Assembly (NCBI GenBank): GCA_963422645.2
Contig: CAXXVO010000002.1
Coordinates: 172,745-236,744 of the forward strand
Direction of reading: 5' to 3'
Source: Alphaproteobacteria bacterium
GTDB lineage: Bacteria; Pseudomonadota; Alphaproteobacteria; UBA828
DNA length: 64,000 nt
In this document: positions 1 to 64,000 of the stretch, in pieces
Position numbering within the stretch: position 1 is the first letter of the stretch
Layout: each line of letters starts with the position of its first letter
Notes under the pieces: generated by a model
Told to the model about the DNA's origin: nothing
Seen by the model: the letters and a program-made list of their open reading frames with translations, nothing else
The model's database searches: none
Made by a program: the position numbers and the translations under genes

Positions 1-175
1 GTGACGGTGAGGGCCATGATCCGGATTGCCGGATCGGCCATCTGTTCGATCAGCGCTGCATTTTGTGCTTCGACCGGGACCTGGTCAATTGTTAGACCGA
101 CGATTGGAGTAGGCCCCTGGGGTCGGACAGACAGCTGACGGCGCATGCGCTTGGACAGCTTCACTGGCATCGCTG

Positions 176-946
176 TCAACTCATGTAGTTTCCGCCATCG
201 ACGTTAAGCGTTTGCGCGGTGATGTAGCGCGCGTCGTTGGAGGCGAGAAAGACGCAAGGATCTGCGACATCCGCGGGTACGCCCATCCGGCCGAGCGGCA
301 CGGCCTCGCCCACTTCCCGTTTCTTCTGACCTATGGGCTTGCGTTCGAAGGCCGCGAATTGTGCGTCGACCACGTCCCACATCGGCGTGTCGATCACACC
401 CGGCGCTACGGCGTTGACGCGGATATTGTCCCTTGCGAACTCCAGCGCCAGCGACTGGGTAATGGAGATCACGGCCGCCTTGGTCGAACAATAGATCGTG
501 ACGTTCGCCTCGCCTCGCCTTCCCGCCTGGCTCGCGAAGTTTATGATCGCGCCCCCGCCGCGTTCTCTCATTCCCGGCGCCACTGCCTGGCTCGCGAAGA
601 TCGTGCCGCCGACGTTTACGTCGAACTGGCGGCGGTAGTCCTCCAGTGTCACCAGGCCGATCGGAGCCATCTTGAAAATGCCGGCGTTGTTGACGAGGAT
701 GTCGATCCCGCCCCAATGCTCTTCCGCCGCCTTGACGCCCCTGCGGATGGCATCGAGATCGGTCACATCCATGGCAACCGCCATGCCGTTGTCGCCGAGC
801 GCGTCTGCCGTCTGAACCGCTTCTGCTTCCAGAAGATCCGCGACCACAACCCTGGCACCTTCGTCGGCGTAGGCTTCGCAGACCGCACGCCCGATACCGC
901 GGGCGCCACCGGTTACGAGGGCGACCTTTCCTTCAAGCCGTTTCAT
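176..946 (-). CDS. SDR family sorbitol (L-iditol) dehydrogenase
   Basis: TGGARGIG Rossmann motif, NNAG, YCSTK catalytic motif; last gene of a polyol ABC operon, overlapping the upstream ATPase stop. Confidence 0.85.
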
Positions 947-1947
947 GAGATGCGTAGGCCCCTTTCGTCGAAGCGATGCAGGTGGTCCAGGTTCGGAGTG
1001 AGATGAATGGTATCACCGTAGTGCAGGTCGATTTCCCCGCCTGCGCGGACGGTCAACGGTTGCGATAGGTCCTTCACGACGACGTGGAAGAATGTATCGC
1101 TGCCCAGATGCTCGGACACGCCGACCGTGCCGGTCCACGTGCCGCTGTTGCTGGTGACGTCGACATGCTCTGGCCGGATGCCCACGGTGTGAGCATCATG
1201 CCTGGCGGCCTCGGGTCCCTCGATGAAGTTCATCTTGGGGCTGCCGATGAAGCCCGCAACAAAGGTGTTCTGCGGACTTCGATAGAGTTCGAGGGGAGTT
1301 CCCACCTGTTCGATTACGCCCAGCTGCAGCACGACGATTTTGTCAGCCATGGTCATGGCTTCGACCTGGTCGTGTGTGACGTACACCATGGTCGTCTTGA
1401 GCCGCGCGTGAAGTTCGCTGATTTCGAGCCGCATGCCCACGCGGAGCGCCGCATCCAGGTTCGACAGCGGTTCGTCGAAGAGAAAGGCTGCCGGCTCCCG
1501 CACGATGGCGCGGCCAATGGCGACGCGCTGGCGCTGGCCGCCGGAAAGCTGGCGCGGGCGCCTGTCGAGAAACTCGGTGAGATTGAGCACGCGCGCCGCC
1601 TCCTGGACGAGGCGCTCCTGCTGGTCCTTCGGGACGCCTGCCATTTTCATCGGGAAGGCGATGTTCTTGCGGACCGACATGTGCGGATAAAGTGCGTAGG
1701 ACTGGAACACCATTGCCAGGCCGCGCTTTGCAGGCGGTATGGCGGTTGCGTCGCTGCCATCGATGACTATTGACCCGGAGGTCACGTCCTCGAGGCCCGC
1801 GATCAACCGCAGCAGGGTGGACTTCCCGCAACCCGAAGGTCCGACGAACACCACGAATTCGCCGTCGTCGACGTCGAGATCCAGCGGCGGGATAACCTCG
1901 ACGTTGCCGAAGGACTTGCTGACCTGCTTCAGCTGTATGCGTCCCAT
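943..1947 (-). CDS. Carbohydrate ABC transporter ATP-binding protein (MalK/SmoK-like)
   Basis: Walker [17 protein letters not shown] signature, [11 protein letters not shown]. Confidence 0.93.
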
Positions 1948-1957
1948 CGCCCCTTCC

Positions 1958-2791
1958 TCACTTTACCGCACCGAAGGTCAAGCCGCGCACGAGTTGCTTC
2001 TGGCTGAACCAGCCCAGAACGAGAATTGGCGCAATTGCCATCACGCTGGCAGCACTCAGCTTGGCATAGAACAGGCCCTCGGGGCTCGAATAGCTGGCGA
2101 TGAATGCCGTGAGCGGGGCGGCCTTGGCCGATGTCAGGTTCAGGGTCCAGAATGCTTCGTTCCAGGCAAGGATGATGTTCAGAAGCACCGTTGAAGCTAT
2201 TCCCGGGACGGCCATTGGCGTGAGGACATGGACGATCTCCTTGCGCGGGGATGCCCCGTCCATTCTGGCCGCTTCGAGAATTTCGCCCGGTATCTCGCGG
2301 AAATACGTGAAGAGCATCCAGATTATGATCGGAAGGTTAATCATCATTAACACGAAGACCAGTCCGATCCGGCTGTCCAGGATTCCCAGATCGCGGAAGA
2401 TGAGATAGATCGGAACCAGCACGCCCACCGGCGGCAGCATCTTGGTCGACAGCATCCACATCAGAACGTGCTTGGTGCGCTTCGTGGGGACGAATGCCAT
2501 CGACCAGGCCGCAGGGATCGCGATCAGAAGACCGAGCAGGGTCGATCCGAACGCAATGATGACGGAGTTCGAAAAGTGTTTCGGATAGTCGGATCGTGCC
2601 TGTACGGCGCCGTAGCTCTCGGCGGTCCAGCCAGTGTTGAACAGCACCTCCAGCGGGGCCTTGATTGCATCGCCTTCTGACTTGAACGACAGGATCACGA
2701 TCCAGAGCACCGGGAAGAACATCAGCAAGCCAAGCGTGCCGGCGACCAGTGTGGTGATGGTCTTGCGGGATGTCGTGACGGAGCGTGCCAT
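1958..2791 (-). CDS. Carbohydrate ABC transporter permease (SmoG-like)
   Basis: Several TM helices, EAARMDGA loop. Confidence 0.9.
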
Positions 2792-2801
2792 GGTGTCCTC
2801 T

Positions 2802-3674
2802 TCACGCGTCCAGGTTCTTGCCGATCATGCGCATCAGGAAGATCGCGACGATATTGGCGAGGATGATGGCAATCACGCCGCCGGCGCTGCCCATACCGAC
2901 GTCGAACTGCAGCAGTGACGAGACATAGATCAGGTAGGTCAGGTTGGTCGTCGCCGTGCCAGGGCCGCCGTTGGTCGTCACGAGGATCTCGGCAAAGATC
3001 GACAAAAGGAAGATCGTCTGGATCAGGATGACCACCGTGATTGCCCGAGCCAGGTGCGGCAGCATGATGTAGATGAACCTCGAGAACCACGCGGCACCGT
3101 CCATCTCGGCGGCTTCGAGCTGATCCTGGTCAAGCGATTGCAGGGCGGTCAGCAGGATCAGCGTGGCGAATGGCAGCCACTGCCAGGATACGATGAAGAT
3201 GATCGACAGGAGCGGAATCTCACCGAAGAACGAGAGCGGCTCCATGCCCAAGCCCTGCGCAAGATGCCCGAAGATCCCGTTGACCGGGTTCATGAACATG
3301 TTCTTCCAGACCAGGCCGGACACCGTGGGCATGACGAAGAAGGGCGCGATGACCAAGATCCGAATAACACCCTGGCCCCACATCGGCTGATTGAGCAGGA
3401 GGGCCATCATCGTTCCGCCGATCACGGTAATCAGCAGCACGCCGCCGACCAACAAGAGCGTGTTGATCATTGCCGCCTTGAAGCTCGGGTCGGTCACAAA
3501 CCAATAATAGTTTTCCCATCCGATAAAGGGATTGGTTCCTGGCGTGATCAGGTTGTAGCGGAGAAAGGAGAAATAGAGGGTCAGGCCCAGCGGAACCAGC
3601 ATCCATCCCAGCAGCAGCACGACGGCAGGCGAAATCATCAGCCTGGCATCGGCGCGGGAAGCTTTGGTTGCCAT
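2802..3674 (-). CDS. Carbohydrate ABC transporter permease (SmoF-like)
   Basis: TM helices, EAAEMDGA motif; ATG at 3674 preceded by GGAGG. Confidence 0.9.
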   Translation of the reverse strand: MATKASRADARLMISPAVVLLLGWMLVPLGLTLYFSFLRYNLITPGTNPFIGWENYYWFVTDPSFKAAMINTLLLVGGVLLITVIGGTMMALLLNQPMWGQGVIRILVIAPFFVMPTVSGLVWKNMFMNPVNGIFGHLAQGLGMEPLSFFGEIPLLSIIFIVSWQWLPFATLILLTALQSLDQDQLEAAEMDGAAWFSRFIYIMLPHLARAITVVILIQTIFLLSIFAEILVTTNGGPGTATTNLTYLIYVSSLLQFDVGMGSAGGVIAIILANIVAIFLMRMIGKNLDA

Positions 3675-3767
3675 GCGGACCTCCCCGAAACTCGACTGCA
3701 TAACGCGTCAAAGCGGCAAGGACCAGTTCGCAGTCCTTGCCGCAGCACTCACACAACCGAAAAAGAT

Positions 3768-3795
3768 ACGTGCCGGTCCGTCCGGACCGGCACGT
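3768..3795 (-). terminator. Hairpin downstream of the solute-binding protein gene (terminator or mRNA-stabilising stem)
   Basis: acgtgccggtccg..cggaccggcacgt inverted repeat followed by ATCTTTTT on the minus strand. Confidence 0.65.
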
Positions 3796-3807
3796 GTAGG
3801 GAGGCGG

Positions 3808-5121
3808 CTACTCGATGTAACCGGCCTTGGTCATTTCGCGGACTGCAAACTGCTGGCCGTTGGCCAGGGCCTCGTCGACAGACTGCTGGCCCGCGAGCGC
3901 AGCCGCGACTTGCTGTCCGACATAGTTGCCGATGCCCTGGAATTCCGGGATCGCGACAAACTGTACGCCGGTATAGGGCACCGGGTCCCTGGTTGCATCG
4001 GCCGGGTTGGCCGCGAGAATCGAGTTCAGCACGGTCTCGGCAAAGGGCGCGGCCTCGATGTATGCCGGGTTGGCGTAAGTCGAGGCACGGGTGCCCGGAG
4101 GCGCCGCAACCCAGCCCTTGGTCTCGCCGACGAGCGTCACGTATTCCTGGCTCGTCGACCAGGCGAGGAACGCCTTGGCCGCATCGACCTGCTTCGAGCT
4201 TGCCGGGATCGCCAGCGCCCAGGCCCAGAACCAGCCTGTGCCCTTGTCGGTCACCTGCTTCGGTGCCTGGAAGAAACCGGTCGTGTCGGAGACAGACGAT
4301 TCAGCCGGATTGTAGATGTAGCCGGCAGCCGAGGTTGCGTCGACCCAGGTGGCGCACTTGCCGTCGGCAAAGAGCGCACGGTTTTCGTTGTGACCGTTGG
4401 ATTCCGCACCCGGAGGACCGTAGTTGTGCATCAGGTCCACATAGTAGGTGAGCGCAGCCTTCCACTCGGGGCTGTCGATCGTCGGGTTCCATTCCATGTC
4501 GAACCAACGCCCGCCGAAGGCGTTCACCAGCGGACCGACAAAGGCCATGTTCTCGCCCCAGCCGGCCTTGCCGCGCTGGCAGGTCCCGAAGACACCGTTG
4601 TCCGGATCATGCACCTTGGCCACGATCTCGGTCAACTCGTCGTAGGTGATCTGCTCGCTGGGGGCCTCGATGCCGGCCTGCTCGAACAGGTCCGTGCGAT
4701 AGAAGGTAAACGAGCTTTCCGCATAGAAGGGGACCGCGTAGAGCTTGCCGTTGGCCGAAAGCCCATTGCGGACAGGCTCGAAGATGTCGTCATAATTGTA
4801 TGCGTCGCCCAGGTCGTCGAGTGGCTCCAGCCAGTCCTGCGCACCCCAGATCGGAGCCTCATAGGCACCGATGGTGATGACGTCGAACGACCCGCCGCCG
4901 GTCGCAATGTCGGTCGTGACGCGCTGGCGCAGCACGTTTTCCTCGAGCACGACCCAGTTCAGCGTGTGTCCGCTGGCCTCTTCGAACTGCGATGACAACT
5001 CCTGCATGATGATCATGTCCGAGTTGTTCACCGTGGCAATCGTCAACTCAGCCGCGCTCGCAGCTGTGGTGGCCGCCACCAGAGCAGTCGCGCCAACCAA
5101 TGCGCTTGCAAGTTTCATCAC
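3808..5121 (-). CDS. Polyol (sorbitol/mannitol) ABC transporter solute-binding protein (SmoE-like)
   Basis: Signal peptide followed by TIATVNN and WVVLEENVLRQRVTTDIAT, typical of SmoE. Confidence 0.88.
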   Translation of the reverse strand: MMKLASALVGATALVAATTAASAAELTIATVNNSDMIIMQELSSQFEEASGHTLNWVVLEENVLRQRVTTDIATGGGSFDVITIGAYEAPIWGAQDWLEPLDDLGDAYNYDDIFEPVRNGLSANGKLYAVPFYAESSFTFYRTDLFEQAGIEAPSEQITYDELTEIVAKVHDPDNGVFGTCQRGKAGWGENMAFVGPLVNAFGGRWFDMEWNPTIDSPEWKAALTYYVDLMHNYGPPGAESNGHNENRALFADGKCATWVDATSAAGYIYNPAESSVSDTTGFFQAPKQVTDKGTGWFWAWALAIPASSKQVDAAKAFLAWSTSQEYVTLVGETKGWVAAPPGTRASTYANPAYIEAAPFAETVLNSILAANPADATRDPVPYTGVQFVAIPEFQGIGNYVGQQVAAALAGQQSVDEALANGQQFAVREMTKAGYIE

Positions 5122-5195
5122 AGGTTCCTCCCTGTTAGCTTCGTGGATGCAGCGGAGGCACCTAACGCCATCCTCAATGTCGAGTCAACCAAATA

Positions 5196-5210
5196 CTTTA
5201 CGCACGGAAA
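5196..5210. promoter_or_regulatory. Candidate LacI-family operator upstream of the solute-binding protein gene
   Basis: ctttacgcacggaaa is a near-palindrome; a related copy, ctttacgcgcggcat, lies at 6331-6345 upstream of the LacI gene. Confidence 0.5.
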
Positions 5211-5232
5211 CTTTCGCGACGACATGGCTCGG

Positions 5233-6258
5233 TCAGGCCGACAATCTGAGCACCAGGCTGCCTTCGAAGAGCTCCTCCGGGCGCTCGCCGGCGGGCTCGG
5301 CACCGTCGATGAGTTCAAACAGGATCTCGACGCTGCGCTCGGCTATCGCCTTGTAATCCTGGGAGACCGTCGTGAGGGGTGGACAGGTGAACTGCGACCA
5401 GGGATGATCGTCGTGCCCGGCGACCCGGAGCGCGCATCCCGGCCCATGCCCGACGCGTAGCCCTTTCTGGTAGGCCGCCGCGATCAGGCCGATTGCCAGA
5501 CGGTCGTTGCTGCACAGCACCGTGTCCGTGGGAAGCGCGCGCTCCTCGATCAGGCGCATGCCTTCTTCATACCCGATTTGCTCGAACTCCCAGTCACCAC
5601 CCGCCACCCGTATGACTCTGGGGTCGAGACCCAGGCGCTCCATGGCCTGGACATAGGCATCCCGGCGCTTGTTCGCGTTCGGGTTGACCGGCGGCATCTC
5701 GAGAAAGCAGGGCGGCTCTCCGGTGCGGCTGAGATATTGCACGATCAAGGGAATGCTTTGGAAGTTGTTCGTTCCCACGAAAGCCTTGCCCACCTCTAGG
5801 TTGCTGTCGAAGACGACCGTCGGCACCTCTTCAGTAAAACGTTGCACGCCCTCGAGATCAGAGCTTCGCCCAAGCGGCGCGATCAGGGCACCAGCCGGGC
5901 GCAGTGACTGCAACGTGGCAAGCGCGTTGTTCTCCAGATTCTTCTGGCCGTGTGCGCTGAACACGATCGGCCAGTAGCCCGCACTCATGCACTGCCGCTC
6001 GATCAGGCGGACGATTTCGGCAAAGAAGGGATCCGCGAGATAAGGCACCAGGATTCCGATTGTCTTCGTAAGCTTCCGGTTCTGGTTGATTGCAAAGATG
6101 TTCGGCCGGTAATCGTACTTCACCAGGGCGCTCTCGATCCGGGCGCGAGTCGATTCCCGTACGCTCTCAGGATCGTGGAAGTACTTCGATATCGTCGGGC
6201 GCGAAATGCCGCTGACCTCGGCGAACTCCCCCATGTTCCTGATCTTCCTGACAGACAT
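5233..6258 (-). CDS. LacI family transcriptional regulator
   Basis: N-terminal HTH (EFAEVSGISRPTISKYF), YRPN hinge, C-terminal PPLTTVSQD. Confidence 0.92.
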   Translation of the reverse strand: MSVRKIRNMGEFAEVSGISRPTISKYFHDPESVRESTRARIESALVKYDYRPNIFAINQNRKLTKTIGILVPYLADPFFAEIVRLIERQCMSAGYWPIVFSAHGQKNLENNALATLQSLRPAGALIAPLGRSSDLEGVQRFTEEVPTVVFDSNLEVGKAFVGTNNFQSIPLIVQYLSRTGEPPCFLEMPPVNPNANKRRDAYVQAMERLGLDPRVIRVAGGDWEFEQIGYEEGMRLIEERALPTDTVLCSNDRLAIGLIAAAYQKGLRVGHGPGCALRVAGHDDHPWSQFTCPPLTTVSQDYKAIAERSVEILFELIDGAEPAGERPEELFEGSLVLRLSA

Positions 6259-6491
6259 TCGTCCCCATCCCTGCTAGTGCCGCGAGGTTGCCGGATCACC
6301 GATACTGGAAGGGTTTCACTTATGGCAATTCTTTACGCGCGGCATTTTCTACATTGACAGTAGTGCCTCGATTGGGCGACGGTCAACAAGATGTTGCAAT
6401 TGCCGTGTCGCGCTTGTCAGGGACGGGCGCAAACCGTGGATCGGAATCCCGGGCTGCTCGTGTCCGGGGAGCGGGACCGGTCGGGGAATAG

Positions 6492-6562
6492 ATGAAGAAG
6501 GTTGTCGTAATCGGAGAAATCCTCGTCGAGATCATGGCCGACACGGCTGGCGATGGATTCCT
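6492..6562 (+). pseudogene. 5' fragment of a PfkB-family sugar kinase truncated by IS66
   Basis: MKKVVVIGEILVEIMADTAGDGF matches the PfkB N-terminal IGE(I/A)LV(E/D) pattern and is cut at the IS66 IRL. Confidence 0.65.
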
Positions 6563-7768
6563 GTAACTGCCCAGGTCGTCTGATTTGTCATTTTGGGCCA
6601 GTGGATTGAGGCGTTTCTCGTTCGGAGTTGGTGGAAAGGGCTTGACGGGAATTTCGGGAAATGACTCAACAACGACATGAGCAATCCCGAGTCGCCGCGC
6701 GGCCCTTCGACGGGAGCAGCGCCCGAAACGCCCGCGCAGAAGATCGCCCGCCTGGAGGAGGAGAACGCCCGGCTTCGGGAGGAAAATGCCTGGCTTCGGC
6801 AGCAGAACGCGCGGCTGGAAGAGCAAGTCGCGCGTCTCGTCGAGCGCATCGAGGAGTTGGAGCGCCGTCTCGGCCTCAACAGCGGCAACAGCGGCAAGCC
6901 GCCTTCGAGCGATGGGCTGAGGAAGCCGAATTCGAAGCGGCGAACCCGAAGCCTGCGCGGCAAATCGGGCCGCAAGCCCGGTGGCCAGCCCGGCCACAAG
7001 GGCAAGACGCTGCGCCGCGCCGATCACCCGGATCGGGTGAAGGATCACGTCCCGGCTTCCTGCAAGGGATGCGGTTCGCCGCTTTCGGACGCGGCCAGGG
7101 CGGGAACGCCCGTCGCCCGCCAGGTGTTCGATCTGCCCGAGCCGAGCCCCCTGGAGGTGACCGAGCACCGGGCGCATGCCAAGTGCTGCGGGCATTGCGG
7201 GACGGTGACCCGGGCGGCGTTCCCCGACGGGGTGTCGGCGCCGGTGCAGTACGGCCCGCGCATTGCCGGGGTGGCGGTCTACCTTCAGCACGCTCACTTC
7301 CTGCCGGAGGATCGGCTGTCGCAGGTGATGGCCGAGCTCTTCGGCGCGCCGGTGACGGCTGCGACGTTGGCGACGATGAGCGAGAGGGCGGCCGAGCGGC
7401 TTGCGGGACGCGGCCTTGCACATACAGGACCTGGCGGCGGGCACGGCGCGGGTGAAACACATGGACGAGACCGGCTTGCGGATCGGCGGTCAGACGCAGT
7501 GGCTTCATGTGATCTGCACGCCGCTGCTGGCGGCGTACCGGGTCAGCGGCAAGCGCGGCGCCCTGCTCTCGGGTGTCTCCGGCATCGTCGTGCACGATCA
7601 CTGGAAGCCGTACTTCGCGATGGAAGGGGTGGAGCACGGCCTGTGCAACGCCCATCACCTGCGGGAGTTGCAGGCGCTGGTGGACATCGAAGGGGAGGCT
7701 TGGGCCCGGCGGATGCAGCAGCTCCTGCGCCGAGCCAATCGCGCCGCCCGCATCGCGCTGGACAAGGA
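6563..7768 (+). mobile_element. IS66-A (tnpC-only, ISBst12-like organisation), 3' truncated and frameshifted
   Basis: Begins GTAACTGCCCAGG; near-identical to 51439-53326; extra T near 7401; cut by an element X end at 7769. Confidence 0.9.
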
Positions 7769-7841
7769 TCAGACTTCCTGACCTCTGCTGATTTTAGGTG
7801 ACACGAGCCGCGCGGATTCCGAGGCCCCGTCGATGTCGTAG
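7769..7841 (-). mobile_element. 73-bp terminal stub of element X
   Basis: Identical to 61420-61492, including the TIR TCAGACTTCCTGACCTC. Confidence 0.9.
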
Positions 7842-7874
7842 CTCAAGGTGGTCCAAGGTGGCTCAAGGTGGTCC
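7842..7874. repeat. Short tandem repeat, 10-bp period, CAAGGTGG x3
   Basis: ctcaaggtgg tccaaggtgg ctcaaggtgg tcc. Confidence 0.7.
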
Positions 7875-8282
7875 GCAGCGGGCGGTTCATAGTGGCTCAT
7901 GGCGAGCCAAGGCGGCGCCTCGCAGGGGTGTGGCGCTCCTGCCGCTCCGCCGGTTCTGCGTCCGCATGGTGAATTCCCTCTTCCCAATAGGCCTGGAGCG
8001 CGGCTTCTCCCTCCACCGCCGCCGTCCGCTCTCCCCAATAGCCTTCGACGGCGGCGCGGATGGCCGCAACAAGTGCGGCCATGACGTCATGGTGGTGGCT
8101 TCGCTTGCCGCCCACGCAGACTGCTCCCATGCCTCGCCCGACACTGAACCGAGGCCCACGGTGGAAGGGCGCGGCGCTTCTGAGGCCAGGAAGCACCTAC
8201 CCCGGCTGCTCCACCTTGCGCTTGACCGGCAACCGGGGCGGGCGTAACCCGTTGTCAGCAAACGGCGAGGCTCGGGAGCATC

Positions 8283-9650
8283 ATGGACGAGCGGCAGCAG
8301 CTCCTCGCGGCGATCGAGAGTTTTTGTGAGCGGGAGGGCATGACGCCCGCCGCCTTCGGCCGCAAGGCCATGGGCGACGGGCGTTTTGTGGGCAGGCTGC
8401 GCGACGGCAGGCAGGTGAGGGCGGCGACGCTCGCCAAGGCACGGCAGTTCCTCGCGGATCATGCGCCGAACGATGGCGAGGCGGCTGCTGCGCCCGGCCG
8501 GCCGGCCGGGCCTGCGGGGAGCGACGAGAAGGGCGCCTTCCGCTTCTACGACAATCGCCAGAAGTACCTGATGTTCGTCAACACCTGCAGCGAGAAGTGG
8601 GTGGTCTCCGAGCGCGCCGGGATGGAGCTCGGCCTGGTTCATCCGCGCCCGCCGGCGCTCCGGGTGTTCGACGCCGGCATGGGCGACGGCACCGTGCTCA
8701 TCGGGGTCATGCGCCAGATGCACCGGCGCTTCCCGACCTTTCCCTTCTACGTCGTCGGCAAGGAGATCTCGGTGGAGGACGTGCGCCTCTGCCTCGAGAA
8801 GATGCCGGACCGGCTCTTCGAGCATCCGGCGACGGTGCTGGTGGTCACCAACATGCACTACTCGGAGGCGCCCTCGCTTCAGCCCCGCTCGATGCAGGCG
8901 GCGGCGACGCTGAACTGGATCGAGACGCCGCTATCCGGCAACACCTCCCACGAGTTCCACGAGCAGATCGCGGCGCTCCAGCCCACCCTCGCTGAGACCT
9001 GGCGCGTGCGGCAGAGCCCGAAGACCGGCAATCCACTCTACGCCCGCGCGTCGGTGCTGGTGCTCTACCGCGAGGACCACAAGTTCCTGCTCGACCCCGT
9101 GATCCCGCGCCCGGGCCGGGCCAGCGACGGCTACGACCTGGTCATCGCCTCCCAGCCCTACCGGGCGCGGATGCCTGCCAAGTTCAAGGTCCAGAAGGTT
9201 CTGGCCCCGCTTTCGCGCAGCCTGGCGCCGGGCGGGCGGCTGCTCTGCATCCAGTCCCACGGCGGCGATCCCGGGCTCGAGATAGTCCGAAAAATCTGGC
9301 CGGACGAGCAGCCCTTCCAGACCGACCGCCACCTGCTGCTCAAGGCGCTCAAGGACGAAATCGGCAAGAGCCGGCGCGACCTCAGGTACAACGCCTATTC
9401 TGACCGCCGCGCGCTCTTTCGCTACGACATGCACACGCTGCCGACCGAGATCGAAGGCTCCAGCATCGGCACCTCGACGCTCTTCGCTGCCTGGAACGCG
9501 GCGATCTATGTCTCGCAGATCGAGGACGCGCGGCTGGAGGGCGTGGTCGCCGACGGCTCCTATCTGGACGCCACGCGCGAGGTCCTGAGCGCCCACGGCG
9601 GGCTCTGGTTCTACGACGAATCCTTCGTGGTCTCGCGCCGCCGCGACTGA
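8283..9650 (+). CDS. Hypothetical protein: N-terminal HTH-like domain fused to a SAM-dependent methyltransferase-like fold
   Basis: MTPAAFGRKAMGDGRFVGRLRDGR HTH-like module, Ala/Pro linker, VFDAGMGDG glycine motif, YDLVIAS, LAPGGRL. Confidence 0.7.
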   Translation: MDERQQLLAAIESFCEREGMTPAAFGRKAMGDGRFVGRLRDGRQVRAATLAKARQFLADHAPNDGEAAAAPGRPAGPAGSDEKGAFRFYDNRQKYLMFVNTCSEKWVVSERAGMELGLVHPRPPALRVFDAGMGDGTVLIGVMRQMHRRFPTFPFYVVGKEISVEDVRLCLEKMPDRLFEHPATVLVVTNMHYSEAPSLQPRSMQAAATLNWIETPLSGNTSHEFHEQIAALQPTLAETWRVRQSPKTGNPLYARASVLVLYREDHKFLLDPVIPRPGRASDGYDLVIASQPYRARMPAKFKVQKVLAPLSRSLAPGGRLLCIQSHGGDPGLEIVRKIWPDEQPFQTDRHLLLKALKDEIGKSRRDLRYNAYSDRRALFRYDMHTLPTEIEGSSIGTSTLFAAWNAAIYVSQIEDARLEGVVADGSYLDATREVLSAHGGLWFYDESFVVSRRRD

Positions 9651-9671
9651 GGCCGCGAGCAGGCTGCCGGC

Positions 9672-10892
9672 TCACATCCCGTCGATCGTCGCGGCGTCGG
9701 CCGCAGGCTCGTAGAACACGAAGTCCTCTGCGTCGAGATTGTCCGCGGTGGTGTCCGCGAGCCGGATCGTGCCCCCGCCATGGCTCGTGAGGTCGATCAC
9801 CGCCGTGTTCGCGTAGTTCGTGATTTGCAGATCGTCGAAGCCCGAGATCTCCGTGAACGCGGAGAGGTCGATCCTGTCCTGGCCGCCCGCGAAATCCACG
9901 ACCGTGTCGTAGCCGCACTCCGCCCCGAAGGCGAAGACATCCGCGCCCTCGCCGCCCCTGAGCTCGTCGTCGCCCTCGCCGCCGTGGAGGAAGTCGTTCT
10001 CGGTCCCGCCGTCGAGCTTGTCGTCGCCCTCGCCACCGAAGAGCCGGTCGCGCCCCGCGCCGCCTTCGACGGTGTCGTCGCCCTCCTCTCCGAAGAGGTC
10101 GTCGGCGCCTTCCTTCCCCTCGATCCGGTCGTTGCCTTCGCCGCCCAGGATGGTTTCAGGCGCACCACCGCCGATGAGGCTGTTGCCGTCCGAATCGCCG
10201 AGCACGAGCGAGGAATTATGGTCGTGGATGGACGGCGGGGTTCCGTCGGGCAGGGCGAAGTTCAATGCCGAGAGTTCGGCCGCGGCGAGACCCCTGAGCT
10301 CGATCGAGCCGTCGAGTGCTGCGTGCGTGATGCAGACCCCACTCCCGTCCTCCTTGTCGACGATGGAGAGGTCGGTGAACGCGATCGCCTCGGGCAGCAG
10401 GCGCAGGTCGATCACGTCCTTGTTCACCTCGAATTCGTAGATGACGTCGTCGCCCGCTTCCGCGCTGTAGACGAAGGTGTCCGCGCCGCTTCCGCCAATC
10501 ATGGTATCGTCGCCGGACCCGCCGATCAGGACGTCGTTTCCGACGCCGCCGCGCAGGGTGTCGTTGCCCTCACCGCCCCACAGGTGATCGTTGCCGACGA
10601 AGCCGACGAGGTGGTCGTCGCCGGTGTCCCCCAGCAAGAAGTCATCGCCGGTGCCGCCGTTGACGAAATCGTTGCCGCTCCCGCCGCGCACGGCGTCGCT
10701 GCCTCCTCCGCCGCGCACGACGTCGTCGCCCGATCCGCCGAGCACCACGTCGTGCCCCCCGTTGCCCTGCAGGGCGTCGCTGTGGCTGCCGCCTTCGATG
10801 ACGTCGTTGCCGCCGTGGCCGTCGACGGTGTCATGGCCCTCGCCGCCGATCAGGATGTCGTCTTGCTGCGTCGCTTCATTCCGGTTGGCCAT
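9672..10892 (-). CDS. RTX/hemolysin-type Ca-binding repeat protein (paralog 3)
   Basis: Many GGxGxDxLx nonapeptides, very acidic, C-terminus DFVFYEPAADAATIDGM. Confidence 0.88.
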   Translation of the reverse strand: MANRNEATQQDDILIGGEGHDTVDGHGGNDVIEGGSHSDALQGNGGHDVVLGGSGDDVVRGGGGSDAVRGGSGNDFVNGGTGDDFLLGDTGDDHLVGFVGNDHLWGGEGNDTLRGGVGNDVLIGGSGDDTMIGGSGADTFVYSAEAGDDVIYEFEVNKDVIDLRLLPEAIAFTDLSIVDKEDGSGVCITHAALDGSIELRGLAAAELSALNFALPDGTPPSIHDHNSSLVLGDSDGNSLIGGGAPETILGGEGNDRIEGKEGADDLFGEEGDDTVEGGAGRDRLFGGEGDDKLDGGTENDFLHGGEGDDELRGGEGADVFAFGAECGYDTVVDFAGGQDRIDLSAFTEISGFDDLQITNYANTAVIDLTSHGGGTIRLADTTADNLDAEDFVFYEPAADAATIDGM

Positions 10893-10973
10893 CGCTGCCT
10901 CCTGTTGGCTTGTCCATGTGTTTGATTCGATATCGGGCCGAGCGGGGAATTCTCCTCGGCACCGAGAAACCCG

Positions 10974-12248
10974 TCACACCCCTTCGACGGACCCCGCATC
11001 GCTGGCCGGCTCGTAGAACACGAAGTCCTCTGCACTGAGATCGCTCACAGCCGTGTCCTGAAGCCAGATTCGGCCCCCGCCGTGGTCACTGAGATCGACG
11101 ACCGCAGCGGTCCCGAGGCTCCAGACGTGCAGGTCGTCGAATCCCGAGATCCCCTTGAACGCCGAGATGTCGATTACGTCCGCGCCGTCACCGAAGTCGG
11201 TGATCCAGTCTGACCCGTGCCCGCGGCCGAAGACGAAGGTGTCGGCGCCGGCACCGCCGGTGAGCTGGTCGTTGCCCTCGCCGCCGACCAGCAGATCGCT
11301 GTATCCGTTGTCGCCGCCTTTGAGCTTGTCGTCGCCCTCGCCGCCGAACAGCCGGTCGGGGCCGTATCCGCCTTCGATGACGTCGTTGCCTTCCTCTCCA
11401 TAGATGGCGTCGGCCCCGCTTCCGCCGTCGAGGTGATCGTCGCCCTCGCCGCCGAAGACGCGGTCTTGTCCGCCCTTGGCGAAGGCGGTGTCGTCGCCCT
11501 CACCGGTAATTTCGAGCACGCTGGCGTCTGACCCGTCGTAGGTATCGCTCGGCCGGGTGATCCAGGCGCCGCCGATAGTGATCTCGGTCGTCTCCCCGTC
11601 CGGCATCTTGAAGTCCGACGCCGAAAGTTCAGACGCGTTGCATCCCCTGAGCTCGATGGAGCCACCGAGGGCCTCGTGGGTGATCTTGACCCCGCACCCT
11701 TCCTCAATGTCCGCGATGGTAAGGTCGGAGAACCTGATCGCCTCAGGCAGCAGGCGCAGGTCGACGACGTCCTCCCCCGGCTTGAAGTCGAGGATGACGT
11801 CGTTGCCCTCATTCTCGCGGTAGACGAAGTGATCCTCGCGCGCGCCGCCGCTCAGGAGATCGTCGCCCACGCCCCCGACAATGACGTCTTCTCCACCGCC
11901 GCCTTCGAGAAAGTCGTTGCCGCTGCCGCCGATGAGACGATCCCACCCTTCGTCGCCCACGATGTGGTCGTTGCCGGAGTCGCCGAAGAGGAAGTCGTCC
12001 CCCGCACCCCCCTTGACGAAATCGTCGCCGCTGCCGCCGCGCACGATGTCGCGGTCGCCGCCGCCGTCGACGACGTCGTCGCCGGAGCCGCCGAGGACGT
12101 GATCGCGGCCGCCGCCGGCCGAGAGCGTGTCGTTGCCGCCCCCGCCTTCGAGGATGTCGTGGTCGTTGCTGCCGTTGAAGGTGTTGTTACCGCTGCCGCC
12201 GGTGCGGATGACGGACTCGTCGGTGATGGGATCCAAGGTCTTGGCCAT
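10974..12248 (-). CDS. RTX/hemolysin-type Ca-binding repeat protein (paralog 2)
   Basis: GGxGxD repeats, shared IDLRLLPEAI block, C-terminus DFVFYEPASDAGSVEGV. Confidence 0.88.
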   Translation of the reverse strand: MAKTLDPITDESVIRTGGSGNNTFNGSNDHDILEGGGGNDTLSAGGGRDHVLGGSGDDVVDGGGDRDIVRGGSGDDFVKGGAGDDFLFGDSGNDHIVGDEGWDRLIGGSGNDFLEGGGGEDVIVGGVGDDLLSGGAREDHFVYRENEGNDVILDFKPGEDVVDLRLLPEAIRFSDLTIADIEEGCGVKITHEALGGSIELRGCNASELSASDFKMPDGETTEITIGGAWITRPSDTYDGSDASVLEITGEGDDTAFAKGGQDRVFGGEGDDHLDGGSGADAIYGEEGNDVIEGGYGPDRLFGGEGDDKLKGGDNGYSDLLVGGEGNDQLTGGAGADTFVFGRGHGSDWITDFGDGADVIDISAFKGISGFDDLHVWSLGTAAVVDLSDHGGGRIWLQDTAVSDLSAEDFVFYEPASDAGSVEGV

Positions 12249-12466
12249 CGCTGCCTCCTGTAGGCTGCTCTCGATACCTGTCCCCTAAGTCGGTCCGAGC
12301 GAGGGCGATTGCCAATAGCGTTTTCCTAATGGTTCCATAAGGTTAGGCATAATGGGCGGCCGCGTTGGCATAGCCGATGGCCGGCGACGTCGTCGGCCGC
12401 CGGTCTGGGCAGAGCAGGCCTTCGCTAGACTATGCGCGCCTTAGGGTGAGTGCCGGGCTGGAGCCG

Positions 12467-13732
12467 TCAGATTCCGTCGATCGACGCTGCGTCGGCGGAC
12501 GGCTCGTAGAACACGAAGTCGTCCGCGTCGAAATCGTTTGCGTCGACGCCTTCGAGCCGGACAATGCCCCCGCCGCAGCATGCCAACTCGATCACCGTCG
12601 TCATCCCGTAGTTCTCGATGTTGACATCTTCGAAGCCGGCGATCCCTTTGAGGCTCGACAGGTCGATCAGGTCTTCGCCAAGGGCGAAGTCGGTGATCGT
12701 GTCGTCGCCGTGGTCCGGCGTGAACACGAAGGTATCGGCGCCCGTGCCGCCCGTGAGAACGTCGTCGCCTTGGCTGCCGACGAGCAGGTCGTCCTCGGTG
12801 CCGCCGTCGAGCACATCGTTGCCCTCGCCACCGAAGAGCCGGTCTCGACCAGCGCCGCCGTAGAGGCTGTCGTCGCCTTCCTCGCCGTAAATGTCGTCGA
12901 AGCCGCTCCCTCCCTCAGTGCGATCGTCGCCCTCGCCGTTCAAGACCGTGTCGGAGCCGCCATTGGCGAGGATGTGCGTACCCGCAGAGTTGTCCAATAT
13001 GACCGAGGGGCTGTCCGAGCCGCTAAAGGTATCGCTCTCATGGCCGATGATCGTGCTGCCGATCCGGATCGATGTCGTGGCTCCGTCCGCCATATCGAAG
13101 TTCGATTCCGAGAGGTCGGACGCGCTGAGGCCCCTGATCTCGATGGAGCCGTCCAGCGCCTCATGAGTGATCCGGACCCCGCTACCGTCCGCCATGTCGA
13201 CGATGGAAAGCTCGGAGAACGCGATCGCTTCCGGCAGCAGGCGCAGGTCGATCACGTCCTTCTCGACCTCGAAGTGGAAGATGAGGTCATTGCCCGCGTC
13301 TGCGTAGTAGATGAAGCAATCCGCGCCGGCGCCGCCGACCATCAGGTCGTCGCCCGCCCCGCCCACGATGATGTCGTCGCCGTCACCGCCATGAATGGTG
13401 TCGTTGCCCTCGTCGCCCCACAGGCGATCGTCGCCGCCGTCACCGTGGAGGGCGTCCGCGCCGCTATCGCCACGCAGGAAGTCTCGGTCCGCGCCACCGG
13501 AGAGCACATCGTCGCCGCTCCCGCCACGCAGGTAGTCGCGACCGGCACCGCCGCCCACGACGTCGTCACCCGACCCCCCGAGCACGACATCGTGGCCGGC
13601 GCCGCCTACGAGATGGTCGAGATTGCTCCCGCCCTCGATGATGTCGTTGCCCTTGCCGCCGTTAATCTCGTCGTCGTGCGCGCCGCCGATGAGGATATCG
13701 TCGCGCTCCGTCGCTTCGCCCGTGTTGGCCAT
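12467..13732 (-). CDS. RTX/hemolysin-type Ca-binding repeat protein (paralog 1)
   Basis: GGxGxD repeats, C-terminus DFVFYEPSADAASIDGI. Confidence 0.88.
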   Translation of the reverse strand: MANTGEATERDDILIGGAHDDEINGGKGNDIIEGGSNLDHLVGGAGHDVVLGGSGDDVVGGGAGRDYLRGGSGDDVLSGGADRDFLRGDSGADALHGDGGDDRLWGDEGNDTIHGGDGDDIIVGGAGDDLMVGGAGADCFIYYADAGNDLIFHFEVEKDVIDLRLLPEAIAFSELSIVDMADGSGVRITHEALDGSIEIRGLSASDLSESNFDMADGATTSIRIGSTIIGHESDTFSGSDSPSVILDNSAGTHILANGGSDTVLNGEGDDRTEGGSGFDDIYGEEGDDSLYGGAGRDRLFGGEGNDVLDGGTEDDLLVGSQGDDVLTGGTGADTFVFTPDHGDDTITDFALGEDLIDLSSLKGIAGFEDVNIENYGMTTVIELACCGGGIVRLEGVDANDFDADDFVFYEPSADAASIDGI

Positions 13733-13987
13733 GGCGCACTCCTGTGGTCAGCGTATCGCGTCTCACCGGGAGGTCGGCCCGGGCGGGAGCCATGTCCAAT
13801 ATGCTTTTCCTGTGGGTTCCATAAGCGCGGCCGGCCTAGAGCGTATCCGCTATACGCGGAAACGCTCTCGCGTCTTGTCGCTCACGGCAGTCGGCCTGCG
13901 GCCGGCGCCTCCGCGAGGGCGCCGCTAACGCGGCGGGCCGCGGTCGCGGCCTGTCGCGCGTCCGTCAAAGACGGACGCGCTCTAGCC

Positions 13988-15184
13988 TCAGCTCTCGGGC
14001 CCGGGCGCCGCGTCGATGCGGGGCCGGGTGAGGCGGGGCCAGTAGGCCGCGAGGAAGAGGGCGAAGGCGCCCGACCAGAGCAAGGCCGAAGCGGCGAGGG
14101 CGTGAGGCTCGGCCTCCGCGCCGGAGAGCGGGCCGAAGACCCGCAGCGCCGCGCCGAGGTGAACCAGAACGTACGCCGTCAACTCCGCGCGGCCTGCGGC
14201 GAGCGGCCGGCCGCTATGGCCGAGCGCGCTCCGCGTCATCATCCCCAGCATGAGCCCGCCCATCGTGCCCGCGCCCAGCGCGTGATAGGCCGCAGCCGGC
14301 GGCACGCTGACATCGGCGAGCCAGAGCGCGCGCAGGATCAGCGCCGCCGGCAGCCAGGCGTAGGAGAGTGGCAGCACCCAGAGCAGCGGCTCGCGCAGCG
14401 TCGCCGCCGGGTCCCAGAGCCAGAGCCGCACGCCATGCGCGAGCGCGCCGAGCGCCGCCACCGCGACCAGCCACGCTCCGCCCGGCACCCAGTCGCCGAG
14501 CGCGCCCGCGACCAGGAGGATGGCAAGCGTGGCGAAGGCCGTAATCTCGACGTAGGCGTTCCGCCGCGGCCGGGCCGCCGGCACCGCGTTGGCGGTGAAC
14601 GCCGGGATCACCCGCCCCGCCATCAGCGTGACCAGCAGCGCGAAGAGATCCAGTCCCAGCAGCGCGCCGCCGTTCGCGCGGGGAAGCGCGATGAAGTCCG
14701 CGTGGTCCAAGTGGAAGAGCAGGTTGGTCGTGCCGAGCAGCGCCGGCACCGCCGCGACGGGCAGGTTCCGATGGTTGCGCGCCTTCAGGACCGGCAGCGC
14801 CACCACGAGCGAGACGCAGGGCAGGAACAGGCAGTCCACGACGATGGCCGGGATCGCCGGCCCGGTCGCGACCAGCACCCGGCCTGCCACCCAGAGCCCC
14901 GCCAGCGCCGCGAGTCGCCAGCCGGTAGGCGTCGCGAGCCCCGTCCACGCCCGCGCCGCCGTCAGCAGGAAGCCCGTCAGCACCGCCGCAGCGAAGCCAA
15001 AAACCATCTCGTGCGCGTGCCACGGGGGCCCCGCAAGGTAGGGTTCGCCCGGCAGCACATCCCCCGGCGCAAAGTGCCAGATGGGCAGTGCGAACGCCGC
15101 AAACGCCCCTGCCAGCAGATAGAAGGGCCGAAAGCCCATGGTGAGGAGTGGGATCTGCAACCATGACCCAGGCGCCCCTTTCAT
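13988..15184 (-). CDS. nnrS: NnrS family protein (NO response)
   Basis: GFRPFYL, WHAHEMVFGF, GFLLTA..WTG, GRVIPAFT, MMTRSALGHSGR motifs; start codon uncertain. Confidence 0.9.
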   Translation of the reverse strand: MKGAPGSWLQIPLLTMGFRPFYLLAGAFAAFALPIWHFAPGDVLPGEPYLAGPPWHAHEMVFGFAAAVLTGFLLTAARAWTGLATPTGWRLAALAGLWVAGRVLVATGPAIPAIVVDCLFLPCVSLVVALPVLKARNHRNLPVAAVPALLGTTNLLFHLDHADFIALPRANGGALLGLDLFALLVTLMAGRVIPAFTANAVPAARPRRNAYVEITAFATLAILLVAGALGDWVPGGAWLVAVAALGALAHGVRLWLWDPAATLREPLLWVLPLSYAWLPAALILRALWLADVSVPPAAAYHALGAGTMGGLMLGMMTRSALGHSGRPLAAGRAELTAYVLVHLGAALRVFGPLSGAEAEPHALAASALLWSGAFALFLAAYWPRLTRPRIDAAPGPES

Positions 15185-15199
15185 TGCCGAGACATAGGC

Positions 15200-15219
15200 T
15201 GACCAGCGCGCGCTGGTCA
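15200..15219. promoter_or_regulatory. Perfect 20-bp palindrome upstream of nnrS
   Basis: tgaccagcgc|gcgctggtca; function unknown. Confidence 0.4.
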
Positions 15220-15387
15220 AATTCGTTCATTGCTTGTAACTACCCAGGTACCCCGCCGCCAGTTCTGAGTGCGTGCTGATGTTGCTTGCCGTCGGTGCCG
15301 TTTCGCCGTCGGCGCGTCGTTGATCCCCGCTTGACTGTATAGGTTCTCTCGCCTATGGGTTGCACTCTCGCATGAGAGGAGCAGCCG

Positions 15388-16056
15388 GTGGGGTATTTCG
15401 GGTCGAAGGCGACGACCGGTCTGAGCCAGGCGCTGATTGCGCTGATGCCGCCGCACTCTGTCTATATCGAGAGCCATCTTGGGGGCGGGGCGCTGATGAA
15501 GCGCAAGCCTGCGGCCATGCGCTCGATCGGGATCGACCGCGACGAGCGGGCGCTTGAGGCCTTTGGCTGCGACTACCCGGTGGAGTTGGTGCCCGGCTGC
15601 GCCCATTCCTTCCTGGCCTCGTTCCCGTTTCTGGGCCCGGAGCTGGTCTACAGCGATCCGCCCTATCTGCACGCGACCCGGCGTTCGTCGCAGCGCTACC
15701 GCTTCGAGTACGAGGAGGCCGACCACGTCGCGCTCCTCGAACTGCTCAAGGGTCTGCCCTGCCAGGTGATGGTCTCGGGCCACCCGTCTGCGCTCTATGA
15801 CGAGCTGCTGGCGGGCTGGCGCCGGCTGGCGCTGCAGGTGACGACCCAGGCCCAGGTGCGGACCGAGGTCGTGTGGTTCAACTTCGCGCCTGACCGGGTG
15901 CACTGGGCGAGCTTCGCCGGCCGGAACTTCACCGAGCGCCAGTGCATCAAGCGCAAGGCGGCCAACTGGGGCCGGCGCTACGAGGCCATGCCGGCGGGCG
16001 AACGCCTGGCGGTGCTGGCCGCGATCATGGCCGTCGAGGCCGACGAGGGTTCGTGA
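15388..16056 (+). CDS. Dam-like (D12-class) DNA adenine methyltransferase within IS66
   Basis: YFGSK (motif X-like), YIESHLGGGA (motif I), GID, YSDPPY (motif IV), VMVSG, RTEVVWFNF. Confidence 0.82.
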   Translation: MGYFGSKATTGLSQALIALMPPHSVYIESHLGGGALMKRKPAAMRSIGIDRDERALEAFGCDYPVELVPGCAHSFLASFPFLGPELVYSDPPYLHATRRSSQRYRFEYEEADHVALLELLKGLPCQVMVSGHPSALYDELLAGWRRLALQVTTQAQVRTEVVWFNFAPDRVHWASFAGRNFTERQCIKRKAANWGRRYEAMPAGERLAVLAAIMAVEADEGS

Positions 16057-17332
16057 CAGTGTCGCGCTGGCACGAGGACCTCGCTGCCCACGACGAGGCC
16101 TTCGCGTGCCTGCAGGACCTTTTCACCCCACAATCCTTCGCAATGACCGCCGTCAAAGCCATTCGGGAATGGGGCCAGAGGTTGCTGCGCCTGAGCGCTG
16201 AGCGCGGCCCTGGTCAAGGAGAACGACGCGCTGGAGCGGGAGAACGCCCGCTTGCGCGAGCGGATCGCCGAACTCGAGCGCAGCGCCGCGCTCGACAGCA
16301 CCACCAGCTCCAAGCCGCCGGCCAGCGACGGTCTGAAGAAGAAGAGCGGTGACCGGGAGAAGCGCACCCGGAGCCAGCGCGGCAAGTCCGACAGGCCCAG
16401 TGGCGGCCAGCCGGGCCACAAGGGAACTACCCTGGAGCGGACCGCGACGCCCGACCATGTCGTCGATCATGATCCGTCCGCCTGTGAGGGCTGCGGCGCG
16501 CCGCTGTCGGACGCTGACCGTCACGGAGCCCCCGTCTGCCGGCAGGTCTTCGATGTGCCCGAGCCGCAGCCCCTCGAGGTCACCGAACATCGCGGCCATC
16601 GTTGCCTCTGCGCTGCCTGCGGCACCGTGACGACAGCCGTCTTCCCGAACGGCGTGAGCGCACCGGTCCAATACGGGCCGCGCATCACCGCGTGGGTGAC
16701 CTACCTGCTGCACGCTCAGTTCATTCCCGAGAAGCGGGTCGCCGAGGTCATGAGCGACCTCTTCGCGGTCAAGCTCTCAACAGCCACCATCGTCGCCATG
16801 GGAAGGCGCACCGCCCGGCGCTTCGAGGGCTTCCTCGATCGCCTCGCGGAGATCATCCGCACCGCAGCCCCAGTCAAACACCTCGACGAGACCGGCATCC
16901 GCATCGCCGCCCGGACCCATTGGCTCCATGTGCTGTGCACCCCGTTGCTCACCATCCTGCGCGTCGCCACCGGGCGCAGCCACATCGACGAGAAGCTCAA
17001 CGGCATCGTCATCCATGACGACTACGCCACCTACTTCGCTCTCGAGGGCGTGCGCCACGGGGCCTGCAACGCCCATCACCTGCGCGAGCTCCAAGCCCTC
17101 ATCGAGATCGAGAAGGAAGACTGGGCAACGAGCACGCACCGGCTCCTCATCCGTGCCAACAGAGCCGCCCGCTTCGCCCACAAGAACGACCGCGACGTGC
17201 CCGCCTCACTGGTGGCCCGCATCTCGCGAGCCTGGGACCGCATCCTCGAACGTGCCATCGCCTCTCACGAAGAAATGCCACCGCTCCAGACCGGAAAGCG
17301 CGGACGACAAAAGCGCCGCATCGGTCACAACC
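16053..17332 (+). pseudogene. IS66 TnpC transposase, frameshifted and truncated
   Basis: GTG start overlaps the MTase TGA; SSKPPASD, GGQPGH, Zn-finger CxxC, HLDETG, CNAHHLREL; 7-bp duplication at 16191-16204. Confidence 0.85.
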
Positions 17333-17421
17333 TCAGACTTCCTGACCTCTGCTGATTTTAGGTGACACGAGCCGCGCGGATTCCGAGGCCCCGTCGATGT
17401 CGTAGACTATGCGCAGACGGG
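17333..17421 (-). mobile_element. 89-bp terminal stub of element X, cut by IS21
   Basis: Identical to the element X terminus; followed by a TGTTG IS21-like end. Confidence 0.88.
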
Positions 17422-17598
17422 TGTTGTTAAGCGGTAACTGCCCAGGTACCCCCTCTCTCTTATGGAACAAGCCAGTTCCTTTTGCGTCAACGCCCCCACG
17501 CCGCGGGGGTGCCTACTCTCTTGAGCGCGAGAGGATGATGAACGCCGCGTCGCGAACAAGATGAGAGGACAGCGATACTCAGGATGAGCCGGAGAAGT

Positions 17599-19137
17599 TC
17601 AGGAGCGCAGTATAGGGATCAGCTGCATCGGTTCCGGGTGCGCCAGGATTTGCAGGATGTTCCAGCCTTGCTTTCGAGCGGTGACGATGACGCTGCGCAT
17701 TCCGGCGAAGTTGCAGGCGCCTTGCAGGGAGCGGAAGCCGCCTGAGATCTTCTCATGCACTTTGTTCATACGGATGTCACGCTCCGCCTCGTTATTCGTG
17801 AACGGCGTGCGCAGGTCGGTGAGGAAGCGCAGGCAGCCCTCCTTATGCTTTTGAAGGCGGCGCGCGAGGTTGTGGCCGATGCGGCGTTTCTTTCGCCCTC
17901 GCTTTGCGATCTGGAGCGGCGGTTGGGCCTCATGGAAGGCGATGGCTTCTTCGAGGATACGGTCCCATGCCCTTGAGATGCGGGCCACCAGGGAGGCGGG
18001 GACTTGACGGTCTTTCTCACGGGCGAAGCGGGCGGCCCTGCGCGCGCGCTGAAGCAGGCGGTGCATGCTCGCCGCCCATTCCTCCTTCTCGATGTCGATC
18101 AGGGCCTGGAGTTCGCGCAGGTGATGTGCGTTGCAGGCGCCGTGGCGGACGCCCTTGATGGTGAAGTAGGGGGCGAAGTCGTCGTGGACGAGGATGCCTT
18201 TCAGGTTCTTTTCGACATCGCCGCGTCCCTCGCCGATGCGCAGGACGGTGAGCAACGGGGTGCACAGCACATGGAGCCAGCGGGTACGGGCGGCGATACG
18301 CAGGCCGGTCTCGTCGAGGTGCTTGACCGGCGCCTGCGTGCGGATCAGATCGGCGACATGGTCGAGGAAGCCCTCGAAGCGCTGCGCTGTGCGCCGGCCC
18401 ATGGCGGCGATCGTGGCAGTGGAGATGGACACCGCGAAGATGTCGCTCATGAGTTCGGCCAGACGCTTCTCGGGCACGAACTGGGCGTACAGCAGGTAAC
18501 TCACCCAAGCGGTGATGCGAGGGCCGTACTGGACCGGGGCGGTGACGCCCGGCGGGAAGGCGGCTCGTGTCAGCGTGCCGCATGCGCCGCAGAGGCAGCG
18601 ATGGGCGCGGTGTTCGGTGACCTCGAGAGGCTGCGGCTCGGGTACGTCGAAGACCTGCCGACAGGCGGGCGCGCCTTGCCGGTCGGCGTCCGAGAGCTCG
18701 ACGCCACAGCCGGAACAGGTGGAGGGGTGGTGATCGACGACACGGTCCGGGCTGTCGCTCCGCGCGAGGGTGGTTCCCTTGTGGCCGGGCTGGCCGCCAC
18801 TGGGCCCGCCGGACTTTCCGCGCTGGCTTTGGGTGCGCCTCTGGGCTCCGCTTTTCTTCTTGAGCCCGTCGCTGGCGGGGGGCTTGCTGCTTGTGGTGCT
18901 GTTGAGGGCCGCGCTGCGCTCGAGTTCGGCGATGCGCTCGCGCAGGGCCGCGTTCTCCTGCTCGAGTGCGGCATTTTCCCGGGCGAGCGCGGTGGCTGAT
19001 CGCAGCAGCCCCTGCCCCCATTCCCGGACGGCAACGACGACAGTGGTTGCGAGGGATGATGGCTCGAGAAGCTCCTTCAGGCAGCAGAAGGCCTCGTTAC
19101 GGGCGGCGAGGTCTTCGTGCCAGTGCGACACCGTCAC
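17599..19137 (-). CDS. IS66 TnpC DDE transposase
   Basis: HLDETG, HDDF, CNAHHLREL, FTNNEAERDIR, KISGGFRS; GTG start coupled to the MTase stop. Confidence 0.9.
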   Translation of the reverse strand: MTVSHWHEDLAARNEAFCCLKELLEPSSLATTVVVAVREWGQGLLRSATALARENAALEQENAALRERIAELERSAALNSTTSSKPPASDGLKKKSGAQRRTQSQRGKSGGPSGGQPGHKGTTLARSDSPDRVVDHHPSTCSGCGVELSDADRQGAPACRQVFDVPEPQPLEVTEHRAHRCLCGACGTLTRAAFPPGVTAPVQYGPRITAWVSYLLYAQFVPEKRLAELMSDIFAVSISTATIAAMGRRTAQRFEGFLDHVADLIRTQAPVKHLDETGLRIAARTRWLHVLCTPLLTVLRIGEGRGDVEKNLKGILVHDDFAPYFTIKGVRHGACNAHHLRELQALIDIEKEEWAASMHRLLQRARRAARFAREKDRQVPASLVARISRAWDRILEEAIAFHEAQPPLQIAKRGRKKRRIGHNLARRLQKHKEGCLRFLTDLRTPFTNNEAERDIRMNKVHEKISGGFRSLQGACNFAGMRSVIVTARKQGWNILQILAHPEPMQLIPILRS

Positions 19138-19799
19138 GTGTCTTCGGCCTCGACGGCCATCATGGCGGCGAGCACGGCGAGGCGTTCGCCCGGCGGCAAG
19201 GCCTGGTAGCGCCGGCCCCAGTTGGCTGCCTTGCGCTTGATGCGCTGGCGGTCGGTGAAGTTCCGGCCTGCGTGGCTGGCCCAATGCATCCGGTCGGGGG
19301 CGTAGTTGAACCAGACGACCTCGGTTCGCACCAGACCCTGGGTCGTGACCTGCAGCGCCAGCCGGCGCCATCCCGCCAGCACCTCGTCATAGAGCGCCGA
19401 CGGATGGCCCGAGATCATGACCTGGCAGGGCAGAGCCTTGAGCAGCGCGAGAAGCGCGACGTGGCCGGCCTCCTCGTACTCGAAGCGGTAGCGCTGCGCC
19501 GAGCGGCGGGTCGCGTGCAGATAGGGCGGATCGCTGTAAACCAGCTCCGGGCCCAGGAACGGGAACGAGGCCAGGAAGTCATGGGCACAGCCGTGAACCA
19601 GATCGACCGGGTAGTCGCAGACGAAGGCCTCGAGCGCCTGCGCATCGCGGTCGATGCCGATCGAACGCACGGCCGGCGGCTTGCGCTTCATCAGCGCCCC
19701 GCCCCCAAGGTGGCTTTCGATGTAGACGGAGTGCGGCGGCATCAGCGCAATCAGCGCTTGGCACAGACCTGCTGTCGCCTTCGAGCCGAAATACCCCAT
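19134..19799 (-). CDS. Dam-like DNA adenine methyltransferase within IS66
   Basis: YFGSK, ESHLGGGA, DPPY. Confidence 0.82.
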   Translation of the reverse strand: MGYFGSKATAGLCQALIALMPPHSVYIESHLGGGALMKRKPPAVRSIGIDRDAQALEAFVCDYPVDLVHGCAHDFLASFPFLGPELVYSDPPYLHATRRSAQRYRFEYEEAGHVALLALLKALPCQVMISGHPSALYDEVLAGWRRLALQVTTQGLVRTEVVWFNYAPDRMHWASHAGRNFTDRQRIKRKAANWGRRYQALPPGERLAVLAAMMAVEAEDT

Positions 19800-20105
19800 G
19801 GACCGCTCCCGTCACGCGAGAGAGCAGTCCATAGTCCCGCAACTCTATGAGGTCAAGAACCAATCGCGGTGGCAGAACCAGGCCGCGGCCGCCGCCATAA
19901 TCACCGTCCTCAACTCAGGATTGGGGTACCTGGGTAGTTACGTTAAGCGTGGAAAAGTGACCCCCTATTGGGGCGTTTCCCGTCAAGCTCGATTTTCAAT
20001 AGATCATTGTCGCGCCAATCAGTTGTTTTCCTGGCGTGGTGTAGGGGCTCCTTCGGCCTGGCTATGAGGCGCCGGGTGAGGCGCGGAGGAGGTTGCCGGT
20101 GTCAG

Positions 20106-21595
20106 GTGCAATGGGGCCGACCGTATCGATCTCGCGCTTGCTCAACGTCTTGTGTCCTTCGCCGGGTTCTCGCTTCTGTCCGTGGTCAGCGCATCGGCTG
20201 CCAACATCATGCCCAGTCCAAATCGGTTCCCGAGTGCCTATCTCCACAGCGTGCTCGAACACGACAGGCCGGTTCGGCAAACAAGTGGGCCCACGTGCAT
20301 CATCGGGGACCGCGTCCCGGCGAGGGGACGTTGGTGGCTCGCCCACCTTCAGGCGCGGCTCTTTCCTCCTCTCCTCGCTGACTGCCGATGGGATGCAGCC
20401 GCGCCTATGCCGTCCGAAGCGCCATCGCTTCCTCGCGCGTAAAGCGGAACTCGGTTCCATCCCGCCACATTCGGTGAAGCACAACACCGATGCGCCGGGC
20501 CAAGGCAACGGTCGCGCGCTTCTTGCCCCTGTGCTTCGCCAAACGTAGCGCCCAAGCCTTCAGCCAGTTCGGCCCTGTGCGGTTCAGCATCACCGTTGCG
20601 GCTTGGTAAAGAGCCGCGCGCAGACCGGCATCGCCGGCCTTGGTGATCCGGCCGACAATATCCCTCTCCCCGGACTGCTCCCGCGCCGGCGTCAGCCCTA
20701 CCCAGGGGCCGACATCCTTCGATCTTCGGAACCGCTCCGGGTCGTCGATCGCGGACTTGAAGGTCAGGGCTATGACATGCCCCACGCCCGGCATGGTCAT
20801 CAACAGGCGGCATGCCCTGTCTTGCCTTGCCAGAGTGCGGACCAGCTTCTCCAGCTCGGCGAACTCGCGGCGCAGGGCCGCCCGCGCGCCCAGGATCGGT
20901 TCGGCTGCCGCTTCCAGCATCGCGTTGTCGGCGACCAACTCCCGCACTCGGGCCTCATAGCGGCCCTTCGAGATCAGGCCCAGCTTCAGGCCAAAGTTAC
21001 GCAGGACGCCGCGCAGCGAGACCTCCAGGCGGATGATCGCGTCCAGCACGGACTTGCGCGAGGTCAGGAGGGCTCGCATCTCTTGCGATGACACCGACTT
21101 GCAGTGCACCGGCCGAAACCACCCCATCAGCAACAGCCGTGCGATGCCCTCGGCGTCCCGGCGATCGGTCTTGATCGGCATGGCCTTCAGCGCACCCTTT
21201 ACCTGCCGGGTCTCCATCAACACGGCCTCGAAGCCGGCGTCGGTCATTCCCTTGTGCAACCAGTGGGACAAGGGACCGGCCTCGAGACCGATCGCGGTGA
21301 TCTCGTGCGGCAGCTTGTGCAGGAACCCAACCAGCGCTTCAGGCGTGCTGGCGACCTGCGCCTCGGTCGCGATCTTGCCCTTCTCGTCGAGAACGCAAAC
21401 CGCCGTGCTTGCCAGCGATACATCCAGCCCGATACAGACGTCCATTGTCGTTGCCCTTTCCTCCAGAGGAATTGGGGCGCGCCTTGCGGCAAGACCCCGT
21501 GAACACGCTACGCGTGTAAGGGCAACGACAACCGATTCGCCGTCATCGCGACAGGCCGAGACGCTGCACGCCGGCGCCAAGCCCCATTACGGCAT
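20106..21595 (-). mobile_element. IS110 family element, probably IS1111-type; boundaries approximate
   Basis: Short sub-terminal IR AATGGGGC (20110) / GCCCCATT (21581); ~300-bp non-coding region downstream of the transposase. Confidence 0.6.
20405..21445 (-). CDS. IS110 family DEDD recombinase
   Basis: IGLDVS, GLEAG, KTDRRDA, TMPGVG, GLTP..QSG motifs. Confidence 0.92.
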   Translation of the reverse strand: MDVCIGLDVSLASTAVCVLDEKGKIATEAQVASTPEALVGFLHKLPHEITAIGLEAGPLSHWLHKGMTDAGFEAVLMETRQVKGALKAMPIKTDRRDAEGIARLLLMGWFRPVHCKSVSSQEMRALLTSRKSVLDAIIRLEVSLRGVLRNFGLKLGLISKGRYEARVRELVADNAMLEAAAEPILGARAALRREFAELEKLVRTLARQDRACRLLMTMPGVGHVIALTFKSAIDDPERFRRSKDVGPWVGLTPAREQSGERDIVGRITKAGDAGLRAALYQAATVMLNRTGPNWLKAWALRLAKHRGKKRATVALARRIGVVLHRMWRDGTEFRFTREEAMALRTA

Positions 21596-21691
21596 CTCCA
21601 TATTGGGGGTGATCGGCGTCCAAAATTGACCCCCTTGGATTTGTGTCCATGAACACACCTCGTCGTTTGGACGGACGGGGTGGTGGGGGAG

Positions 21692-23206
21692 ATGCTGGTT
21701 GTGGAAACGATCGCGAAGATCCGTCGGGATCATCTGGTGAAGGGCGTTCCGATCAAGAAGCTCGCCCGGGATTTGAGGGTTTCCAAGAACACGATACGCA
21801 AGGTGGTGCGGGGCGATGCGACCTCGCACAGCTACGAGCGCAAGATCCAGCCGATGCCGAAGCTTGGGCTGTGGGTGGAGGAGCTTGAGCGCCAGATGAA
21901 GGCCAACGAGAAGAAGGCACGCAAGGATCGGCTGTCTCTTCTGCGGATTCATGAAGACCTTGTGTCGCTGGGCTACAAGGGCGGCTATGACGCGGTTCGC
22001 CGCTATGCCAGGGCCTGGCGGCGCCGGTGGCGGCTGTTGTCGCCGGCGCAGGCCTATGTGCCGCTGATCTTCGATCCCGGCGAGGCCTACCAGTTCGACT
22101 GGAGCCACGAGTACGCGCGTCTGTCGGGCGCGACGACCAGGGTGAAGGCGGCGCACATGCGGCTGTGCCACAGCCGGATGTATCTGGTCCAGATCTTTCC
22201 CCGCGAGAGCCAGGAGATGGTCTTCGAGGCGCACGAGCGTGCCTTCCGCTTCTTCGGCGGGGTCTGCCGGCGGGGCATCTACGACAACATGAAGACGGCG
22301 GTGAGCACGATCTTCGTGGGCAAGAAGCGGGACTACAACCGCCGCTTCCAGGAGCTGTGCTCGCACCATCTGGTGGAGCCTGTGGCGTGCACGCCAGGGG
22401 CTGGCTGGGAGAAGGGGCAGGTCGAGAAGCAGGTGGGTGACCTTCGCGGCCGCCTGTTCGTGCCCATCCCGCGGGGCCGCTCCTACGCCGAGATCAACGA
22501 GTGGCTGATGGATCGGTGCATCGAGGACGCCAAGAAGCATCCGCATCCGACAATCCCGGGCAAGACGGTGTGGCAGGTGTTCGAGGAGGAGCAGCCCTTC
22601 CTGATGGCGTATCGCGGCCCCTTCGACGGCTTCCATGCCAGCGAGGTGTCGGTCTCGAAGACCTGTCTGGTGCGCTTCGACAACAACCAGTACAGCGTCG
22701 CGGCCCGCGCCGTCGGCCGGCCGGTGGACGTGCGGGCCTATGCCGATCGGATCGTCATCCGCCAGGACGGCGAGACCGTTGCCGAGCACCCCCGCAGCTT
22801 CGGGCGCGGCCGGTTCGTCTACGATCCGTGGCATTACGTGCCGATCCTGACGCGGAAGCCCGGCGCGCTACGCAATGGCGCGCCCTTCAAGGACTGGCAG
22901 TTGCCCAACGCGCTCGGCCGCCTGCGAACCCGGCTCGCGGGCCACGACGACGGCGACCGGCAGTTCGTCAAGGTGCTCGCGGCGGTGCTGGAGGACGGAC
23001 TGGAGGCGGTTGAGGCGGCCTGTGCCGAGACGCTCGACTGCGGTGCCTGCAGCGCCGACGTGGTGCTCAACATCCTCGCCCGGCAGCGCCAGCCGGCACC
23101 GCCGGCAATCATCCCGACGCCCGAGGGCCTGCAGCTTCGCCACAAGCCGGTAGCCGACTGTCAGCGCTACGACAGCCTGAGGGAGGCCGGTCATGGAGCG
23201 TCATGA
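21692..23206 (+). CDS. istA: IS21 transposase IstA
   Basis: N-terminal [26 protein letters not shown]. Confidence 0.92.
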
Positions 23207-23921
23207 TGTGCTGGAGATGATGACCCAGCTGAAGCTCGCAGGTATGCGCGCCGCTTACGACGACATCCTTGCCGACGGGCTCAAGCGCCGCCATCCGGTG
23301 CAACAGATCATCGGTACGCTGCTGCAGGTCGAGATCGCCGACAAGAGGGCCCGCTCGATCAAGTACCAGATGGCCTCCGCCAAGCTGCCGACGGTCAAGG
23401 AGCTGGCCGACTTCGACTTCGCCGCCTCGCCGGTCAACGAGCCCCTGATCCAGGAGCTCGCCGGCGGCGGCTTCCTCGAGGGCAAACGCAACATCGTGCT
23501 GGTCGGCGGCACCGGTACCGGCAAGACCCATCTCGCCGTCGCCATCGCGCGGTCCTGCATCCGCAAGGGCGCGCGCGGCCGGTGCTACAACGTCGTCGAC
23601 CTGGTCAACCTCCTCGAGGCCGAGCTTCGCGCCGGACGCCAGGGCCGCACTGCAGACCAGCTCGTCCGCCGCGACTTCGTCATCCTCGACGAGCTCGGCT
23701 ACCTGCCCTTCGCCCAGGCCGGTGGGCAGCTGCTCTTCCATCTGATGAGCCGGCTCTACGAGCGCACCTCGATCGTCATCACCACAAACCTCGCCTTCGG
23801 CGAATGGCCATCCGTCTTCGGCGACCCCAAGATGACCACAGCGCTGCTCGATCGCCTCACCCATCATTGCGAGATCATCGAGACCGGCAACGAGAGCTGG
23901 CGCTTCAAGAACCGCTCCTGA
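23193..23921 (+). CDS. istB: IS21 helper ATPase IstB
   Basis: [26 protein letters not shown]. Confidence 0.94.
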
Positions 23922-24124
23922 CCCGCCGCCGGCCTCCCTTGCGGCCCGGTTGCCCCGGTGGGCCAACAGGGACCCCCCACGCGGCTTCGCTCCGCGTAGC
24001 GCAGGGCGCCACACGAAGCCGCGCGGGTCCCCCCCTATTGGCTACCGGGACAACCTCCGCCGTGCCACTCAGGGGGGTCAATTTTGCACGCCGATCGGGG
24101 GTCAGTATTGAAAGCCGATTGACA

Positions 24125-24580
24125 CCGTCGCGGCAGAGCCCTGCGGACGCTGCCCCCGATGCCGCCTCAACGCCTTCTTCGAGCGCTTCTGCCGGGGACG
24201 CCCGGCGGACCAGGTCGCCCGCATCGACGACGCCCTCGAGCGACACCGCGGCGCAGGCCGGTGGTACGCCGACGCCGACCCCGGAAGATGGACCGGTCAC
24301 GACGGATACGACGCCGCAGAACGCGCCGTCGAAGACCCCGAATGGTGGAAGGCCGAACTCGAACGCCCGTGCCGCCCCGGCGCCCGCCCCGGTCCCGACC
24401 GCGCCTGAAACCCCCACGCACCGCCCGTGCACGGGCCCTGAACCCCCCGCGCAGCGCTCCTTCATGGCCCATGCACAGGCCGGTTTTTCCAGCCCGGTTC
24501 AGCCCCGAAAACCAGCCGATTTTCCAGGCCATTCGCAAAGACTTCCGGCCGCGATTCGCAAAGACTTCCGGCCGGCTACA
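24125..24580 (+). mobile_element. Right-end remnant of an unidentified IS (TGTAG terminus with tandem repeats)
   Basis: 21-bp repeat attcgcaaagacttccggccg x2 (24531, 24554), ending ...GCTACA at the junction with IS66-A tnpC sequence. Confidence 0.55.
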
Positions 24581-25766
24581 GCCGGGGTGGCGGTCTACCT
24601 TCAGCACGCTCACTTCCTGCCGGAGGATCGGCTGTCGCAGGTGATGGCCGAGCTCTTCGGCGCGCCGGTGACGGCTGCGACGTTGGCGACGATGAGCGAG
24701 AGGGCGGCCGAGCGGCTGCGGGACGCGGCCTTGCACATACAGGACCTGGCGGCGGGCACGGCGCGGGTGAAACACATGGACGAGACCGGCTTGCGGATCG
24801 GCGGTCAGACGCAGTGGCTTCATGTGATCTGCACGCCGCTGCTGGCGGCGTACCGGGTCAGCGGCAAGCGCGGCGCCCTGCTCTCGGGTGTCTCCGGCAT
24901 CGTCGTGCACGATCACTGGAAGCCGTACTTCGCGATGGAAGGGGTGGAGCACGGCCTGTGCAACGCCCATCACCTGCGGGAGTTGCAGGCGCTGGTGGAC
25001 ATCGAAGGGGAGGCTTGGGCCCGGCGGATGCAGCAGCTCCTGCGCCGAGCCAATCGCGCCGCCCGCATCGCGCTGGACAAGGATATCGCCGTTCCGGCGA
25101 GGCTTGTGGCGCTGATCGAGCGCCGATACGACGAGATCATCGCCGATGCGCTGGCCTTTCACGAGAGCCAACCACCGTTCTCGCCTGGCAAGAGGAAGAA
25201 GCGCCGGAAGCGAAGGATCGGTCACAATCTGGCCTTGAGGCTGCGCGACCACAAATGCGCGGTGCTCCGGTTCCTGATCGACCTCGAGGTCGGGTTCACG
25301 AACAACGAGGCCGAGCGCGACCTTCGGATGATGAAGCTGCGCCAGAAGATCTCCGGGGGCTTCCGGTCCGCGCAGGGGGCCGAGAACTTCGCCATCCTGC
25401 GCAGCGTCATCACCACCGCCAGAAAGCAGGGCTGGAATATCATCGAAGCCCTGACCAGCCCATCGGATCGGCTCATCGCCACCGTCAAGTGCGCGTAAGC
25501 TCACCTGGCACGGGTTCTCCAACAGCGGAGCCATTCTCATAAACGATCATGGTCGACGCCGTGCTGGACCACCCCATAGAATGAAAATCGGTGCCCGTCG
25601 CGCGGGCGGACTTCGGGCCACATCGGGGTAGCTTACCGGTCGCAGTCCGCAAGAGGGGCATCGTGAGCTGTGAAACCCGGCGACCCCAGAGGAGCACACG
25701 GGCGTCGCGTGGGTAGCGTTGTGCCGAATCCCAGAGAATTTTCACAGCAAGAACCTGGGCAGTTAC
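24581..25766 (+). mobile_element. IS66-A, 3' portion only
   Basis: Matches the 3' part of the other IS66-A copies; ends CCTGGGCAGTTAC. Confidence 0.9.
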
Positions 25767-28202
25767 GTTTCAGGCGGTTTTTCGCTGGGTGTCGCGCCCG
25801 AGGTCTGATATTATAATTTGATACCAATTGCACGGTCTCAACCATGCCCAGTACCCTCCCAATGTGCCCTCCAGAGGCGGTCTCGATCGGCAACAGCTGC
25901 TTCGCCGTCCTGATCTCGGACGACACCTTCACCTACTTTTCCAACCTCATTCCCTTTGACAGCCACGCCGCCGATGACCGCACGGCCATGCTCTTGCGGA
26001 TCGGCCGCCTCGCGGCGATCAGCGCGGTCTCGCCGCAGGAACTGGCTGACGCTTTCGCTGTCTCGCGCGCGACGGTGCAGCGCGCACGACGGCGCTACCT
26101 GGCCGAGGGCGAAGCGGGGTTCATGAAGCCCCGGCGCGGTCGCGGGCCGTCGGTGTTCACTCCGGAGTTGGCGGAGAAGGCGACGGCGTTGCTGGCATCG
26201 GGCCTGAGCGGCTCTGCGGCGGCCCGGGTTCTCGGCGTGTCAGCGCCATCGGTCAACAAGTGGCGCCGTCAGGGACTGATCGGCAACACGGAGGCGGATG
26301 GGGAGCCCGGACGCTCAGCGCTGGCTGCGCCGCCTGACGCGGGTGCGGCTCCTGAAGGCCGTGTCGATGAAGAGAGTACCGGTGCCCCGGGGCCGGAGAC
26401 GGCGCCGGGGCTGGAAGCGCAGCCGCAAACGGATCGCAGCGCGCGCGATCGGCGGGACCGGCAGGCGCCGATGGGGCGTGCGACTTGCGATGTTCCGGCT
26501 CGGGTTCTGGCCAGTTGTGGACAGGCGGGGCCGGTCGAACCGCAGTTCGCCGCCGCCGCCCGCGGTGTCCGCTTCGGCGGCGTGCTCGCCGCCCTGCCGG
26601 CCCTGCTGAAGGAAGGTCTTCTCTCCGAGACCGGTCTCCTGCCATTGCTGCCGAAGGGCTATTACGGCTTGCCTACGATCCTGCTCTTCCTGGCCTTCAT
26701 GACCTTGGCGCGGGTGCGCAACCCCGAGAGCCTGCGCTACCAGGCGCCGGGCGAATGGGGCGCCATTCTCGGCCTCGATCGCTGCCCCGAGGTCAAGACG
26801 CTGCGCCGCAAGATCGCTCTCATCGCCGACGACGAGGCCGGCGTGCGGGCGTGGCAGCTCGCCCTTGCCAGGCGCTGGCAAGGCCGACGAGCCGGAGCTC
26901 TGGGCGACGCTGGCCATCGACGGGCACGTCAAGGTCTACTCCGGCCGCAAGGGGCGCTTGCCCAAGCACTTCGTCTCGCGCGAGAAGCTGTGCCTGCCGG
27001 CGAGCGCCAGCTACTGGATCAACGCTCTGGGCGGCAAGCCGCTGCTCTGTCTGCACAAGCCGCTGGACCCGAAGATGGTCGCGGCCATCGAAGCCGACGT
27101 GGTGCCGGCGCTGCAGGAGCTTGGGATCGTTGGCGCCGGGGCGCCGGACCTGACCGCCGAGCATCCCGGCCAGCCGGCGCTCACCCTGGTCTTCGACCGC
27201 GAGGGCTGGAGCCCGGATCTGTTCCGCCGGCTGGCGAGGCGCGGCGTCGCCTGCCTGACCTGGCACAAGAACTTCAGGGGCGAGGACTGGCCGGCCGAGG
27301 ACTTCGGCGCGATGACCGTTCCCATTCACGGACCGGCGGCGGACGGCAGCGCCACCATGCGGCTGGCTGAGAAGCCGGTGACGTTGCCGAACGGCTTCAG
27401 GGTGCGCCAGATCCGCCGCCTGCTCGACAACGGCCGTCAGGTGCCGCTGATCACCACCGATCCGCACAAGCCGATGGCTGAGGTTGCGGGCGCCATGTTC
27501 TCGCGCTGGTCGCAGGAGAACTTCTTCAAGTACATGCGTGACGAGTTCAATCTCGACGCCCTGCCGACCCACGAGCTCGAGCCTCTCGATCCCGCCGCCA
27601 TGGTCGTCAACCCGCTGCGGCGGGCCTATGACAAGGCAATCCATCGCCTCGACCGCCAGCTTGGCCGCCTGCGCAACCGCATCGCCGACACGGCCCGGAA
27701 GAAGCAGCCGACGGCGGAACTCAGGAGGGAAGTCAGGGACCTCCAGGATGTCCGCGACATCGTCAGGGCCAGCCGCAGGGAGACGCCCAAGCACTGCCGG
27801 GCCGGCGACCTCGACGAAGCCGAGCAGCTCGATGCCTTGCCCGCGCGCGAGCGCCTCCTCCTCGACGTCATCCGGATGATCGCCTACCGCGCCGAAACCC
27901 GCATGATGATTCCCGTCATGCAGGCGCAGGGCCACAAGCCCCATCCCCGGAAACTGCTTCAAGCGCTGCTCACCGCCGATGCCGACATCCTGCCGGATCC
28001 TGGCAATGGCCTCCTGCGGGTCCACATTCTTGGCCTCGCAAACGACGCCTGCGACCGTTGGATCGATGCGGTTCTGAGCGACCTGAACGCCACCGAAACG
28101 GTCTTCCCCGGCACCCGTCTGCGCATAGTCTACGACATCGACGGGGCCTCGGAATCCGCGCGGCTCGTGTCACCTAAAATCAGCAGAGGTCAGGAAGTCT
28201 GA
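25767..28202 (+). mobile_element. Element X copy, left end removed by IS66-A; transposase frameshifted
   Basis: ORFs 25844.. and ..28202 match the 786-aa protein; 2-bp deletion near 26884; TIR ends at 28202. Confidence 0.9.
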
Positions 28203-28590
28203 GGTTAGTACGACGACAGGGTTCCCCTGACACTTGTGGCGTGTCGGCTGGTGCGTTGTTGGGAGAATAGATGAGCAGTTGGCTTCGCGCTTGGTCGGTG
28301 GAGGTGGCATAGGTCGGGAAGTTAGAGCGAGTACGGTCAGGGTTCAACCCGAAGGCGGGTCGCATACCGACGTTCTCCAGCTGTTAATGCGGGAGCCTTT
28401 GCCCGTGGGCCCGGCGTAGCCAAGGATTGCGCTCGCTTGCCCGGCAAGGTGTTGGAACCTGAAGTGACCGCAACGGGGTCGCCGTCGAACTCCATCTTAT
28501 GGGCGACGGCACCGGAGCTGATGGGGCTGGTGGACCTCCACGCCGTTCGTCCTCGGAAAGGGTCGGATCGGAGCGGCTGCGCCCGGAAAG

Positions 28591-29544
28591 TCACTCGCGG
28601 GTGCGCCGGATGTAGACGGCTGCTGCGAGCAGAATAAGCGCGCCCTTCACCACCATCTGGAACTCGATGGAGAGGCCCAGGATGACGACGATGTTGAAGA
28701 GCGAGACCAGGATCAGCGCCGCCAGCAGGGCGCCGATCACGCTGCCCTTGCCGCCGCGCAGGGACGCGCCGCCGATCACCGCTGCCGCGATGCTGTCCAG
28801 CTCATAGCCCTGGCCGGTCCAGTTATCGACGATCCCGACGTAGCCGACCAGGAAAAGGCCGGCGATGGCGGCGAGAACGCCGGAGATGACGTAGGCCGAG
28901 ATCAGGATGCGCTTGACCGGCAGGCCGCTCATGTGGGCGGCCTCCGGATTGTCGCCGTAGAGCAGGAACTGCCGTCCGGGCACGCTCCGCTCCAGCATCC
29001 AGTGCGCCACGAACGCAACCCCGATCAGCACGATCAGGATCACGGGCACGCCGCCGATGTCGCCGGTCGCCAGGTACCGGAAGGTCTCCGGCAACGAGCC
29101 GCTCGGCGCGCCCTTGGTGTAGGCGAAGCGGATGCCCTGCAGCACGATCATCGTCGCCAGCGTCGCGAGGAAGGGCGTCACCTGCCGGTAGCTGACGAGG
29201 TAGCCGTTGACGCCGCCGACCAGGGCGCCGAGCAGCAGGGCGGCGACGAAGGCGGTGGCGGTGTTGTCGAAGACGCCGATGGAGAGCACCGCCGCAGTCG
29301 CCATGATCGAGGCCACGGAAAGGTCCAGGCCGCGCACCACGATCACGATCATCTGGCCGATGACGACGAAGCCGAGCGGCGCGGCCTGTACCAGAATGTC
29401 GGTAATGTTCTTGACGCTCAGGAAGCGCGGCGAAAGCACGGTCGTGATCGCCCAGATCACGACGAGAAATGCCAGCAGCAGCAGGACTTCGCGGGTCTTC
29501 CGGCCCCTGACCGTGCCGCCGCCGCCGAGGAGGCGCACCATCAT
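28591..29544 (-). CDS. Ribose-type ABC transporter permease
   Basis: GLDLSV, YGDNPEAAHMSG, YELDSIAAAVIGGASL. Confidence 0.9.
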   Translation of the reverse strand: MMVRLLGGGGTVRGRKTREVLLLLAFLVVIWAITTVLSPRFLSVKNITDILVQAAPLGFVVIGQMIVIVVRGLDLSVASIMATAAVLSIGVFDNTATAFVAALLLGALVGGVNGYLVSYRQVTPFLATLATMIVLQGIRFAYTKGAPSGSLPETFRYLATGDIGGVPVILIVLIGVAFVAHWMLERSVPGRQFLLYGDNPEAAHMSGLPVKRILISAYVISGVLAAIAGLFLVGYVGIVDNWTGQGYELDSIAAAVIGGASLRGGKGSVIGALLAALILVSLFNIVVILGLSIEFQMVVKGALILLAAAVYIRRTRE

Positions 29545-30488
29545 GACCGCGACCTCGCGACGAAGAGCGAGACGGCGGCGACGATGATGACGCCTTCGAC
29601 GATCCACAGATAGAAGTTGGAAACGTTCAAGAAGTTCAGAACGTTGGAGAGCAGGGCCAGCAGGATGACCGCCAGAAAGGTGCCGAGCACGCCGCCGCGG
29701 CCGCCGGCGAGCAGGGTGCCGCCGACAATCACCGGCGTAATCGAGCGCAGATCGAACCCGATCCCCGCGCGCGGGTCGCCCACCCCGAACCGGCCCACCA
29801 TGTAGATCGCGGCCAGCGCGACGATGAAGCCGGAGAGCGCATAGATCAGCACCTTGGTCCGCTTGACCGGGACGCCGGAGATCGTCGCCGCCCGCTCGTC
29901 GTCGCCGATGGCATAGACGCGGATGCCGAAGCGGGTGCGCCAGAGCACGAAGCCGACGAGCACGTAGGCGGTGATGACGAAGAGCGTCCCCCACGGGAGG
30001 AGGCCGAAAAACCGGGCATAGACGATGTCTTCGAAGAAGATCGGCACCGAGCCGGAAGGCTGCTTGGTTTGGAGCAGCGCCGTGCCGGCCAGGATGGTCG
30101 ATGTGGCGAGCGTCACGATCAGCGGGTGAATGCCGGAATAAGCGACGATTCCGCCGGTGAGCGCGCCGATCGCCGTGCCGAGCGCGAGAATGCCGATATA
30201 GGCGGCAGTGAAGGTCGCCGGATCGGAGCCAGCGAAGGTCGCGAACAGCACCGAGAGGAGGCCGAGCAGCCCGGCGAAGGAGAGGTCGATGCCGCCCGAC
30301 AGGATCACCACCGTCTGGGCCAGCGCCACCAGCGCCAGCGCGACCAGCTGATCCTGCACATTGGCGATGTTGAGCACGGTGACGAAACGGTCGGACGCGA
30401 ACACGCCGACGATGAAGACCGCCGCGATCAGCCCGACGATCGCCAGATGGACCTTCTGGAAGCGGGCGGCGCGGGCGAAGTCAGTCAT
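29541..30488 (-). CDS. Ribose-type ABC transporter permease
   Basis: SGGIDLS, YAIGDDERAATISG, VGGTLLAGG. Confidence 0.9.
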   Translation of the reverse strand: MTDFARAARFQKVHLAIVGLIAAVFIVGVFASDRFVTVLNIANVQDQLVALALVALAQTVVILSGGIDLSFAGLLGLLSVLFATFAGSDPATFTAAYIGILALGTAIGALTGGIVAYSGIHPLIVTLATSTILAGTALLQTKQPSGSVPIFFEDIVYARFFGLLPWGTLFVITAYVLVGFVLWRTRFGIRVYAIGDDERAATISGVPVKRTKVLIYALSGFIVALAAIYMVGRFGVGDPRAGIGFDLRSITPVIVGGTLLAGGRGGVLGTFLAVILLALLSNVLNFLNVSNFYLWIVEGVIIVAAVSLFVARSRS

Positions 30489-32007
30489 GGGACTGGGATA
30501 CGGACGCATCGCCGCCCGTCGCGCCGGCGGCCGCTGCCATGATTCCGTCCTCGGTGATGGCGTCGCCGAGCAGTTCGGCGACCAGAGCGCCGTCGCGCAT
30601 GACGTGGACCCGGTCGCACAGCCCGACGACCTCGATCAGCTCGGAGGAGATGACCAGGATTGCCACGCCGTCTGCGGCCAGACGGCGCAGGGTGCGGTAG
30701 ATCTCGGCCTTGGTGGCGACGTCCACGCCGCGGGTCGGCTCGTCGAGGAGCAGGACGCGCGGGGCGTTCTCAAGCAGCCGGCCGATCAGCACCTTCTGCT
30801 GGTTGCCACCGGAAAGCGCCGAGATGGGCTGCCCGACGTGATCGACGACGACCTTGAAGCGCTCGACGACGGAGCGGGAGCGCCTCTCCTCCTCCTGCGG
30901 TGAGAGCGCAAGCGCTCGGGCACCCTTGCCCAGCGTCGACGCCGCGAAATTCCAGGCGACCGAGGCGTCGGGAAAGAGACCGTCGGCCTTGCGGTCCTCC
31001 GTCAGCATGGCCAAACCGCCGGCGAGGCTACGGCCTGGCGAGCGCCTGTTATAGGACTTGCCGGAGAGCTCGACGGCCCCGCTGCCGCGTGCCGCGCCGA
31101 AGATCGCAAGCGCGAGCTCGGTCCTCCCGGAGCCCACCAGGCCCGCCAGCCCGACGATCTCGCCGGGGCGGAGGTCCAGGTCGACCGGTGCCGTGCTGCC
31201 CTCGGTGGTGAGGCCGCTTAGCGACAGCACCGGCTCGTTCTCGCTCGCAGGTCCGCTCTTCGGCGGGAAGAGCTCGCCCAGGCTGCGGCCGACCATGGCG
31301 GAGACGACCCGGTCGTGGTCGTAGTCCTCGATCGGCCCCGACGAGGTTACGTCGCCGTCCTTCAGGACGCAGATGTCGGTGCAGACCTCGAATATCTCGT
31401 CCAGGCGGTGCGAGACGTAGACCAGCCCCATCCCCTGGTCCCGCAGGTCGCGCAGAATCCGGAACAGATGGTCGATTTCGCGGTGGGAGAGCACAGCCGT
31501 CGGCTCGTCCAGGATGAGCACGCGCGCCCTGGAGCGCAGTGCCTTGGCGATCTCCACCATCTGCGCCTCGGCGACGCTCAGCCGCTCCAGCGGCGTGTCG
31601 GGGTCGAGATCGATGCCGAGCTCGTGCAGCAGGTCGCGACAGTCGCGGCGCAGCGCGCGCCGGTCGACCAGGCCGAGCCGGTTGCGTGGCTCCTTCTCCA
31701 GAAACACGTTCTCGGCCACCGTGAGCGCCGAGATGGTCGAGAATTCCTGATGGACGACGGCGATGCCGGCGGCGATCGCCTCCTTGGGTCCGGCGAAGAC
31801 CACCGGCGCGCCATCCAGAAGGACTTGCCCGGCGGATGGCGTATAGACGCCGGTCATGAGCTTGATGAGGGTCGACTTGCCGGCGCCGTTCTCGCCGCAC
31901 AGCGCAATGTTGCGCCCGGCGATCACCTCGAAGTCGATGTTGCGGAGGACCTCGTTGCTGCCGAAGAGCTTCGTCATGCCCCGTGCGGCAAGCACCGGAT
32001 CAGCCAT
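30481..32007 (-). CDS. Sugar ABC transporter ATP-binding protein (RbsA-like, two NBDs)
   Basis: GENGAGKS, LILDEPT, LSGGNQQK, LDEPTRGVD. Confidence 0.92.
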   Translation of the reverse strand: MADPVLAARGMTKLFGSNEVLRNIDFEVIAGRNIALCGENGAGKSTLIKLMTGVYTPSAGQVLLDGAPVVFAGPKEAIAAGIAVVHQEFSTISALTVAENVFLEKEPRNRLGLVDRRALRRDCRDLLHELGIDLDPDTPLERLSVAEAQMVEIAKALRSRARVLILDEPTAVLSHREIDHLFRILRDLRDQGMGLVYVSHRLDEIFEVCTDICVLKDGDVTSSGPIEDYDHDRVVSAMVGRSLGELFPPKSGPASENEPVLSLSGLTTEGSTAPVDLDLRPGEIVGLAGLVGSGRTELALAIFGAARGSGAVELSGKSYNRRSPGRSLAGGLAMLTEDRKADGLFPDASVAWNFAASTLGKGARALALSPQEEERRSRSVVERFKVVVDHVGQPISALSGGNQQKVLIGRLLENAPRVLLLDEPTRGVDVATKAEIYRTLRRLAADGVAILVISSELIEVVGLCDRVHVMRDGALVAELLGDAITEDGIMAAAAGATGGDASVSQSHD

Positions 32008-32236
32008 GTCGCCTTTCCTCCGGGCGGCGGCCTCCGGCCGCCATGGCGAACGGCCCCCCGGCCGCGCAATGGCATTCATTTGGCGCGAAGATTGTTCCGG
32101 GGTTTTTTTGGTGGTGTCGTAACGAGTTGATTTCTTGTGTGGATTGTCGGTCTCGGCGTTTCCCGCACGAGGGGGATTGACCGGCGGCGTGTGCTTTGGC
32201 ACACTGTGGCTGTCCCCCTGTCAGTGGAGCCGGCCC

Positions 32237-32869
32237 ATGGACCCCCGCATCACCGCGCTGAAGTCGACGACCTTTTTCGGCAGACGTCTGACCCGCCGGC
32301 AGATTGCCGACATCCAGGAGACGGTGGCGCTGTTTCCGGCGATCAGCCGCAACGAGCTCGGGCACACGATCTGCGAGCATTTGAACTGGCGCGCGCCGAG
32401 CGGGCGGAACCGTGTCGCGGTCTGCCTGCGGATGCTGGAGGAGTTGGAGCGGCTGGGCATCCTGACCCTGCCGGCGCGGGACGAGGCGCAGGTGCGGGGG
32501 CCGCAGGAGGCGATGGCCCGGAGCGAGCGGACGGCGCCGGCCGCGGCGATCGCGGAGGACCTGGCCGCGCTGATGCCGCTGCGCCTGTCGATTGCGGCGG
32601 GCAAGGAGGAGGGCGGGCTGTGGAACGAGTTCGTCGCGCGCCACCACTATCTCGGGCTGCATCGTCTGGGGTCGGCGCGCATCTGCGCTATTTTCTCCTG
32701 GACCGCCACGGGCGGCCTCTGGGCTGCCTTCTGTTTGCCCGGGCGTCGCGCACGCTGCCCTGCCGCGACGAGTGGATCGGGTGGCCGGCGGAAGGCTTCC
32801 GCAAGCACCTCGATCTGGTCGTGGGTCACACGCGTTTCCTGATCTTTCCCTGGGTCCGGGTCGACAACC
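32237..32869 (+). pseudogene. DUF4338 (DruA-like) N-terminal part of the IS4 ORF, frameshifted and interrupted
   Basis: SRNELGHTICEHLNW, WNEFVARHHYLG, LRYFL, RDEWIGW, RFLIFPWVRVDNL. Confidence 0.75.
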
Positions 32870-35800
32870 TCAGACTTCCTGACCTCTGCTGATTTTAGGT
32901 GACACGAGCCGCGCGGATTCCGAGGCCCCGTCGATGTCGTAGACTCAGACTTCCTGACCTCTGCTGATTTTAGGTGACACGAGCCGCGCGGATTCCGAGG
33001 CCCCGTCGATGTCGTAGACTATGCGCAGACGGGTGCCGGGGAAGACCGTTTCGGTGGCGTTCAGGTCGCTCAGAACCGCATCGATCCAACGGTCGCAGGC
33101 GTCGTTTGCGAGGCCAAGAATGTGGACCCGCAGGAGGCCACAACTGGCCAGAACCCGAGCCGGAACATCGCAAGTCGCACGCCCCATCGGCGCCTGCCGG
33201 TCCCGCCGATCGCGCGCGCTGCGATCCGTTTGCGGCTGCGCTTCCAGCCCCGGCGCCGTCTCCGGCCCCGGGGCACCGGTACTCTCTTCATCGACACGGC
33301 CTTCAGGAGCCGCACCCGCGTCAGGCGGCGCAGCCAGCGCTGAGCGTCCGGGCTCCCCATCCGCCTCCGTGTTGCCGATCAGTCCCTGACGGCGCCACTT
33401 GTTGACCGATGGCGCTGACACGCCGAGAACCCGGGCCGCCGCAGAGCCGCTCAGGCCCGATGCCAGCAACGCCGTCGCCTTCTCCGCCAACTCCGGAGTG
33501 AACACCGACGGCCCGCGACCGCGCCGGGGCTTCATGAACCCCGCTTCGCCCTCGGCCAGGTAGCGCCGTCGTGCGCGCTGCACCGTCGCGCGCGAGACAG
33601 CGAAAGCGTCAGCCAGTTCCTGCGGCGAGACCGCGCTGATCGCCGCGAGGCGGCCGATCCGCAAGAGCATGGCCGTGCGGTCATCGGCGGCGTGGCTGTC
33701 AAAGGGAATGAGGTTGGAAAAGTAGGTGAAGGTGTCGTCCGAGATCAGGACGGCGAAGCAGCTGTTGCCGATCGAGACCGCCTCTGGAGGGCACATTGGG
33801 AGGGTACTGGGCATGGTTGAGACCGTGCAATTGGTATCAAATTATACTATCAGACCTCGGGCGCGACACCCAGCGAAAAACCGCCTGAAACAACCGAAAT
33901 GTATCAGAATTCAAGGAGTTCCCGGCACGCTGCCCAGAACAGCCAGCATCACGAGGTCAGGAAGTCTGAGACTATGCGCAGACGGGTGCCGGGGAAGACC
34001 GTTTCGGTGGCGTTCAGGTCGCTCAGAACCGCATCGATCCAACGGTCGCAGGCGTCGTTTGCGAGGCCAAGAATGTGGACCCGCAGGAGGCCATTGCCAG
34101 GATCCGGCAGGATGTCGGCATCGGCGGTGAGCAGCGCTTGAAGCAGTTTCCGGGGATGGGGCTTGTGGCCCTGCGCCTGCATGACGGGAAGCATCATGCG
34201 GGTTTCGGCGCGGTAGGCGATCATCCGGATGACGTCGAGGAGGAGGCGCTCGCGCGCGGGCAAGGCATCGAGCTGCTCGGCTTCGTCGAGGTCGCCGGCC
34301 CGGCAGTGCTTGGGCGTCTCCCTGCGGCTGGCCCTGACGATGTCGCGGACATCCTGGAGGTCCCTGACTTCCCTCCTGAGTTCCGCCGTCGGCTGCTTCT
34401 TCCGGGCCGTGTCGGCGATGCGGTTGCGCAGGCGGCCAAGCTGGCGGTCGAGGCGATGGATTGCCTTGTCATAGGCCCGCCGCAGCGGGTTGACGACCAT
34501 GGCGGCGGGATCGAGAGGCTCGAGCTCGTGGGTCGGCAGGGCGTCGAGATTGAACTCGTCACGCATGTACTTGAAGAAGTTCTCCTGCGACCAGCGCGAG
34601 AACATGGCGCCCGCAACCTCAGCCATCGGCTTGTGCGGATCGGTGGTGATCAGCGGCACCTGACGGCCGTTGTCGAGCAGGCGGCGGATCTGGCGCACCC
34701 TGAAGCCGTTCGGCAACGTCACCGGCTTCTCAGCCAGCCGCATGGTGGCGCTGCCGTCCGCCGCCGGTCCGTGAATGGGAACGGTCATCGCGCCGAAGTC
34801 CTCGGCCGGCCAGTCCTCGCCCCTGAAGTTCTTGTGCCAGGTCAGGCAGGCGACGCCGCGCCTCGCCAGCCGGCGGAACAGATCCGGGCTCCAGCCCTCG
34901 CGGTCGAAGACCAGGGTGAGCGCCGGCTGGCCGGGATGCTCGGCGGTCAGGTCCGGCGCCCCGGCGCCAACGATCCCAAGCTCCTGCAGCGCCGGCACCA
35001 CGTCGGCTTCGATGGCCGCGACCATCTTCGGGTCCAGCGGCTTGTGCAGACAGAGCAGCGGCTTGCCGCCCAGAGCGTTGATCCAGTAGCTGGCGCTCGC
35101 CGGCAGGCACAGCTTCTCGCGCGAGACGAAGTGCTTGGGCAAGCGCCCCTTGCGGCCGGAGTAGACCTTGACGTGCCCGTCGATGGCCAGCGTCGCCCAG
35201 AGCTCCGGCTCGTCGGCCTTGCCAGCGCCTGGCAAGGGCGAGCTGCCACGCCCGCACGCCGGCCTCGTCGTCGGCGATGAGAGCGATCTTGCGGCGCAGC
35301 GTCTTGACCTCGGGGCAGCGATCGAGGCCGAGAATGGCGCCCCATTCGCCCGGCGCCTGGTAGCGCAGGCTCTCGGGGTTGCGCACCCGCGCCAAGGTCA
35401 TGAAGGCCAGGAAGAGCAGGATCGTAGGCAAGCCGTAATAGCCCTTCGGCAGCAATGGCAGGAGACCGGTCTCGGAGAGAAGACCTTCCTTCAGCAGGGC
35501 CGGCAGGGCGGCGAGCACGCCGCCGAAGCGGACACCGCGGGCGGCGGCGGCGAACTGCGGTTCGACCGGCCCCGCCTGTCCACAACTGGCCAGAACCCGA
35601 GCCGGAACATCGCAAGTCGCACGCCCCATCGGCGCCTGCCGGTCCCGCCGATCGCGCGCGCTGCGATCCGTTTGCGGCTGCGCTTCCAGCCCCGGCGCCG
35701 TCTCCGGCCCCGGGGCACCGGTACTCTCTTCATCGACACGGCCTTCAGGAGCCGCACCCGCGTCAGGCGGCGCAGCCAGCGCTGAGCGTCCGGGCTCCCC

Positions 35801-36413
35801 ATCCGCCTCCGTGTTGCCGATCAGTCCCTGACGGCGCCACTTGTTGACCGATGGCGCTGACACGCCGAGAACCCGGGCCGCCGCAGAGCCGCTCAGGCCC
35901 GATGCCAGCAACGCCGTCGCCTTCTCCGCCAACTCCGGAGTGAACACCGACGGCCCGCGACCGCGCCGGGGCTTCATGAACCCCGCTTCGCCCTCGGCCA
36001 GGTAGCGCCGTCGTGCGCGCTGCACCGTCGCGCGCGAGACAGCGAAAGCGTCAGCCAGTTCCTGCGGCGAGACCGCGCTGATCGCCGCGAGGCGGCCGAT
36101 CCGCAAGAGCATGGCCGTGCGGTCATCGGCGGCGTGGCTGTCAAAGGGAATGAGGTTGGAAAAGTAGGTGAAGGTGTCGTCCGAGATCAGGACGGCGAAG
36201 CAGCTGTTGCCGATCGAGACCGCCTCTGGAGGGCACATTGGGAGGGTACTGGGCATGGTTGAGACCCCGTGCAATTGGTATCAAATTATAATATCAGACC
36301 TCGGGCGCGACACCCAGCGAAAAACCGCCTGAAACAACCGAAATGTATCAGAATTCAAGGAGTTCCCGGCACGCTGCCCAGAACAGCCAGCATCACGAGG
36401 TCAGGAAGTCTGA
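32870..36413 (-). mobile_element. Element X copy (frameshifted) containing a nested deleted copy; flanked by ACC on both sides
   Basis: Both TIRs present; ACC at 32867-32869 and 36414-36416; same 2-bp deletion as the 25767 copy. Confidence 0.9.
32945..33969 (-). mobile_element. Internally deleted element X (1025 bp) encoding an in-frame 289-aa product
   Basis: Both TIRs, GAC TSD (32942-32944 and 33970-33972), deletion junction at a TGG microhomology. Confidence 0.92.
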
Positions 36414-36529
36414 ACCTCCTTTGCGCCGATCGAGAATCTCGATCGCCTCACCGTCGAAAGGATGCTTGTAGCGTCGAATGCGAACGGGCTCAGGAGCCTC
36501 GGAAGCCTGCAAGATAGTAGTCTGTGACG

Positions 36530-38035
36530 TTCGTGGAGACCTTCGTGGACCCCAGCCTCTTCGACGGCGCCTGCTACCGCGCGGCCAACTGGCGCTGTCT
36601 CGGCGAGACCGGGGGCGGCAAGGGCAAGACCCGCAAAAGCGTCTACGTCTACCCGCTGACGCCGGACTTCCGCTCGATCCTGCTCGAAGGCCCGCGGCCG
36701 GCGCGGCGCGGGAACAGGACACGGCCGGCAGCGCTGGCGCCGGACGATCCCTTCGTGGCGCTGTGGCAGGACCTGATCGGCGCACTGGCGGCGGTGGCCG
36801 CCGATCACGACCGGGTGTGGCAGAGCCGCCGGCGGGTCCTCGACACCCTTCTCGTCATGCTCTTCATCTTCCGGCTGGCGTTCTCGAACGGCCGCGCGGG
36901 CTACGCCACGACGCTGGCCGGGCTGTGGGAGCAGTGCCGGGTCCTGGGCGTCGCACTGCCGCAGCCGGCGCCGGTCTCGGCCTCGGCGATGTGCATGGCG
37001 CGGGCCAAGGTCGACGAGGCGGTGTTCAAGACGCTGCACGCCGAGATCCTCAAGCGCGCCGACGGCCCGGCCTGGAAGGGCCACCGCGTGTTCGCGGTCG
37101 ACGGCTCCAAGCTCAACCTGCCGCGGCCGCTGCTCAAGGCCGGCTACCGCACGCCCTCCGAGGCGGCCCACTACCCGCAGGGCCTGCTGAGTTGCCTCTA
37201 CCGGCTGCACGCGAACATCCCGGTGGACTTCGACCTGGTCGCGCACGGCGACGAAAGAAGGGCCGCCCTCGCCCACCTCAAGGCGCTCTCGGCCAACGAC
37301 ATCGTGGTCTATGACCGCGGCTACTACTCTTGGGAGATGCTGCACGCCCATGTCGCCCGCGGCCTGCACCCCGTGTTCCGGATCAAGAAGAAGGCAGGCG
37401 CCGCCCTCGACGCCTTCATCGCCGACGGCCGCACGGACGCGCCGATCACCGTCGCTCCCGGAAAGGACACCCTGAGAAAGCTGCGCCGCAAGACGCCGCA
37501 CGTCGACGCCACCCCGCTGCGCCTGCGACTGGTCCGCTACCGCATCGGCAGCACGGTCTTCATCCTCGCCACCACCCTCCTCGACCCCAAGGCCTGGAGC
37601 GTCGCGGAACTGGCCGAGCTCTATCACGCGCGCTGGGGAATCGAGGAACTCTACAAGACCTCGAAACAGGCCATGGCCGTCGAGGCCTTCCACAGCCAGA
37701 CCGAGCGCGGCGTCCGCCAGGAGCTCTTCGCCCACTTCAACCTCATCGCCATGACCCGGCTCTTCACCAACCGCAGCAACGCAAGCCTCGACGCCGAGCG
37801 CCCTGCCGACGGCAAGCCGGCGATGAAAGCCAACTTCAGCAACGGCCTCGCCACCGTCGCGCGCAACCTCGAAGCGCTGCTGCTGCGCCATACGGCGATG
37901 GTCGCCGAAACCCTCAGCCATGTCCTCTCCTGCATCAACCAGGCGCGTCAGCGCCCGCGCCCCGGCCGGTCCTGCGAACGCAGGTCGCGCAAACCCCGCG
38001 GCAAGTGGGCACGCGCAAAGCGGGCCGTCGCCTGA
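36530..38035 (+). pseudogene. C-terminal DUF4338 part plus IS4 DDE transposase domain
   Basis: VETFVDP..YRAANW (DUF4338), then AVDGS, VYDRGY, YHARWGIEELYK (YREK-type motif). Confidence 0.82.
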
Positions 38036-38334
38036 ACACCTGAACGACAGAAACGCACGCAACCGACAGCGCAAGAACACGACTCCTTAAGTGAACAGTC
38101 GAAAACCGCTAAGTGAATGCCATTGGCGCCCCTCCCCGGTCGCGCATGGCCTACCCTAACATGGAGAAGACTGCGCCTGACACCGCTGGCGGTCGCAGCG
38201 GCCGTGACATGGGCAAGAAGTCCGGGATAGCCCTTTTCGGTCGAAACCTTCAGCATGCAAGGGTGGTTCGGGTGTTGGGTTCCTCGCCAGCCCGACGAGG
38301 GCGGTAGACGGCATTTCCACTAAAGGAGGATGTC

Positions 38335-39372
38335 ATGGTTTCGCTCGGCGCTCAGTTCGATACCGGTCCCTCCGTCGGCGAGCAGGCGCGCTTCGTCGAG
38401 GAGCACGGGTTCGAGTACGTGTACGTGCCGGACTCGCCGATCAACTGGCGCGAGATGAGCCCCTACCTCACGGTGCTCATGCAAAGCACGACCACGGCCA
38501 AGATCGGTGCCTGCGTCACCAATCCGGTGTCACGAAATCCGACTGTGCTCGCGAGCCTGCACGCGGCGCTTCAGGAGCTGAGCGGGGGGCGAATGATCCT
38601 CGGGCTGGGCCGGGGCGACAGTGCGGTTCGGCGCCTGGGCGAGCGGCCGGCGCGCCTCAAGGAATTCGAGGAGGCGTCGATCCTGATTCACCGTCTGGCA
38701 AACGGCGAGGAGGTCGCGTACTCGGCCGCGCAGCCCTCCGACGAGGATTGGTACGAGCAGGCTGCCGAGACTGTGACGCTCTCGCTCGAATGGGCGCCAC
38801 GCACGCGCATCCCGCTCTACGTGGCGGGCTACGGACCGAAAGTGCTCCGTTGGGCCGGTCGCGTCGCGGACGGCGTGTTCCTCCAGATTGCCGATCTGGA
38901 GACGGTGGAATGGCACATCGGCTTCGTTCGGCAAGGCGCAGACGACGCGGGGCGCGAGCTGAGCGAGATCGATATCGTTGTCTGCACACCGTCATGGGTC
39001 TCGGACGACCTGCACGATGCCTGCGATCGGGTCCGCCCGTTCCCGTCCTACGTGGCGAACCATGTGACGGATATGCTGCGATTTCATCCCAGGTCGTCGC
39101 TGCCGGCGAGCTTTCTCCGGTGCGTCGAGGACAAGGCCCAATACGACTATCGGGAGCACACGCAGACGGGCGCCGAGCACGCCGGCTACATCTCTGACGA
39201 CCTCGCGGAAAGCTACACGATCGTAGGCACACCGGAGAGCTGTGCCGAGAAGATCCGTCGGTTGAGCGCGCTCGGCGTAACCCAGATATGCATCTACTAT
39301 CTCGGCTACAGCGACGCCGACATTCGCGCGACGACCAAGGCCTACGCGCGCGAGGTGATGCCCAGGGTCTGA
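38335..39372 (+). CDS. LLM-class flavin/F420-dependent oxidoreductase
   Basis: VTNPVSRNP, SGGRMILGLGRGDS, YVAGYGPK, GRVADGV. Confidence 0.88.
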   Translation: MVSLGAQFDTGPSVGEQARFVEEHGFEYVYVPDSPINWREMSPYLTVLMQSTTTAKIGACVTNPVSRNPTVLASLHAALQELSGGRMILGLGRGDSAVRRLGERPARLKEFEEASILIHRLANGEEVAYSAAQPSDEDWYEQAAETVTLSLEWAPRTRIPLYVAGYGPKVLRWAGRVADGVFLQIADLETVEWHIGFVRQGADDAGRELSEIDIVVCTPSWVSDDLHDACDRVRPFPSYVANHVTDMLRFHPRSSLPASFLRCVEDKAQYDYREHTQTGAEHAGYISDDLAESYTIVGTPESCAEKIRRLSALGVTQICIYYLGYSDADIRATTKAYAREVMPRV

Positions 39373-39435
39373 GCGCCGGGCACCCCGACCAGTGCGTCCG
39401 CACGTCCGGATAGAGCGACCAGTAGGGGCCGCGCC

Positions 39436-40191
39436 ATGAAGCTCGCCGGCAAGGTCGCCATTGTGACGGGAAGCTCGCGCGGCATCGGCGCGAGCATCGC
39501 CCGAGGCTTCGCTGCGGCGGGCGCGCGGCTCGCCATCGTCGCGAACACGCGGCTGGAGCGCTCGCAGGCGGTCGTCGGCGAGATCGAGGTGGCCGGAGGA
39601 GAGGCCAAGGCGTTCGCGGCTGATCTCGCGCGGATCGCCGAGTGCGAGCGGCTGGCCGGTGCGGTTGTCGACGCCTTCGGAACCGTCGACATCCTCGTGA
39701 ACAACGCCGGCGTCTACATCCGATCGCCGATCGAAGAGGCCACCGAGGAGCAGTGGAGCGCGCAGGTCGACCTCAACCTCAAGGGCACCTACTTCATGAC
39801 CAAGGCGGTCGTGCCGACGATGAAGGCGAAGCGATCCGGCAAGATTATCAACATCACCTCGACGTTCGGCCTCGTCGGCGCTGCGGACTGCAGCATCTAT
39901 TGCATCACGAAGGCCGGGCAGCTGAACCTGACCAAGGCCTTGTGCCTGGAACTCGCGCGCCACGGAATCAACGTCAACTCGCTGGCGCCGGGCGGGGTCA
40001 AGACCGACATGACCGAGGCCTTTCGCGCGCAGACCCAGCTCAAGGAACGTGTGGACGAGCTGACGCCAACAGGCACTCACTTTCTCGACCCGTCAGAAGT
40101 TGTGGGCGCCGCCGTGTTTCTCGCCTCATCCGCCTCTGACTCGGTGCACGGAGCGAACCTGGTGGTCGACGGGGGCTGGACCGCCTGGTAG
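39436..40191 (+). CDS. SDR family oxidoreductase
   Basis: TGSSRGIG, NNAG, YCITK. Confidence 0.9.
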   Translation: MKLAGKVAIVTGSSRGIGASIARGFAAAGARLAIVANTRLERSQAVVGEIEVAGGEAKAFAADLARIAECERLAGAVVDAFGTVDILVNNAGVYIRSPIEEATEEQWSAQVDLNLKGTYFMTKAVVPTMKAKRSGKIINITSTFGLVGAADCSIYCITKAGQLNLTKALCLELARHGINVNSLAPGGVKTDMTEAFRAQTQLKERVDELTPTGTHFLDPSEVVGAAVFLASSASDSVHGANLVVDGGWTAW

Positions 40192-40237
40192 CGATCGCTT
40201 TGAGCGCTTCCGCTTCACACGAAAGCGCTCTCGCACT

Positions 40238-42007
40238 TTGCCGTGAAACAGATTCTGGCGAGGGACGCGCGGTGACGCTCCAACCCCGAGGTCACGGCGT
40301 TGGCTGAGACCGCCAGGGTCGGCGCGGCGGAGACGAGCGGTGGACTTCCCCGATGTGGTCCGAAGCGGTCCCGCGTAGCCGGCTGACGAGATGCGGGCCG
40401 CTCAGGCGGCCTTGAGTTCCGCGCCTACGGGCTCGATGTAGCCGTAGCGGCGGAGCATGCGGATCCACCGAGGAGCGTTGCGCTTGACCATCAGAGCGTC
40501 GTAGTCGGCCGTGCGGTCGTAGTAGGGCCTGCCGGTCTTGAGCACCACATAGATGATGCGCAGCATCTTGTGAGCGCCGGCGACGATGGCGCGCTTGTAG
40601 CCGCGCCGGGCGGCGAGGGCGCGGTGATGAGCCTCGAACTGGCACCCCTTGGTTCGGGCCGCGCCGTGGGCACACTCGACGAGGCAGGCGCGCAGGGTCT
40701 TGGAGCCCATGCGGGTGCGTGCGTTGCGGCGCTTGCCCCCGCTCTCGTTGTTGCCGGGGCAGAGCCCGGCCCAGGCGGCGAAGTGCTCCTTGGAGGCGAA
40801 CACGCCGATGTCGGGGCCGATCTCGATGAGGATGGTCGAGGCGGCGGTGCGGTCGATGCCGGGGATGGTGGTCAGCAGACGGAGCTGCTCCTCCCACGGT
40901 GTCATCTGCCCGTCGATCTTCCTGGTGTAGGACGCGATGCGCGCCTCAAGCGCGTCATGCTCCTCCAGCAGGTCGTTGAGCATGAAGCGGTCGTTGTCGC
41001 CCAGGCTCAGGGTGAGCGCCTCGCCGAGCCCCTCCAGCTTGTTCGCAACGTGGCTGGTGAGCGAGGCGAGGATGACCTCGCGCGCCGTCCCCTGCGCCAG
41101 GCCGTCGAGGATCTTCCGGCCGTTGACGCCGAAGACGTCGGAGAGGATGCCGCCGATGCGCGCACCGGCGCGGTCGATGATCTTCTGCACGCGGTTGCGC
41201 ACGGCGGAGCGCTGCCTGACCAGGACGCGGCGCTGGCGGCTCAGTGCGCGCAGCTCCCGGAACGGCTCAGGCGGAACGTGGGAAGGCGTGCAGAGCCCGA
41301 ACTGGCACACGCAGGCCAGCCACACGCTGTCCGCCACGTCGGTCTTGCGCCCCTTCAACTGCTTCACCTGACGCGCATGCACCAGGATCGCCTCGAGCCC
41401 GGCCGCCTCCAGGGCCGCGAAGGGCGCCTGCCAGTAGACCCCGGTCCCTTCCATCACCGCAGCCTCGACGCCGTGACCGGTCAGCCACGCGACCATCTCC
41501 TCCAGACCGCTCGGCAGCGTGCCGAAGCAGCGCGTCTCCACCACCGGCTCACCCTCGCCCTCACAGAGGCGAACCGTCGCGGTGATCTCCATCTTGTGCA
41601 CGTCCAGACCCGCCGCGCGCGGCCGGACGACGTGCAAGCCTTCCGTCTTCATCGCCTTCCTCCTCATTTGCGCTCTCGCCACGGCGGCGTACGATCACGC
41701 CGTGGCATCGCCACGGTGGAGGCGGGGACAGCGGTCGGAAGAACACGCATCCGACGAGCGGGTGCGGTGCAATTTGCCGCGCGTCCACGGCCACGGGCCG
41801 GGTACAATACGGGGTGCGGAGCCGGCCGCCGGAAGCAGTTTTGTCATCGGGAACTACGTCACCGATATAACGACGCTCACACGTCCCCACCTCCGCCAAT
41901 ACCCATCCTGACACGGCAAATGGGTGCAAGCGCAAGGAAAACGTCAGCCGAACCGCTCCTGTTTCATGCCACGGGGTGGCTCAGAACCGCGGGGACCATG
42001 ACTGTTT
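40238..42007 (-). mobile_element. IS110 family element with ~350-bp left and ~165-bp right non-coding ends
   Basis: Ends inferred from homology with the mini-element in IS66-A; AA core at both junctions (minus strand). Confidence 0.72.
40402..41652 (-). CDS. IS110 family DEDD recombinase
   Basis: AGLDVHK, MEGTGVYW, KTDVADS, TIPGI, GLCPGNNESGGK. Confidence 0.93.
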   Translation of the reverse strand: MKTEGLHVVRPRAAGLDVHKMEITATVRLCEGEGEPVVETRCFGTLPSGLEEMVAWLTGHGVEAAVMEGTGVYWQAPFAALEAAGLEAILVHARQVKQLKGRKTDVADSVWLACVCQFGLCTPSHVPPEPFRELRALSRQRRVLVRQRSAVRNRVQKIIDRAGARIGGILSDVFGVNGRKILDGLAQGTAREVILASLTSHVANKLEGLGEALTLSLGDNDRFMLNDLLEEHDALEARIASYTRKIDGQMTPWEEQLRLLTTIPGIDRTAASTILIEIGPDIGVFASKEHFAAWAGLCPGNNESGGKRRNARTRMGSKTLRACLVECAHGAARTKGCQFEAHHRALAARRGYKRAIVAGAHKMLRIIYVVLKTGRPYYDRTADYDALMVKRNAPRWIRMLRRYGYIEPVGAELKAA

Positions 42008-42041
42008 TGTCGCTCACGGCAGCAGGCGATTCTGCAATTCT

Positions 42042-42091
42042 GCGCGCCTACCGGCGCGACCGGCGCCTCCGCGTCGCGCCGGTAGGCGCGC
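42042..42091. repeat. 19-bp perfect inverted repeat (REP- or terminator-like hairpin)
   Basis: gcgcgcctaccggcgcgac-N12-gtcgcgccggtaggcgcgc. Confidence 0.75.
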
Positions 42092-42232
42092 GATGGCGCC
42101 GCAGGAGCGGCGGGGCGCGGCCTGCACGGGGCTCTTTGACCGCGCCTTGCCGGCCCGGCGCCGCATCGGCGATACTGCCGGCCCTCCTCCGCAATTCCGC
42201 GACCAATCCGCCGACCGAAGGGACACTGCACC

Positions 42233-43723
42233 ATGAGCACTGCCGCTGCCGAGATCGTGAAGGGCGTCTTCCTCCAGGACCCGACGCTGTTCCGCCAGCA
42301 ATGCTACGTAGACGGCCAGTGGCTCGACGCGAAGTCCGGGCGGACCACCGACGTGGTGAATCCGGCGGACGGTAAGGTGATCGGCACGGTGCCGGCGCTC
42401 TCCGCCACCGAGACCCGCACCGCCATCGAGGCCGCGAACCGGGCCTTCCCCGCCTGGCGCGCCAAGACCGCGAAGGAGCGCGCCCAGATCCTCCGCAAGT
42501 GGTACGACCTGATGATGGCGAACCAGGAGGACCTCGCCATCATCATGACCGCCGAGCAGGGCAAGCCGATGGCGGAATCGCGCGGCGAAATCGGCTACGG
42601 CGGCTCCTTCATCGAGTGGTTCGCGGAGGAAGGCAAGCGCGCCTACGGCGACGTTATCCCCCCGCATCTCAACGACCGGCGGATCGTGGTCACCAAGGAG
42701 CCGGTGGGCGTCGTCGGCATGATTACGCCGTGGAACTTCCCGAACGCCATGATCACGCGCAAGGCCGGGCCCGCACTCGCCGCAGGCTGCACCGTGGTCT
42801 CGCGGCCGGCGACGGCGACGCCCTTCTCCGCGCTTGCGCTCTGCGAGCTGGCTGAGCGCGCCGGCATCCCGCGCGGCGTCTTCAACGTGATCACCGGCCC
42901 CTCGGGCGAGGTCGGCGGCGAGATGACCGCCAACCCCATCGTGCGCAAGCTCTCCTTCACCGGTTCGACCGATGTGGGCAAGGTCCTGCTCGAGCAGTGC
43001 GCAAGCACGGTCAAGAAGGTCTCGATGGAGCTCGGCGGCAACGCGCCCTTCATCGTCTTCGACGATGCAGACATGGACTCGGCCGTGACCGGTGCCATCG
43101 CATCCAAGTACCGCAACACGGGGCAGACCTGCGTCTGCGCCAACCGCTTCCTGGTGCAGGGCGGCGTCTACGACACCTTTGCCGAGAGGCTGGCCGAGGC
43201 CTCCTCCAAGCTTGTCGTCGGACCCGGCCTCGAAGGCGAGACCCAGCAGGGGCCGCTCATCGACGAGAACGCCGTGGCCAAGGTCGAGGAGCACATTCAG
43301 GACGCGGTGGACAAGGGGGCGGAGGTGATCCAGGGCGGCAAGCGCCACTCCCTCGGCGGCAATTTCTTCGAGCCGACTGTCATCGCCAACGTGAACACGC
43401 AGATGAAGGTCGCCCGCGAGGAGACCTTCGGCCCGCTCGCGCCACTCTTCCGCTTCGAGACCGATGACGAAGCGGTGCAGCTCGCCAACGACACCGAGTT
43501 TGGCCTCGCGGCCTACTTCTACAGCCGCGACATCGGGCGCATCTGGCGCGTGGCGGAGCAGCTCGAGTACGGCATCGTCGGCATCAACACCGGGATCATC
43601 TCGACCGAGGTGGCCCCCTTCGGGGGCATGAAGGAGTCCGGCATCGGCCGCGAAGGCTCATACTACGGCCTCGATGAGTTCCTCGAGGTCAAGTACATGT
43701 GCATGGGCGACATCGACAAGTAG
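42233..43723 (+). CDS. gabD: NAD(P)-dependent succinate-semialdehyde dehydrogenase
   Basis: ITPWNFP, FTGST, ELGGNAP, GQTCVCANR, EETFGP, PFGGMKESG. Confidence 0.9.
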   Translation: MSTAAAEIVKGVFLQDPTLFRQQCYVDGQWLDAKSGRTTDVVNPADGKVIGTVPALSATETRTAIEAANRAFPAWRAKTAKERAQILRKWYDLMMANQEDLAIIMTAEQGKPMAESRGEIGYGGSFIEWFAEEGKRAYGDVIPPHLNDRRIVVTKEPVGVVGMITPWNFPNAMITRKAGPALAAGCTVVSRPATATPFSALALCELAERAGIPRGVFNVITGPSGEVGGEMTANPIVRKLSFTGSTDVGKVLLEQCASTVKKVSMELGGNAPFIVFDDADMDSAVTGAIASKYRNTGQTCVCANRFLVQGGVYDTFAERLAEASSKLVVGPGLEGETQQGPLIDENAVAKVEEHIQDAVDKGAEVIQGGKRHSLGGNFFEPTVIANVNTQMKVAREETFGPLAPLFRFETDDEAVQLANDTEFGLAAYFYSRDIGRIWRVAEQLEYGIVGINTGIISTEVAPFGGMKESGIGREGSYYGLDEFLEVKYMCMGDIDK

Positions 43724-44128
43724 TCTTTCTTTCGTTTCCCTCAAGCGCCGGGCGCTCGCTCCGCTCGCTTGGCTCCGCGCTACGCGCGCGGCGCGGTCGC
43801 GCCGTCCGGGCCCGCGGCCCGGCCCATAGGATGGCAGATTCCTCGTTGGTCTGCGGGGGCGCTGTCCGAGTCTGACGCACCGGACCATGGTGCGGTACAC
43901 AGCGGGCGCCCTCCACGCAAACTTTGCGTCGTGACGTGCGTGAGGGAGCTGGCTGCAGCGGGCGGTGCGGTATTTGCTGGCGCGGGCGAGTGACGACTGC
44001 GGCAAGGGCGATCGTTGCCACCGCCCTCGAGGGCGGCGGCTGCTTGTCTCGCGGAATCTCACTACATCCCGGCGAATCTCACTTTCGTTGGAGTTCCGCG
44101 CGGCTTGCGCGGCGCGCGCCGACCGGGC

Positions 44129-44953
44129 CTACGCAGCGGCCTCAGCCTCCTCGGGAGGCTCCGCCTTGCTGCCGGGGACGCAGCCGCCGCAGACCGTGAG
44201 CTCCTGCGCCATGATGTGGCGGCCGCGCTCGCCCGCGAGGAATACGGCCATGTCGGCGATGCTGTCGGTGGTCACCAGCGTGCCCAACATGTTGGCGCGC
44301 ATGTTCGCCGCGTAGTGGTCTTCGTAGGCGATGCCGAGATCGGCCGCGAGGCCCCGGTGGGCGTTTTGCGCCATCTTGGTCTCGACCCAGCCCGGGCTGA
44401 TGGAATTAACGCGAACACCGTCGCCGCCGAGCTCGTCAGCCAGGCAATGCATGAAGGCGTTGAGCCCGTTCTTGGTCATCGCGTAAGTGCCCCAGCCGGC
44501 GGAATGGGCGCCGGCGGCGATGGAGGAAATGAAAATGACCGAAGCGCCTGCGCCCGAGGCGCGGATCGCCGGCAACGCCGCCTGGGTCACGAGATAGGAG
44601 GCCGTGAGGTTGGTCTCGACCATGCTGTCCCAGCTGTCGAGGTCCATCTCGGCCACCGGCTTGCGGACAAAAACCCCGGCATTGTTGACCAGGATGTCGA
44701 GCCCGCCGAGCCGCTCGACGGCGGCTTGGCACATCGGCGCGATGGCCGCGCGGTCGCGGAGGTCGGCCGCGGCGGCGAACGCGCGGCCCTCCGCCGCCTC
44801 GATCGCATCGACGATTGGCCGGGCGCGCGCGTCGCTGCGCGCATGAACCGCCACATGGGCGCCCTCGCGCGCGAAGGCCTCGGCGATTGCCGCACCGATG
44901 CCGCTTCCCGCCCCGGTGACCAGGGCGCGGCGGCCGCGAAGAGATGTCTCCAT
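44129..44953 (-). CDS. SDR family oxidoreductase
   Basis: TGAGSGIG, NNAG, YAMTK. Confidence 0.88.
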   Translation of the reverse strand: METSLRGRRALVTGAGSGIGAAIAEAFAREGAHVAVHARSDARARPIVDAIEAAEGRAFAAAADLRDRAAIAPMCQAAVERLGGLDILVNNAGVFVRKPVAEMDLDSWDSMVETNLTASYLVTQAALPAIRASGAGASVIFISSIAAGAHSAGWGTYAMTKNGLNAFMHCLADELGGDGVRVNSISPGWVETKMAQNAHRGLAADLGIAYEDHYAANMRANMLGTLVTTDSIADMAVFLAGERGRHIMAQELTVCGGCVPGSKAEPPEEAEAAA

Positions 44954-45091
44954 TCTCGTCTCCCAATATCGATGATGGTGCCGCCAGGCGGCGGATGAGG
45001 CATTGACAGGCGAATTGCGCTATAGGCACGCCCTTGTGAACAGCCGATTCACACTACCATGCCAGAACTGAAGGGCGGCGGGGGACGCGCC

Positions 45092-46114
45092 ATGGCCACC
45101 GAATCACCGTTTCAGATCAGGGAGGGCATGCACGCACCGGCGGTGCGTCGCGTATCGCTTGCCGAGGTGCCCGTCATCGACTTCGGTGCGCTTTTCTCGC
45201 CCAGCCTGGTCGAGCGCAAGGCCATGGCGCGGGCGATCCGCGCGGCGTGCGCAGGCCCGGGGTTCTTCTACATCGTCAACCATCAGTTCCCGCAGACGGT
45301 GATCGAGCGCGCGCAAGCCGCCATGCGGCGGTTCTTCGCGCTCCCGGTGGAGCAGAAGATGCGCAATCACTACCTCGACTGGCCCAACCACCGGGGCTAC
45401 GTGCCCTCGGGCGGGATCACCGCCGACCACAGCCTCGAAGGCTCCAGCGACATCTCGGAGGCCATCGAGATGGCGCACGACCTGCCGGCGGACGATCCCG
45501 ACCACGTGCGCGGCGTTCGCTTCTACGGCCCCAACAACTGGCCGGCGGAGCCCGCCGACTTTCGCTGGGCGCTCGGCACCTATTTCGACTGCCAGCTCGA
45601 GCTGGGTCGCCAGATCTTCCGCGCATTCGAGTACGCGCTGGACGTGGAGGAAGGGTACTTCACCTCGAAATACACCAAGCCTTTGGCCCGGCTTCGCGTG
45701 TGCTACTACGAGCCGCAGCCGGAGCCCCTCGACATCGCCCATATCGGGCTGGGCGCCCACACCGACTACGAGTGCTTCACCACCGTCTGGCAGGACCGGG
45801 AAGGGCTGCAGATGCTGAGCCCTGAGGGCGAGTGGCTGATTGTGCCGCCGGTGGACGGCAGTTTCGCCGTCAATCTGGGCGACCTCATGCAGCAATGGAC
45901 CAACGACTTGTTCGTCTCGACCATGCACCGGGTGATCAACACCTCAGGGCAGAGGCGCTACTCGCTGGTGCAATTCTTCGGCGTCGACTACGAGGTGGAG
46001 GTCGAGGCGATCCCGAGCTGCGTCGGGCCAGAGAACCCGTGGCGCTACGCGCCAATCAAGGCGGGCGACCACTCGGAGAGAATGGTCGCCCGCACCTACC
46101 ACTACGACGAATAG
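45092..46114 (+). CDS. 2OG-Fe(II) oxygenase (isopenicillin N synthase-like family)
   Basis: PVIDF, GFFYIVNH, HTD...H facial triad, RYS. Confidence 0.9.
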   Translation: MATESPFQIREGMHAPAVRRVSLAEVPVIDFGALFSPSLVERKAMARAIRAACAGPGFFYIVNHQFPQTVIERAQAAMRRFFALPVEQKMRNHYLDWPNHRGYVPSGGITADHSLEGSSDISEAIEMAHDLPADDPDHVRGVRFYGPNNWPAEPADFRWALGTYFDCQLELGRQIFRAFEYALDVEEGYFTSKYTKPLARLRVCYYEPQPEPLDIAHIGLGAHTDYECFTTVWQDREGLQMLSPEGEWLIVPPVDGSFAVNLGDLMQQWTNDLFVSTMHRVINTSGQRRYSLVQFFGVDYEVEVEAIPSCVGPENPWRYAPIKAGDHSERMVARTYHYDE

Positions 46115-46135
46115 GGAGCGCGCGGCCCCCTACTC

Positions 46136-47026
46136 TTATTCACTCAACGTGACCTCGACCCGCCGGTTGCGGCCGTCACGCACGTTGTCGCTGGTCTTGG
46201 CGATCGGCTCCGATTCGCCGAGGCCCTCGGCATCGATCACAAAGCGGCCTGCGCCGTGGTCGATCATGTAGCTCGCAACCGCGAGAGCACGCCTCTCCGA
46301 GAGGCCGAGATTGTACTCCTCAGGCCCGGCCCGGTCGGTGTGGCCCCGAATGATGATCTTGTAGGGCTTCATCGCCAACGCCGTGGCGGACGCCTCATCC
46401 AGCGTCTGCTTCGCGGCGTTCGAGAGCTCGGAGCTATCGAACTCGAAGAACACCACGTAGTAGGTCACGTAGACGGGCTCGGGCTCGGGCGCAGGCTCCG
46501 GCGGCGGGGGCGGCGGCGGCCGCATTGCCACCTCGGCGGCGACCACCGAGCCATAGAACGCGTTGCGGCATTCGCCGATGTCGTCGGGCTGGTGACCCTC
46601 TTCCTGCTCCTGCATCCAGCATTCCAGATTGATCTGGGCATGGGCGGCGATGGCCGGTGCCTTGTCCCGACCGCTTCCGTCCAGCATCGCCACGAGCCTC
46701 GACCTCGCCTTCGAGATCTCTTCCACCTTGTCCGGCGCGATCAAGCGCTCCGAGAGGTCGGCCGGCGCCACGTCTTCGCCCCGCGCCGCGCCGCCGGCTT
46801 TCACCGCAAAGTGGTCGGAATCGCGATAATCGTGTTCCCCATGCTCTCTCGTTGCTAGCTTGAGATAGCCCGCGTAAAGCTCGGCTTGGAATTCCGATCC
46901 TTGAGGCTCGAGGTCTTTGACGCCTTCGAGTTCCATGCCTGCGCATGCGCCGAGCATCGCCGACAGCCCCACGACTGCCGCGAGACGGAGCCCGGTCGAC
47001 GAAACCCTGTTCTTGAAGATCCTCAT
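46136..47026 (-). CDS. OmpA family lipoprotein
   Basis: LGAC lipobox, Pro-rich linker, FEFDS, GHTD, NLGLSERRA, NRRVE. Confidence 0.9.
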   Translation of the reverse strand: MRIFKNRVSSTGLRLAAVVGLSAMLGACAGMELEGVKDLEPQGSEFQAELYAGYLKLATREHGEHDYRDSDHFAVKAGGAARGEDVAPADLSERLIAPDKVEEISKARSRLVAMLDGSGRDKAPAIAAHAQINLECWMQEQEEGHQPDDIGECRNAFYGSVVAAEVAMRPPPPPPPEPAPEPEPVYVTYYVVFFEFDSSELSNAAKQTLDEASATALAMKPYKIIIRGHTDRAGPEEYNLGLSERRALAVASYMIDHGAGRFVIDAEGLGESEPIAKTSDNVRDGRNRRVEVTLSE

Positions 47027-47204
47027 GACACGCCTCCTTGCTGTCACCGGAGACTATAACGCCTTCCGGGGCGTCGTCGAAAGCACAACGAGGATCATGG
47101 CGGACGTATTCGAAACCAAATGGGCAGCAATCGCTCGACAACTCCAGGAGTTCCGGGCTAGATCACGAGTGATCGAAGCGATGCGACCAGACCGGAGGTA
47201 CACC

Positions 47205-48209
47205 ATGCTGCGCAGGCTCCTCGTCCCCGCCCTTCTCGCCGGTACGATGGCGGTGCCGGTCGCCGCCGATGACGGGTCGCGCTACTCGGAATGGCAACCG
47301 GAGGGCACCGAGGCGACGAGCTCTCCCGCGCTCGATGCTCTCGCGCAGGAACTCGAGGCGCTGATCGACGCGGCCGAGAGCGCACGGGCGGCCGATCCGC
47401 GCTTCCTCCAGGATCTGCGCGACATAATCTCCGCCCACAACGCCGATGCTCAGCCCCGCGTGGCTCTGATCCGGGATGATTTTTCCGACGGCGACTACAC
47501 GGACGATCTGCGTTGGGAGGTGGTGAGCGGCGACTTCTCGATCGACGGCAGGCTCGGCCTGCGCACGACGATTCCGCTTAGCGGGGCCGATACGGAGACA
47601 ATGAGAATCAACCTCGACACCATCCGGGACAAAAGAGATGAGCTGCTCGAAAAAGGCGAAGCGCTGCTCGACAAGAGCAAGGACACGATTGGCGACTTGC
47701 TGAGCGGCGAGAAGAAGCTCGACGACCTCTGGGGCGGAGATGACGACGAGGAGAAGGAGGATACCGGGCCGGCCGGGCCGGAGCCCGCGGAGATCGTCCT
47801 GGAAGCGGACATTCCTAACGCCTTCGCCCTCGAGCTGGAGTTGATGTCGGGCATCACGCACAAGGACGCACAGTTCGAGATCGACCTGTTCCAGGGCAGG
47901 GCCGGCGCTTCAGGCTATCGCCTCACCTACCGTCCTGGCGACGATCCGGGGCTGCTGCTTTCCCGCTTCGGCCGGCGTAGCGCGGAGGTGATCGGCGATT
48001 CCGGCGACGAGCTGGCTTTGGAGAACGGCCGCAGCCATACGGTCGCTCTCGTGCGTGAGGGCGATGGAACGATGACCGTATCCGTCGACGGCACTGAGCA
48101 CATCCAAGTCAAGAGCAGCGCTCTCGAAGACCCCTTCGGCGGCCTGTCGCTGGTCAACAGTGGCGGCGACTATGCGATCCGCAGCGTCGCCGTCTATGGC
48201 GACGAGTAG
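47205..48209 (+). CDS. Hypothetical exported acidic protein
   Basis: GGAGG RBS, signal peptide ending VAA, beta-rich C-terminal region. Confidence 0.65.
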   Translation: MLRRLLVPALLAGTMAVPVAADDGSRYSEWQPEGTEATSSPALDALAQELEALIDAAESARAADPRFLQDLRDIISAHNADAQPRVALIRDDFSDGDYTDDLRWEVVSGDFSIDGRLGLRTTIPLSGADTETMRINLDTIRDKRDELLEKGEALLDKSKDTIGDLLSGEKKLDDLWGGDDDEEKEDTGPAGPEPAEIVLEADIPNAFALELELMSGITHKDAQFEIDLFQGRAGASGYRLTYRPGDDPGLLLSRFGRRSAEVIGDSGDELALENGRSHTVALVREGDGTMTVSVDGTEHIQVKSSALEDPFGGLSLVNSGGDYAIRSVAVYGDE

Positions 48210-48248
48210 AGGGCGTCGGAAGCCACTGGTCGAAAGCGCAGGCGGAAC

Positions 48249-49640
48249 ATGAGCCAAGGTCTGCCGCACCGGCCTGCGCCCGGCGCCGCACGGGCGGCGG
48301 TCGAGCGTTGCCTGGCGCGGATCGAGCAACTGGATCCGACGCTCAACGCCATGATCACAACCACGGCGGAGCGGGCGCGGGAGGAGGCCGATGCCTGCGA
48401 CCGGGCGGCCGCCGAGGGGTGCTGGCTCGGCCTCCTCCACGGCATGCCCATCGCCCTCAAGGACAATATCGAGACGGCAGGGGTGCGCACCACCAGCGGC
48501 GCCGCCTACCTTGCAGATCATATCCCCAACAGCGACGCCCCTGTGGTCGGGCGACTCAAGGCCCAGGGCGCGGTGCTGGTCGGCAAGGCCAACCTGCAGG
48601 AGCTGGCCTGGGGCATCGTCTCGACCAACCCGGTGACGGGCCAGTGCCGAAACCCGTGGAACCCGGAGCGCATACCGGGGGGCTCCAGCGGCGGCTCGGG
48701 CGCCGCGGTTGCGGCGGAGATGGCCGAGGGCGCTCTCGGCACCGACACCGGCGGCTCGGTGCGGATTCCGGCCTCCATGACCGGCGTCGCCGGCTTGCGC
48801 CCCACCCACGGTCGCATCTCGATCCGCGGCATCACGCCGATCAGCGTCGCGCACGATACCGTCGGCCCCATGGCGCGCACCGTGGCGGACGTCGCGCGCC
48901 TCTTCGCCGCGCTCGCCGCCTACGACCCGCTCGACCCGGTTTCGCGGGACATGCCGCTCGACAACTTCCTGCCTCGGCTGAACGATGGGATAGGGGACGT
49001 ACGCGTCGGGCTCGCACGCAACTTCTTCTTCGAGGGCATCGACGCCGAGGTCGAGGCTGCGGTCCGGGCCGCCGCCAGCACCCTGGAATCCCTCGGTGCG
49101 CGCCTGATCGATGTCACGCTGGCCGGTGCCGAAACCGCACAGCACTGGACCACGGTCATGGCCTATGCCGATGCCTGTGCATACCACAAGGAGCGGCTGG
49201 ATGCCGGTCCCGGCGCGCTCTCCGAGCCTGTCTACAATCGCATGATCATGGGCCGTGAGTTCAGCGCCGTGGACTATGCCGAGGCCATGCGCGGACGCGA
49301 GGCGTGGCGTCGCGCTCTGGCCCAAGTGTTCGAGACCGTGGACGTGCTGCTCGCGCCGACCACGCCCCGGCCGGCGCCGACGATCGCCGACGATCGCAGC
49401 CTCCACCGCGCTACCCAGGAGGCGACGCGCTTCACGTACGGCGGTGCGCTCGCGTCGATTCCCGGTCTCTCGGTCCCTTGCGGCTTCTCCTCCGACGGTC
49501 TGCCCATCGGCATGATGCTTGAGGCCGCCTGGGGAGCGGAGCCGCTGCTTTTCAGGGTCGGACACGCCTATCAGCAGGCGACGGACTGGCACCTCCGCCG
49601 CGCCCCTTGCCTTGACGAGGGCGCTGCAGGCGCCAGATAG
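48249..49640 (+). CDS. Amidase signature family protein
   Basis: LKDN, GGSSGGSG, GTDTGGSVRIPA. Confidence 0.92.
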   Translation: MSQGLPHRPAPGAARAAVERCLARIEQLDPTLNAMITTTAERAREEADACDRAAAEGCWLGLLHGMPIALKDNIETAGVRTTSGAAYLADHIPNSDAPVVGRLKAQGAVLVGKANLQELAWGIVSTNPVTGQCRNPWNPERIPGGSSGGSGAAVAAEMAEGALGTDTGGSVRIPASMTGVAGLRPTHGRISIRGITPISVAHDTVGPMARTVADVARLFAALAAYDPLDPVSRDMPLDNFLPRLNDGIGDVRVGLARNFFFEGIDAEVEAAVRAAASTLESLGARLIDVTLAGAETAQHWTTVMAYADACAYHKERLDAGPGALSEPVYNRMIMGREFSAVDYAEAMRGREAWRRALAQVFETVDVLLAPTTPRPAPTIADDRSLHRATQEATRFTYGGALASIPGLSVPCGFSSDGLPIGMMLEAAWGAEPLLFRVGHAYQQATDWHLRRAPCLDEGAAGAR

Positions 49641-49646
49641 GGGCCC

Positions 49647-50642
49647 ATGAGCGGGACTCCCGCCGCCTCGGCCGCAGCGCCGGCAGAGGACGGCGACACG
49701 CAAGCGCGCCTGATCGTGGACGAGGCCGCGGCCCGTTACTGCGCCGCGCGGCGGGCGAAGATCGACGATTTCGTTGACCGCACCTTCTCGCTCTCCGGCA
49801 CTCTGCGGCTGCACCGGCGGGCGCTCGGCTGGGATCTCGTCCGCTCGCCGGCCAATCTGGCCCTCTCGGCCCCTCACCTCGCGGCGCGCGTGAGCGCCGC
49901 GCTCGCGCGGCACGCAGGCCTCACACCAGCAGCCGACTGGCTGGACAGCCGGCGCTACTTCCTGCAGACCGACGTCGCGCGGGAACTGGAATGGCGGCTC
50001 TTCACCGAGCTTCTGGAGCTCCCGATCCAACAGGGCGAGCGGGTGTCGGAACGCGATGCGCTCGCGGACGAGATCCTGCGCGACTGCCGCATTGCGCCGG
50101 GCAGCGAAGACGCCCCGCAGTCGCCGGCTGATCAGGAGGCGTTCCGCGCCTGGCTCGCCGGCGCGGCGAGCACCTATGAGGGGACGCGGGTTTCGGCGGC
50201 CGACCTCGCCACTGCGGCAGTGAGTGCCAGCGTCGGCGCGCTGGCGTTCAAGAAGCTCACGCCAGGAATGTTGTCGCTTGGCCCGGCAACCGCGCAGGTG
50301 CTGGTGCAGCATGCGGCAATCGCGGGCTTCCCGCTGGGCAGCGGGGCCGGGGCGCTCTGGTACGGCGCCTTCCCGGCGGCGGCACCGGCCGCGCTCAGCA
50401 TCGGTCTCACCGGCGGCCTCCTGGCGGCAGGCGCGGTGATCGGCGCGTTCTCGGGCGTGGTCACCGACCCGATCCAGCGCGGACTCGGCCTGCACCAGCG
50501 CCGCCTCAGGCGCCTGATCGACTGCCTGGAACGCGAGCTGACCGGACAAGGCGACAGCCGCTTCACCGTGCGCGACCACTATGTCGCGCGAACCCTCGAC
50601 GTGATCGAGGCTCTGGGCCTGGTCTGGCGCGCCGCGCGATAG
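49647..50642 (+). CDS. Conserved hypothetical membrane-associated protein
   Basis: Operonic spacing, C-terminal hydrophobic segments, DPIQRGLGLHQRRL. Confidence 0.7.
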   Translation: MSGTPAASAAAPAEDGDTQARLIVDEAAARYCAARRAKIDDFVDRTFSLSGTLRLHRRALGWDLVRSPANLALSAPHLAARVSAALARHAGLTPAADWLDSRRYFLQTDVARELEWRLFTELLELPIQQGERVSERDALADEILRDCRIAPGSEDAPQSPADQEAFRAWLAGAASTYEGTRVSAADLATAAVSASVGALAFKKLTPGMLSLGPATAQVLVQHAAIAGFPLGSGAGALWYGAFPAAAPAALSIGLTGGLLAAGAVIGAFSGVVTDPIQRGLGLHQRRLRRLIDCLERELTGQGDSRFTVRDHYVARTLDVIEALGLVWRAAR

Positions 50643-50710
50643 ACTCGCTGCACCGCCGGCCGCGCTGCGCCGCGCTATGACCGGCACGCCCGCCGCCAGC
50701 AGGAGACGCC

Positions 50711-51376
50711 ATGTCCGCCAGACCGACCGCGCTAACCGAGGCGCTGCACGACTACCTGCTGGCCCACGGCGTGCGCGAGAGCGCGGTGATGCACCGCCTG
50801 CGCGAGGAGACCGCCCGCCACGAGATGGGGATGATGCAGATATCGGCCGAGCAGGGCGCGCTGATGGCGCTGCTGGTGCAGGCGACCGGAGCCAAACGTG
50901 CGCTCGAGATCGGCATCTTCACCGGCTACAGCGCCCTCGTGGTAGCAGACGCCATGGGTGCGGACGGCCGGCTCACGGCGCTCGACATCAACGCGGACTA
51001 TGCGGAGATCGCGCGGCGCTTCTGGGCCGAGGCGGGGCTTGCCGAAGGGATCGAGCTGCGCCTCGGGGACGCGCGGGAAAATCTTGCGGTGTTACGCAGA
51101 GAGGGCCTCGACGGCACTTACGATTTCGCCTTCATCGACGCCGACAAGTCAGGCTACGACGTCTACTACGAGCAGTGTCTTGCCCTTGTGCGCCCCGGCG
51201 GCCTGATTCTGATCGACAACACATTCTATATGGGCCGGATCGTGGAGCCCGAGCGCTGGCAAGAGTCAGGCGCCGTCGTCGATGCCCTGAACAAGAAGAT
51301 CAGGGGCGATGAGCGGGTGACCATCGTCATGCTGCCCATAGGTGACGGCCTCACGATCTGCCGCAAGCGAGGGTGA
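50711..51376 (+). CDS. SAM-dependent O-methyltransferase (caffeoyl-CoA OMT-like)
   Basis: LEIGIFTGYS, FIDADK, LIDN, LPIGDG. Confidence 0.92.
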   Translation: MSARPTALTEALHDYLLAHGVRESAVMHRLREETARHEMGMMQISAEQGALMALLVQATGAKRALEIGIFTGYSALVVADAMGADGRLTALDINADYAEIARRFWAEAGLAEGIELRLGDARENLAVLRREGLDGTYDFAFIDADKSGYDVYYEQCLALVRPGGLILIDNTFYMGRIVEPERWQESGAVVDALNKKIRGDERVTIVMLPIGDGLTICRKRG

Positions 51377-51552
51377 GAAAGCGGGCCGGCACCGGCGGTC
51401 GACCGCAGCATCACCCTTTGCCGCACCTCGCTTAAATGGTAACTGCCCAGGTCGTCTGATTTGTCATTTTGGGCCAGTGGATTGAGGCGTTTCTCGTTCG
51501 GAGTTGGTGGAAAGGGCTTGACGGGAATTTCGGGAAATGACTCAACAACGAC

Positions 51553-53058
51553 ATGAGCAATCCCGAGTCGCCGCGCGGCCCTTCGACGGGAGCAGCGCCC
51601 GAAACGCCCGCGCAGAAGATCGCCCGCCTGGAGGAGGAGAACGCCCGGCTTCGGGAGGAAAATGCCTGGCTTCGGCAGCAGAACGCGCGGCTGGAAGAGC
51701 AAGTCGCGCGTCTCGTCGAGCGCATCGAGGAGTTGGAGCGCCGTCTCGGCCTCAACAGCGGCAACAGCGGCAAGCCGCCTTCGAGCGATGGGCTGAGGAA
51801 GCCGAATTCGAAGCGGCGAACCCGAAGCCTGCGCGGCAAATCGGGCCGCAAGCCCGGTGGCCAGCCCGGCCACAAGGGCAAGACGCTGCGCCGCGCCGAT
51901 CACCCGGATCGGGTGAAGGATCACGTCCCGGCTTCCTGCAAGGGATGCGGTTCGCCGCTTTCGGACGCGGCCAGGGCGGGAACGCCCGTCGCCCGCCAGG
52001 TGTTCGATCTGCCCGAGCCGAGCCCCCTGGAGGTGACCGAGCACCGGGCGCATGCCAAGTGCTGCGGGCATTGCGGGACGGTGACCCGGGCGGCGTTCCC
52101 CGACGGGGTGTCGGCGCCGGTGCAGTACGGCCCGCGCATTGCCGGGGTGGCGGTCTACCTTCAGCACGCTCACTTCCTGCCGGAGGATCGGCTGTCGCAG
52201 GTGATGGCCGAGCTCTTCGGCGCGCCGGTGACGGCTGCGACGTTGGCGACGATGAGCGAGAGGGCGGCCGAGCGGCTGCGGGACGCGGCCTTGCACATAC
52301 AGGACCTGGCGGCGGGCACGGCGCGGGTGAAACACATGGACGAGACCGGCTTGCGGATCGGCGGTCAGACGCAGTGGCTTCATGTGATCTGCACGCCGCT
52401 GCTGGCGGCGTACCGGGTCAGCGGCAAGCGCGGCGCCCTGCTCTCGGGTGTCTCCGGCATCGTCGTGCACGATCACTGGAAGCCGTACTTCGCGATGGAA
52501 GGGGTGGAGCACGGCCTGTGCAACGCCCATCACCTGCGGGAGTTGCAGGCGCTGGTGGACATCGAAGGGGAGGCTTGGGCCCGGCGGATGCAGCAGCTCC
52601 TGCGCCGAGCCAATCGCGCCGCCCGCATCGCGCTGGACAAGGATATCGCCGTTCCGGCGAGGCTTGTGGCGCTGATCGAGCGCCGATACGACGAGATCAT
52701 CGCCGATGCGCTGGCCTTTCACGAGAGCCAACCACCGTTCTCGCCTGGCAAGAGGAAGAAGCGCCGGAAGCGAAGGATCGGTCACAATCCGGCCTTGAGG
52801 CTGCGCGACCACAAATGCGCGGTGCTCCGGTTCCTGATCGACCTCGAGGTCGGGTTCACGAACAACGAGGCCGAGCGCGACCTTCGGATGATGAAGCTGC
52901 GCCAGAAGATCTCCGGGGGCTTCCGGTCCGCGCAGGGGGCCGAGAACTTCGCCATCCTGCGCAGCGTCATCACCACCGCCAGAAAGCAGGGCTGGAATAT
53001 CATCGAAGCCCTGACCAGCCCATCGGATCGGCTCATCGCCACCGTCAAGTGCGCGTAA
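51553..53058 (+). CDS. IS66 TnpC transposase (full length)
   Basis: Coiled coil, GKPPSSD, Zn finger, HMDETG, TNNEAERDLR; carries HNP where the other copies have HNL. Confidence 0.92.
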   Translation: MSNPESPRGPSTGAAPETPAQKIARLEEENARLREENAWLRQQNARLEEQVARLVERIEELERRLGLNSGNSGKPPSSDGLRKPNSKRRTRSLRGKSGRKPGGQPGHKGKTLRRADHPDRVKDHVPASCKGCGSPLSDAARAGTPVARQVFDLPEPSPLEVTEHRAHAKCCGHCGTVTRAAFPDGVSAPVQYGPRIAGVAVYLQHAHFLPEDRLSQVMAELFGAPVTAATLATMSERAAERLRDAALHIQDLAAGTARVKHMDETGLRIGGQTQWLHVICTPLLAAYRVSGKRGALLSGVSGIVVHDHWKPYFAMEGVEHGLCNAHHLRELQALVDIEGEAWARRMQQLLRRANRAARIALDKDIAVPARLVALIERRYDEIIADALAFHESQPPFSPGKRKKRRKRRIGHNPALRLRDHKCAVLRFLIDLEVGFTNNEAERDLRMMKLRQKISGGFRSAQGAENFAILRSVITTARKQGWNIIEALTSPSDRLIATVKCA

Positions 53059-53100
53059 GCTCACCTGGCACGGGTTCTCCAACAGCGGAGCCATTCTCAT

Positions 53101-53310
53101 AAACGATCATGGTCGACGCCGTGCTGGACCACCCCATAGAATGAAAATCGGTGCCCGTCGCGCGGGCGGACTTCGGGCCACATCGGGGTAGCTTACCGGT
53201 CGCAGTCCGCAAGAGGGGCATCGTGAGCTGTGAAACCCGGCGACCCCAGAGGAGCACACGGGCGTCGCGTGGGTAGCGTTGTGCCGAATCCCAGAGAATT
53301 TTCACAGCAA
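53101..53310 (+). mobile_element. Transposase-less mini-IS110 embedded in IS66-A (also at 25541-25750 and 60644-60853)
   Basis: Similar to both non-coding ends of the IS110 at 40238-42007 (see findings). Confidence 0.65.
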
Positions 53311-53334
53311 GAACCTGGGCAGTTACCTTAAATG

Positions 53335-53389
53335 GTAACTGCCCAGGTCGTCTGATTTGTCATTTTGGGCCAGTGGATTGAGGCGTTTC
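53335..53389 (+). mobile_element. 55-bp IS66-A left-end stub fused to IS66-M
   Basis: Identical to 51439-51493. Confidence 0.9.
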
Positions 53390-53531
53390 GTAACTACCCA
53401 GGTACCCCAATCCTGAGTTGAGGACGGTGATTATGGCGGCGGCCGCGGCCTGGTTCTGCCACCGCGATTGGTTCTTGACCTCATAGAGTTGCGGGACTAT
53501 GGACTGCTCTCTCGCGTGACGGGAGCGGTCC

Positions 53532-54197
53532 ATGGGGTATTTCGGCTCGAAGGCGACAGCAGGTCTGTGCCAAGCGCTGATTGCGCTGATGCCGCCGCAC
53601 TCCGTCTACATCGAAAGCCACCTTGGGGGCGGGGCGCTGATGAAGCGCAAGCCGCCGGCCGTGCGTTCGATCGGCATCGACCGCGATGCGCAGGCGCTCG
53701 AGGCCTTCGTCTGCGACTACCCGGTCGATCTGGTTCACGGCTGTGCCCATGACTTCCTGGCCTCGTTCCCGTTCCTGGGCCCGGAGCTGGTTTACAGCGA
53801 TCCGCCCTATCTGCACGCGACCCGCCGCTCGGCGCAGCGCTACCGCTTCGAGTACGAGGAGGCCGGCCACGTCGCGCTTCTCGCGCTGCTCAAGGCTCTG
53901 CCCTGCCAGGTCATGATCTCGGGCCATCCGTCGGCGCTCTATGACGAGGTGCTGGCGGGATGGCGCCGGCTGGCGCTGCAGGTCACGACCCAGGGTCTGG
54001 TGCGAACCGAGGTCGTCTGGTTCAACTACGCCCCCGACCGGATGCATTGGGCCAGCCACGCAGGCCGGAACTTCACCGACCGCCAGCGCATCAAGCGCAA
54101 GGCAGCCAACTGGGGCCGGCGCTACCAGGCCTTGCCGCCGGGCGAACGCCTCGCCGTGCTCGCCGCCATGATGGCCGTCGAGGCCGAAGACACGTGA
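53532..54197 (+). CDS. Dam-like DNA adenine methyltransferase within IS66
   Basis: Protein identical to 19134-19799; DPPY. Confidence 0.82.
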   Translation: MGYFGSKATAGLCQALIALMPPHSVYIESHLGGGALMKRKPPAVRSIGIDRDAQALEAFVCDYPVDLVHGCAHDFLASFPFLGPELVYSDPPYLHATRRSAQRYRFEYEEAGHVALLALLKALPCQVMISGHPSALYDEVLAGWRRLALQVTTQGLVRTEVVWFNYAPDRMHWASHAGRNFTDRQRIKRKAANWGRRYQALPPGERLAVLAAMMAVEAEDT

Positions 54198-55732
54198 CGG
54201 TGTCGCACTGGCACGAAGACCTCGCCGCCCGTAACGAGGCCTTCTGCTGCCTGAAGGAGCTTCTCGAGCCATCATCCCTCGCAACCACTGTCGTCGTTGC
54301 CGTCCGGGAATGGGGGCAGGGGCTGCTGCGATCAGCCACCGCGCTCGCCCGGGAAAATGCCGCACTCGAGCAGGAGAACGCGGCCCTGCGCGAGCGCATC
54401 GCCGAACTCGAGCGCAGCGCGGCCCTCAACAGCACCACAAGCAGCAAGCCCCCCGCCAGCGACGGGCTCAAGAAGAAAAGCGGAGCCCAGAGGCGCACCC
54501 AAAGCCAGCGCGGAAAGTCCGGCGGGCCCAGTGGCGGCCAGCCCGGCCACAAGGGAACCACCCTCGCGCGGAGCGACAGCCCGGACCGTGTCGTCGATCA
54601 CCACCCCTCCACCTGTTCCGGCTGTGGCGTCGAGCTCTCGGACGCCGACCGGCAAGGCGCGCCCGCCTGTCGGCAGGTCTTCGACGTACCCGAGCCGCAG
54701 CCTCTCGAGGTCACCGAACACCGCGCCCATCGCTGCCTCTGCGGCGCATGCGGCACGCTGACACGAGCCGCCTTCCCGCCGGGCGTCACCGCCCCGGTCC
54801 AGTACGGCCCTCGCATCACCGCTTGGGTGAGTTACCTGCTGTACGCCCAGTTCGTGCCCGAGAAGCGTCTGGCCGAACTCATGAGCGACATCTTCGCGGT
54901 GTCCATCTCCACTGCCACGATCGCCGCCATGGGCCGGCGCACAGCGCAGCGCTTCGAGGGCTTCCTCGACCATGTCGCCGATCTGATCCGCACGCAGGCG
55001 CCGGTCAAGCACCTCGACGAGACCGGCCTGCGTATCGCCGCCCGTACCCGCTGGCTCCATGTGCTGTGCACCCCGTTGCTCACCGTCCTGCGCATCGGCG
55101 AGGGACGCGGCGATGTCGAAAAGAACCTGAAAGGCATCCTCGTCCACGACGACTTCGCCCCCTACTTCACCATCAAGGGCGTCCGCCACGGCGCCTGCAA
55201 CGCACATCACCTGCGCGAACTCCAGGCCCTGATCGACATCGAGAAGGAGGAATGGGCGGCGAGCATGCACCGCCTGCTTCAGCGCGCGCGCAGGGCCGCC
55301 CGCTTCGCCCGTGAGAAAGACCGTCAAGTCCCCGCCTCCCTGGTGGCCCGCATCTCAAGGGCATGGGACCGTATCCTCGAAGAAGCCATCGCCTTCCATG
55401 AGGCCCAACCGCCGCTCCAGATCGCAAAGCGAGGGCGAAAGAAACGCCGCATCGGCCACAACCTCGCGCGCCGCCTTCAAAAGCATAAGGAGGGCTGCCT
55501 GCGCTTCCTCACCGACCTGCGCACGCCGTTCACGAATAACGAGGCGGAGCGTGACATCCGTATGAACAAAGTGCATGAGAAGATCTCAGGCGGCTTCCGC
55601 TCCCTGCAAGGCGCCTGCAACTTCGCCGGAATGCGCAGCGTCATCGTCACCGCTCGAAAGCAAGGCTGGAACATCCTGCAAATCCTGGCGCACCCGGAAC
55701 CGATGCAGCTGATCCCTATACTGCGCTCCTGA
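54194..55732 (+). CDS. IS66 TnpC transposase
   Basis: GTGA overlap with the MTase; IS66 motifs intact. Confidence 0.9.
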   Translation: MTVSHWHEDLAARNEAFCCLKELLEPSSLATTVVVAVREWGQGLLRSATALARENAALEQENAALRERIAELERSAALNSTTSSKPPASDGLKKKSGAQRRTQSQRGKSGGPSGGQPGHKGTTLARSDSPDRVVDHHPSTCSGCGVELSDADRQGAPACRQVFDVPEPQPLEVTEHRAHRCLCGACGTLTRAAFPPGVTAPVQYGPRITAWVSYLLYAQFVPEKRLAELMSDIFAVSISTATIAAMGRRTAQRFEGFLDHVADLIRTQAPVKHLDETGLRIAARTRWLHVLCTPLLTVLRIGEGRGDVEKNLKGILVHDDFAPYFTIKGVRHGACNAHHLRELQALIDIEKEEWAASMHRLLQRARRAARFAREKDRQVPASLVARISRAWDRILEEAIAFHEAQPPLQIAKRGRKKRRIGHNLARRLQKHKEGCLRFLTDLRTPFTNNEAERDIRMNKVHEKISGGFRSLQGACNFAGMRSVIVTARKQGWNILQILAHPEPMQLIPILRS

Positions 55733-55898
55733 ACTTCTCCGGCTCATCCTGAGTATCGCTGTCCTCTCATCTTGTTCGCGACGCGGCGTTCATCATCCTC
55801 TCGCGCTCAAGAGAGTAGGCACCCCCGCGGCGTGGGGGCGTTGACGCAAAAGGAACTGGCTTGTTCCATAAGAGAGAGGGGGTACCTGGGCAGTTACC

Positions 55899-57377
55899 TT
55901 AAATGTACGCACGCAGTCGCTTGACACCGTCTGTGGAGACGCCGAGACCCTTCCGGGTGCGCCGCCACAGGATGTCCTCGGCGGTCCGGGCCCACTCGTG
56001 CTCGACCAGATACGCGACCTCCGCCTCGTAGAGCCCGGCCCCGAAGTGCTCGCCGAGGTCACCCAGGCTGCTTCGGCCGGCGAGCAGGGCATGAATCTCG
56101 GTGCCGTAGTGGCGGATGCAGTGACGGAGTAGCCGCTCCGGCATCCATGAGTAACGGGCGGCGCATTGCGCGGTGAAAGCGCCGATGTCTGCGTCGGGGA
56201 TGTCTCCACCGGGGAGAGGAGCGTCGGCCGTCCATCGCGATCCATTGATGCGGAGAGGCCCTGCCAGCATGTCCACCGCCCGCTCGGCAAGCCTGCGATG
56301 CGTCGTGAGCTTGCCGCCGTATACCGAGAGCATCGGCACCGGAGCCGGATCGAGGTGCAGCACGTAGTCGCGGGTGACCTCGCTCGCGTTCTCGGCCTGG
56401 TCGTCGAAGAGCGGACGGATGCCGGAGTACGTCCACACCACGTCGCCTGAGGTGACGGGGGTCTCGAAGTAGTCGTTGGCGGCGGCACAGATGTAGTCGA
56501 CTTCCTGGGGCGTGATCTCGACCCGACCGGGCGCGCCCTCGAACTCGACATCGGTCGTCCCCAGCAGGGTGTAGTCCTCCTCGTAGGGGATCGCGAACAG
56601 CACGCGGCCGTCGCCGGTCTGGAAGATGTAGGGATGAGCGTGGTCGAAGACCTTGCGCACCACGATGTGGCTCCCCTTGACCAGCCTGACCCTGTGCTTC
56701 GCCCCGGCGCCGCCGGCGAGCGAGCGCACTTGGCCGACCCATGGGCCGCTCGCGTTGACGACGCCCCGCGCCGTGACGGTGACGCGTTCGCCCGACTCCC
56801 GGTCGGCAAGGACCGCCGTCCAGTTCGAACCATCCGGCGCGAGCGAGACGCACGCGGTGCGGGTGCGGATCTCCGCACCCCTGGCGTGGGCGTCGCGGGC
56901 ATTCAGCACCACCAGCCGCGAATCCTGCACCCAGCAGTCCGAGTATTCGAAGGCCCGGCGATAGCGGCCCTGCAACGCGCGCCCGCTCGCGTGCCGGCCG
57001 AGGTTTATGCTCGCGCACGGCGGCAGCGGACCGCTCCTGCCGAGATGATCGTAGAGAAAGAGGCCCAACCGGATCATCCACCAGGGGCGGAGCCCGGCGT
57101 GATGCGGCAGCACGAAGCGCATCGGCCAGATGATGTGCGGGGCGTTACGCAGGAGCACCGCGCGCTCGCGCAGGGACTGGCGCACGAGTCTAAAGTCGCG
57201 ATGCTCCAGGTATCGCAGCCCGCCGTGGATCAGCTTGGTGCTGGCCGACGAGGTGTGCGCGGCCAGATCGTCCTGCTCGCAGAGCAGCACGTCGAGGCCG
57301 CGCCCCGCCGCGTCCCGGGCGATGCCGGTGCCGTTGATGCCGCCGCCGATGACGAGCAGGTCGACCGTGCGCGGCAC
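55899..57377 (-). CDS. glpD: Glycerol-3-phosphate dehydrogenase
   Basis: IGGGING, TSSASTKLIHGGLRYLE, VYGGKLTTHR, DILWRRT. Confidence 0.93.
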   Translation of the reverse strand: MPRTVDLLVIGGGINGTGIARDAAGRGLDVLLCEQDDLAAHTSSASTKLIHGGLRYLEHRDFRLVRQSLRERAVLLRNAPHIIWPMRFVLPHHAGLRPWWMIRLGLFLYDHLGRSGPLPPCASINLGRHASGRALQGRYRRAFEYSDCWVQDSRLVVLNARDAHARGAEIRTRTACVSLAPDGSNWTAVLADRESGERVTVTARGVVNASGPWVGQVRSLAGGAGAKHRVRLVKGSHIVVRKVFDHAHPYIFQTGDGRVLFAIPYEEDYTLLGTTDVEFEGAPGRVEITPQEVDYICAAANDYFETPVTSGDVVWTYSGIRPLFDDQAENASEVTRDYVLHLDPAPVPMLSVYGGKLTTHRRLAERAVDMLAGPLRINGSRWTADAPLPGGDIPDADIGAFTAQCAARYSWMPERLLRHCIRHYGTEIHALLAGRSSLGDLGEHFGAGLYEAEVAYLVEHEWARTAEDILWRRTRKGLGVSTDGVKRLRAYI

Positions 57378-57502
57378 CTAACCCCTCATACCCATCCGAA
57401 TATGGCTCATATGTGAACATATAGTGACTTGTTTGAAAATTGCCGTCGCCGCGTGCCGCGGCACTCGATCCGCCGGTTGCGCAACGGGGGCGCTTCCATA
57501 GC

Positions 57503-58978
<1,476 letters not shown>

Positions 58979-58981
58979 CGA

Positions 58982-60869
58982 GTAACTGCCCAGGTCGTCT
59001 GATTTGTCATTTTGGGCCAGTGGATTGAGGCGTTTCTCGTTCGGAGTTGGTGGAAAGGGCTTGACGGGAATTTCGGGAAATGACTCAACAACGACATGAG
59101 CAATCCCGAGTCGCCGCGCGGCCCTTCGACGGGAGCAGCGCCCGAAACGCCCGCGCAGAAGATCGCCCGCCTGGAGGAGGAGAACGCCCGGCTTCGGGAG
59201 GAAAATGCCTGGCTTCGGCAGTAGAACGCGCGGCTGGAAGAGCAAGTCGCGCGTCTCGTCGAGCGCATCGAGGAGTTGGAGCGCCGTCTCGGCCTCAACA
59301 GCGGCAACAGCGGCAAGCCGCCTTCGAGCGATGGGCTGAGGAAGCCGAATTCGAAGCGGCGAACCCGAAGCCTGCGCGGCAAATCGGGCCGCAAGCCCGG
59401 TGGCCAGCCCGGCCACAAGGGCAAGACGCTGCGCCGCGCCGATCACCCGGATCGGGTGAAGGATCACGTCCCGGCTTCCTGCAAGGGATGCGGTTCGCCG
59501 CTTTCGGACGCGGCCAGGGCGGGAACGCCCGTCGCCCGCCAGGTGTTCGATCTGCCCGAGCCGAGCCCCCTGGAGGTGACCGAGCACCGGGCGCATGCCA
59601 AGTGCTGCGGGCATTGCGGGACGGTGACCCGGGCGGCGTTCCCCGACGGGGTGTCGGCGCCGGTGCAGTACGGCCCGCGCATTGCCGGGGTGGCGGTCTA
59701 CCTTCAGCACGCTCACTTCCTGCCGGAGGATCGGCTGTCGCAGGTGATGGCCGAGCTCTTCGGCGCGCCGGTGACGGCTGCGACGTTGGCGACGATGAGC
59801 GAGAGGGCGGCCGAGCGGCTGCGGGACGCGGCCTTGCACATACAGGACCTGGCGGCGGGCACGGCGCGGGTGAAACACATGGACGAGACCGGCTTGCGGA
59901 TCGGCGGTCAGACGCAGTGGCTTCATGTGATCTGCACGCCGCTGCTGGCGGCGTACCGGGTCAGCGGCAAGCGCGGCGCCCTGCTCTCGGGTGTCTCCGG
60001 CATCGTCGTGCACGATCACTGGAAGCCGTACTTCGCGATGGAAGGGGTGGAGCACGGCCTGTGCAACGCCCATCACCTGCGGGAGTTGCAGGCGCTGGTG
60101 GACATCGAAGGGGAGGCTTGGGCCCGGCGGATGCAGCAGCTCCTGCGCCGAGCCAATCGCGCCGCCCGCATCGCGCTGGACAAGGATATCGCCGTTCCGG
60201 CGAGGCTTGTGGCGCTGATCGAGCGCCGATACGACGAGATCATCGCCGATGCGCTGGCCTTTCACGAGAGCCAACCACCGTTCTCGCCTGGCAAGAGGAA
60301 GAAGCGCCGGAAGCGAAGGATCGGTCACAATCTGGCCTTGAGGCTGCGCGACCACAAATGCGCGGTGCTCCGGTTCCTGATCGACCTCGAGGTCGGGTTC
60401 ACGAACAACGAGGCCGAGCGCGACCTTCGGATGATGAAGCTGCGCCAGAAGATCTCCGGGGGCTTCCGGTCCGCGCAGGGGGCCGAGAACTTCGCCATCC
60501 TGCGCAGCGTCATCACCACCGCCAGAAAGCAGGGCTGGAATATCATCGAAGCCCTGACCAGCCCATCGGATCGGCTCATCGCCACCGTCAAGTGCGCGTA
60601 AGCTCACCTGGCACGGGTTCTCCAACAGCGGAGCCATTCTCATAAACGATCATGGTCGACGCCGTGCTGGACCACCCCATAGAATGAAAATCGGTGCCCG
60701 TCGCGCGGGCGGACTTCGGGCCACATCGGGGTAGCTTACCGGTCGCAGTCCGCAAGAGGGGCATCGTGAGCTGTGAAACCCGGCGACCCCAGAGGAGCAC
60801 ACGGGCGTCGCGTGGGTAGCGTTGTGCCGAATCCCAGAGAATTTTCACAGCAAGAACCTGGGCAGTTAC
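58982..60869 (+). mobile_element. IS66-A complete (1888 bp)
   Basis: TIRs present; TSD ATTAACGA. Confidence 0.95.
59096..60601 (+). pseudogene. IS66 TnpC with a nonsense mutation
   Basis: CAG>TAG at 59222-59224 relative to the 51553 copy. Confidence 0.85.
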
Positions 60870-60877
60870 ATTAACGA

Positions 60878-61419
60878 TAGACAACGAGGTGATGTGGGCT
60901 AGTTTCCTGGTCCAAAAGTTCGTACGCCTTCTGGGGTGGTTTCAGCGTTGGTCCGCGAAATTCTTACCGTACTTCTCAATACGCGCGATGACGGCTGAAA
61001 AACCCAGCGCCGTGACCCCCACCAGCACAAAGATTGCCACGGCGATAATCGCAATATCGGAGCCGATCGCCGGGATGCTCACGCCGGCAACGATGAACGC
61101 CACAATGGCTACGACCAAGAAAAATACGGGCATCTACCCCATTCCCTTCGATTTCAAATCCCGCACGACATCGCGCTGGTTAATGTTATCGTGGTTTGAT
61201 GCTGTGATTGTGCCAAGATATTGGCCTAATCCTGCTTTGTATTGGTCCATTCGTTTCCATCCTTTTTGAGCCTTGCAGTGCTTATGCGAAAGATCATGCG
61301 CATTTCTTCGTCAAGTTCCACATCACCAGAGGCAATAATTGAACAGGACTCCCTAGTGAAGCCAATACAGTTGCTGTTGAAGAACGTGATGAAGTTTTGG
61401 CGGTCGCGACGGTTCATCC
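60878..61419 (-). other. AT-rich segment with short or fragmentary ORFs (one hydrophobic, 60942-61133)
   Basis: Visibly lower GC than the flanks; no recognisable motifs. Confidence 0.35.
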
Positions 61420-63780
61420 TCAGACTTCCTGACCTCTGCTGATTTTAGGTGACACGAGCCGCGCGGATTCCGAGGCCCCGTCGATGTCGTAGACTATGCG
61501 CAGACGGGTGCCGGGGAAGACCGTTTCGGTGGCGTTCAGGTCGCTCAGAACCGCATCGATCCAACGGTCGCAGGCGTCGTTTGCGAGGCCAAGAATGTGG
61601 ACCCGCAGGAGGCCATTGCCAGGATCCGGCAGGATGTCGGCATCGGCGGTGAGCAGCGCTTGAAGCAGTTTCCGGGGATGGGGCTTGTGGCCCTGCGCCT
61701 GCATGACGGGAAGCATCATGCGGGTTTCGGCGCGGTAGGCGATCATCCGGATGACGTCGAGGAGGAGGCGCTCGCGCGCGGGCAAGGCATCGAGCTGCTC
61801 GGCTTCGTCGAGGTCGCCGGCCCGGCAGTGCTTGGGCGTCTCCCTGCGGCTGGCCCTGACGATGTCGCGGACATCCTGGAGGTCCCTGACTTCCCTCCTG
61901 AGTTCCGCCGTCGGCTGCTTCTTCCGGGCCGTGTCGGCGATGCGGTTGCGCAGGCGGCCAAGCTGGCGGTCGAGGCGATGGATTGCCTTGTCATAGGCCC
62001 GCCGCAGCGGGTTGACGACCATGGCGGCGGGATCGAGAGGCTCGAGCTCGTGGGTCGGCAGGGCGTCGAGATTGAACTCGTCACGCATGTACTTGAAGAA
62101 GTTCTCCTGCGACCAGCGCGAGAACATGGCGCCCGCAACCTCAGCCATCGGCTTGTGCGGATCGGTGGTGATCAGCGGCACCTGACGGCCGTTGTCGAGC
62201 AGGCGGCGGATCTGGCGCACCCTGAAGCCGTTCGGCAACGTCACCGGCTTCTCAGCCAGCCGCATGGTGGCGCTGCCGTCCGCCGCCGGTCCGTGAATGG
62301 GAACGGTCATCGCGCCGAAGTCCTCGGCCGGCCAGTCCTCGCCCCTGAAGTTCTTGTGCCAGGTCAGGCAGGCGACGCCGCGCCTCGCCAGCCGGCGGAA
62401 CAGATCCGGGCTCCAGCCCTCGCGGTCGAAGACCAGGGTGAGCGCCGGCTGGCCGGGATGCTCGGCGGTCAGGTCCGGCGCCCCGGCGCCAACGATCCCA
62501 AGCTCCTGCAGCGCCGGCACCACGTCGGCTTCGATGGCCGCGACCATCTTCGGGTCCAGCGGCTTGTGCAGACAGAGCAGCGGCTTGCCGCCCAGAGCGT
62601 TGATCCAGTAGCTGGCGCTCGCCGGCAGGCACAGCTTCTCGCGCGAGACGAAGTGCTTGGGCAAGCGCCCCTTGCGGCCGGAGTAGACCTTGACGTGCCC
62701 GTCGATGGCCAGCGTCGCCCAGAGCTCCGGCTCGTCGGCGCCTTGCCAGCGCCTGGCAAGGGCGAGCTGCCACGCCCGCACGCCGGCCTCGTCGTCGGCG
62801 ATGAGAGCGATCTTGCGGCGCAGCGTCTTGACCTCGGGGCAGCGATCGAGGCCGAGAATGGCGCCCCATTCGCCCGGCGCCTGGTAGCGCAGGCTCTCGG
62901 GGTTGCGCACCCGCGCCAAGGTCATGAAGGCCAGGAAGAGCAGGATCGTAGGCAAGCCGTAATAGCCCTTCGGCAGCAATGGCAGGAGACCGGTCTCGGA
63001 GAGAAGACCTTCCTTCAGCAGGGCCGGCAGGGCGGCGAGCACGCCGCCGAAGCGGACACCGCGGGCGGCGGCGGCGAACTGCGGTTCGACCGGCCCCGCC
63101 TGTCCACAACTGGCCAGAACCCGAGCCGGAACATCGCAAGTCGCACGCCCCATCGGCGCCTGCCGGTCCCGCCGATCGCGCGCGCTGCGATCCGTTTGCG
63201 GCTGCGCTTCCAGCCCCGGCGCCGTCTCCGGCCCCGGGGCACCGGTACTCTCTTCATCGACACGGCCTTCAGGAGCCGCACCCGCGTCAGGCGGCGCAGC
63301 CAGCGCTGAGCGTCCGGGCTCCCCATCCGCCTCCGTGTTGCCGATCAGTCCCTGACGGCGCCACTTGTTGACCGATGGCGCTGACACGCCGAGAACCCGG
63401 GCCGCCGCAGAGCCGCTCAGGCCCGATGCCAGCAACGCCGTCGCCTTCTCCGCCAACTCCGGAGTGAACACCGACGGCCCGCGACCGCGCCGGGGCTTCA
63501 TGAACCCCGCTTCGCCCTCGGCCAGGTAGCGCCGTCGTGCGCGCTGCACCGTCGCGCGCGAGACAGCGAAAGCGTCAGCCAGTTCCTGCGGCGAGACCGC
63601 GCTGATCGCCGCGAGGCGGCCGATCCGCAAGAGCATGGCCGTGCGGTCATCGGCGGCGTGGCTGTCAAAGGGAATGAGGTTGGAAAAGTAGGTGAAGGTG
63701 TCGTCCGAGATCAGGACGGCGAAGCAGCTGTTGCCGATCGAGACCGCCTCTGGAGGGCACATTGGGAGGGTACTGGGCAT
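61420..63780 (-). CDS. 786-aa putative DDE transposase with N-terminal tandem HTH domains
   Basis: Two HTH-like segments; AIDGH, VFDREG, RWSQENFFK triad; coiled coil; stop codon is the last 3 bp of the TIR. Confidence 0.8.
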   Translation of the reverse strand: MPSTLPMCPPEAVSIGNSCFAVLISDDTFTYFSNLIPFDSHAADDRTAMLLRIGRLAAISAVSPQELADAFAVSRATVQRARRRYLAEGEAGFMKPRRGRGPSVFTPELAEKATALLASGLSGSAAARVLGVSAPSVNKWRRQGLIGNTEADGEPGRSALAAPPDAGAAPEGRVDEESTGAPGPETAPGLEAQPQTDRSARDRRDRQAPMGRATCDVPARVLASCGQAGPVEPQFAAAARGVRFGGVLAALPALLKEGLLSETGLLPLLPKGYYGLPTILLFLAFMTLARVRNPESLRYQAPGEWGAILGLDRCPEVKTLRRKIALIADDEAGVRAWQLALARRWQGADEPELWATLAIDGHVKVYSGRKGRLPKHFVSREKLCLPASASYWINALGGKPLLCLHKPLDPKMVAAIEADVVPALQELGIVGAGAPDLTAEHPGQPALTLVFDREGWSPDLFRRLARRGVACLTWHKNFRGEDWPAEDFGAMTVPIHGPAADGSATMRLAEKPVTLPNGFRVRQIRRLLDNGRQVPLITTDPHKPMAEVAGAMFSRWSQENFFKYMRDEFNLDALPTHELEPLDPAAMVVNPLRRAYDKAIHRLDRQLGRLRNRIADTARKKQPTAELRREVRDLQDVRDIVRASRRETPKHCRAGDLDEAEQLDALPARERLLLDVIRMIAYRAETRMMLPVMQAQGHKPHPRKLLQALLTADADILPDPGNGLLRVHILGLANDACDRWIDAVLSDLNATETVFPGTRLRIVYDIDGASESARLVSPKISRGQEV

Positions 63781-63935
63781 GGTTGAGACCGTGCAATTGG
63801 TATCAAATTATACTATCAGACCTCGGGCGCGACACCCAGCGAAAAACCGCCTGAAACAACCGAAATGTATCAGAATTCAAGGAGTTCCCGGCACGCTGCC
63901 CAGAACAGCCAGCATCACGAGGTCAGGAAGTCTGA
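61420..63935 (-). mobile_element. Element X complete (2516 bp), 17-bp perfect TIRs TCAGACTTCCTGACCTC
   Basis: Both TIRs present; no matching TSD (TCC versus GCT). Confidence 0.9.
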
Positions 63936-64000
63936 GCTTGTCAGACTATGCGTTTGACTTCCCCACGTACGGTTACGAAATAACTGTGTCTGGCGGAACT

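Follow-up and report, generated by a model that had tools for sequence, protein, structure and literature searches.

Probable origin of a 210-bp segment near the right end of an IS66-family insertion sequence as a transposase-less IS110 derivative

What is a 210-bp segment without a transposase gene doing between the tnpC gene of an insertion sequence and the last 16 bp of its right inverted repeat? The question is raised by IS66-A, an element present in the stretch of DNA analyzed here (the window, 64 kb), which corresponds to G000:C3:172745-236744, G000 being the source genome. A preliminary description had read the segment as a non-autonomous IS110 MITE inserted in the IS66 end and spread by IS66. 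This reading was supported by the ends of the segment, by relatives of IS66-A that lack it, and by free copies in other genomes. Table 1 lists the features discussed.

Table 1. Features of the segment, its host element and the related IS110 element, in window positions
Feature	Position	Strand	Description
Host element IS66-A, carrying the segment	51439..53326	+	1888 bp, single-ORF IS66-family IS
tnpC-type IS66 transposase gene	51553..53058	+	501 aa; Pfam DDE_Tnp_IS66 (1.2e-38), zf-IS66, DUF6444
Transposase-less mini-IS110 (probable MITE)	53101..53310	+	Further copies at 25541-25750 and 60644-60853
Left-end module	53101..53148	+	AAACGATCATGG, hairpin, CCACCCC box, left sub-terminal repeat TGAAAAT (53142-53148)
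Left-end hairpin	53110-53114 / 53127-53131	+	TGGTC / GACCA
Promoter-like site	53113..53142	+	TCGACG-18 nt-TAGAAT; consensus scan, sequence only
Three-helix stem-loop from IS110 right non-coding end	53162..53210	+	Predicted fold; apical loop CACATCGGGGTA at 53179-53190
Second hairpin	53236..53273	+	GGCGAC...GTCGC, in the fold
Right sub-terminal repeat and right terminus	53298..53310	+	ATTTTCA and TTTCACAGCAA
Outer 16 bp of IS66-A right inverted repeat	53311..53326	+	GAACCTGGGCAGTTAC; separated by the mini-element from the remaining IS66-A
Full-length IS110-family element, relative of the parent of the mini-element	40238..42007	-	~1770 bp; ORF 41682..40402; 426 aa

The host belongs to the IS66 family by its DDE_Tnp_IS66 transposase, its terminal repeats starting with GTAA and its 8-bp target duplications. 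The termini on both sides are GTAACTGCCCAGG, and the duplicated target is CTTAAATG for the copy listed in Table 1 (51431-51438 and 53327-53334) and ATTAACGA for the copy at 58982-60869. We take IS66-A to be a single-ORF (ISBst12-like) element; it resembles this group in the three traits just named and differs from it by the foreign 210-bp insert between tnpC and the last 16 bp. The 66 full-length copies found in the source genome are 99.4-100% identical, indicating a recent burst.

Similarity of the segment to the ends of an IS110-family element

The three copies of the segment in the window are one and the same 210-nt string, with no mismatches among them, and lie 16 bp inside the right end of IS66-A, as first described; the insertion point is 42 nt past the tnpC stop codon. 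The segment opens with AAACGATCATGG and closes with the right terminus given in Table 1. It was compared with the two ends of the full-length IS110-family element of the window (120 nt on the left and 230 nt on the right), using 500 dinucleotide-preserving shuffles as controls. The left end aligned along 46 nt without gaps, 35 of them identical, with a local score of 37 (shuffles: mean 16.1, sd 2.3, max 29; z = 9.0). The middle block aligned over 43 columns with 2 gaps and also scored 37 (shuffles: mean 18.1, sd 2.3, max 27; z = 8.3); in the IS110 element this block is located about 45 nt past the transposase stop codon. The right terminus of the segment and that of the IS110 element, TTTCACGGCAA, share 10 of 11 nucleotides. 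The three matches are colinear, running from the left end through the right non-coding block to the right terminus, and the similarity to IS110 ends claimed at the outset is significant against the shuffled controls (z = 8-9). Both the segment and the full-length IS110 copies have AA at each junction, with no longer target duplication. In the 210 bp there is no transposase gene, and the left-end module is joined directly to the right non-coding end; we refer to the segment as the mini-element. Its left-end and right-end motifs are common to six mini-elements and five longer elements, full-length IS110 relatives among them. No match to the mini-element was found in the plasmid collection. Rfam yielded no family at threshold in the window, and permissive scans of the mini-element and the IS110 element returned chance-level hits only.

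The IS110 element of the window codes for a protein with the Pfam domains DEDD_Tnp_IS110 and Transposase_20. The source genome has 47-49 near-identical copies, and their diverging flanks set the boundaries as …AA|ACAGTCATGG … TTTCACGGC|AA…. When these copies were compared with the mini-element as its possible autonomous partners, the left end was only 76% identical and the right terminus differed (G to A). Transposases of the clade are 416-426 aa long and are encoded between long non-coding regions. One of the traits of the IS1111 subgroup, sub-terminal inverted repeats of 7-17 bp, is present (7-9 bp). In contrast, the subgroup has transposases of about 330-350 aa (PMC11187229) and a long non-coding region only downstream of the gene, while the element of the window codes for 426 aa and has about 330 nt upstream and about 165 nt downstream. 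Internal-deletion derivatives occur in the clade, such as a 1170-bp element (L020) that retains a partial transposase.

Several other observations concern the insertion sites of these IS110 elements. In the source genome, as many as five copies follow one another head to tail (G000:C11:48130-56934), each joined to the next as …TTTCACGGCAA(A)ACAGTCATGG…, and further arrays are located at C16:27194-32460, C10:44781-50048, C8:169719-173217, C8:727945-731444 and C5:476549-480048; these tandem arrays imply that existing copies of the element serve as targets for it, at their right-end junction. Two of the 47 full-length copies (G000:C21:59039-60769 and G000:C8:774894-776624) are separated by only 1 nt and 4 nt, respectively, from the outer edge of an IS66-A right end, which places them about 20 bp from the right terminus of a mini-element; a rough estimate of the chance expectation is about 0.09 such cases. 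Targets were surveyed in the copies of the source genome and in the three of seven multi-copy groups whose flanks diverge enough to set boundaries. The three bases preferred to the left of the insertion point differ among members of the clade (loci L125-L133, L116-L120 and L149-L154 and the copies of the source genome): they are ACA in the source genome, whereas a Paracoccaceae MAG has TCA and a Bryobacterales MAG has CCA. The core was mostly followed by A. The target is otherwise loose, in contrast to IS621-type elements, whose targets are described as long and specific. One group of the clade has a fixed REP-like target.

Insertion into IS66-A and free copies in other genomes

When the last 300 nt of the IS66-A body were used as a query against the source genome, 103 of the 104 ends found ran into the mini-element. 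The preliminary description had called for a search for empty alleles, and two were found. One is a 95%-identical IS66-A variant in the source genome (G000:C17:48511-50154), which runs …CAACAGCGGAATCATCCCCAT GAACAACCTGGGCAGTTAC, straight into the 16-bp IS66 end, and finishes as …CCCCATGAACAACCTGGGCAGTTAC. The other is a 92%-identical relative in a congener, G011 (locus L006), and reads …CCCCAGAAACAACCTGGGCAGTTAC. At the junction the empty alleles have CAT GAACAA CCTGGG and CAG AAACAA CCTGGG, and the filled site minus the insert has …TCTCAT AA GAACCTGGG…; the sequences are similar and not identical, as expected of relatives at 92-95% identity. The end of a second element, IS66-M, to which the restored IS66-A end had originally been likened, is as it was described then. 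A relative of IS66-A with about 95% identity, present in two contigs from marine RNA libraries, departs from the IS66-A sequence right after the tnpC stop codon, and one of these contigs ends 75 nt further on. On these alignments, the mini-element is an insertion into IS66-A and not ancestral IS66 sequence.

In the source genome the mini-element has multiplied only as a passenger of IS66-A. A sensitive BLAST search detected 88 intact copies, all of them with the IS66-A left flank AGCCATTCTCAT. The IS66 right end follows in 87 (exact in 81 and with one or two changes in 6), and in the remaining copy it is cut by another insertion sequence. Another 33 partial pieces are accounted for by interruptions or contig ends. 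The other matches in this genome are weak and belong to the resident IS110 only (mini-element positions 1-46 at 76% and 71-102 at 81%). None of the 88 intact copies was outside IS66-A, and searches of the same genome found neither an empty IS66-A at 99-100% identity nor an excision scar. The absence of free copies, together with that of high-identity IS66-A lacking the insert, indicates that in this genome the mini-element moves only with IS66-A. With the burst of IS66-A postdating the insertion, the IS66 transposase must need no more of the right repeat than its outer 16 bp; evidently, these terminal 16 bp are enough for continued transposition of IS66-A.

Within the source genome the mini-element has itself been interrupted four to five times at each of three places, positions 42-50, 90-94 and 196-203 (53142-53150, 53190-53194 and 53296-53303 in window equivalents), with duplications of 9, 5 and 8 bp, respectively. 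At 90-94, within the conserved hairpin, the interrupting sequence that was examined derives from another abundant insertion sequence, with CAGACTTCCTGACC… ends, and is about 1 kb long. The recurrent interruptions may be repeated events or copies of one event. Contigs from four RNA or possibly-RNA sequencing runs, which as contigs cannot show absence, contained no cover of the mini-element: two possibly-RNA runs of organism A yielded nothing, and in two marine RNA-library runs the cover was limited to the tnpC end and an IS66 left end.

The expectation that free copies would exist held for other genomes, where same-boundary copies of about 200-210 bp were detected, and failed for the source genome, where there were none. 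Four copies lie outside any IS66 in the congener, with the same boundaries (AAAC…TCATGG … TTTCACGGCAA); one of them (L002) is 87% identical to the mini-element and the other three (L004, L006 and L008) 69-73%. A scan of public genomes for the left-end motif located a 201-bp version, 78-82% identical, in a gammaproteobacterial MAG (OZ241844.1), where its 15 rows (11 distinct sequences) occupy different sites. Five of the 15 share a REP-like target, …CCCCTCACCCCA | element | ACCCCTCTCCCGGGGGGAGAGGGGC. This MAG has a single full-length relative, with a transposase 65-66% identical; it agrees with those five in its left flank and in the first 13 nucleotides of its left end, and appears to be interrupted. 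The alpha- and gammaproteobacterial mini-elements have a common fusion of left and right ends, …ATGAAAAT(C/T)GGTGC(C/T)CGTCGCGCGG…. Since this fusion is found in free copies elsewhere at 78-87% identity, the deletion predates the insertion into IS66-A. A Binatia MAG (L026) has a 238-bp mini-element with a different fusion point, which indicates a separate origin. The mini-element was found only in the source genome and the congener, both in a family-wide search of 44 genomes and among 61 relatives.

A conserved right-end hairpin and the left-end module

The middle block shared with IS110 had been described as enclosed by a GCGGAC/GTCCGC stem, which is present in the minimum-free-energy fold. 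The block is the top of a predicted three-helix stem-loop with helices GCGGGC/GTCCGC, GACT/GGTC and GGGC/GCTT, and a homologous hairpin is located at 40338-40365 in the IS110 element. The second hairpin has counterparts, recognized by eye, in full-length elements (CCAAC...GTTGG) and in the gammaproteobacterial mini-elements (GCCGCC...GGCGGC). To place the stem-loop in the wider clade, 80 loci with transposase relatives (51-97% identity) were collected from Alphaproteobacteria, Pseudomonadales, Vicinamibacterales, Bryobacterales and Binatia, giving 74 distinct downstream regions. In most right ends, 45-115 nt past the stop codon, a lineage-specific stem closes a loop with the pattern CA…C(G)GGGG... 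The loop sequence is near-invariant, and the stems include GGAC/GTCC, GGGC/GTCC, GGGC/GCCT, GGGC/GCCC, GGGT/ACCC, CGGC/GCCG, CGGGC/GCCCG, GTTGTC/GACAAC and CCCAAGGC/GCCTTGGG. By a simple rule, a stem of at least 3 bp surrounds the loop motif in 30 of 36 distinct variants. The six others are L083, L096, L108, L109, L125 and the mini-element L002; L096 misses the loop pattern alone and shows CGGAC/GTCCG by eye, and one or two pairs are broken in L002 and in the L083 lineage. All mini-elements found in the clade retain the hairpin region, L002 with its broken pair or pairs.

A narrow covariance model of 28 positions recovered close relatives only and missed those at 51-63% identity; therefore, the distant hairpins were compared in classes of loop length. 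The hairpin windows were chosen by the longest stem in each sequence, a rule that favors pairing and bears on all the percentages that follow. Among the mini-elements alone (nine distinct variants), 94.1% of 135 cells were paired, compared with 28-47% when the 3′ partners were slid; two pairs change on both sides, and 3 of 500 shuffles reached the paired percentage and 63 of 500 the covariation score. The class with a 12-nt loop (15 sequences) was 98.3% paired, compared with 28-50% after sliding, and one of its pairs passes through GC, GU and AU; 146 of 500 shuffles reached the observed covariation because this set varies little. In the class with a 14-nt loop (nine sequences), three pairs change on both sides (8/500 shuffles) and the covariation score was 0.222 versus 0.126 (16/500). 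Covariation support for the apical hairpin is thus modest, and compensatory changes were found in the apical hairpin only. The G·U pairs, of which there are many, are possible only on the strand that is sense for the transposase, which fits an RNA or a strand-specific single-stranded form. Of the structured-RNA cassette that the preliminary description had proposed, a conserved and covarying apical hairpin is kept in the right-end region.

A consensus fold computed by RNAalifold from 14 right ends, aligned with MAFFT without structural information, had an invariant 6-bp CUUCGG/UCGGGG hairpin with no covariation; it was dropped in favor of the varying GGRC/GYYY stem. In one full-length relative (L079:2519-2560), a 10-nt tandem duplication lies within the conserved hairpin loop (…CACATCGGGCCACATCGGGG…), and three sibling copies in the same MAG have stem-breaking changes instead (GAAC/GGCC).

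The left-end module is also conserved. The stem of its hairpin differs on both sides between mini-elements, with TGGCCG/CGGCCA (L004) or TGGCCA/TGGCCA in place of the pair shown in Table 1, and the CCACCCC box is invariant in the left ends of six mini-elements and five longer elements. TGAAAAT is the inverted complement of ATTTTCA, which adjoins the right terminus, and these sub-terminal repeats covary, being TGAAAAT/ATTTTCA in mini-elements and TGAAACAG/CTGTTTCA in full-length elements. A consensus scan of the mini-element detected one promoter-like site, with 0.1 expected from shuffles, directed toward the hairpin region and, beyond it, outward across the right end of IS66-A. Its -10-like hexamer is TAGAAT in the alpha- and gammaproteobacterial mini-elements and TGGCAT or TAGCAT in full-length elements.

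The notion that the mini-element carries a bridge or seek RNA found no support in its original form; the one covarying motif that matches the donor is in the left non-coding region of full-length elements, a region absent from the mini-element. In those elements, the right terminus and core recur within the left non-coding region, at a distance of about 190-230 nt from the left end, and this copy tracks the terminus: CGGCAAA accompanies the end …CACGGCAA, and CAGCAAAC accompanies the end …CACAGCAA. A donor-binding guide would be expected to look like this. The location of the motif agrees with published work, in which the bridge RNA of the IS110 group is placed upstream of the transposase gene (PMC11208160; PMC11187229). 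In the mini-element, complementarity between the interior and its own flanks or junctions was limited to 6-9-mers at about the chance rate, and a search of the retained region for a pair of loops complementary to target and donor found none. One 9-mer, GCTGTGAAA, pairs with the right terminus of the mini-element in the source genome and is missing from the L002 homologue; the right flanks of these two are alike at about 9 of 12 positions, a possible coincidence. As far as these sources describe the bridge RNA and seekRNA of IS110 and IS1111 elements (PMC11208160; PMC11187229), the elements of this clade resemble them in that an end next to a DEDD transposase is structured and non-coding, its fold being conserved while a stem varies, and the mini-element differs from them in that its retained region has no target and donor loop pair. 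The mini-element probably lacks the bridge RNA, or at least does not carry all of it. Our best guess is that the right-end hairpin is a transposase-binding or regulatory element, and it may be needed in cis, since two separately derived lineages of mini-elements keep it.

Origin of the segment and comparison with known systems

Taken together, the segment is very probably an internally deleted, non-autonomous MITE of an IS110-family element from the clade of the 1.77-kb element, carried by IS66-A as a passenger. It consists of about 46 nt of an IS110 left end and about 150 nt of the right non-coding end. The mini-element was already complete when it entered IS66-A by IS110-type recombination at an AA dinucleotide, and within the source genome the IS66 transposase has copied it from then on. 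Elsewhere, members of this MITE family are presumably moved in trans by full-length relatives, from which the DEDD transposase would come and, probably, also a bridge RNA encoded in their left non-coding region. The retained hairpin could act as a functional RNA or as a strand-specific structure, most likely in binding of the transposase, and could be transcribed from the promoter-like site at the left end.

Two other origins were weighed. The segment could be an original part of IS66-A whose likeness to IS110 arose by chance, by convergence, or by capture of IS66 sequence by an IS110 element, and its presence in every high-identity IS66-A copy of the source genome speaks for this. Chance is hard to reconcile with alignment z-scores of 8-9, and an original part should not be missing from relatives of IS66-A, turn up with identical boundaries where no IS66 sequence surrounds it, or have its end motifs in IS110 relatives of five bacterial groups; this origin is scarcely credible, being refuted as far as alignments, empty relatives and free copies allow. 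Decay in place, in which a full-length IS110 relative inserted in the IS66-A end and lost its middle there without ever moving as a mini-element, is improbable. It would account for the lack of free copies in the source genome, and derivatives such as the 1170-bp element prove that internal deletions do arise in the clade. However, the same fusion is found in free copies of two other genomes, and the alignment suggests that the IS66-borne mini-element falls within the clade of free ones; the deletion would then have preceded the insertion into IS66-A, contrary to what decay in place requires.

It may be asked in addition whether the passenger MITE was kept because it is useful to IS66-A, either as an outward promoter that raises tnpC expression across a circle or tandem junction, or through an RNA acting on the resident IS110 transposase. 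Compatible with this are the 103 filled junctions against one empty variant in the same genome, the promoter-like site facing the IS66 end, and a head-to-tail arrangement of an IS66-A right end, 8 bp and a left end at 53326/53335. Nonetheless, the gap in copy number can be a pure founder effect, the variant that burst having happened to carry the mini-element, and no precedent for the use of junction promoters in the IS66 family was found in the literature read; we consider such co-option unlikely. A bolder proposal, to which we give only a small chance, is that the mini-element is an active cassette combining a left-end promoter with a right-end hairpin, the latter being a second, so far undescribed RNA or strand-specific element that the clade needs beside the bridge RNA. 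In IS66-A, the cassette would serve as an outward or junction promoter, or as a decoy or landing pad for the resident IS110 transposase. If true, it would explain why the hairpin is retained in at least two independently derived mini-element lineages, and would account for the 103-to-1 excess of filled ends and for the two IS110 copies 1 and 4 nt outside IS66-A.

The IS4321/IS5075 elements, which encode DEDD transposases, insert in the terminal repeats of other transposons. The MITE in IS66-A is comparable to them in that an insertion related to a DEDD-transposase element, with sub-terminal inverted repeats, lies at a fixed short distance inside the terminal repeat of an unrelated element. In contrast, IS4321/IS5075 are complete elements that move autonomously and encode transposases of about 330-350 aa. 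The insert in IS66-A is a MITE, the transposases of its clade have 416-426 aa and long non-coding regions on both sides, and its host stayed fully active and amplified it.

The closest published case is MITEPpu9, the ssr9 module of the IS110-family element ISPpu9 in Pseudomonas putida KT2440 (PMC12288879). It is a small RNA gene flanked by a copy of each end box of ISPpu9, the left one of 43 bp containing a palindrome and the right one of 16 bp; recombination takes place at AG, and minicircles of the MITE itself are formed (PMC12288879). Both elements are transposase-less and combine end boxes of the parent, a conserved dinucleotide and a non-coding RNA region; MITEPpu9 is thought to use the parent transposase in trans and occurs linked and unlinked to the IS (PMC12288879). 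On the basis of the same text (PMC12288879), several differences can be named. The payload of the mini-element is the right non-coding end of the parent clade itself, with its conserved hairpin. Its family spans Alpha- and Gammaproteobacteria, with the separate 238-bp mini-element of the clade in a Binatia MAG. It sits inside another insertion sequence and was multiplied by that element and not by IS110 machinery. Finally, minicircles are described for MITEPpu9, while the mini-element is known from its sequence alone; a circle junction of the latter would read …TTTCACAGCAA joined to ACGATCATGG….

The mini-element in IS66-A is a clear natural case of an IS110-family MITE multiplied about a hundredfold by the transposase of an unrelated element, a passenger spread that is invisible to annotation based on transposase genes. 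Searches of full texts found no report of an IS110-type MITE fixed inside another insertion sequence and amplified by it, nor of the right-end hairpin of this clade; the supplementary tables of the bridge-RNA and seekRNA papers may already cover the clade, with a covariance model. For IS66-A, 16 bp of the right end evidently suffice for transposition to continue. For bridge recombinases, a lead is the hairpin that a large IS110 clade conserves at its right non-coding end, and its role in donor recognition, transposase binding or regulation would be easy to test.

Nested insertion sequences dominate the window (1-64000), with at least three IS66-type variants and one IS110. Directly after the IS66-A copy of Table 1 and its 8-bp duplication are the first 55 nt of another IS66-A left end (53327-53402), which is interrupted at 53390 by another IS66-type element (53390-55897). 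The back-to-back IS66-A ends in 53327-53402 can form a hairpin with a 15-bp stem and a terminator-like score. An insertion sequence of about 2.4 kb with TCAGACTTCCTGACC ends is present in inverted copies, for example, at 25767-28204 versus 33961-36335 and 61418-63857.

Follow-up and report, generated by a model that had tools for sequence, protein, structure and literature searches.

The 2508-bp IS66-family insertion sequence (IS) described here carries a gene for a Dam-like protein directly upstream of its transposase gene tnpC, and our best reading, which we hold with modest confidence, is that this gene encodes a portable methylase-fold autorepressor controlling the transposase operon. The element is located in a window of 64,000 nt (the whole stretch of DNA that was analysed) from Alphaproteobacteria bacterium GCA_963422645.2 (contig CAXXVO010000002.1, positions 172,745-236,744 of the forward strand). 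In other genomes the cassette is found directly upstream of the transposases of two deep IS66 clades and of the IS701 family. Judging from these sequence comparisons, the promoter and the gene appear to behave as a unit, a portable cassette recruited by different transposon families. The interpretation given in a preliminary description of the same DNA was partly supported.

The window contains two copies of the IS, B on the plus and A on the minus strand, which were 100% identical over all 2508 bp. As the preliminary description had stated, the element consists of two ORFs joined by a GTGA overlap, in which the GTG start of tnpC at 54194 overlaps the TGA stop of the methylase-like ORF. In profile searches TnpC exceeded the cut-offs of both PF03050 (4.4e-41, 141.6 bits, cut-off 23.1) and NF033517 (3.6e-86, 289.7 bits, cut-off 180). 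In canonical IS66 elements tnpC is preceded by two accessory genes, tnpA and tnpB, and the members of the ISBst12 group have tnpC only. Because the leader of the 2508-bp IS comprises just 142 nt and the trailer 165 nt, there is no space for tnpA or tnpB. The IS66 family is characterised by terminal inverted repeats beginning with GTAA and by an 8-bp target duplication. The ends of the element, GTAACTaCCCAGGTACCCC on the left and GTAACTgCCCAGGTACCCC on the right (reverse-complemented), start with GTAAC; the inverted repeats of 19 bp proposed earlier are present, and the two ends agree at 18 of the 19 positions. The sequence GTAACTRCCCAGG occurred 12 times in the window versus 0.04 times expected. 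Copy A has the clean 8-bp duplication that had been reported for it (CGCTTAAC in the orientation of the IS). No simple target duplication was found around copy B, which has inserted behind the initial 55 bp of IS-X, an IS66 relative with tnpC only, and CTTAAATG is present at 51431-38, 53327-34 and 55898-905. The coordinates of all features are collected in the table.

Table. Features of the window that bear on the 2508-bp IS and its relatives (window coordinates)
Feature	Position	Strand	Remarks
Dead sister-IS copy, truncated at position 2092	15236..17334	+	left end and promoter present; 99.6% identity to positions 1-2092
IS copy A	17434..19941	-	identical to copy B; 8-bp target duplication at 17426-17433 and 19942-19949
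IS-X, tnpC-only IS66 relative, 1888 bp	51439..53326	+	same ends (GTAACTGCCCAGG)
First 55 bp of a second IS-X copy, host site of copy B	53335..53389	+	identical flank at another genomic copy
IS copy B, complete 2508-bp IS66-family element with methylase-like gene and tnpC	53390..55897	+	identical to copy A
Left terminal inverted repeat of copy B	53390..53408	+	GTAACTACCCAGGTACCCC; 18/19 match to right end
Promoter-like block with embedded inverted repeat (proposed operator)	53475..53503	+	conserved in 80/82 leaders
Putative -35 TTGACC and -10 TATGGA	53475-80 and 53498-503	+	17-nt spacer
Repeat arms CATAG and CTATG	53482-86 and 53497-501	+	
Upf31-like Dam-fold (D12-type) ORF, 221 aa	53532..54197	+	YFGSK, ESHLGGGA and DPPY motifs
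tnpC, IS66-family DDE transposase TnpC, 512 aa	54194..55732	+	PF03050, PF20042, PF13005, NF033517
Right terminal inverted repeat of copy B	55879..55897	-	minus-strand reading GTAACTGCCCAGGTACCCC

The genome as a whole contained 36 full-length copies of the 2508-bp IS with at least 99.7% identity, 22 of them bordered by a perfect 8-bp duplication, and the methylase-like ORF was intact in nearly all genomic copies. These counts bear out the earlier view of a mobile, active element that lacks tnpA and tnpB. PF05717 (TnpB_IS66) was matched three times in the whole genome and never inside the 2508-bp IS. As the Dam-like ORF is the sole gene upstream of tnpC, the element resembles the tnpC-only group with one gene added. 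The diverged variant noted previously is real and retains an intact methylase-like ORF (222 aa, 15388-16056), but it proved to be a dead copy of a separate sister IS, in which a 7-bp insertion frameshifts tnpC. When complete, the sister IS is 2461 bp long and 82% identical to the 2508-bp IS; it was present in 14 full-length genomic copies, and a duplication was detected in 10 of the 20 copies examined, some of which were truncated. The ends of the variant copies were resolved by pairwise BLAST, not by a MAFFT alignment that included the flanks.

The third element, IS-X, encodes a TnpC that is 60% identical to that of the 2508-bp IS and lacks the first ~50 aa. Neither the methylase-like gene nor the CATAG/CTATG block (see below) was found in IS-X, and its 66 full genomic copies compare with 36 of the 2508-bp IS and 14 of the sister IS. 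Since this tnpC-only element is commoner than the cassette-bearing ones, the cassette is not required for spread. The greater abundance of IS-X would fit, without proving, a role of the cassette as a brake. It would also suit a neutral hitch-hiker, a gene of plasmid or phage origin that on a single occasion came by chance to lie between an IS end and tnpC and has since been copied without serving the element; ISs with passenger genes exist. This reading is disfavoured and we consider it very improbable, because the methylase-like gene is under purifying selection (dN/dS = 0.23) and has been kept intact in nearly all copies, because the cassette goes with three or more transposase types that are unrelated, homology being limited to the cassette itself, and because the regulator is better conserved than the transposase.

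The evidence for the last two points comes from the neighbourhood of the gene in other genomes. Among 83 loci from ~37 assemblies (many loci share assemblies and are thus not independent), the downstream neighbour was an IS66 transposase of clade A at 39 loci and of clade B at 34, and an IS701-family transposase at five (NF049999 match, 5.6e-92); it was not found at three loci, and at two the contig left no room for it. The loci were searched with an alignment of closer relatives, as a diverse alignment had no stretch conserved enough. An ORF with weak matches to DDE_Tnp_1 and DDE_Tnp_1_assoc was detected at two of the three loci in the "not found" class, and one fused gene call with PF13808 exists; the cassette is probably located directly upstream of IS4/ISAs1-like transposases too. 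The gene lies inside an IS in three further element types, of 2461 bp, 2238 bp and 2781 bp. Duplications were found in 4/4 cases of the 2238-bp type, where the -35 begins directly after the 15-bp end. In the 2781-bp IS701 type the transposase ORF begins ~110 nt past the regulator stop, and co-transcription is therefore assumed there rather than evident.

When the IS66 type was compared with the IS701 type, nucleotide homology (83%) was confined to IS positions 108-798, and the ends and the duplications differed. The regulator was 70% identical where TnpC was just ~30% identical, and between the two lineages of this genome the dS of the regulator (0.315) was half of that of tnpC (0.625). In the phylogeny the IS-linked proteins formed one clade (SH-aLRT 99, 51 of the 74 rows), with two plasmid rows outside it. 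Linkage to transposases is much stronger than could be seen when a functional module, and not a chance passenger, was first proposed. The preliminary description had named homologs mostly unlinked to tnpC as an outcome that would count against it. Such an absence of linkage does not hold within the IS clade and applies only to distant plasmid and phage relatives with less than 60% identity (two plasmid contexts inspected). The distant relatives, annotated as DNA adenine methylase, were found in 78 phage records and in 196 records of plasmids, of which 134 are conjugative. The preliminary description knew of no account of this arrangement, and no published description of a methylase-like gene within IS66 or IS701 elements was found in the literature searched.

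A programmed -1 frameshift fusing both ORFs as the normal product was also considered, as the tnpC frame is the -1 frame and is open from 53960. It was rejected because the two genes are separated by a gap in elements of clade B and of the IS701 type, because the N-terminus of TnpC from the GTG onwards is conserved as protein (VTVSHWHEDL is kept in relatives) and because fused gene calls are rare (29 longer proteins, nearly all in single-member clusters). The N-terminal extension of TnpC was considered as a conserved partner of the regulator and set aside, because it is absent in the clade B and IS701-type transposases.

According to its predicted model, the methylase-like protein belongs to the Dam/D12 fold. 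The model (pLDDT 92.3) has a Rossmann-type fold, and its top structural matches in the PDB were E. coli Dam (4rtl, E 5e-7), DpnM (2dpm) and T4 Dam (1yf3), with a TM-score to Dam of only ~0.5; a PDB sequence search with the 221-aa protein gave no match up to E=10. The SAM motif ESHLGGGA occupies residues 28-35, DPPY residues 90-93 and a C-terminal helical hairpin residues 181-220. As a homodimer of two copies, the prediction scored 0.20 versus a mark of 0.42, which speaks neither for nor against a dimer. The suggested PF02086 search had a divided outcome: the 221-aa protein reached 12.1 bits, below the Pfam cut-off of 22, and 44 of 53 diverse relatives matched at E<=1e-3 (best 9.2e-15), so that the relationship to Dam-like amino-methyltransferases stands. 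With TIGR00571 the protein scored 22.1 bits (E 1e-4), below the cut-off of 114.85, and the sister-IS protein reached 8e-6. Residues D90, P91, P92 and G32 were invariant across the 53 diverse sequences, and the DPPY motif was kept by 118 of the 119 close relatives and by 111 of the 117 representative relatives (>=200 aa). The near-invariance of DPPY and G32 is hard to reconcile with a pure DNA-binding repressor and suggests that a SAM/adenine pocket is in use. In D12-class enzymes an inserted target-recognition domain separates the SAM-binding half from the catalytic half. In the model no such insert was present between motif I and DPPY, where two strand-helix units (residues 45-89) are found instead.

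The gene is preceded by the inverted repeat TTGACAnCATAG-N10-CTATGGT and a promoter in 80 of 82 leaders. The motif TTGAC..TAG in these 80 leaders is represented by 39 distinct 36-mers, in 32 of which positions 8-11 (ATAG) and 22-25 (CTAT) were complementary; in the control, in which one arm was slid by six offsets, complementarity was seen in 0/39 at each. The 10-nt spacer between the arms varies freely, and two leaders (L077 and L090) carry GTAG...CTAC, a compensatory change. At the same time, the CTATG arm overlaps the -10 hexamer, and hence part of the arm conservation could be due to promoter function alone. The promoter of this genome's own copies is weak by its hexamers (TTGACC/TATGGA, 8 of 12). 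With just 8/12 matches the block is missed by a promoter scanner, which reported 0 sites in the whole 2508-bp IS.

The only experimentally studied homolog of the protein is Upf31, which is 45% identical and comes from another context, an IncP-1 plasmid. The 221-aa protein aligned with Upf31 of pBP136 over residues 1-218 (E 8e-68), the C-terminal domain included, and in common with the Upf31 proteins of the IncP-1beta plasmids pBP136 and R751 it has the Dam-like globular part, DPPY and the C-terminal helical domain. With Upf31 present, xylE expression driven by the protein's own 68-bp promoter fell from 4.76 to 0.09 units, and inverted CAGCATCG repeats were proposed as its operator (Elg et al., 10.1101/2024.02.05.579024; PMC11997246). 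In 80 of 82 IS leaders the repeat is situated at the place that corresponds to the operator proposed for pBP136 upf31. When the pBP136 upstream region (CTTGACAGCATCG) and the IS leaders (CTTGACAnCATAG) were compared, the register was the same; in the upf31 promoter, as in the IS leaders, TTGACA is followed directly by a repeat arm. The arms themselves differ, being CAGCATCG as proposed for Upf31 and CATAG in the IS. KorB was proposed as the partner of Upf31 (Elg et al., Mol Biol Evol 2025, PMC11997246). In a methylase-free host Upf31 gave neither Dam activity, as judged by restriction, nor a modification that SMRT sequencing could detect (Elg et al., PMC11997246). In that work PLSDB was searched by BLASTN only, and transposases or insertion sequences are mentioned 0 times (PMC11997246).

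The initial assumption of an active Dam-like methylase was not supported in that form, as the window protein lies below the Pfam threshold, lacks the target-recognition insert and has a homolog, Upf31, that was negative for methylation. That the gene is cargo, encoding an orphan N6-adenine DNA methyltransferase that is active in host or replicon methylation, and so in restriction protection or epigenetic rewriting, with no direct role in transposition, is in our view unlikely. Such a cargo would be consistent with the D12/Dam fold, with the intact DPPY and SAM motifs, with the purifying selection on the gene and with the distant relatives on plasmids and phages, which are typical carriers of orphan methylases, but it leaves unexplained both the conserved promoter repeat and the always-first, same-orientation place of the gene upstream of several transposase families; the lack of a target-recognition insert between motif I and DPPY and the negative tests of the sole homolog studied argue against it as well.

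The autorepressor reading, which we prefer, runs as follows. The 2508-bp IS is an active IS66 element of the tnpC-only type, and the product of its first gene is a small Upf31-family protein that has a C-terminal helical domain and no target-recognition domain. By binding CATAG-N10-CTATG, which lies between the -35 and -10 hexamers of the sole promoter that can be recognised in the element, this protein would hold down its own expression as well as that of the transposase, which is encoded in the same orientation by a gene that overlaps the regulator gene or starts shortly downstream of it. The Upf31-like protein would thus be a transposition regulator, and repression would limit transposition. 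We infer three steps here, namely binding of the repeat by the IS protein, one transcript over both genes and the limiting effect of repression on transposition; autorepression and the absence of methylation are proposed by analogy with the 45%-identical Upf31. A role as regulators has often been supposed for the accessory TnpA and TnpB proteins of canonical IS66 elements, and the OrfA and InsA proteins of other ISs are known regulators of transposition.

The protein could also have a dual function, binding the operator and methylating an adenine in its arms. The methylation state would in that case govern promoter activity or repressor binding, and transposase expression would be linked to the moment at which the replication fork passes, a self-contained counterpart of the Dam control known for IS10 and IS50. 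A dual function would cover both the operator-like repeat and the near-invariant catalytic and SAM motifs; adenines are present in both arms, one of which overlaps the -10, and we infer that an operator-like site, being long and rare, could escape genome-wide SMRT motif calling. Given that methylation has been seen for no family member, and that the arms are short (4-5 bp) with a conservation partly explained by the -10 hexamer, we assign this possibility a low probability. It is likewise doubtful, though it would take up the self-methylation timer suggested in the preliminary description, that the methylase fold now serves as a portable switch of transposition, with the operator adenine of CATAG/CTATG flipped into the DPPY pocket and methylated. 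If it were so, the promoter would respond differently in its fully methylated, hemimethylated and unmethylated states, and each element would carry its own timer, coupled to replication or to arrival in a new host and independent of host Dam or CcrM. The IS66, IS701 and IS4/ISAs1-like families would then have repeatedly captured the cassette, and IncP-1 plasmids and P2-sized phages would use its relatives for their own circuits.

To our knowledge, accessory genes of ISs are few and mostly not understood, IS66 tnpA and tnpB being the standing example. The autorepressor reading offers a concrete and testable accessory function, a cassette of promoter and regulator that is better conserved than the accompanying transposases and exchanged between unrelated IS families. 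Moreover, the Upf31 family, described as "mostly IncP-1beta plasmids" (PMC11997246), is enlarged to thousands of proteins, with ~5660 representative members, and Upf31 gains a natural setting that gives self-repression a meaning. The many proteins annotated as "DNA adenine methylase" beside transposases may be regulators, and whether any methylation occurs could well be asked in a genome that has ~50 copies of the gene together with its operator.

In comparison with known systems, the 2508-bp IS shares the IS66-type TnpC, the GTAA ends and the 8-bp duplications with the IS66 family; whereas canonical IS66 elements have tnpA and tnpB, it has a Dam-fold gene with its own promoter upstream. The IS protein is like E. 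coli Dam, T4 Dam and DpnM in its fold, DPPY and G-x-G SAM motif. It differs from these enzymes in size (221 aa versus ~260-280 aa), in its extra C-terminal helical hairpin and in having no helical or hairpin target-recognition insert. The Upf31 gene has no transposase beside it; its neighbours on the conjugative plasmid are an OmpA-like gene and a resolvase, whereas the IS gene precedes tnpC. InsA of IS1, OrfA of IS3/IS911 and the Tn5 inhibitor are transposition regulators encoded by ISs, and what they and the Dam control of IS10 and IS50 would have in common with the cassette is the logic by which a small element-encoded protein or promoter methylation keeps transposase expression low. The fold of InsA, OrfA and the Tn5 inhibitor is unrelated, and here the regulator and its promoter form a cassette common to unrelated transposase families.

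The 2508-bp IS66-family element occupies the window twice, as copies A and B, and its preliminary description as a two-gene insertion sequence with terminal inverted repeats was borne out. In a pairwise comparison, copy B did not differ at any base from reverse-complemented copy A, both copies have the termini GTAACT[A/G]CCCAGGTACCCC with left and right ends agreeing at 18 of 19 positions, and the two genes overlap at a stop-start junction. The window contains 12 occurrences of the 13-mer GTAACTRCCCAGG (0.04 expected). The tnpC product is a clear IS66-family transposase in the domain search (PF03050, 4.4e-41, plus DUF6444 and zf-IS66; NF033517, 289.7 bits, cut-off 180). Copy A is flanked by the clean 8-bp duplication initially reported for it. 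Copy B has no clean 8-bp duplication; it interrupts the end of a tnpC-only relative, IS-X, after 55 bp, and three CTTAAATG octamers mark the tandem layout. The order across 51431-55905 is CTTAAATG, IS-X (51439-53326), CTTAAATG, the first 55 bp of IS-X, copy B and CTTAAATG; a single insertion does not explain this layout, which may stem from recombination between copies or from transposition from a two-end junction. Two more IS66-type ends (GTAACTGCCCAGG) lie, unassigned to an element, at 6563-6575 (+) and 25754-25766 (-).

Features of the 2508-bp element and of related elements (positions in the window, or element length)
Feature	Position or length	Strand	Details
IS copy A	17434-19941	-	2508 bp
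IS copy B	53390-55897	+	2508 bp
Promoter-like block, window IS	53475-53503	+	TTGACC, CATAG, CTATG, TATGGA; only 8/12 consensus agreement
First gene	53532-54197	+	221-aa ORF (ORF reading); motifs YFGSK, ESHLGGGA and DPPY
tnpC	54194-55732	+	GTG start overlapping the TGA stop of the first gene; both genes co-oriented
Sister IS copy, dead	15236-17334		7-bp insertion in tnpC; cut at position 2092; 222-aa first gene intact
IS-X copy	51439-53326		
IS-X copy	58982-60869		
IS701-type element	2781 bp		Own ends AGCTCGACTTTGTACATTT; 3-bp TNA duplication
Clade B element	2238 bp		Perfect 15-bp ends; 8-bp duplications in 4/4 copies; -35 immediately after the left end

The genome to which the window belongs (5.9 Mb, 23 contigs, estimated contamination 8.48%) matches the first-gene protein at 92 places and, by BLASTN, contains 36 full-length copies of the 2508-bp element at ≥99.7% identity, 22 of which are surrounded by a perfect 8-bp duplication, the octamers being mostly A+T-rich. 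In the flanks of these copies the IS-X end recurs as a target. The stretch 15236-17332 had been regarded as a diverged variant with an unrelated leader and an intact methyltransferase ORF; the leader and the ORF were confirmed, but the stretch is a dead copy, with a broken tnpC, of a separate 2461-bp sister IS. This sister IS shares the 19-bp left end of the 2508-bp element, has an unrelated leader and trailer, and is 82% identical to it from the promoter through the end of tnpC; 14 full copies are present in the genome, and a duplication was seen in 10 of 20 copies examined. IS-X (1888 bp) carries tnpC alone between the same ends and is present in 66 full copies, so that intact related elements (36 + 14 + 66 copies) number over 110 in 5.9 Mb. 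Canonical IS66 TnpB matched at only 3 places across this genome.

The linkage of the first gene to an IS66 tnpC, originally noted within the window, was also found in other genomes. Scanning a single genome per species yielded at least 374 candidate stretches, at least 350 of them encoding a relative; 80 loci were kept (about 37 assemblies, counted from record names), and three from a class survey brought the set to 83. Directly downstream and co-oriented, 39 loci carry a clade A IS66 TnpC close to that of the window, 34 a clade B IS66 transposase (PF03050, 7.6e-42; NF033517, 243.8 bits) and five an IS701-family transposase (NF049999, 5.6e-92 and 2e-89). Two further loci had no room on the contig and three had nothing found downstream, although two of these three contain an ORF with weak DDE_Tnp_1 (24.2 bits, cut-off 23) and DDE_Tnp_1_assoc (28.8 bits, cut-off 32.3) matches, to which NCBIfam added nothing or a weak IS4 match alone. 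At the third, L097 (G275:C1, minus strand 3-1772), where the first-gene homolog belongs to the IS-linked clade, the 590-aa downstream ORF matches the Druantia DruA domain (PF14236, 1e-14, 54.9 bits, cut-off 27). Between clades A and B the first-gene proteins are about 70% identical and the transposases about 30%, and nucleotide homology between the IS701-type element and the window IS is confined to IS positions 108-798, that is, promoter and gene (83%). Clade A keeps the GTGA overlap and the TnpC N-terminus, whereas the junction is a gap of 3-45 nt in clade B and of about 110 nt in the IS701 type. Promoter and gene would form a cassette that has moved between transposon families. A gene carried simply as cargo methylase, or as a neutral hitch-hiker, fits these linkage data poorly.

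In a quick ML tree of 74 rows, in which many representatives have long branches, the IS-linked proteins formed one clade (SH-aLRT 99; 51 rows, 3 of them representatives whose context is unknown), those linked to IS701 clustered with clade A (SH-aLRT 97) and the plasmid proteins, just two rows, fell outside. The distribution is patchy: of 401 genomes from the class, 9 have a match at E≤1e-10, the window's genome among them, and none of the 3 genomes of its own family does.

The cassette also shares a promoter-like block. Among 82 leaders (130 nt upstream of the gene, taken from both ISs of the window and from 80 of the 83 loci elsewhere), 80 have TTGAC and then, at +9 to +11, TAG. They comprise 39 distinct 36-mers, whose consensus, TTGACAnCATAG-N10-CTATGGT, can be read as a -35 close to consensus, a spacer of 17 nt and a -10 hexamer, TATGGT or TATGCT; a promoter scanner run over the whole 2508-bp element reported no site. 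Within the block, 32 of 39 distinct 36-mers have complementary arms ATAG (positions 8-11) and CTAT (22-25), and 20 of 39 have complementary 5-bp arms, compared with 0 of 39 when one arm was slid by 1-3 nt in either direction, although TAG had been demanded in anchoring the leaders and the downstream arm shares bases with the -10. The intervening ten nucleotides are free to vary, and in two leaders both arms are changed (GTAG...CTAC). The IS-X leader lacks a CATAG/CTATG-type block. A second inverted repeat between the -10 and the start codon was observed, for example, at window 53505-53531 and at loci L061, L064, L070 and L089 (CTCTCGC...GAGAGGAG in clade A; TGATCCA...TGGATCA, with GATC inside, in clade B); this could represent a hairpin in the 5' UTR or an additional site.

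Profile searches place the window protein only at the margin of the methylases (PF02086, 12.1 bits, below the cut-off of 22; TIGR00571, E 1e-4, DPPY region only), and a PDB sequence search gave no match. Its family comprises 3706 proteins at E≤1e-3 (90% clusters), or 5660 representative clusters in an exhaustive search, and PF02086 recognises 44 of 53 diverse members at E≤1e-3. The confident AlphaFold2 model built from the family alignment (pLDDT 92.3, pTM 0.86) best matched E. coli Dam, DpnM and T4 Dam (E about 1e-6, TM about 0.5). The proposed Dam-like methyltransferase stood as regards fold and DPPY motif, but the profile score is below cut-off and the model, which finishes with a helical hairpin at residues 181-220, has no target-recognition insert separating the SAM motif from DPPY. 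Across 53 sequences, D90, P91, P92, G32, H23, H113, G178 and R184 are invariant; of 119 close relatives 118 retain an intact DPPY, as do 111 of 117 representative relatives of ≥200 aa. Some distant relatives (P0319, P0323, P0326-P0328; 40-45% identity, 475-679 aa) carry a fused N-terminal PF23859 domain. Between the two IS lineages of the genome, a comparison already envisaged in the preliminary description, dN/dS was 0.23 for the first gene and 0.24 for tnpC. The dS of the first gene (IS positions 143-808; 0.315) was half that of tnpC (805-2343; 0.625), which suggests a more recent cassette exchange or extra constraint on cassette DNA.

On plasmids, tblastn found relatives in 196 records, all below 60% identity and 134 of them conjugative; relatives of about 50% identity also occur in phage records, of which the 10 listed measure 33-35 kb. 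That homologs would be mostly unlinked to tnpC, named in the preliminary description as a refuting outcome, applied to the two plasmid homologs inspected, both standalone with no adjacent transposase, but not to loci of the IS clade, which are linked to transposases. One of the two is upf31, which follows the OmpA-like upf30.5 on the IncP-1beta plasmid pBP136; Upf31 aligns with the IS protein over its full length (45% identity, E 8e-68), and its promoter, CTTGACAGCATCG, has the same register as the IS leaders. Upstream of the Xanthomonas plasmid homolog we found CAACATAG-N10-ACTATGCT; at L014 3870-4000 (Xanthomonas oryzae plasmid) GACTATGCTGCAGG occurs twice upstream of the homolog, a duplication of the downstream arm and -10. 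According to Elg et al. (10.1101/2024.02.05.579024; PMC11997246), Upf31 lacked Dam activity when tested in a dam- strain, left no kinetic signature of modification in SMRT sequencing of a methylase-free strain, and repressed its own 68-bp promoter (xylE, from 4.76 to 0.09 units) through a proposed operator of inverted CAGCATCG repeats; its C-terminal domain, also the predicted dimerisation domain, was needed for the plasmid-destabilising phenotype.

The simplest account is that the first gene is the element's own regulator of the Upf31 type. The IS protein would bind the repeat inside the promoter from which it is transcribed and so limit both its own gene and, if a single transcript spans the two, the transposase behind it, which could in turn restrain transposition. 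Anatomy, homology, conserved block and linkage were observed here directly; repression and the absence of detectable methylation would carry over from a homolog of 45% identity. Against a pure repressor, what weighs most is that the catalytic and SAM motifs are almost perfectly conserved in thousands of sequences; for this reason a dual function, with methylation or at least flipping of an adenine of the protein's own operator, is kept as a serious rival to the Upf31-type regulator.

The homolog search of Elg et al. was made by BLASTN in PLSDB, and their published text mentions neither transposases nor insertion sequences (PMC11997246). Our literature search, which covered sources other than ISfinder, agrees with the preliminary description in finding no account of this arrangement: in print we found neither an Upf31/Dam-fold gene as the integral first gene of IS66-type elements, nor the cassette ahead of IS701-type and probably IS4/ISAs1-like transposases, nor the common promoter and repeat. 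IS66-family elements, tnpC-only forms included, Dam-family folds and IS-encoded regulators are already known, as is Upf31 as an autorepressor.
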